Source: Candidatus Hermodarchaeota archaeon (GTDB lineage: Archaea > Asgardarchaeota > Hermodarchaeia > Hermodarchaeales > Hermodarchaeaceae). Taken from it: a DNA stretch of 22,274 nucleotides. The stretch lies in contig JAEOTB010000080.1 of NCBI GenBank assembly GCA_016840065.1, positions 1 through 22,274 of the forward strand. Direction: 5' to 3'. Below are positions 1 through 22,274 of this stretch, piece by piece; positions within the stretch are counted from its first letter, which is position 1, and every line of letters begins with the position of its first letter. The notes under the pieces were generated by a model. It had not been told where the DNA came from, made no database searches, and worked only from the letters and a program-made list of their open reading frames with translations. The position numbers and the translations under genes were made by a program.

Positions 1-238
1 AGTGACGTTTGTTCAGGGTTACCTTGTAGTCTTGCGAATCCGGTTGGAGGGCGACTTGAAGGGTGAATTTCTGGTCGCCAACGGTTACTTGGAAAACACC
101 CTTGTCTCGATCAACATCTGTGATTCGGACTGTGAACATGATTTCACTAACTGTAACTGTGAGTTTTGCCTCCCTGGAGTCTTCAACTGTAACCGGAATG
201 GTTTCGTCATTTAGTACGAGTTCGTATTTCCGAATCAA
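1..238 (-). CDS. Putative biotin carboxyl carrier protein, N-terminal beta-rich (BT-barrel-like) part; truncated at window edge
   Basis: Not in the ORF track. Manual translation from TTG at 238 (alternatives GTG 253, TTG 250; AGGTG RBS-like at 255-251): MIRKYELVLNDETIPVTVEDSREAKLTVTVSEIMFTVRITDVDRDKGVFQVTVGDQKFTLQVALQPDSQDYKVTLNKRH..., open to position 2. Repeating beta-strand pattern typical of BCCP N-termini, directly downstream of a carboxyltransferase. The biotinyl-lysine (AMKM) motif is not visible and would lie outside the window. Confidence 0.7.
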   Translation of the reverse strand, partial: MIRKYELVLNDETIPVTVEDSREAKLTVTVSEIMFTVRITDVDRDKGVFQVTVGDQKFTLQVALQPDSQDYKVTLNKRH

Positions 239-262
239 TTGGTTTCCCAACACCTGGTTATT

Positions 263-1774
263 TTAGTCCCCGCCCATGGCTTCGCGGCGCCCAGCCATAG
301 TCCATGGGCTGATTCTTTGAGGGCTACGACTACGGATAAGTGGTAAGCTTAATGTGTCTGGTTGCGCTTCAAGTAAAGTGGCAGTGATTGCAGCAAGTAG
401 GTCCGGAGTTATTTCTCCGAGGGCTTGTTTCTGCTTTCGATGATTGAAGAATTCCATTGCAGGTTGAGGGAAGAGGATGTAAGCAATGATGTCCTCGATA
501 TCACTTGTGATTCCCTTAAGCTCACGACGAGCTTTGGGTATTGCAGATTTTAACAAGTCAGCGGGACGGCATGTGATTGGTTCCTCGTCACCAATAATTA
601 CCCGTTGGATTTTCGCATCAATAGGGGCTGGAGGGCGACCATAATAGCCGCGCACATACTGCTTCACCTCTTCGGGGATTGTCTTATAACGCTCGCCCAA
701 AAGGACATTGAGTGTAGCTTGAGTGCCCACTATCTGACTGGATGGTGTTACCAACGGTGGATATCCTAGCTCTTGACGAACACGTGGCACTTCGTCTAAT
801 ACTTCGGGGAGCCTATCTAGCGCTTGCTGTTCTCGTAACTGGTTGATAAGGTTTGAAAGCATCCCGCCAGGAATCTGAAACTGCAAGACATTGGTGTCAA
901 CTCCTACAAAACCAGACTCAAAGTCGCAATAGCCTTGCCGTGTCTCTCGGAAATATTCAGCGATTTCCGACAACAATTCTAGGTCCAAACCAGGATCCCA
1001 TTGAGTGCCTTGCAGAACAGCAACCAGGGTTTCACAAGGAGGCTGGGAGGTACCAAGTGCTAGAGGTGAGATGGCAGTATCCACCACATCCACACCTGCC
1101 TGAATGGCTTCCAAGTAAGCCATACTAGCCATGCCGCTCGTGTAATGACTATGGAGTTGGATAGGGACACTGATTTCTTCTTTTAGACGGGTCACTAGCT
1201 CTCGGGCTACAAAAGGGCTCAATAAACCTGCCATGTCCTTGATACAGATTGAATCAGCATCCATTCCCTCTAGGGACTTTGCGAGCTGGACGAATGACTC
1301 TACATTATCTACAGGGCTAATAGTATAACAGATGCTAAGCTGGGCATGACATCCCACTTTTTTGACTGCCTTGACTGCCGTTCGCATGTTACGCGGATCG
1401 TTGAGCGCATCAAAGATACGGAAAATGTCTATCCCATTTTTCGCAGCCAGCTTGACAAACTTGCGAACCACATCGTCAGGATAATGTCTGTAGCCAACAA
1501 TGTTCTGACCTCGAAGAAGCATCTGGAGCTTGGTCTTTGGAAGGGCTTCACGAAGGTCCCTGAGCCGCTGCCAAGGGCTCTCCTTCAAGAACCGGAGTGG
1601 AGCATCAAAGGTTGCTCCGCCCCAAACCTCCATTGAGTGGAAACCTACTTGGTCCATCTTTTCTGAGATGGGGAGCATATCTCTTGTGTGCATCCGTGTT
1701 GCTAGAAGGGACTGATGAGCGTCGCGAAAGGAAGTATCAGTGATTTTTACCGGATGAACCGAAGTCGCCGCCAA
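263..1774 (-). CDS. pycB: Pyruvate/oxaloacetate carboxyltransferase subunit (PycB/OadA/transcarboxylase 5S family) without a biotinyl domain, with a C-terminal docking tail
   Basis: Motifs DTSFRDAHQSLLATRM, EVWGGATFD, LQMLLRGQN, IKDMAG (carbamylated Lys), HSH metal ligands and PPLVTPSSQIVG. No EAMKM motif. TTG start with GGAGGT RBS upstream. Confidence 0.92.
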   Translation of the reverse strand: MAATSVHPVKITDTSFRDAHQSLLATRMHTRDMLPISEKMDQVGFHSMEVWGGATFDAPLRFLKESPWQRLRDLREALPKTKLQMLLRGQNIVGYRHYPDDVVRKFVKLAAKNGIDIFRIFDALNDPRNMRTAVKAVKKVGCHAQLSICYTISPVDNVESFVQLAKSLEGMDADSICIKDMAGLLSPFVARELVTRLKEEISVPIQLHSHYTSGMASMAYLEAIQAGVDVVDTAISPLALGTSQPPCETLVAVLQGTQWDPGLDLELLSEIAEYFRETRQGYCDFESGFVGVDTNVLQFQIPGGMLSNLINQLREQQALDRLPEVLDEVPRVRQELGYPPLVTPSSQIVGTQATLNVLLGERYKTIPEEVKQYVRGYYGRPPAPIDAKIQRVIIGDEEPITCRPADLLKSAIPKARRELKGITSDIEDIIAYILFPQPAMEFFNHRKQKQALGEITPDLLAAITATLLEAQPDTLSLPLIRSRSPQRISPWTMAGRREAMGGD

Positions 1775-1999
1775 AGAGTAACCTCCGAGTAGATCTATTT
1801 TTCATCCACAAATATCGTGAATACCCTTTAAGCAGTTCCCCTATGCTATGACAATGAACAGGAATTCAGAAGTGACTAACATCCAAGTAGTCAACAAGGA
1901 CTATTTTGAAGATAGATTAATATCCCGTGACCGGGCAAATACGTTTGAAGGAGTATCTAACCATACACAACGGGTTAGACACTATTAGGAGAAACCAAG

Positions 2000-3217
2000 A
2001 TGAAGAAAGTCGTTAGAAGAGTTCCATCGGCTTTGCTAGTATTACTTCTGTTTGTCATGGTCTTTTCATTCACACCAAGTCAAAGTGTATCTTCGGATTT
2101 ACCAAGTGTTCCCATGGAAAGGTCTTCTGCTGAAAAGGCAATCGTAGTTACCGATGTTGACTTTTATCAGGTAAACTTCAACCTAAGTGGGTATGCTACA
2201 CCCAATTCGGGCTATGGCGTCATCGAGCTAGATTTTACTGGTTCTAGACAAATCGAATACCTGAACCTGAACTGCAATAATACGTGGGTCATTCAGAATG
2301 CTCCTCTCTTGAGCGTAGGGGGCGAAGAAGCAGGGCAATCACAGCGCTTCTGGTTCCCACTCGGGGTTGCGGACGGTGTCGAAGTGACCTACATAGAGTA
2401 CGGCTACACTCTCACAGAACAAATACAAGAAGCCGCTCCAGAGCGTAACAATGAGGCTCTAGTTTCTGACGTTGAATACGTGATATTTAATGGCGGGGCA
2501 GATATCCAGGTGGACCCAACATGGCCCCAGGCAACAATAGTCATCGGTGGCTTAATCACGGACACAATTCTCCATGTCAAGAACAATGTCCCGAATCAAG
2601 AGGCTGGACTACTCGAGTGCGCACCAACCGCTGTTTCCAACAGTCTACAATACCTAAACACCCACCACAGTCTAGGAATAAACGCGTCAGAATTGACCAT
2701 CGACAAGATGAAAGACGCTTGCAACTTCATGGCTGGTCTAGGATGCTACATCTGGCATAACGATGCAAGACCTGCTGGTATGAGGAATGCGTGGTATGAG
2801 GATAAAGCCGCTTACATACAGGATATAGGCTGGGCAATCACCACGAAGAGGATTGACCCTGCTGACATCAGCGATGTAATTGCAGAAATCGACGCCTGCG
2901 AAGATATCGAAATGGAGATAGCTGGTCATACGGTCACTGTCGTCGGTATGGCTGATCTCGGAGGCGGTAATTACTCTGTTACAATTCAACATGATACCAA
3001 TCAGGGCGCAGCAGGCGGGTGTGTTACTGAGACTGCCTTTTGGGACACCAACACTAACTCGTGGTCGGGTGCCCTTGCTGGGTGGGGTCTGAACTACTTC
3101 ATTGTCGAGTCACCGGTGAGTGTCGAAATCCCTGGCTTTCCACTACCTGCTCTACTAGTCGGACTAGTCATTGCTATTGCTCTTGTCCTATCTGTTCGTC
3201 GACGTAAAAGATTTTGA
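2000..3217 (+). CDS. Secreted, C-terminally anchored papain-like (C39-like) cysteine peptidase homologue with IPGF (Loki-CTERM-like) sorting tail
   Basis: N-terminal signal peptide (MKKVVRRV + hydrophobic stretch). Candidate catalytic set Q200, C207 (PNQEAGLLECAPTAVSNSL), H310 (GHTVTVVG), D332 (IQHD). C-terminus EIPGFPLPALLVGLVIAIALVLSVRRRKRF. AGGAG RBS. Confidence 0.65.
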   Translation: MKKVVRRVPSALLVLLLFVMVFSFTPSQSVSSDLPSVPMERSSAEKAIVVTDVDFYQVNFNLSGYATPNSGYGVIELDFTGSRQIEYLNLNCNNTWVIQNAPLLSVGGEEAGQSQRFWFPLGVADGVEVTYIEYGYTLTEQIQEAAPERNNEALVSDVEYVIFNGGADIQVDPTWPQATIVIGGLITDTILHVKNNVPNQEAGLLECAPTAVSNSLQYLNTHHSLGINASELTIDKMKDACNFMAGLGCYIWHNDARPAGMRNAWYEDKAAYIQDIGWAITTKRIDPADISDVIAEIDACEDIEMEIAGHTVTVVGMADLGGGNYSVTIQHDTNQGAAGGCVTETAFWDTNTNSWSGALAGWGLNYFIVESPVSVEIPGFPLPALLVGLVIAIALVLSVRRRKRF

Positions 3218-3244
3218 ACTACGCTTAAATCGAGTTCCAAATCT

Positions 3245-3260
3245 AGCTCAAGGCTGAGCT
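3245..3260. terminator. Short hairpin between convergent genes, possible terminator
   Basis: AGCTCA-AGGC-TGAGCT perfect 6-bp stem in the 58-bp gap between convergent stop codons. Only weak T tracts nearby. Confidence 0.25.
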
Positions 3261-3275
3261 TTCCTAGCCGTAGGT

Positions 3276-4838
3276 TTACAAGGGGATATTTCCGTGTTTC
3301 TTACGTGGGAGTGACTGTCGCTTTGTTCGGAGCATATCAAGGGCGGCTATGAGTCGAGGGCGGGTCACTGCTGGCTCGATTACCTCGTCGATGAAACCCC
3401 GCCTAGTCCCCGAATAGGGGTTAGCGAAGCGCTTACGGTATTCTGCAATCCTGTCTGCCCGTGTTTGCTCGGGGTCTTCTGATTTCTGGATTTCCCGGCG
3501 AAAAATGATGTTTGCTGCACCCTCAGGCCCCATCACAGCCAACTCACAGGTTGGCCAAGCATACACCACATCAGCACGCAAATGCTTCGAACCGAGAACC
3601 ACGTAGGCACCACCAATGGCTTTCCTCGTAATCACGGTAACTTTGGGTACCGTCGCCTCTGCATATGCGAAGAGAATCTTAGCACCGTGGCGGATAATAC
3701 CTCTATGTTCTTGATCGACACCAGGAAGGAAACCTGGTACATCCATGAATGTTAACACGGGAATGTTAAAGGCGTCACAGAAACGGACGAAGCGAGCGCA
3801 TTTGTCTGCAGCGTCGATATCGATTGTACCTGCTAGGTAGTTAGGCTGATTAGCGACAACACCAACTGGATGACCGTTTAAGCGGATGAAACCAACAACC
3901 ATGTTCTGGGCAAAGTGCTGATGAACCTCAAGGAACCTATGATTATCAGCGACACTAACAATGGCTTGTTTCATATCATATGGGATAGTTGGGTTATCTG
4001 GGAGGAGGTCATTTAGTTTTGGATCTGTGCGGCGCGGGTCATCTGTAGGCTCCTCATAAGGTGCATCATCCATATTATTAGAAGGGATATATGATAGAAG
4101 GTCTCGAATGATTTGAAGGCAATGGTCCTCGTTTTCTGCGGCAAACTGGGCGACACCGCTTTTCACGTTATGAGTCATAGCGCCACCAAGCTCCTCAAAG
4201 GAGATTTCCTCTCCAGTAACAGATTTAATGACATTAGGACCCGTGATGAACATGTGACTGGTCTTAGCTACCATTATTGTGAAGTCTGTAACAGCAGGGC
4301 TATACACTGCGCCTCCAGCACAGGGGCCCATTATGGCACTTATCTGAGGGATGACCCCTGAAGCTATGACGTTGCGGTAGAAGATCTCTCCATACGCCCC
4401 AAGACTAGCCACACCCTCTTGAATTCGGGCACCACCTGAATCATTTAACCCTATTACTGGTGCCCCGGTTTCCAGCGCTAAATCCATGATTTTACAGACC
4501 TTTTCGCCGAACATCTCACCGAGGGCGCCACCAAATACTGTGAAATCTTGGCTGAAGATGAATACAAGTCGTCCGTTAACAGTTCCGTAACCTGTCACTA
4601 CACCGTCGCCAGGTATCTTCCGTTTTTCCATACCAAATTCTGTGCTACGATGTTCAACGAGAGCGTCAAATTCTATGAAAGTACTCGGATCAAGCAATCG
4701 TTCTATCCTTTCACGAGCAGTCTGTTTTCCAGCCTTGTGCTGACGTTCAATTCGTTCCTTTCCGCCACCGAGTTTCGCCTTTTCTATCCGTTTTTGAAGC
4801 TCCTTCATCTTCTCTCGAAATACATCAGAAGGTACCAT
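3276..4838 (-). CDS. pccB: Acyl-CoA carboxyltransferase (propionyl-CoA carboxylase beta / methylmalonyl-CoA carboxyltransferase 12S / MmdA family)
   Basis: Motifs GKQTARERI, PGDGVVTG, QDFTVFGG, DSGGARIQEG, GPCAGGAVYSPA, DVPGFLPG, IIRHGAK, C-terminal KKHGNIPL; 520 aa. Confidence 0.95.
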   Translation of the reverse strand: MVPSDVFREKMKELQKRIEKAKLGGGKERIERQHKAGKQTARERIERLLDPSTFIEFDALVEHRSTEFGMEKRKIPGDGVVTGYGTVNGRLVFIFSQDFTVFGGALGEMFGEKVCKIMDLALETGAPVIGLNDSGGARIQEGVASLGAYGEIFYRNVIASGVIPQISAIMGPCAGGAVYSPAVTDFTIMVAKTSHMFITGPNVIKSVTGEEISFEELGGAMTHNVKSGVAQFAAENEDHCLQIIRDLLSYIPSNNMDDAPYEEPTDDPRRTDPKLNDLLPDNPTIPYDMKQAIVSVADNHRFLEVHQHFAQNMVVGFIRLNGHPVGVVANQPNYLAGTIDIDAADKCARFVRFCDAFNIPVLTFMDVPGFLPGVDQEHRGIIRHGAKILFAYAEATVPKVTVITRKAIGGAYVVLGSKHLRADVVYAWPTCELAVMGPEGAANIIFRREIQKSEDPEQTRADRIAEYRKRFANPYSGTRRGFIDEVIEPAVTRPRLIAALDMLRTKRQSLPRKKHGNIPL

Positions 4839-4947
4839 ACCAGATGCACCTAATCCTTTTCTAGCTCAATTGGAGACGCCACTACTTGTAACGTCTACAC
4901 TTAAAATCAATTGTTGCTCAGAGATAAAGCAGGTGGGGAAAGAATTG

Positions 4948-4974
4948 ATTAGGAAAACCTAATACTTTTTATTA
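4948..4974 (+). promoter_or_regulatory. Palindrome ATTAGG-N4-CCTAAT (DtxR/SirR/MntR-type box) abutting the BRE/TATA-like element of the rubrerythrin gene
   Basis: ATTAGGAAAACCTAAT at 4948-4963, followed by ACTTTTTATTA. GGAGG RBS at about 4996-5000 and ATG at 5010. Confidence 0.5.
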
Positions 4975-5009
4975 CCCTTTATTGACGAATCATTGGGAGG
5001 ATTATTACA

Positions 5010-5582
5010 ATGCAAAAAACTCTCGAGAACCTTACAAAAGCCTTCATCGGCGAAAGCCAGGCCCGAAACCGGTACTGGATGTACGCTAAAATCGCCAAGA
5101 AGGAAGGCTACGTTCAAATTTTTGAAATCTTCAGGGAAACAGCTGAACAAGAATATGAGCACGCCAGCACCCTATTCGAATTCATCCAGAAACTGAGAAA
5201 GAAAAGCGACGAAATTAAAGTCGAAGCTGAAGCTCCACTAATCCTTGGGGACACGAAGGACAATCTTCGCGCCGCCATCGCTGGTGAAACCTATGAGCAC
5301 ACCAAGATGTACCCCGAGTTCGCCAAGATTGCACAAAAGGAGGGCTACAATAAGATAGCAGCTCGACTCCGCGCCATTGGAAGAGCAGAGGAGCACCATG
5401 CTGAACGCTACCAGAAACTTCTCAACCAACTGGAAAAGGGCACATTCTTCGAGAAAGACACCGAAGTCGATTGGGTCTGCCTTGAATGTGGTTATGAGCA
5501 CCGCGGCACTAAGCCACCCAAGGAATGCCCGAGTTGCCACCACTCACACGCGTACTTCAAGTTAAAGTGCGAAAAGTACTAA
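5010..5582 (+). CDS. rbr: Rubrerythrin
   Basis: Di-iron four-helix motifs GESQARNRY, EQEYEHA, AIAGETYEH..MYP, EEHHAERY, plus a C-terminal rubredoxin-like CLECGY...CPSCHH. Confidence 0.96.
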   Translation: MQKTLENLTKAFIGESQARNRYWMYAKIAKKEGYVQIFEIFRETAEQEYEHASTLFEFIQKLRKKSDEIKVEAEAPLILGDTKDNLRAAIAGETYEHTKMYPEFAKIAQKEGYNKIAARLRAIGRAEEHHAERYQKLLNQLEKGTFFEKDTEVDWVCLECGYEHRGTKPPKECPSCHHSHAYFKLKCEKY

Positions 5583-5665
5583 GAATCCAGCATAGTTCAT
5601 CAAATAATTTGAGACAGGTCTGAAGAAGAAAGACCGAACAATAAATCGTAGATAGGTGATCGTAT

Positions 5666-5830
5666 ATGGCCCAGAAATACGTCTGTACCGCTTGCGGCTA
5701 CGTCTATGACCCAGAATTAGGGGATCCTGATGGAGGCATCGCCCCTGGCACAGCCTTCGAGGATATCCCCGAGGACTGGGTCTGCCCATTGTGCGGCGTA
5801 GGAAAAGACATGTTCGAACCAACCGAGTAA
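5666..5830 (+). CDS. rub: Rubredoxin (54 aa; below the ORF-track cutoff)
   Basis: Manual translation [54 protein letters not shown], with canonical CxxCGY..GDP..GT.F..WVCPxCG. AGGTGA RBS upstream. Confidence 0.97.
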
Positions 5831-5980
5831 AACAGGTTCACTAGGTTCTCAGAATGAGCAGAGGTAAGAAATACAGTTGAGAGCTCTGCTCTCACCTCTC
5901 CTCCATTATTTTTGTCTAATTATTCTTAGTTTAGAAAAAAACCTATCAGTATTTCAAGACAACACCCTTACCTATATTAT

Positions 5981-6008
5981 TTTTCTTAAGAAAAGAAAAT
6001 TATATATA
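5981..6008 (+). promoter_or_regulatory. Perfect 14-bp palindrome followed by a BRE/TATA-like element
   Basis: TTTTCTTAAGAAAA (5981-5994), then GAAAAT-TATATATA (5995-6008), about 35 bp upstream of ATG 6044. Confidence 0.45.
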
Positions 6009-6043
6009 CTTGGGGGACGATAGAATATACAGAGTTGATCCAG

Positions 6044-6298
6044 ATGGTACTCGACGATTGCCCCGGCGCAGCCGACCTCAAGAGACCAACTATAAAGTTC
6101 AAGACTTGCCCGAAATGTGGAGAAGAAATCGAATTATTCTCCGATGATGTCAAGATGGACTGCGAAGAATGCGGCTTCACAGTGTACAACGATGCTCTCT
6201 CTTGTGTTGAATGGTGCGAATACGCGAAGGAGTGTGTGGGTGAAGAAACCTACGAAACTCTAATGAAAATCATCAAGAGAAAAAAGGCAGAAACCTAG
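6044..6298 (+). CDS. Small uncharacterised 8-cysteine metal-binding protein (zinc-ribbon/rubredoxin-like site plus a second Cys cluster)
   Basis: 84 aa from ATG 6044 (alternative TTG 6035). Cys pattern C-x15-CxxC-x14-CxxC-x10-C-x3-C-x5-C. Lies between rubredoxin and desulfoferrodoxin. Confidence 0.8.
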   Translation: MVLDDCPGAADLKRPTIKFKTCPKCGEEIELFSDDVKMDCEECGFTVYNDALSCVEWCEYAKECVGEETYETLMKIIKRKKAET

Positions 6299-6354
6299 AG
6301 GCAAAAACTACTTACCACAGTTGTCGAGTAAAAACCGATAGGATATGAGTCAAG

Positions 6355-6732
6355 ATGACAGAATTATTGCAAGTTTACAAATGTAAGATTTGTGGAAATA
6401 TCGTAGAAGTGCTACACGCAGGACGTGGAACACTAGTTTGCTGCGGTCAGGCTATGCAACTACAAGAAGAGCAAACAGCAGATTACGCGACTGAGAAACA
6501 CGTTCCAGTCATTGAAGAGACAACAAACGGTATCCGAGTGACAGTCGGTTCAACACTTCATCCAATGGAATCAAAACATTGGATTGAGTGGATCCAAATT
6601 CTTGTAGATGGTAAAAGCTACCGTCAATTCCTTGAACCCGGAGCCAAACCTGAAGCCGAATTCGAAGTAAAAGGCAAAGAAATCATTGCCAGAGAATACT
6701 GTAACATCCATGGCCTGTGGAAAACTTCCTAG
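6355..6732 (+). CDS. dfx: Desulfoferrodoxin (2Fe superoxide reductase)
   Basis: Desulforedoxin centre I CKICGN...CCG. Centre [27 protein letters not shown]. Confidence 0.96.
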
Positions 6733-6748
6733 AAGTTCCAAATCGCAT

Positions 6749-7561
6749 CTAGGAAGGATAATCAAGATCTCCAGACCAAAGGATTTGCTTCCCGGTGGGT
6801 GAGCTGATGATTAAGCTACCGTCGGGGGCAATATCCTTTGCGATACCCTGTACAACTCCTTCTGGTGTAGAGATAGTAACGCTTCTTCCCAGGTGATTGC
6901 AGAGCTTCCGCCAATGGGGTGCGATGGCAGGAAAGCCCTTGTCACGAAGCCGCAGATACCAATATTCTAACTGACCAATGAGATAACCAAAAAGTCTTGG
7001 TAAATCGATTGAGCGCTTCAGAGCCTCCTGAAGTGAGGATACCTTGGATTTCAAATCTTCTGGGAACTCGTCCAGAGGGGTGTTAACATTAACGCCTATA
7101 CCTACCACTGTGAATTCAACTTCACTTCCTTTGAGGCTTTGTTCGGCAAGAATCCCTGCCACCTTTAATTCACCAAGAAGCACATCATTAGGCCATTTCA
7201 AGCTAGCCTTCAGGCCATAGGCTTGTTGAAGAACCTTAGCAACTGCTACGCCTGCAGCCAGAGTGATGAGCTGTATCTCTGAGGGGGCTAGCATACTAGG
7301 ACGCAAGAGGAATGAGAAATAGAGCCCACCAAGCGGTGAGCGCCAAAATCGGGATAACCGCCCAACACCGGTTGTTTGGGTGTCAGCGAGAACGACAAGA
7401 CCTTCATCTTCACCTGCTTCCCCTCGAGCCTTCACAAAGGCGTTTGTGGAGGCTAGAACTCTGAAATGCTCAAGCCGCTTAAGAACAATGTGAGCAGCGT
7501 TAGAAAAAACATGCTGAAAGGGATCATCATGTGGCTCAATAGAAGCAGGCTGCTTGGCCAT
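6749..7561 (-). CDS. birA: Biotin--protein ligase (no HTH domain)
   Basis: STN, QTTGVGRLSRFWRSPLGGLYFS, KWPND, KVAGIL, GIGVNV and an SH3-like C-terminus. No N-terminal winged HTH. Confidence 0.93.
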   Translation of the reverse strand: MAKQPASIEPHDDPFQHVFSNAAHIVLKRLEHFRVLASTNAFVKARGEAGEDEGLVVLADTQTTGVGRLSRFWRSPLGGLYFSFLLRPSMLAPSEIQLITLAAGVAVAKVLQQAYGLKASLKWPNDVLLGELKVAGILAEQSLKGSEVEFTVVGIGVNVNTPLDEFPEDLKSKVSSLQEALKRSIDLPRLFGYLIGQLEYWYLRLRDKGFPAIAPHWRKLCNHLGRSVTISTPEGVVQGIAKDIAPDGSLIISSPTGKQILWSGDLDYPS

Positions 7562-7570
7562 GTAGAAACC

Positions 7571-7987
7571 TCAATAGGATGGCAGGTTGGATTCGTCTGC
7601 TCGCTGACAAAGCTCCAGCAGAACACCATTCGTGCTCTTTGGGTGAATAAAGGCGATCAGCATATTGCCTGCTCCTCGACGTGGCGTTTCGTCTATGAGT
7701 CTATAACCCTCTTCTCTTAACCGAGACAGTGCTTCCTCGATGTCTGGAACCTCAATCGCAACGTGATGAATACCTTCGCCTCTTTTCTCAATGAAACGAG
7801 CAATGACACCATCAGGGCTGGTTGATTCGAGGAGCTCAATACTTGAATCACCAATGGGTATGTGGACGGTCTTCACCTGTTGACTTTCCACAATCTCTGT
7901 GTGGTCAGGTTCTAAACCCAAATCCCTGTACAACTGCAGGGCGGCTTCTGCATCCTTAACTGCGATGCCAATGTGTGCAACACGCAT
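7571..7987 (-). CDS. mce: Methylmalonyl-CoA epimerase
   Basis: VOC-fold motifs HIGIAV, IELLE, FIEKRGEGIHHVA, AFIHPKSTNGVLLELC. Confidence 0.95.
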   Translation of the reverse strand: MRVAHIGIAVKDAEAALQLYRDLGLEPDHTEIVESQQVKTVHIPIGDSSIELLESTSPDGVIARFIEKRGEGIHHVAIEVPDIEEALSRLREEGYRLIDETPRRGAGNMLIAFIHPKSTNGVLLELCQRADESNLPSY

Positions 7988-8058
7988 ACTCTAATCGAAA
8001 CCTCCGAGCCACTAGAAACAGAATTACGCAAAAAAAGCTTCTGCTCTCACAGCCATTC

Positions 8059-8072
8059 CAAAGTTTTTATAT
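8059..8072 (+). promoter_or_regulatory. BRE/TATA-like element of the MFS gene (possibly leaderless transcript)
   Basis: AAAGTTTTTATAT ending about 25 nt before ATG 8097, with no RBS in between. Confidence 0.45.
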
Positions 8073-8096
8073 CGTTTAACATCCAAGAAAAGAACT

Positions 8097-9350
8097 ATGG
8101 GGATAACAGGAAGTCACAGTCAAGGTGCCAATCCAGATGATATCAGGTTGTACCTTGATAAAAATCTGTTAATCGTGTTTAGCGTAACACTGATGGCTGT
8201 GCTAGGTGTGGCAAGCATCAGTCCTGCAATCCCCACAATAGCCGCAGCGTGGAGCATCCCTGTAGGTGCAGAAAGCCTGCTCGTTTCAATATTCACCTTC
8301 CCTGGTGTCATCTTTACACCGATTCTAGGCATTTTGGCCGATCGTTTAGGAAGAAAAACCGTGCTCATCCCTTCATTGGTATTGTTCGCTCTGGCTGGTT
8401 TCTTCTGTGCTTTTGCTCCAAGCTACTTGTTTCTTCTGATATTCCGTTTCCTTCAAGGTATCGGGGCCGCTTCTCTGGGCTACTTAAATCTGACAATAAT
8501 CGGTGATTTGTATAAGGGTCAGGATAGAGCAAACGCGATGGCTTACAACGCTAGTGTAACCAGTATTGGGACAGCCGCCTATCCCGCTCTGGGAGGTTTT
8601 CTGGCGGTATTTGGTTGGTTTTTCCCCTTCTTCCTTCCTTTAATAGCCCTTCCCGTCGGAGTTATCACTCTTCTCGGGCTTGAAAATCCAGAACCAGAAG
8701 AAGAGAAAATGGGCTTTAGTAAATACATAGGAAACGCTTGGAGAGCAATGAGAAATCGTCAGGTCATCGGTGTTTTCGTTGGGAGCGGGATTACTTTCAT
8801 CATGTTATATGGCGTGGTCATCACTTACTTTCCCTCGTTTCTATATGCGGTGTTCGGGTTAGATCCCTTTGTTAGAGGTCTAGTTATCGCTAGCATGTCG
8901 ATTTTTACTGCAATAACCGCAACTCAAGTTGGCAAGTTGTCACAGCGTTACTCTGAACGAACGTTGATTATAGTAGCATTCCCCCTGTATTCCTTAGCGC
9001 TTGTTCTCATTCCCTTCTCACCTGTTTTTGGAGATACTCTGCTCCTTCTTCTCCCATCACTGGGTTCTTTTTTTCGGCTACTCCCACTCCTTATTCTTGT
9101 AGCTGTGTATGGTGTCGCTCAAGCCCTGAATATGCCTAGTCTTCAGACCTTATTGGCCAGACTAGCGCCTCCAGAATATCGAGCAGCTCTGATGTCAATC
9201 AATGGAACCCTCCTGCGTGTAGGCCAAACATTGGGTCCAATCATTATGGGTGTTGCCCTGCTTCTTTGGGGAATCAACTGGGTGTTTTGGGTTGGTGCCC
9301 TTTTTGGGATAATTATAGTCCCAATAGTCGCTGTCTCACTGAAAGCTTGA
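8097..9350 (+). CDS. Major facilitator superfamily transporter (DHA1-like)
   Basis: Motif A GILADRLGRKTVL, RFLQGIG, second-half GKLSQRYSERTL; about 12 hydrophobic segments in 417 aa. Confidence 0.9.
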   Translation: MGITGSHSQGANPDDIRLYLDKNLLIVFSVTLMAVLGVASISPAIPTIAAAWSIPVGAESLLVSIFTFPGVIFTPILGILADRLGRKTVLIPSLVLFALAGFFCAFAPSYLFLLIFRFLQGIGAASLGYLNLTIIGDLYKGQDRANAMAYNASVTSIGTAAYPALGGFLAVFGWFFPFFLPLIALPVGVITLLGLENPEPEEEKMGFSKYIGNAWRAMRNRQVIGVFVGSGITFIMLYGVVITYFPSFLYAVFGLDPFVRGLVIASMSIFTAITATQVGKLSQRYSERTLIIVAFPLYSLALVLIPFSPVFGDTLLLLLPSLGSFFRLLPLLILVAVYGVAQALNMPSLQTLLARLAPPEYRAALMSINGTLLRVGQTLGPIIMGVALLLWGINWVFWVGALFGIIIVPIVAVSLKA

Positions 9351-9358
9351 ATTAATTC

Positions 9359-11047
9359 CTAGAAAATCTGAGTGGGTTTATACTCGCCAAATACTCTTCG
9401 AAGTGTGTTGCATATCTCACCCAGAGTGGCTTTACACTCGACTGCATGGAGGATTGGTGGAAGCAAATTATCGGTTCCCTCCGCAGCTCTTAGTAACCCC
9501 TCCAGTGCTGATTCCACAGCTTTTGCATCTCTACTGCTGTGTAACCGTTCTAGCTTCAGTTTTAGTGCCTTCTCAACTGCAGGATCGACTCTGAGATAAT
9601 CGATAGACCGTTCATCCTCCTGTGCAACAAAGCGGTTGACACCTACCACCGTGCGCCTCTCTGTCTCGATTTCCTTCTGGTAACGGTAAGCGCTTTCCTG
9701 AATTTCACGCTGGATGTAGCCTGTCTCAATAGCCCTTAACACACCACCCATCTGGTCGATACGCTCCAAATAGGCTTCAACACCTTCCTCAATCTCGTAT
9801 GTTAGGTTCTCGATGAAATAGGAGCCAGCGAAGGGGTCAATCGTATTTATGACGCCACTTTCATGTGCGATGATTTGTTGTGTGCGGAGTGCAATTGTAG
9901 CCGCCTTTTCTGTAGGAAGAGCTAACGCTTCATCCATGGAGTTCGTATGGAGGGATTGTGTACCCCCCAGAACAGCTGCCAGTGCCTGCATCGCTACACG
10001 TACAATGTTATTTTCTGGTTGCTGCGCGGTAAGGCTACATCCTGCTGTTTGTGTATGGAAACGCAAGAGCCATGAGCGGGGGTTTTCTGCCCCAAAACGT
10101 TCCCGCATAATACGATACCAGAGACGTCGAGCAGCACGAAACTTGGCTACCTCCTCGAAGAGGTCGTTGTGCGAGCCAAAGAAGAAGGATAACCTGGGAG
10201 CAAACTCGTCCACCTTCAAACCAGCATCAAGAGCTGCTTGTACGTATGTGATGCCATTTGCGAAGGTGAACGCTAGTTCTTGAATAGCAGTGCTGCCTGC
10301 CTCACGGATGTGATACCCGCTTATGCTTATTGTGTTCCAGCGGGGCAACTCGGTACGACAGTAGGAAAATGTATCAGTGATTAGCCTCATGGAGGGTCCT
10401 GGCGGGAAAATGTAGGTGCCGCGGGCGATGTACTCTTTGAGGATGTCATTTTGAATTGTGCCCCGAAGGATATTCGGTTCTACATTCTGTCGCTTGGCGA
10501 TAGTTATGTACATGGCAAGTAGGACCGATGCAGGTGCATTAATGGTCATGCTGGTGCTTACCTTGTCGAGTGGGATATCCTGGAACAATGTTGCCATATC
10601 CTCAACCGAGGTAATGGCTACACCGCACTTGCCAACTTCACCTGCTGCCATCGGGTGGTCTGAGTCATAGCCTATCTGTGTTGGTAAATCAAAGGCTACG
10701 CTGAGTCCGGTCTGCCCCTGCTCAAGCAGATACCTGTAGCGTTCGTTGGTCTGTTCAGCAGTACCAAAACCCGAATACATACGCATTGTCCAAAGGCGTC
10801 CTCGGTACATTGTAGGGTAGACTCCTCGCGTAAAAGGAGGTTCTCCGGGAAACCCTAAATCCCGCGTATAATCAAAATCCTTCAGATCCTCTAGTGAATA
10901 CAAGCGATTGACTGGTTGACTGGAGGTGGTAACAAACTCTGCGGGGCGTTCAGGGACCTTCTCAAGAAATGGTCGAAGTACCTTGTCTTCCCATTCGCGG
11001 CGGGCATCAGAATCCGTCTTCCGTTTTCTTCGTTGTTTTTCAGGCAA
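9359..11047 (-). CDS. mcmA1: Methylmalonyl-CoA mutase, substrate-binding (large) subunit of a split enzyme
   Basis: [21 protein letters not shown] (Tyr specificity residue), [12 protein letters not shown] (Arg specificity residue), [20 protein letters not shown]. No DxHxxG B12-binding domain. Confidence 0.95.
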
Positions 11048-11111
11048 GTTAACCCACCCAAGAAGGTCTTTCTAATAATGATGCTTCAACTAATTAAAAT
11101 GCAGTTCTTAT

Positions 11112-11675
11112 CTAGTATTCGACACCGCGCCGAGCAGATATTCCCTTCTGATAGGGGTGCTTCACTTCTATTATCTTTGAAACCAAGTCAGCTAGTTTCA
11201 TGATGGCTGGTCTTGCGTAGCGACCGGTTAAGACCAGCTCCATTTGGGGTGGGCGGTTGTTGATTAAGTCAATGACAGAATCCTCTGTGATTAATCCCCA
11301 GTCGATGGCACAGTTTACCTCGTCAAGAATCAGGAAGTCCACCTCTCCTCCATCCATTATCTCCTTGGCGTGTCGAAGAGCTTCCTCTGCAAACCTGATG
11401 TCTCGTGGGTCAGGGTTGTGTCGGTCAACAAACTCTGGGCGTCCAAACATCCGAATCGTGAAGTTGGGTAGCCGCTTTACTGCTTCCAGTTCTCCATACT
11501 TGATTTGCCCTTTCATAAACATAATAACATGAACACGAAATCCATGACCGGCAGCTCGAAGCCCAAGGCCAAGGGCAGCGGTTGTTTTTCCTTTTCCAGA
11601 GCCTGTGTAGACTTGAACGAGGCCTTGGTGTGTTTCTTCTTGTTGACCGTTTGCTGTTGTCTGCATTTTGCACAC
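11112..11675 (-). CDS. cobO: Cob(I)alamin adenosyltransferase, CobA/BtuR/CobO type
   Basis: VYTGSGKGKTTAALG, FMKG...YGE, LILDEV, ELVLTGR, ADLVS..KHPY..G..ARRGVEY. The start could be ATG 11666. Confidence 0.94.
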   Translation of the reverse strand: MCKMQTTANGQQEETHQGLVQVYTGSGKGKTTAALGLGLRAAGHGFRVHVIMFMKGQIKYGELEAVKRLPNFTIRMFGRPEFVDRHNPDPRDIRFAEEALRHAKEIMDGGEVDFLILDEVNCAIDWGLITEDSVIDLINNRPPQMELVLTGRYARPAIMKLADLVSKIIEVKHPYQKGISARRGVEY

Positions 11676-11803
11676 CTTTTTGCCAGATTCTTCTTAGTTA
11701 CATTTAATGTATTCGTCTAGCAAGGTGTATTCTAGATCCAGTGTATCCTCAATTTAGTGAAGCATGTATAGAAAAGGTGCAGGAGCTATGGCCAATCGAT
11801 GTG

Positions 11804-12694
11804 TTAGCCGCCGTGTCTGTGTACTTCGTCTTCGAGTCCACGGATTGCTGCTTTGAGTCGGAGTCGTTCATCTACATAGTCATCACCCTCGATTCTACGT
11901 TTTCGGAATCTGTCATCGAGGGCGGATAACTCCTTTTTGAGTTTCCTGATGCGTTGCTGAAGCTGGTCCACGAAACTAACAGTGCGACCTTCAGCTCCTG
12001 CTGCTAGATCTGCAGGTGTATAGCTGGCTTTGATGACCCCATCTTCTATCCGTAAAATCCGTTTTGTAGCAGCAGCCACGATTGGATTGTGAGTCACTAC
12101 AATTATGGTTTTTTTATGCTTCTTGTTGATACGGACAAGAAAATCAACGATAATCTGGGATGTTTCAGAGTCCAGCTCTCCTGTTGGTTCATCAGCAAGG
12201 AGAATCGGAGGGTCATTTGCGAGTGCTGCAGCAATAGCTACCCGCTGCTGTTCGCCACCACTCAGTTCATCAGGTTTGTGTCCCGCCCTGTCGGTCAATT
12301 GCACTGTTTCAAGAAGTGATTCGACACGCTCTTTTCGCTCACTACGAGGAACCTGACCCACAATCATAGGTAGCGCAACGTTTTCCGCAGCTGACAATGT
12401 GGGCACAAGGTTCAGAGTTTGGAAAATATGTCCAACCACGCGGCGCCGGTACATGACGAGTTGTTTGCGTTCAAGAAAGGTAACATCTACATCCCCAACC
12501 TTAGCCTCGCCAGCAGTGGCACGGTCGAGGCCACCGAGAATATTGAGAAGAGTCGTCTTGCCTGCTCCTGAGGGCCCCATAACTGTAACAATTTCTCCCT
12601 CTTTGACTCGCATGGAAAGCCCTCGTAACGCGCGGACCTCAACATTTCCCATCCGATAAACACGAACTAAATCTTTTACTTCTATGAAAGCCAT
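11804..12694 (-). CDS. ABC ATPase, LolD/MacB/FtsE-like, with a C-terminal helical extension
   Basis: Walker [19 protein letters not shown], Walker [15 protein letters not shown]. Start taken as ATG 12694 (GGTGA RBS); the ORF track extends to GTG 12703. Confidence 0.92.
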
Positions 12695-12699
12695 CCTTT

Positions 12700-15495
12700 T
12701 CACCTTAATACTGAGACATCATAACGAGCATTTCGAGCTTCAATTAGAATTGGGATAAGAGTGAATAGCAACAATAAACCGATGATTGCTCCAATCTGGA
12801 GGAGAACAGAAATGACATAGGGTGCTGGCATAAAACGCGGCACTACCAGCTGTGGGATAATAGACGTACCTGCTCCTCCTTGTACAACACCATACAAAAC
12901 TATGAATCCCACAAACAGCCCAACTAGGAGGGCAAGGCAAATCATAGTAAGTGACTCTGCCATAAGCATCACTACAGTCTGTCCGTAAGTGGTGCCTCGC
13001 GCGCTCATCAACGCGGTGGTCGTTCGTCGCTCTCGGAGTGTCAGATAGATTACAACAACGGTGCCTACCGATGCCAGAATGAAGGCGAAGAGAACTCCCA
13101 TCCTGGTCATATTATCCCTCGAGTTGAGTAGAATACTCGTGTTATACTCGTCAAGGATATCCACAGATGATTCAATCGAAATAATATCGGTGTATGCTTC
13201 TAGCGCTTCAATTACTGCGTTGTTATCTTGAGGTGACTCTAGGGAAATCAGAATGTTACCTGTTGACGTAACATTAGACCAAAGCTCTATCAATAATTCC
13301 AAAGATACGAATGAATAAGTTTGTTCAGCAAGCCACTCACTCCAGAAAGGAAGTATGGACATCTGTTCTGGCTTAGGTCCGAATAACCCAAGAATCGTCA
13401 AGGAAACGGCACTACTTGATGGGAAAATCGATAACTCTTCTCCTATCTTCAAACCCATATTCTCTGCCCTTAGATACTCTAGTATGATGCTATGATTATC
13501 GCTGGCTAAAGCATCTAGAGCTATCGGGGCTGGAACACCTGAGAACCATTCAGGCTCGAAATAGGCCACTTCCCTCCACTCACTAACGTTGATGGCATAA
13601 GCCTGTATTTGACCCATCGCGGTGGAGACATAAAAGTCGTGCAGGGAAGCTGCTCCCCGCACACCATCAATTCCACGGATTAAGGGTAGCAGATAGGTGA
13701 CGTTCTCAGGATGTCTAGTTGATACTTTGATATCAGCACCTACCTCGGCAAAAACGCTACGAACGGTGAAATCTTGACTAGTAGCTAAAGTGCCCACCGT
13801 CTGTACACTATAACCAACTAACAAAGCGCCAATGAAAACAATAGCGGCAGTGCGACCAGGTCTTCTTCGAATGTTATGGGCTGCCAATCCGCCTAAAGAA
13901 CCGAGAAGGCGACGAATCGCCCCTTCTGCATACCGGTAGAAGCGGTCTGAACCTTTTATGAGAACCATACTGAAACCATAAAAGAAGAACAAAGGTGCCC
14001 AGAATCCCAACAATGTATCAACAACAGACCAGATGCCCAATAATATAGCGAAAACAGGGTTTGTGAACATCATTCCCGTCATAATTTCCATTACATTGAT
14101 TCCTAGGATCCAAACCGCCAGCTTGTAGGCTCCCAGAATCAGGAGGGTCCAGGTCAGCAATTTTCGGTAGCCCACCGGCTCGCCAGCTAGAGTATATTCC
14201 CTGACCGCTTCTGCTGTCGGTATCTGAGCTGCCCTCTTAGCGGGAAAGTAGGTTGAAAACGCAGCAAGAACTATCCCAAAAGAAAAGGTAAGAAATATCG
14301 TATCAAATCCCAGTAGCCCGGGGTTGAGGAGAGTGTAGGTTCCTATTCCAAGGAAGAAAGGAACGACTAGAAAGGATAAGCCTAGAGCTAAGCCGCTAGC
14401 GACGAATCCGATGAGAACAGATTCGATGATGAACATGCTAGTGATTTGGCTGCGGGTGAATCCTTTAGTGAGGAGCAAACCGACTTCTCGGCGCCGCCTA
14501 GAGAAAGTCACATCATTCAAGGTTATGCCCATGTAAAATGCTACGAAGAACACGGGCATCGAAACCTGTAGAAACGTCATCCGATGCACTTCGGAGAGCC
14601 CCACAAACAAGTTTAACGCGTCGGCAAGATAATTGCGCAGGCTCCACGGGTCCCCGTATTCATCTGGTAAAGCGTTTGAAATCTGGTATCCGAGTTGATT
14701 GATGCTCTGCAGGGACCCTTGAATATCGTAGGGGTTGATGAGAGCAGCTCGATCAAGATAGATGTAGGTTTTCGGCTCCAAAGTGCATCTGTGGCTATTG
14801 TTTAGTGCTTCTGCTGAGTCTAGTAAGGGTAACATGGTCTGCTCATGGTCAACGATGAAACAGCTGGTATAACGCCAAATAAGGTCGGCATAGAAATTGT
14901 AACCATATCCCATAGGTTCGATTAGGCTTCTCTCTGTGTGTTCATCTATCAAGATGTGGCCAACAACTTGCAAAGACACATTGACAAGCAGTTCTGGGTC
15001 AGGGTACTCCAATACAATTTCGTATTGAATCGTATAATTACTTCCAATGGGATAGTTCTCAATGCTAGCTGAATCTACTACGATATAGGTTTCATTGGCG
15101 CTAAGACTTGTATCACCATCTAAGATAGTAATCCTATCATAGAATGAGGAATTCGCTTGGATTCCGAAAGTGTAGATCTCGCCTGAGTTCATTGTGGAGC
15201 TGTTACGATGTGCCACAATGTTTTCCGTTCGGACTACATTGGGTACTGACTCGATGATTTGTCGCAGATTATACAACTGTGAAGTATTAGCTAGAAGTCC
15301 ATACCAGGTTGGGAACCTGTAGATCATGTCTACTGGAACGTCTTCTAGGGTTTCGTTCATCATTTCAGACAGGATGGCGTTGGCTCCGACATTAGAGCTG
15401 GCAAAGAGGGTGGAGGCAATCAGGACTCCCACAAGTGTTGCCGCGAACAGTCTCCAGTTACGCGCAGCTCGCTTCAAAGAGAACCCGAACACCAA
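12700..15495 (-). CDS. Large FtsX/MacB-like ABC permease (two repeats)
   Basis: Two sets of N-terminal TM + large extracellular domain + FtsX motif (RRREVGLLLTKGFT and ERRTTTALMSARG). Directly upstream of the LolD-like ATPase. Confidence 0.9.
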   Translation of the reverse strand: MVFGFSLKRAARNWRLFAATLVGVLIASTLFASSNVGANAILSEMMNETLEDVPVDMIYRFPTWYGLLANTSQLYNLRQIIESVPNVVRTENIVAHRNSSTMNSGEIYTFGIQANSSFYDRITILDGDTSLSANETYIVVDSASIENYPIGSNYTIQYEIVLEYPDPELLVNVSLQVVGHILIDEHTERSLIEPMGYGYNFYADLIWRYTSCFIVDHEQTMLPLLDSAEALNNSHRCTLEPKTYIYLDRAALINPYDIQGSLQSINQLGYQISNALPDEYGDPWSLRNYLADALNLFVGLSEVHRMTFLQVSMPVFFVAFYMGITLNDVTFSRRRREVGLLLTKGFTRSQITSMFIIESVLIGFVASGLALGLSFLVVPFFLGIGTYTLLNPGLLGFDTIFLTFSFGIVLAAFSTYFPAKRAAQIPTAEAVREYTLAGEPVGYRKLLTWTLLILGAYKLAVWILGINVMEIMTGMMFTNPVFAILLGIWSVVDTLLGFWAPLFFFYGFSMVLIKGSDRFYRYAEGAIRRLLGSLGGLAAHNIRRRPGRTAAIVFIGALLVGYSVQTVGTLATSQDFTVRSVFAEVGADIKVSTRHPENVTYLLPLIRGIDGVRGAASLHDFYVSTAMGQIQAYAINVSEWREVAYFEPEWFSGVPAPIALDALASDNHSIILEYLRAENMGLKIGEELSIFPSSSAVSLTILGLFGPKPEQMSILPFWSEWLAEQTYSFVSLELLIELWSNVTSTGNILISLESPQDNNAVIEALEAYTDIISIESSVDILDEYNTSILLNSRDNMTRMGVLFAFILASVGTVVVIYLTLRERRTTTALMSARGTTYGQTVVMLMAESLTMICLALLVGLFVGFIVLYGVVQGGAGTSIIPQLVVPRFMPAPYVISVLLQIGAIIGLLLLFTLIPILIEARNARYDVSVLR

Positions 15496-15525
15496 AATCC
15501 CTTCTCAGAGTTATTTTCTTTCCTT

Positions 15526-15543
15526 ATCTAAAAGCTTTTAGAT
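15526..15543. promoter_or_regulatory. Perfect 18-bp palindrome in a divergent intergenic region; candidate bidirectional BRE/TATA or operator
   Basis: ATCTAAAAGCTTTTAGAT reads AAAAGC-TTTTAGAT on both strands; 30 bp from start 15495 (-) and 52 bp from start 15596 (+). Confidence 0.55.
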
Positions 15544-15595
15544 TGTGAACTCCCTACTCACATACACTGGGAAACTTCAGATTGGAGGTTGAAAT

Positions 15596-16084
15596 GTGTT
15601 TTCTGAGCGTTCTGAACCCATAAGCGAATTGATCAAGGGCAATCCAGAGAAGCCCCTACGTGAACCAGCACTAGCCCTCCTTGCCTGCCTCTTCAACCTC
15701 TACCAGGTTCTTGAACTTTCCCGTACTCTTTCCCAGACTGCTCAAGTGACTTACCTTGACCCATGGTTTGGTGGTTTCTGGTACCAGCAGATGATGGTTG
15801 GTATGCTCTCCGGGCTAATTTGGTGGAATATCGCATTCTCGTTGATACTCCTCATAGGAGCTGCAATCGTCTACTTCGTACACCGTCGTGTAGGAGGAGT
15901 TCTCATTCTGGTAATCTCTGTCATTGCTTTGTTTGTCAGTTTCTTCGCGATGAGTATGTTTTTTGCGAACTTCTTGGGTGCAATAACTGCTCTTCTCAGC
16001 GCGGTCTTTGGGATGGTCGCTGGAATATCTGGTACTCGCGGGGAAAGAACATCAACATCGACACAGGTTCAAGAAATCATCTAG
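15596..16084 (+). CDS. Hypothetical membrane protein (about 4 TM helices)
   Basis: GGAGGT RBS at 15584-15589, GTG start, four hydrophobic segments. No family recognised. Confidence 0.75.
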   Translation: MFSERSEPISELIKGNPEKPLREPALALLACLFNLYQVLELSRTLSQTAQVTYLDPWFGGFWYQQMMVGMLSGLIWWNIAFSLILLIGAAIVYFVHRRVGGVLILVISVIALFVSFFAMSMFFANFLGAITALLSAVFGMVAGISGTRGERTSTSTQVQEII

Positions 16085-16155
16085 CAGGAAAGCCTTTACT
16101 AGCACTTTCCCAAAAATACTTCAGGGCTAAGAAAGATTAGTACACCAGACCTATC

Positions 16156-17100
16156 ATGAGCTCACCTATTGTAGTCAAGGGTATGACTAAACGCTTCGGT
16201 GATATTGTCGCCGTTAACGACGTTGATCTTGAGGTTCATCGGGGTGAAGTCTTTGGCTTCTTGGGACCCAACGCCGCAGGAAAATCCACAACGGTGAAGG
16301 TGGCTTCCACCCTCTTAACCCCTAGTAGCGGTACTGTTGTTATTGATGGCTATGATGTCCTTGAGGAGCCAGAGGAGATAAGGGCTGTCATTGGCCTTCT
16401 CCCCGAGGACGGTGCAGATACTCATTACGATCGCCTTACTGCTGCAGAGAATCTTGAATACTTCGGACTCCTCTATGATGTTCCCAAGGAGAAGCTGCAA
16501 AACCGAATCGATGAGCTGCTCGAGTTCCTTGAGTTGTCTGACCGCCGCGACAGCTCCCCAGGCACCTTTTCGACCGGGTTAAAACAGAAGCTCTCTTTGG
16601 CTCGTGCTCTCATCCATGATCCACCAATCGTTTTCCTAGATGAGCCTACCTCTAACCTCGACCCCATAATGTCTAGGAAGGTACGGGAATTCATCCAGAA
16701 AATGGCGGGAAGCAGTAACAAAACCTTCTTCATGTGCACCCATCTACTCTCAGAAGCTGAGGATCTCTGCGACCGGGTCGGATTCATCTCCCATGGCCGC
16801 CTTGTAGAAGTAGGGCGCCCCGCTGACCTCCGACGAAAATTCTGGACCAAACGCACCTTTGAACTACAACTCGCTACAGGGGATTTGACGAAAGCCCAAT
16901 CCATCATCCAATCTACCGGTTTAGTTACCTCAATACAGGTAGAGAATAAGCGGGTCGTCTATGTGGTCGAAAAGGCTGAGCGGAAGAACCCTAAAATAGT
17001 GCAAGCGCTGGTCGAGGCTAAATTTGCCATTGTGGAACTACGTGAACGCATACCTCGCTTAGAGGATGTCTATCTGAAAGTCATTGGAGGTGATAACTAA
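16156..17100 (+). CDS. ABC-2-type (DrrA/NatA-like) exporter ATP-binding protein
   Basis: FGFLGPNAAGKST, signature FSTGLKQKL, FLDEPTSNLDP, CTH..EAE..CDR, C-terminal LEDVYL. Confidence 0.93.
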   Translation: MSSPIVVKGMTKRFGDIVAVNDVDLEVHRGEVFGFLGPNAAGKSTTVKVASTLLTPSSGTVVIDGYDVLEEPEEIRAVIGLLPEDGADTHYDRLTAAENLEYFGLLYDVPKEKLQNRIDELLEFLELSDRRDSSPGTFSTGLKQKLSLARALIHDPPIVFLDEPTSNLDPIMSRKVREFIQKMAGSSNKTFFMCTHLLSEAEDLCDRVGFISHGRLVEVGRPADLRRKFWTKRTFELQLATGDLTKAQSIIQSTGLVTSIQVENKRVVYVVEKAERKNPKIVQALVEAKFAIVELRERIPRLEDVYLKVIGGDN

Positions 17101-17840
17101 TGCTGAGAAAGGCATGGATTATGGCCCGTACAGAGATTCGAATGGTGTTCAAGAGCCGCCAGGTCAAGATGGTCCCAGCAATGGTAATCATTATGACTGG
17201 TCTTTTCGCTGGTTTACTCACACCACTCATGCTACCTCTTGTGGCTGAGGTGGGTGTAGAGTTTTGGGATATGATGATGGTGATGCTTATGGGCATGTGT
17301 GTTGTTATGATGCCGGCGATGCTGCCTGCTATGATTGCCGCTGACTCGATTGTGGGCGAAAAAGAGCGGCACACACTAGTTCCTCTACTAGCCAGCCCCT
17401 TATCAGATGGTGAACTTTTACTGGGCAAGCTCCTAACCGCGTTAGTTCCAGGAGTTATCGTTGCATACATCAACTTGGTAATGGGCATTGCTATTGTTAA
17501 CGGGATACTCTTTTTTATGGCGCCAGCTTTACTGTGGGTATGGCCTTCCCTTCTGGCTCTGGTTCAGGCACTTATTTTTCCCCCTCTTCTCTCGGCGTTT
17601 GTCGTTTGCCTTATGATAATCATTTCGGGAAGGGTAAGCAAGGTCTATGAAGCCTATCAGATCGCTGGTAGTGTAATACTAGTACCAATGACACTAGTCT
17701 TCTCGCAGCTTTTCGCGGGTACAGCGGTCAACTGGCTGCTACTCCTCTTTGGGGCTGCCATTCTCGGCATAGCAGTTATCGGGCTATTCCAGCTAGCACG
17801 TAACCTCTTCAACCGCGATAAACTTGTCTCCCGCGTCTAA
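17100..17840 (+). CDS. ABC-2-type permease
   Basis: AADSIVGEKERHTLVPLLASP...LLGKL motif, about 6 TMs, TAATG overlap with the ATPase. Confidence 0.92.
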   Translation: MLRKAWIMARTEIRMVFKSRQVKMVPAMVIIMTGLFAGLLTPLMLPLVAEVGVEFWDMMMVMLMGMCVVMMPAMLPAMIAADSIVGEKERHTLVPLLASPLSDGELLLGKLLTALVPGVIVAYINLVMGIAIVNGILFFMAPALLWVWPSLLALVQALIFPPLLSAFVVCLMIIISGRVSKVYEAYQIAGSVILVPMTLVFSQLFAGTAVNWLLLLFGAAILGIAVIGLFQLARNLFNRDKLVSRV

Positions 17841-17853
17841 CCACAATAACTAG

Positions 17854-18645
17854 TCACTTCAGCTTCAAACTCGCTACCTTCTCAATAAAAGCAGCTATAC
17901 GCTCAATGGCAGCGGAGACAACACGGTTTCCACGTTCAGGATCGGCTCGTGTGGAATACCCGATTGTACCAGAATCAGTAAAGTCGGTCATATCGAAGGC
18001 AGGGAAGAAGTTAGGAGGTTTGGCGAACATTGTGGCACGGATGAAACCTGGTATCGGCTCCCGTCCCGGTTCATCCACTCGTTTATCGACAAGCACGCGT
18101 TGTCCCAACGCCCAGGCAATCGACGTTTCCATATCGTCTGCGTGAAAATAGGGGGGATTGAAATTTTCCTTGATTAGATCCGCTGTAATTTCCCACCAGG
18201 CAACTTGGACACACCAAATACCTGCCTCGTGCAGCTTGCGCAACGCAATAGAAAGAGAAGCTGTATTTCCGCCATGCGAATTCATCACGACAATTTTCTT
18301 GACGCCGTGCTTAGCTAAACTCGTACCGATGTCAACTATCAGGTCAATAAGAGTCTCATGTCGCAAAGTAATAGTGCCCGAGAAAGGCATGTGGTGCGGG
18401 GAAACACCATAAGGCATCAGTGGTGTCACAATGGTTTTTACTTTGGGCCAGAGCTTTTCTGCAACTGCGTGAGCGAATTTTTCAGCTTGGAAGGCGTCCG
18501 TATCCAAGGGCAGGGCTGGACCGTGCTGCTCGGTAGAGCCCACAGGTATGATGGCTATGTCTGTTTTCTTCAGTAAAGCTTTAGCCTCCTGCCAAGTCAT
18601 CTTACCGAGTAGAAAGGGTTTAACATCAGTCAATAAGGTCACCAA
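17854..18645 (-). CDS. Creatininase-family amidohydrolase
   Basis: PVGSTEQHGPALPLDTD, YGVSPHHM.F.GTI, NSHGGN, HADDMETS, SGTIG motifs. Confidence 0.92.
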   Translation of the reverse strand: MVTLLTDVKPFLLGKMTWQEAKALLKKTDIAIIPVGSTEQHGPALPLDTDAFQAEKFAHAVAEKLWPKVKTIVTPLMPYGVSPHHMPFSGTITLRHETLIDLIVDIGTSLAKHGVKKIVVMNSHGGNTASLSIALRKLHEAGIWCVQVAWWEITADLIKENFNPPYFHADDMETSIAWALGQRVLVDKRVDEPGREPIPGFIRATMFAKPPNFFPAFDMTDFTDSGTIGYSTRADPERGNRVVSAAIERIAAFIEKVASLKLK

Positions 18646-18724
18646 CGATAGTCGTATGAAACGACCTATTATTTATGTCCCCTCAAAGAAATAGAGAAGA
18701 CACACTAGTCTAAGGTGAATCACA

Positions 18725-19642
18725 ATGATTCGTGTTGCTGGAATCCAGATTTCTCCTGTTTTTCTTAATGCAGAAAGAACTTGGGAAAAGCTCGAGTCGT
18801 ACATAAGAGATGCAAAATCAGATGGAGCCGAACTTGCCACTTGGGGCGAGACACTGATTCCAGGTTATCCTTTTTGGCTCTCTCCTACTGGAGGTGCGAA
18901 ATTCAACAACAAAGACCAGAAGACCGCCTATTCCACATACTGGAGAGAAGCAATACAACTCGAAAACAGCCCAATCATTGAACGAATGAAATCTCTAGCA
19001 GATGAACTTGGTATAATGCTAGTAGGTGGAATTGCTGAGAAAGAGGGTTCGTCTATCTACTGTACACTTCTCACGATAAACAATAAGGGAGTAATCCTCG
19101 GTCGGCACAGAAAAATAAAACCAACATACGAAGAACGGCTCGTGTGGGCAGACGGAGATGGATTAGGCTTGAAGACTTATCCTTTGAAGGAGTTTTACAT
19201 CGGAGGTCTGAATTGCTGGGAGAATTGGCTTCCTCTGGCCCGTGCTGCTCTTCATCTGCAGAAAGAAACACTTCACATTGCTGTCTGGCCAGGTAGTTTA
19301 AGGAATACAGAAGACATCACCCGTTTCATTGCCCTTGAGGGGAGATCCTGGGTCATGTCCGTATCCGGACTCTTACGCCCTACTGATTTCTCGCATCTAT
19401 CCGAATCTGAATTTCCAATGAAGGCTTCGATGGAGGCAAATGCTACAAACTGGGCGAATGGCGGGTCAGTCATAGCTGATCCTATAGGTAAATTGATCGC
19501 AGGACCTCTGGTAGACAAAGAGGGTATAATCTATGCTAATATCGACTTGGAACTTGTTATCAAGGAACGTCAGAATCTGGACATCAGTGGGCACTACTCA
19601 CGTTTTGACATCTTCAACAAACCACTGCGTGATTTAGGATGA
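18725..19642 (+). CDS. Nitrilase (carbon-nitrogen hydrolase superfamily)
   Basis: Catalytic Glu-Lys-Cys in WGETLIPGYP, HRKIKPTYEER and LNCWEN; C-terminal D..GHYSR. AGGTGA RBS. Confidence 0.93.
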   Translation: MIRVAGIQISPVFLNAERTWEKLESYIRDAKSDGAELATWGETLIPGYPFWLSPTGGAKFNNKDQKTAYSTYWREAIQLENSPIIERMKSLADELGIMLVGGIAEKEGSSIYCTLLTINNKGVILGRHRKIKPTYEERLVWADGDGLGLKTYPLKEFYIGGLNCWENWLPLARAALHLQKETLHIAVWPGSLRNTEDITRFIALEGRSWVMSVSGLLRPTDFSHLSESEFPMKASMEANATNWANGGSVIADPIGKLIAGPLVDKEGIIYANIDLELVIKERQNLDISGHYSRFDIFNKPLRDLG

Positions 19643-19662
19643 CGGCAACGCAAGTCTTCTAG

Positions 19663-20919
19663 CTAGGTACCTTCAGCATAATCAGAGATATAGTGCTTCT
19701 GGGCAGAGGTGAGCTTGTCGATTTCGATGCCCATTGAGGCAAGTTTGAGACTAGCAATCCTTTCATCAATTTCGCGAGGCAACAAATGTACATCATTTGA
19801 CAACTCGTGAGCATGATCCTTCAAGTAGATCATACCAAGAAGCTGATTTGCAAAGGACATATCCATTACTGAGGATGGGTGCCCCTCAGCTGCTGCAAGA
19901 TTAACAAGTCGCCCCTCACCGAGAAGGTAGATACGCTTTCCACCTGATAGTGTGAATTCACGATTGTTTGGACGGATTACCCGATGACTTTTCGCCATCT
20001 TCTCAAGACCCTCAACGTCAACTTCGACATTGAAATGGCCTGCATTACTGAGAACCGCCCCGTCCTTCATCTTGGAGAAATGTTTTGTTGTAAGCACGTC
20101 CCTACAACCAGTAGTGGTAACGAAGATATCGCCTTCGGAGGCTGCATCCTTCATGGGCATCACACGGAATCCCTCCATTCGGGCCTTGAGGGCAGCAATA
20201 GAATCTATTTCTGTGATTATGACATCTGAGCCCAATCCCTTGGCACGGTGGGCGACTCCTCTGCCACAATGACCGTACCCTGCCACAACAACGGTGCTCC
20301 CCGCAAAGAGGATGTTTGTTGCTCGGAGAATACCATCGAGGGCAGATTGTCCTGTACCGTGAACATTGTCCATTTCCATTTTTGTTTGCTGGTCGTTTAC
20401 AGCAAGGACGGGGTATAGGAGTTTTCCGTCAGCAGCCATGGCACGCAACCGGTGTACTCCAGTTGTAGTTTCCTCTGCTGCTCCTATCACTTCTTTTGCT
20501 AGCTTGGGGTGTTTGGTGTGCACAGTGAAGATAAGGTCTGCGCCATCATCAAGGGTCAACTGCGGCTTGAATTCTAGTGTCTTCTCGATGCACCAATAGT
20601 ACTCCTTACTGTCAAGTCCGTGCCATGCATAAACAGCGATGCCATTAGCTGCGAGTGCTGCTGCGACGTCATCTTGAGTGGAGAGCGGGTTGCAGCCACT
20701 CCAAGACACCTCGGCACCTGCTTCCACAAAGGTTTCAACAAGTACTGCTGTTTCCTTTGTTACATGCAAGCAGCCCGCAATTCTGTAACCTTTCAATGGT
20801 TTAGTCTTAGCAAATTTCCGGCGGAGCTGCATAAGGACAGGCATCCTCGACTCCGCCCAGTCAATCTTCAGCCGGCCCTGCTTAGCCAGCTTGATGTCTC
20901 GAATCTTATAGTCGGTCAC
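19663..20919 (-). CDS. ahcY: Adenosylhomocysteinase
   Basis: GCLHVTKET, CNPLSTQD, DDGAD, EETTTG, GYGHCGRG, GHFNVE, GRLVNL..AEGHPS.VMDMSFANQ. Likely start GTG 20919 (MTDYKIRD); the ORF-track extension to 21009 looks non-homologous. Confidence 0.96.
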   Translation of the reverse strand: MTDYKIRDIKLAKQGRLKIDWAESRMPVLMQLRRKFAKTKPLKGYRIAGCLHVTKETAVLVETFVEAGAEVSWSGCNPLSTQDDVAAALAANGIAVYAWHGLDSKEYYWCIEKTLEFKPQLTLDDGADLIFTVHTKHPKLAKEVIGAAEETTTGVHRLRAMAADGKLLYPVLAVNDQQTKMEMDNVHGTGQSALDGILRATNILFAGSTVVVAGYGHCGRGVAHRAKGLGSDVIITEIDSIAALKARMEGFRVMPMKDAASEGDIFVTTTGCRDVLTTKHFSKMKDGAVLSNAGHFNVEVDVEGLEKMAKSHRVIRPNNREFTLSGGKRIYLLGEGRLVNLAAAEGHPSSVMDMSFANQLLGMIYLKDHAHELSNDVHLLPREIDERIASLKLASMGIEIDKLTSAQKHYISDYAEGT

Positions 20920-21059
20920 CTTGAACACCAGACAATGCAAAGGTATTGCCTGCTTCTTAAGCGTTTCACCACTTTTGTTAGTAGGAAAAGTAGGAATAGA
21001 AAATACCAATACAAAGTGCTTTTATTCTGAGTTATCAGGAAATCGGTGAGGTTTGCACT

Positions 21060-21872
21060 GTGCCTGAACTCCCTGACCTTGAAGTCGCAAAGCACACACT
21101 AACTAGACGAGCAACCAACCGAACAATAGAAGAAGTGGAGCTTTTCGACCCAGTAACTCTACGGCGTCCCGTTGCAGAAGCCTTCCAATATGAACTTCAA
21201 GGCCGAAAAATACAGGAAATCCAACGGTATGGAAAATTCCTCATCCTCCTCTTTGAACCACCCGCCAGGCTCTACATCAATTTCATGCTCGTAGGTCATC
21301 TTGCCTTCCAGCCACCTTCAGACAGAATCATGAAAAGTACAGGATTTCGTCTGCGTTTATCAGGAAACATCGACCTGCGCTACCACGATGGTCGTCGGAT
21401 GGGTAAAATCTATCTGCTCCTCAACGACGAGCCCACATCGCTTATCCCCACCTACGATGAGCAGGGACCAGACGCCCTAGACCCCGAACTCACCCTCGAA
21501 ACTTTTCGCAGTCGCATCCGCAAGTTCAACGCCCAAATCAAAAGAGTCCTAAAGAACCAACGCTTCATCGCAGGGATTGGCAACGCATATGCCAACGAAA
21601 TCCTCTACAAAGCCCATATCAATCCCTTCCGAAAACGTAGCACCCTCACACCCACAGAGATAGACGCCCTCTACACAGCTACAAAAGCAGTATTAAAAAA
21701 CGCTATCACAACAATCACTACACTAAGTGGCAATAATCTTCGCTTCAAGATACGCGACTTCCTTCAAGTCCACGGGAAAAGCGGCCAACCCTGCCCACGA
21801 TGCAAAACAAAGCTCTCCACAGTCAAATCAGGGCTAGACCTAGCCTATTTCTGCCGAAAATGCCAAGTCTAA
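21060..21872 (+). CDS. mutM: Fpg/Nei-family DNA glycosylase/AP lyase (atypical)
   Basis: N-terminal PELP, RYGKFL, H2TH motif IAGIGNAYANEIL, C-terminal CPRC...FCRKCQ zinc finger. GGTGAGG RBS, GTG start. Confidence 0.9.
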   Translation: MPELPDLEVAKHTLTRRATNRTIEEVELFDPVTLRRPVAEAFQYELQGRKIQEIQRYGKFLILLFEPPARLYINFMLVGHLAFQPPSDRIMKSTGFRLRLSGNIDLRYHDGRRMGKIYLLLNDEPTSLIPTYDEQGPDALDPELTLETFRSRIRKFNAQIKRVLKNQRFIAGIGNAYANEILYKAHINPFRKRSTLTPTEIDALYTATKAVLKNAITTITTLSGNNLRFKIRDFLQVHGKSGQPCPRCKTKLSTVKSGLDLAYFCRKCQV

Positions 21873-21978
21873 CCAAGAATTTGAGTTGAACTGAGCATTA
21901 AAATATGACCTTAAAGTTTCAAACACCATTCCTCTTCACTCTAGAATATAAAAGAAGAATCATTTCAGGTGAAACGTC

Positions 21979-22274
21979 TTGGAAATAAAACGAATCGCAG
22001 TCATAGGAGCAGGCGCGATGGGCACAGGAATCGCCTATCAAGCATCTCGCTTCGGAATTGAAGTAAATCTAACCGACCGCGAAGAAGAATACGTCAACAG
22101 TGGCATAAGCAAAATCAAAGGCTTTGTCAAAGACGGGGTCCAAAGGGGAAAGATGGACCTCAAGGAAGCAAAGGCAATCCTTGACCGCATCCACAAAACC
22201 CCCGACCTCGAAGCCTGTGTCAAAGATGCCGATCTAATCATCGAAGCAGTCTTTGAAGACATGAAAGTCAAACA
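21979..22274 (+). CDS. hbd: 3-hydroxyacyl-CoA dehydrogenase, NAD-binding domain; truncated at window edge
   Basis: Not in the ORF track. TTG 21979 after AGGTGA: MEIKRIAVIGAGAMGTGIAYQASRFGIEVNLTDREE...DADLIIEAVFEDMKVK, with GxGxMGxGIA and IEAVxE motifs. Confidence 0.9.
   Translation, partial: MEIKRIAVIGAGAMGTGIAYQASRFGIEVNLTDREEEYVNSGISKIKGFVKDGVQRGKMDLKEAKAILDRIHKTPDLEACVKDADLIIEAVFEDMKVK

Follow-up and report, generated by a model that had tools for sequence, protein, structure and literature searches.

The window, by which we mean the whole stretch of 22,274 nt that was analysed (contig JAEOTB010000080.1 of a Candidatus Hermodarchaeota archaeon), carries on one strand the genes of an adenosyltransferase, a methylmalonyl-CoA mutase (MCM), an epimerase candidate, a BirA-type ligase, a PccB-type and a 5S-type carboxyltransferase and a biotin carrier (BCCP) that begins with a BT barrel. 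The features are as follows.

2-253, minus strand: N-terminal 84 residues of the BCCP, BT beta-barrel (Pfam PCC_BT); the gene runs off the start of the contig
263-1774, minus strand: 5S/PycB-type pyruvate carboxyltransferase, 503 residues, lacking a biotinyl domain (PYC_OADA, HMGL-like, NF006761)
281-364, minus strand: hook of the 5S tail, residues 471-498, with Trp491 at nt 302-304 and Arg496, both invariant
365-406, minus strand: Ala-rich helix of the 5S tail, residues 457-470, PDLLAAITATLLEA, proposed central helix of a split BT domain; limits set by eye
2000-3217, plus strand: gene of the opposite strand between the 5S and PccB genes
3276-4838, minus strand: PccB/MmdA/12S-type acyl-CoA carboxyltransferase, 520 residues (Carboxyl_trans)
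6749-7561, minus strand: biotin protein ligase, BirA type (BPL_LplA_LipB and BPL_C)
7571-7987, minus strand: methylmalonyl-CoA epimerase candidate, glyoxalase fold (Glyoxalase_4, 84 bits)
9359-11047, minus strand: methylmalonyl-CoA mutase, large subunit (MM_CoA_mutase, 764 bits)
11112-11675, minus strand: ATP:corrinoid adenosyltransferase, for loading of the B12 cofactor (CobA_CobO_BtuR, 210.8 bits)

In the Hodarchaeota and JGI clusters the ligase gene is found at the equivalent place, and the epimerase candidate is likewise a conserved neighbour. On a sister contig and in relatives, genes for MCM, the B12-binding subunit and MeaB come after these genes. The 5S and PccB genes are adjacent in relatives, whereas in the window the plus-strand gene stands between them. 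The contig nearest to the window belongs to a Hermodarchaeota MAG (93% protein identity), and in the window a neighbouring gene carries a Loki-CTERM sorting domain in an NCBIfam profile search; an earlier note, made from the DNA letters only, had supposed an Asgard archaeon, which both observations bear out.

In Pfam, the 5S protein matches HMGL-like (74 bits) and PYC_OADA (190 bits) only, and no Biotin_lipoyl match is found in its 503 residues. Direct reading reveals the motifs FRDAHQS, IKDMAG and HSHYTSG, with the metal and carbamyl-lysine motifs present. The best NCBIfam match is the PycB domain model NF006761 (771 bits, residues 8-454), while the score against the 5S equivalog NF008984 (561 bits) lies below the cut-off of 827, showing that the protein is not of the P. 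shermanii orthologue type. Since the NCBIfam PycB/OadA/5S models cover residues 8-454 and stop there, about 50 C-terminal residues are left unexplained. This tail (residues 453-503, nt 418-266) reads GEITPDLLAAITATLLEA...ISPWTMAGRREAMGGD; the earlier note had described both the missing biotinyl domain and the distinct tail, with coordinates and sequence as found here.

Across 44 aligned tails of relatives, A461/A462 in the helix never vary, nor do Trp491 and Arg496, so that the tail is no chance feature. Its helix resembles the BT-like helix of Choi 2016 (PMC5059739) in being small and hydrophobic, and the chain ends 7 residues after Arg496, where strand 1 would follow in a BT domain made of one chain. 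With hhalign, the tail profile matches the C-terminal tails of the biotin carboxylases (BCs) of split acyl-CoA carboxylases (93%, E 3e-7), and the helices of the two tails are aligned with each other. A Chloroflexia BC, for instance, ends in ...ISAVAAVLLAHQ...PSAWKVAGRWEEMGD, and the 5S protein of the window in ...LAAITATLLEAQ...ISPWTMAGRREAMGGD. The W..(G/A)R motif also occurs on BC tails encoded beside PccB genes and is found on none of the PycA tails. Pfam ACC_epsilon weakly matches 4 of the 44 tails of 5S proteins (best E 0.002), the window's own tail giving no match, and PCC_BT gives the tail no score; among PDB sequences, the tail profile retrieved no alpha chain of PCC or MCC. Judged by the profile alignment, the 5S tail is homologous to the BC tails of split acyl-CoA carboxylases, and the earlier reading of it as a BT-type helix and hook stands on this alignment together with the weak ACC_epsilon matches.

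The BCCP reading frame (253-2, minus strand) has a GTG start 9 nt past the 5S stop and runs for 84 residues to the contig end. The fragment scores 24.4 bits against Pfam PCC_BT (gathering score 23.5), and the match spans profile positions 31-100 of 126, which correspond to the barrel without the helix and hook. A complete BCCP of 195 residues (P0005), 70% identical to the fragment, is encoded on the syntenic sister contig C66. It consists of a barrel, a linker and a biotinyl domain with EAMKM, and is followed by the MCM and MeaB genes. EAMKM and Biotin_lipoyl (67-69 bits) are present in this copy and in all relatives, and the sister copy suggests that the BCCP of the window also has the biotinyl domain. 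The AlphaFold2 model of P0005 has a pLDDT of 85.6 and displays eight strands over residues 6-92, of which the window fragment spans about seven and a half. The top 45 Foldseek matches of this barrel model are all BT domains, with TMq 0.76-0.77 and rmsd 2.3-2.8 Å relative to human PCC. An independent aligner (VIA) places first the BT domains of yeast ACC (Z 7.8) and PaMCC (Z 5.8). PCC_BT is found by Pfam in 23 of 47 homologues. Compared by hhalign with the N-termini of BCCPs encoded beside tailed BCs, the BCCP N-terminus gives 96.6% (E 5e-10), and by this comparison the barrel is homologous to the BCCP N-termini of split acyl-CoA carboxylases. The earlier prediction of about eight strands opening this gene is thus matched by the model of the full-length sister copy, and that of a BT barrel joined to a BCCP by the PCC_BT score, the Foldseek matches and the EAMKM domain of the sister copy.

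The PccB-type gene lies upstream of 5S on the same strand, as had been noted before, and its product covers the whole Carboxyl_trans profile (661.9 bits, Pfam). Its score against TIGR01117 mmdA is 867.7 bits, under the cut-off of 998.8. The gene context suggests methylmalonyl-CoA as its substrate.

We searched the genomes of the family for a partner that would charge or discharge the carrier in another way. Biotin_carb_C, for the biotin carboxylase, and OAD_beta, for the OadB/MmdB pump subunit, each have matches in 0 of 19 family genomes (the source genome and 18 others), and BT-BCCP is present in 17 of the 19. The Biotin_carb_C profile matches 13 of 14 control genomes and 39 of the 151 genomes of the phylum, and OAD_beta likewise matches its positive controls. 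As the family genomes are 72-91% complete and the source genome 84% (with 5% contamination), the case for a missing BC is built on all 19 genomes together and not on the source genome alone. No membrane subunit is seen in any related cluster examined. These counts agree with the earlier proposal of a BC swapped out.

A tailed 5S gene followed by an N-terminally extended BCCP is found in other Asgard lineages, Bathyarchaeia, Chloroflexota and Acidobacteriota; the arrangement is widespread and not peculiar to Hermodarchaeota. A BCCP with a long N-terminal extension directly follows 22 of 23 hook-tailed 5S genes. Only two 5S genes scored hookless by the motif pattern precede such a BCCP, and both show a hook by eye that the pattern missed. 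Within 5 kb of the hook-tailed genes, PccB is encoded in 16 of the 23 cases and BC in one, and several of the 7 loci without PccB stop within a few kb of the 5S gene. The cluster with PccB, MCM, epimerase and BirA is conserved across phyla. Fused PycB relatives have no hook tail and lie beside BC genes. In a Methanofastidiosia contig (L031), a tailed 5S lies together with one BCCP and a BC whose tail is nearly identical, and there is no PccB within 8 kb, meaning that the tail need not imply a PccB partner. A Chloroflexia cluster (L044) has the order PccB-BC-BCCP-5S-BCCP.

With a biotin carrier and two carboxyltransferases, and neither BC nor pump, a transcarboxylase is the only possible full cycle. 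The product of the locus is, in our view, probably an ATP-independent methylmalonyl-CoA:pyruvate transcarboxylase (EC 2.1.3.1 chemistry) in which 5S replaces the BC and which is built through a BT domain formed in trans. In the assembly that we infer, including its stoichiometry and activity, PccB would move CO2 from (S)-methylmalonyl-CoA to the biotin of the carrier, and the 5S-type TIM-barrel enzyme would hand it to pyruvate to give oxaloacetate, the reverse also being possible. The eight-stranded barrel at the N-terminus of the carrier would close round the Ala-rich helix at the 5S C-terminus, so that two chains would make up a BT domain which in PCC and MCC belongs to a single chain, and the biotinyl domain would swing on a linker of some 30 residues with predicted disorder. 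Exposed between helix and barrel, the hook with Trp491 and Arg496 would plug the 5S-BCCP unit onto the PccB core, much as the hook mounts the biotin carboxylase in PCC, MCC and GCC. The proposed docking draws only on homology with GCC and MCC, where the beta subunit buries a hook Trp (Jurado 2015). Asgard archaea had already been annotated with a transcarboxylase function (Imachi 2020); the function was therefore known beforehand, and it is the mode of assembly that has no description in the literature searched.

The P. freudenreichii subsp. shermanii enzyme (12S, 5S and 1.3S; EC 2.1.3.1) probably catalyses the same reaction as the Asgard proteins, with which it has three functions in common: a PccB-family acyl-CoA carboxyltransferase, a pyruvate carboxyltransferase with a TIM barrel and no BCCP, and a biotin carrier that is small and separate. 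Both systems have no ATP-using subunit and a pathway context with MCM and epimerase. In the Propionibacterium enzyme, the first 50 or so residues of 1.3S form an N-terminal peptide that glues 5S and 12S together. No such peptide is seen here, the N-terminus of the carrier being a 90-residue BT barrel. The 1.3S protein has no barrel and shares only the biotinyl domain with the Asgard carrier (query 118-195), and the alignment of P. shermanii 5S with the tail profile reaches no further than FPQVAPVFFEHRAEGP, with no helix or hook match, which indicates that the means of assembly differ. An assembly unlike that of 12S/5S/1.3S had been anticipated in the earlier note, and indeed the catalytic and biotinyl parts are shared and the tail and barrel are not.

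The BT domains of PCC, MCC and geranyl-CoA carboxylase (GCC) alpha subunits (3N6R, 7YBU, 3U9S; PF18140, PF21139) have an eight-stranded barrel right before the BCCP, as here, together with a hydrophobic helix, a Trp-bearing hook and a PccB-family beta subunit as partner. However, the Asgard elements lie on two polypeptides, split exactly between hook and strand 1, and the helix and hook are on the pyruvate carboxyltransferase instead of the biotin carboxylase. The same plug-and-socket split is seen in three-subunit acyl-CoA carboxylases (L012, L113-L127; Asgard and bacterial), with helix and hook on BC, the barrel on BCCP and PccB encoded alongside in most loci; there the plug is carried by the ATP-dependent BC, whereas here it is carried by 5S. 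To our knowledge, no structure of this split form is available.

The two-subunit pyruvate carboxylase of Methylobacillus flagellatus (5KS8) offers a precedent for a BT-like domain assembled in trans from an Ala-rich helix at the C-terminus of one subunit and beta strands beside the BCCP on another, as proposed here; the domain is essential, its loss abolishing the holoenzyme (Choi 2016, PMC5059739). It also has the 5S-type carboxyltransferase fold in common with the Asgard system. In M. flagellatus, BC carries the helix, two PycB chains contribute four strands each, and neither a hook nor a PccB is involved; in the Asgard proteins, the carboxyltransferase subunit itself carries the helix, along with a hook, and all eight strands come from one chain. 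Compared with PycA plus PycB or with OadA, no BCCP is fused to the carboxyltransferase, and BC and OadB are missing from the 19 family genomes. The actinobacterial epsilon subunit (ACC_epsilon, PF13822), for which a role as stand-in for an absent BT helix has been proposed (Lombard and Moreira 2011), is also a small helix-containing piece; the likeness is weak, and the subunit is a free-standing protein, unlike the 5S tail.

A rather unlikely alternative retains the transcarboxylase and lets tail and barrel only tether BCCP to 5S, as a non-covalent counterpart of the fused CT-BCCP found in PycB/OadA; in that case the hook would belong to the small domain and not dock on PccB, the contact with PccB being transient or through other surfaces. 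The Methanofastidiosia cluster, in which a tailed 5S, a tailed BC and a BCCP lie together with no PccB nearby, fits such a tether, as does the tighter link of the tail to the downstream BCCP than to PccB (22 against 16 of the 23), although several of the PccB-less loci stop close to the 5S gene. The hook itself speaks for docking: the BC tails of two-subunit pyruvate carboxylases, which make no PccB contact, have the Ala helix without the Trp hook, which is present on BC tails encoded beside PccB genes, and in GCC and MCC it is a hook Trp that touches the beta subunit. It is improbable that 5S and BT-BCCP form a split PycB of an ATP-dependent pyruvate carboxylase, with the BC on an unassembled part of the genome and PccB in a separate enzyme. 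The PycB domain model as best NCBIfam match, the pairing of such a 5S with BC in the Methanofastidiosia relative and the incomplete source genome would suit this reading, but the 19 family genomes have no Biotin_carb_C match, against the control and phylum counts given above, and the cluster is kept with PccB, MCM, epimerase and BirA across phyla. Most improbable is that these are the alpha and gamma-type subunits of a Na+-pumping oxaloacetate and/or methylmalonyl-CoA decarboxylase with its membrane beta subunit encoded elsewhere, as relatives annotated 'oxaloacetate decarboxylase alpha', PccB-type genes annotated mmdA and high scores for TIGR01108 oadA and TIGR01117 mmdA could suggest, since both scores are under the equivalog cut-offs, OAD_beta is found in none of the 19 genomes and the related clusters have no membrane subunit.

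Beyond the transcarboxylase itself, it is conceivable, as a tentative extension, that the tail, with its helix and hook, and the barrel-BCCP make up a plug-and-socket module that is portable and mounts either BC or 5S on the same PccB core. Mixed particles might then arise where both tailed subunits coexist with barrel-BCCPs, as in Chloroflexia L044 and Methanofastidiosia L031, and could alternate between carboxylation driven by ATP and transcarboxylation without it, or act as a pyruvate carboxylase of three parts. In such a series, the Asgard enzyme would stand at the pure 5S end.

Contig C63, whose first 22,274 bases make up the window, belongs to a metagenome-assembled genome (MAG) estimated to be 84% complete with 5% contamination. 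The genes of the putative transcarboxylase pathway, and those inserted among them, are arranged as follows.

11112-11675, minus strand: ATP:corrinoid adenosyltransferase
9359-11047, minus strand: methylmalonyl-CoA mutase (MCM)
7571-7987, minus strand: epimerase candidate with glyoxalase fold
6749-7561, minus strand: biotin protein ligase (BirA)
6355-6732, plus strand: desulfoferrodoxin (oxidative-stress set)
around 6035-6298, plus strand: small Cys-rich ORF (oxidative-stress set)
5010-5582, plus strand: rubrerythrin (oxidative-stress set)
3276-4838, minus strand: PccB/12S-type carboxyltransferase
2000-3217, plus strand: secreted surface protein of 405 aa (the Loki-CTERM protein), bearing a signal peptide and, at its C-terminus, a Loki-CTERM sorting domain
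263-1774, minus strand: 5S/PycB-type carboxyltransferase
253-2, minus strand: carrier gene, first 84 codons, starting 9 nt past the 5S gene and reaching the contig end

The pathway genes are interrupted by plus-strand insertions, namely an MFS transporter, the oxidative-stress set, and the Loki-CTERM protein. The latter, for which no Pfam family was matched, is encoded between PccB and 5S on the opposite strand and is also present on sister contig C120; in relatives, the PccB and 5S genes are either adjacent or separated by other genes. The oxidative-stress set (5010-6732) is found in identical composition and at the identical place within the pathway cluster of a Hodarchaeota contig (L009). 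Both the Loki-CTERM match and the nearest contig, which comes from a Hermodarchaeota MAG with 93% protein identity, place the organism in the Asgard archaea, as the earlier note had supposed.

In line with the first reading, a domain search of the 5S protein detects no biotinyl domain, only HMGL-like and PYC_OADA; the curated PycB/OadA/5S models end at residue 454. The sequence of the C-terminal tail (residues 453-503) was also confirmed. Alignment of 44 tails from 5S-type proteins of about 500 aa (Asgard, Anaerolineae and other Chloroflexota, Methanofastidiosia) reveals a common pattern consisting of FPQ.A...R, an Ala-rich helix (..AAI.A..), a variable spacer, and sPWklAgR. No variation occurs among the 44 at the two Ala residues of the helix or at the positions of Trp491 and Arg496 in window numbering. 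The window's tail alone has no Pfam match, and ACC_epsilon is weakly matched by four of the 44. Searching PDB sequences with the tail profile retrieved no PCC or MCC alpha chain, the only hits being the FPQVA...R segment of P. shermanii 5S and chance matches. When 1.8 billion representative sequences were searched exhaustively by phmmer with the tail (64 residues), the outcome was uninformative, with four matches of which one was a true relative and the rest low-complexity-like; a word-indexed search returned just two close relatives.

In the split acyl-CoA carboxylases of bacteria and of those Asgard genomes that encode a biotin carboxylase (BC), the BC subunit ends in a tail of the same design. 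The clearest counterpart is a Chloroflexia BC, the end of which reads ISAVAAVLLAHQ...PSAWKVAGRWEEMGD. In a profile-profile comparison, the 5S tails match the BC tails with 93% probability (E 3e-7, 42 columns). None of the solved BT domains was matched by the tail directly, so its assignment as a BT helix/hook, which the earlier note had proposed, rests on this profile match and on the motif. Some Asgard BC subunits (L114, L115, L117, and L121) end in tails 80-125 residues long with two Trp motifs (SPWQKIGTWGRE, joined in three of the four by SPWxRxGxW), which may represent a duplicated hook.

The partial carrier ORF of the window scores above the Pfam cut-off for PCC_BT over profile positions 31-100 of 126, corresponding to the barrel without the helix and hook. 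AlphaFold2 modelling was applied to the complete carrier of the sister copy described below (alignment of 61 sequences) and, separately, to its first 95 residues (47 sequences). Either model displays eight strands within residues 6-92, matching the roughly eight beta-strand segments first noticed, with a domain pLDDT of 85.6. Between this barrel and the biotinyl domain, some 30 linker residues have a pLDDT below 50. When the domain model was compared with the PDB using Foldseek, the first 45 matches were all BT domains of PCC, MCC, or ACC, with a TM-score of 0.76-0.77 and an rmsd of 2.3-2.8 Å over 86-91 columns for human PCC. A Foldseek-independent scan of 48,161 chains ranked the BT domain of yeast ACC first (Z 7.8), followed by that of P. 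aeruginosa MCC (Z 5.8), with generic barrels below Z 5. The model of the whole carrier aligns with the BT-BCCP part of PCC alpha chains over about 190 columns. Together, the Pfam match and the fold matches bear out the claim that the downstream ORF opens with a BT barrel. Among 47 homologous N-termini, PCC_BT is matched by 23, BT_MCC_alpha by 10, and ACCA_BT by 4. The shorter N-terminal extensions (about 65-70 aa) of bacterial, most Bathyarchaeia, and Methanofastidiosia carriers have no PCC_BT score in Pfam, save one weak match of 15.3 bits; they would nevertheless be barrels, judging solely from a profile match in which three such sequences are included. The Asgard carrier barrel also matches the N-terminal domains of the biotin carriers (BCCPs) that accompany tailed BCs (96.6%, E 5e-10, 72 columns). 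With the homology of the tails, this indicates that both halves of the device are common to BC-based and 5S-based systems.

A syntenic second copy of the locus, with 78-84% nucleotide identity to window positions 1-5296, is carried by contigs C66 (1-8555) and C120 (1-4695) of the same bin. It comprises MeaB, the small and large MCM subunits, BT-BCCP, 5S, the Loki-CTERM protein, and PccB, with protein identities to the window of 95% for PccB and 70% for the BCCP N-terminus. Here the carrier gene is complete and encodes 195 aa, in which a linker rich in Thr, Ser, and Pro connects the barrel to a biotinyl domain with the EAMKM motif; downstream lie the genes for the MCM large subunit, the B12-binding subunit, and MeaB. 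Given the bin contamination of 5%, this copy probably stems from a co-binned sister population rather than being a paralogue.

Transcarboxylase is the textbook ATP-free biotin enzyme. Consistent with such a function, the genome itself has no match to Biotin_carb_C or OAD_beta, and neither was found in any of the 19 genomes of the family, 17 of which encode BT-BCCP; across the phylum, BC is found in 39 of 151 genomes. That no BC or OadB-type pump partner was found in these genomes supports the earlier proposal, as a carrier with two carboxyltransferases and neither BC nor a decarboxylating pump can only move CO2 between two substrates. The conserved neighbourhood (MCM, epimerase, BirA, PccB, 5S, BT-BCCP, MCM, B12 subunit, MeaB) fits the methylmalonyl-CoA pathway and is present in contigs from Hod-, Hermod-, and Thorarchaeota, other Asgard archaea (labelled 'Promethearchaeota'), Bathyarchaeia, Anaerolineae, and Acidobacteriota. 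In a gene-order survey of 86 loci, where the hook was scored by a motif pattern, 22 of 23 hook-tailed 5S genes directly precede a carrier with a long N-terminal extension; within 5 kb, PccB is found for 16 of the 23 and BC for one. Tail-less 5S genes in these loci never show this arrangement, two apparent exceptions having a hook that the pattern missed. A different order is conserved in Clostridia/Oscillospiraceae loci (L067-L071, L079, L086, L088, L089, L099, L103, and others): PccB is followed by a short BCCP of 130-150 aa and, about 1.2 kb further on, by a tail-less 5S/OadA of 465-475 aa. One possibility is that the intervening gap holds a pump beta subunit gene.

Transcarboxylase chemistry seems here to follow the architecture of PCC/MCC, BC being replaced by the pyruvate carboxyltransferase. 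The carrier barrel would close round the C-terminal helix of 5S, tethering BCCP to it, and the hook would, by analogy, fix the 5S-BCCP unit onto PccB; the long linker would then let the biotinyl domain travel back and forth between the active sites of PccB and 5S. In GCC/MCC a hook Trp is buried in the beta subunit (Jurado 2015), and the PCC hook is described as important to holoenzyme interactions (Choi et al. 2016, PMC5059739). When one PccB chain, the 5S tail, and the first 100 residues of BCCP were predicted as a complex, without controls, the score was 0.02 against a mark of 0.32, a result that speaks neither for nor against docking. The alternative that the tail only tethers BCCP, docking on PccB not being its role, retains appreciable weight because of a Methanofastidiosia cluster (L031:8001-11630). 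There, three consecutive genes encode a 5S with a tail, a BC whose tail (..AAAVAYVMA..GSAWKLAFR..) is nearly identical, and a single BCCP extended at its N-terminus; no PccB gene occurs closer than 8 kb, which weakens the docking step. This cluster might encode a pyruvate carboxylase made of three parts, with the same plug on both enzymes. A Chloroflexia MAG (L044:1291-6978) has the order PccB, tailed BC, barrel-BCCP, tailed 5S, and second barrel-BCCP, in which frameshifts, perhaps due to errors in sequencing, interrupt PccB and the second BCCP. This cluster is a candidate for a hybrid carboxylase/transcarboxylase built on a single PccB core.

To our knowledge, structural detail is available only for the Propionibacterium transcarboxylase assembly. 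The P. shermanii 5S and 1.3S have only their catalytic and biotinyl parts in common with the proteins described here, in agreement with the claim of an assembly unlike 12S/5S/1.3S. The transcarboxylase function is not new (Imachi et al. 2020). The new part would be the assembly principle, since no earlier description of a transcarboxylase assembled through a BT domain, or of a transcarboxylase cryo-EM holoenzyme, was found in the literature searched (subscription journals outside its scope). It offers a concrete case of biotin-enzyme evolution in which catalytic modules are exchanged on a conserved docking device, and would account for two parts that annotation pipelines leave unnamed, the 5S tail (50 residues) and the carrier extension (90 residues); in databases the 5S-type proteins appear as 'pyruvate/oxaloacetate carboxyltransferase' and the carriers as 'biotin carboxyl carrier protein'. 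Since this gene order recurs in Asgard archaea, Bathyarchaeia, Chloroflexota, and Acidobacteriota, it may represent the common form of the enzyme in anoxic sediments. It also bears on the propionate fermentation of Asgard archaea, counted among their ancestral traits by Imachi et al. (2020).

In contrast to the hook-bearing tails of 5S and of BC in split acyl-CoA carboxylases, BC subunits of two-subunit pyruvate carboxylases have an Ala helix without the Trp hook or are tail-less, in agreement with the trans-assembled, hookless BT-like domain described by Choi et al. 2016 (PMC5059739). None of 15 fused PycB-type relatives is a natural one-chain 5S-helix-hook-barrel-BCCP fusion; those from Clostridia combine an AccB-type N-domain with BCCP, and in the rest the linkers are short. 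In Clostridia, Desulfosporosinus, and Actinomycetota MAGs (L077, L093, L094, L098, L110), PycB-type proteins of 617-745 aa are encoded beside tail-less BC genes, and their C-terminal part resembles a complete AccB, with an AccB-type N-segment and an EAMKLMNEIE biotinyl domain.
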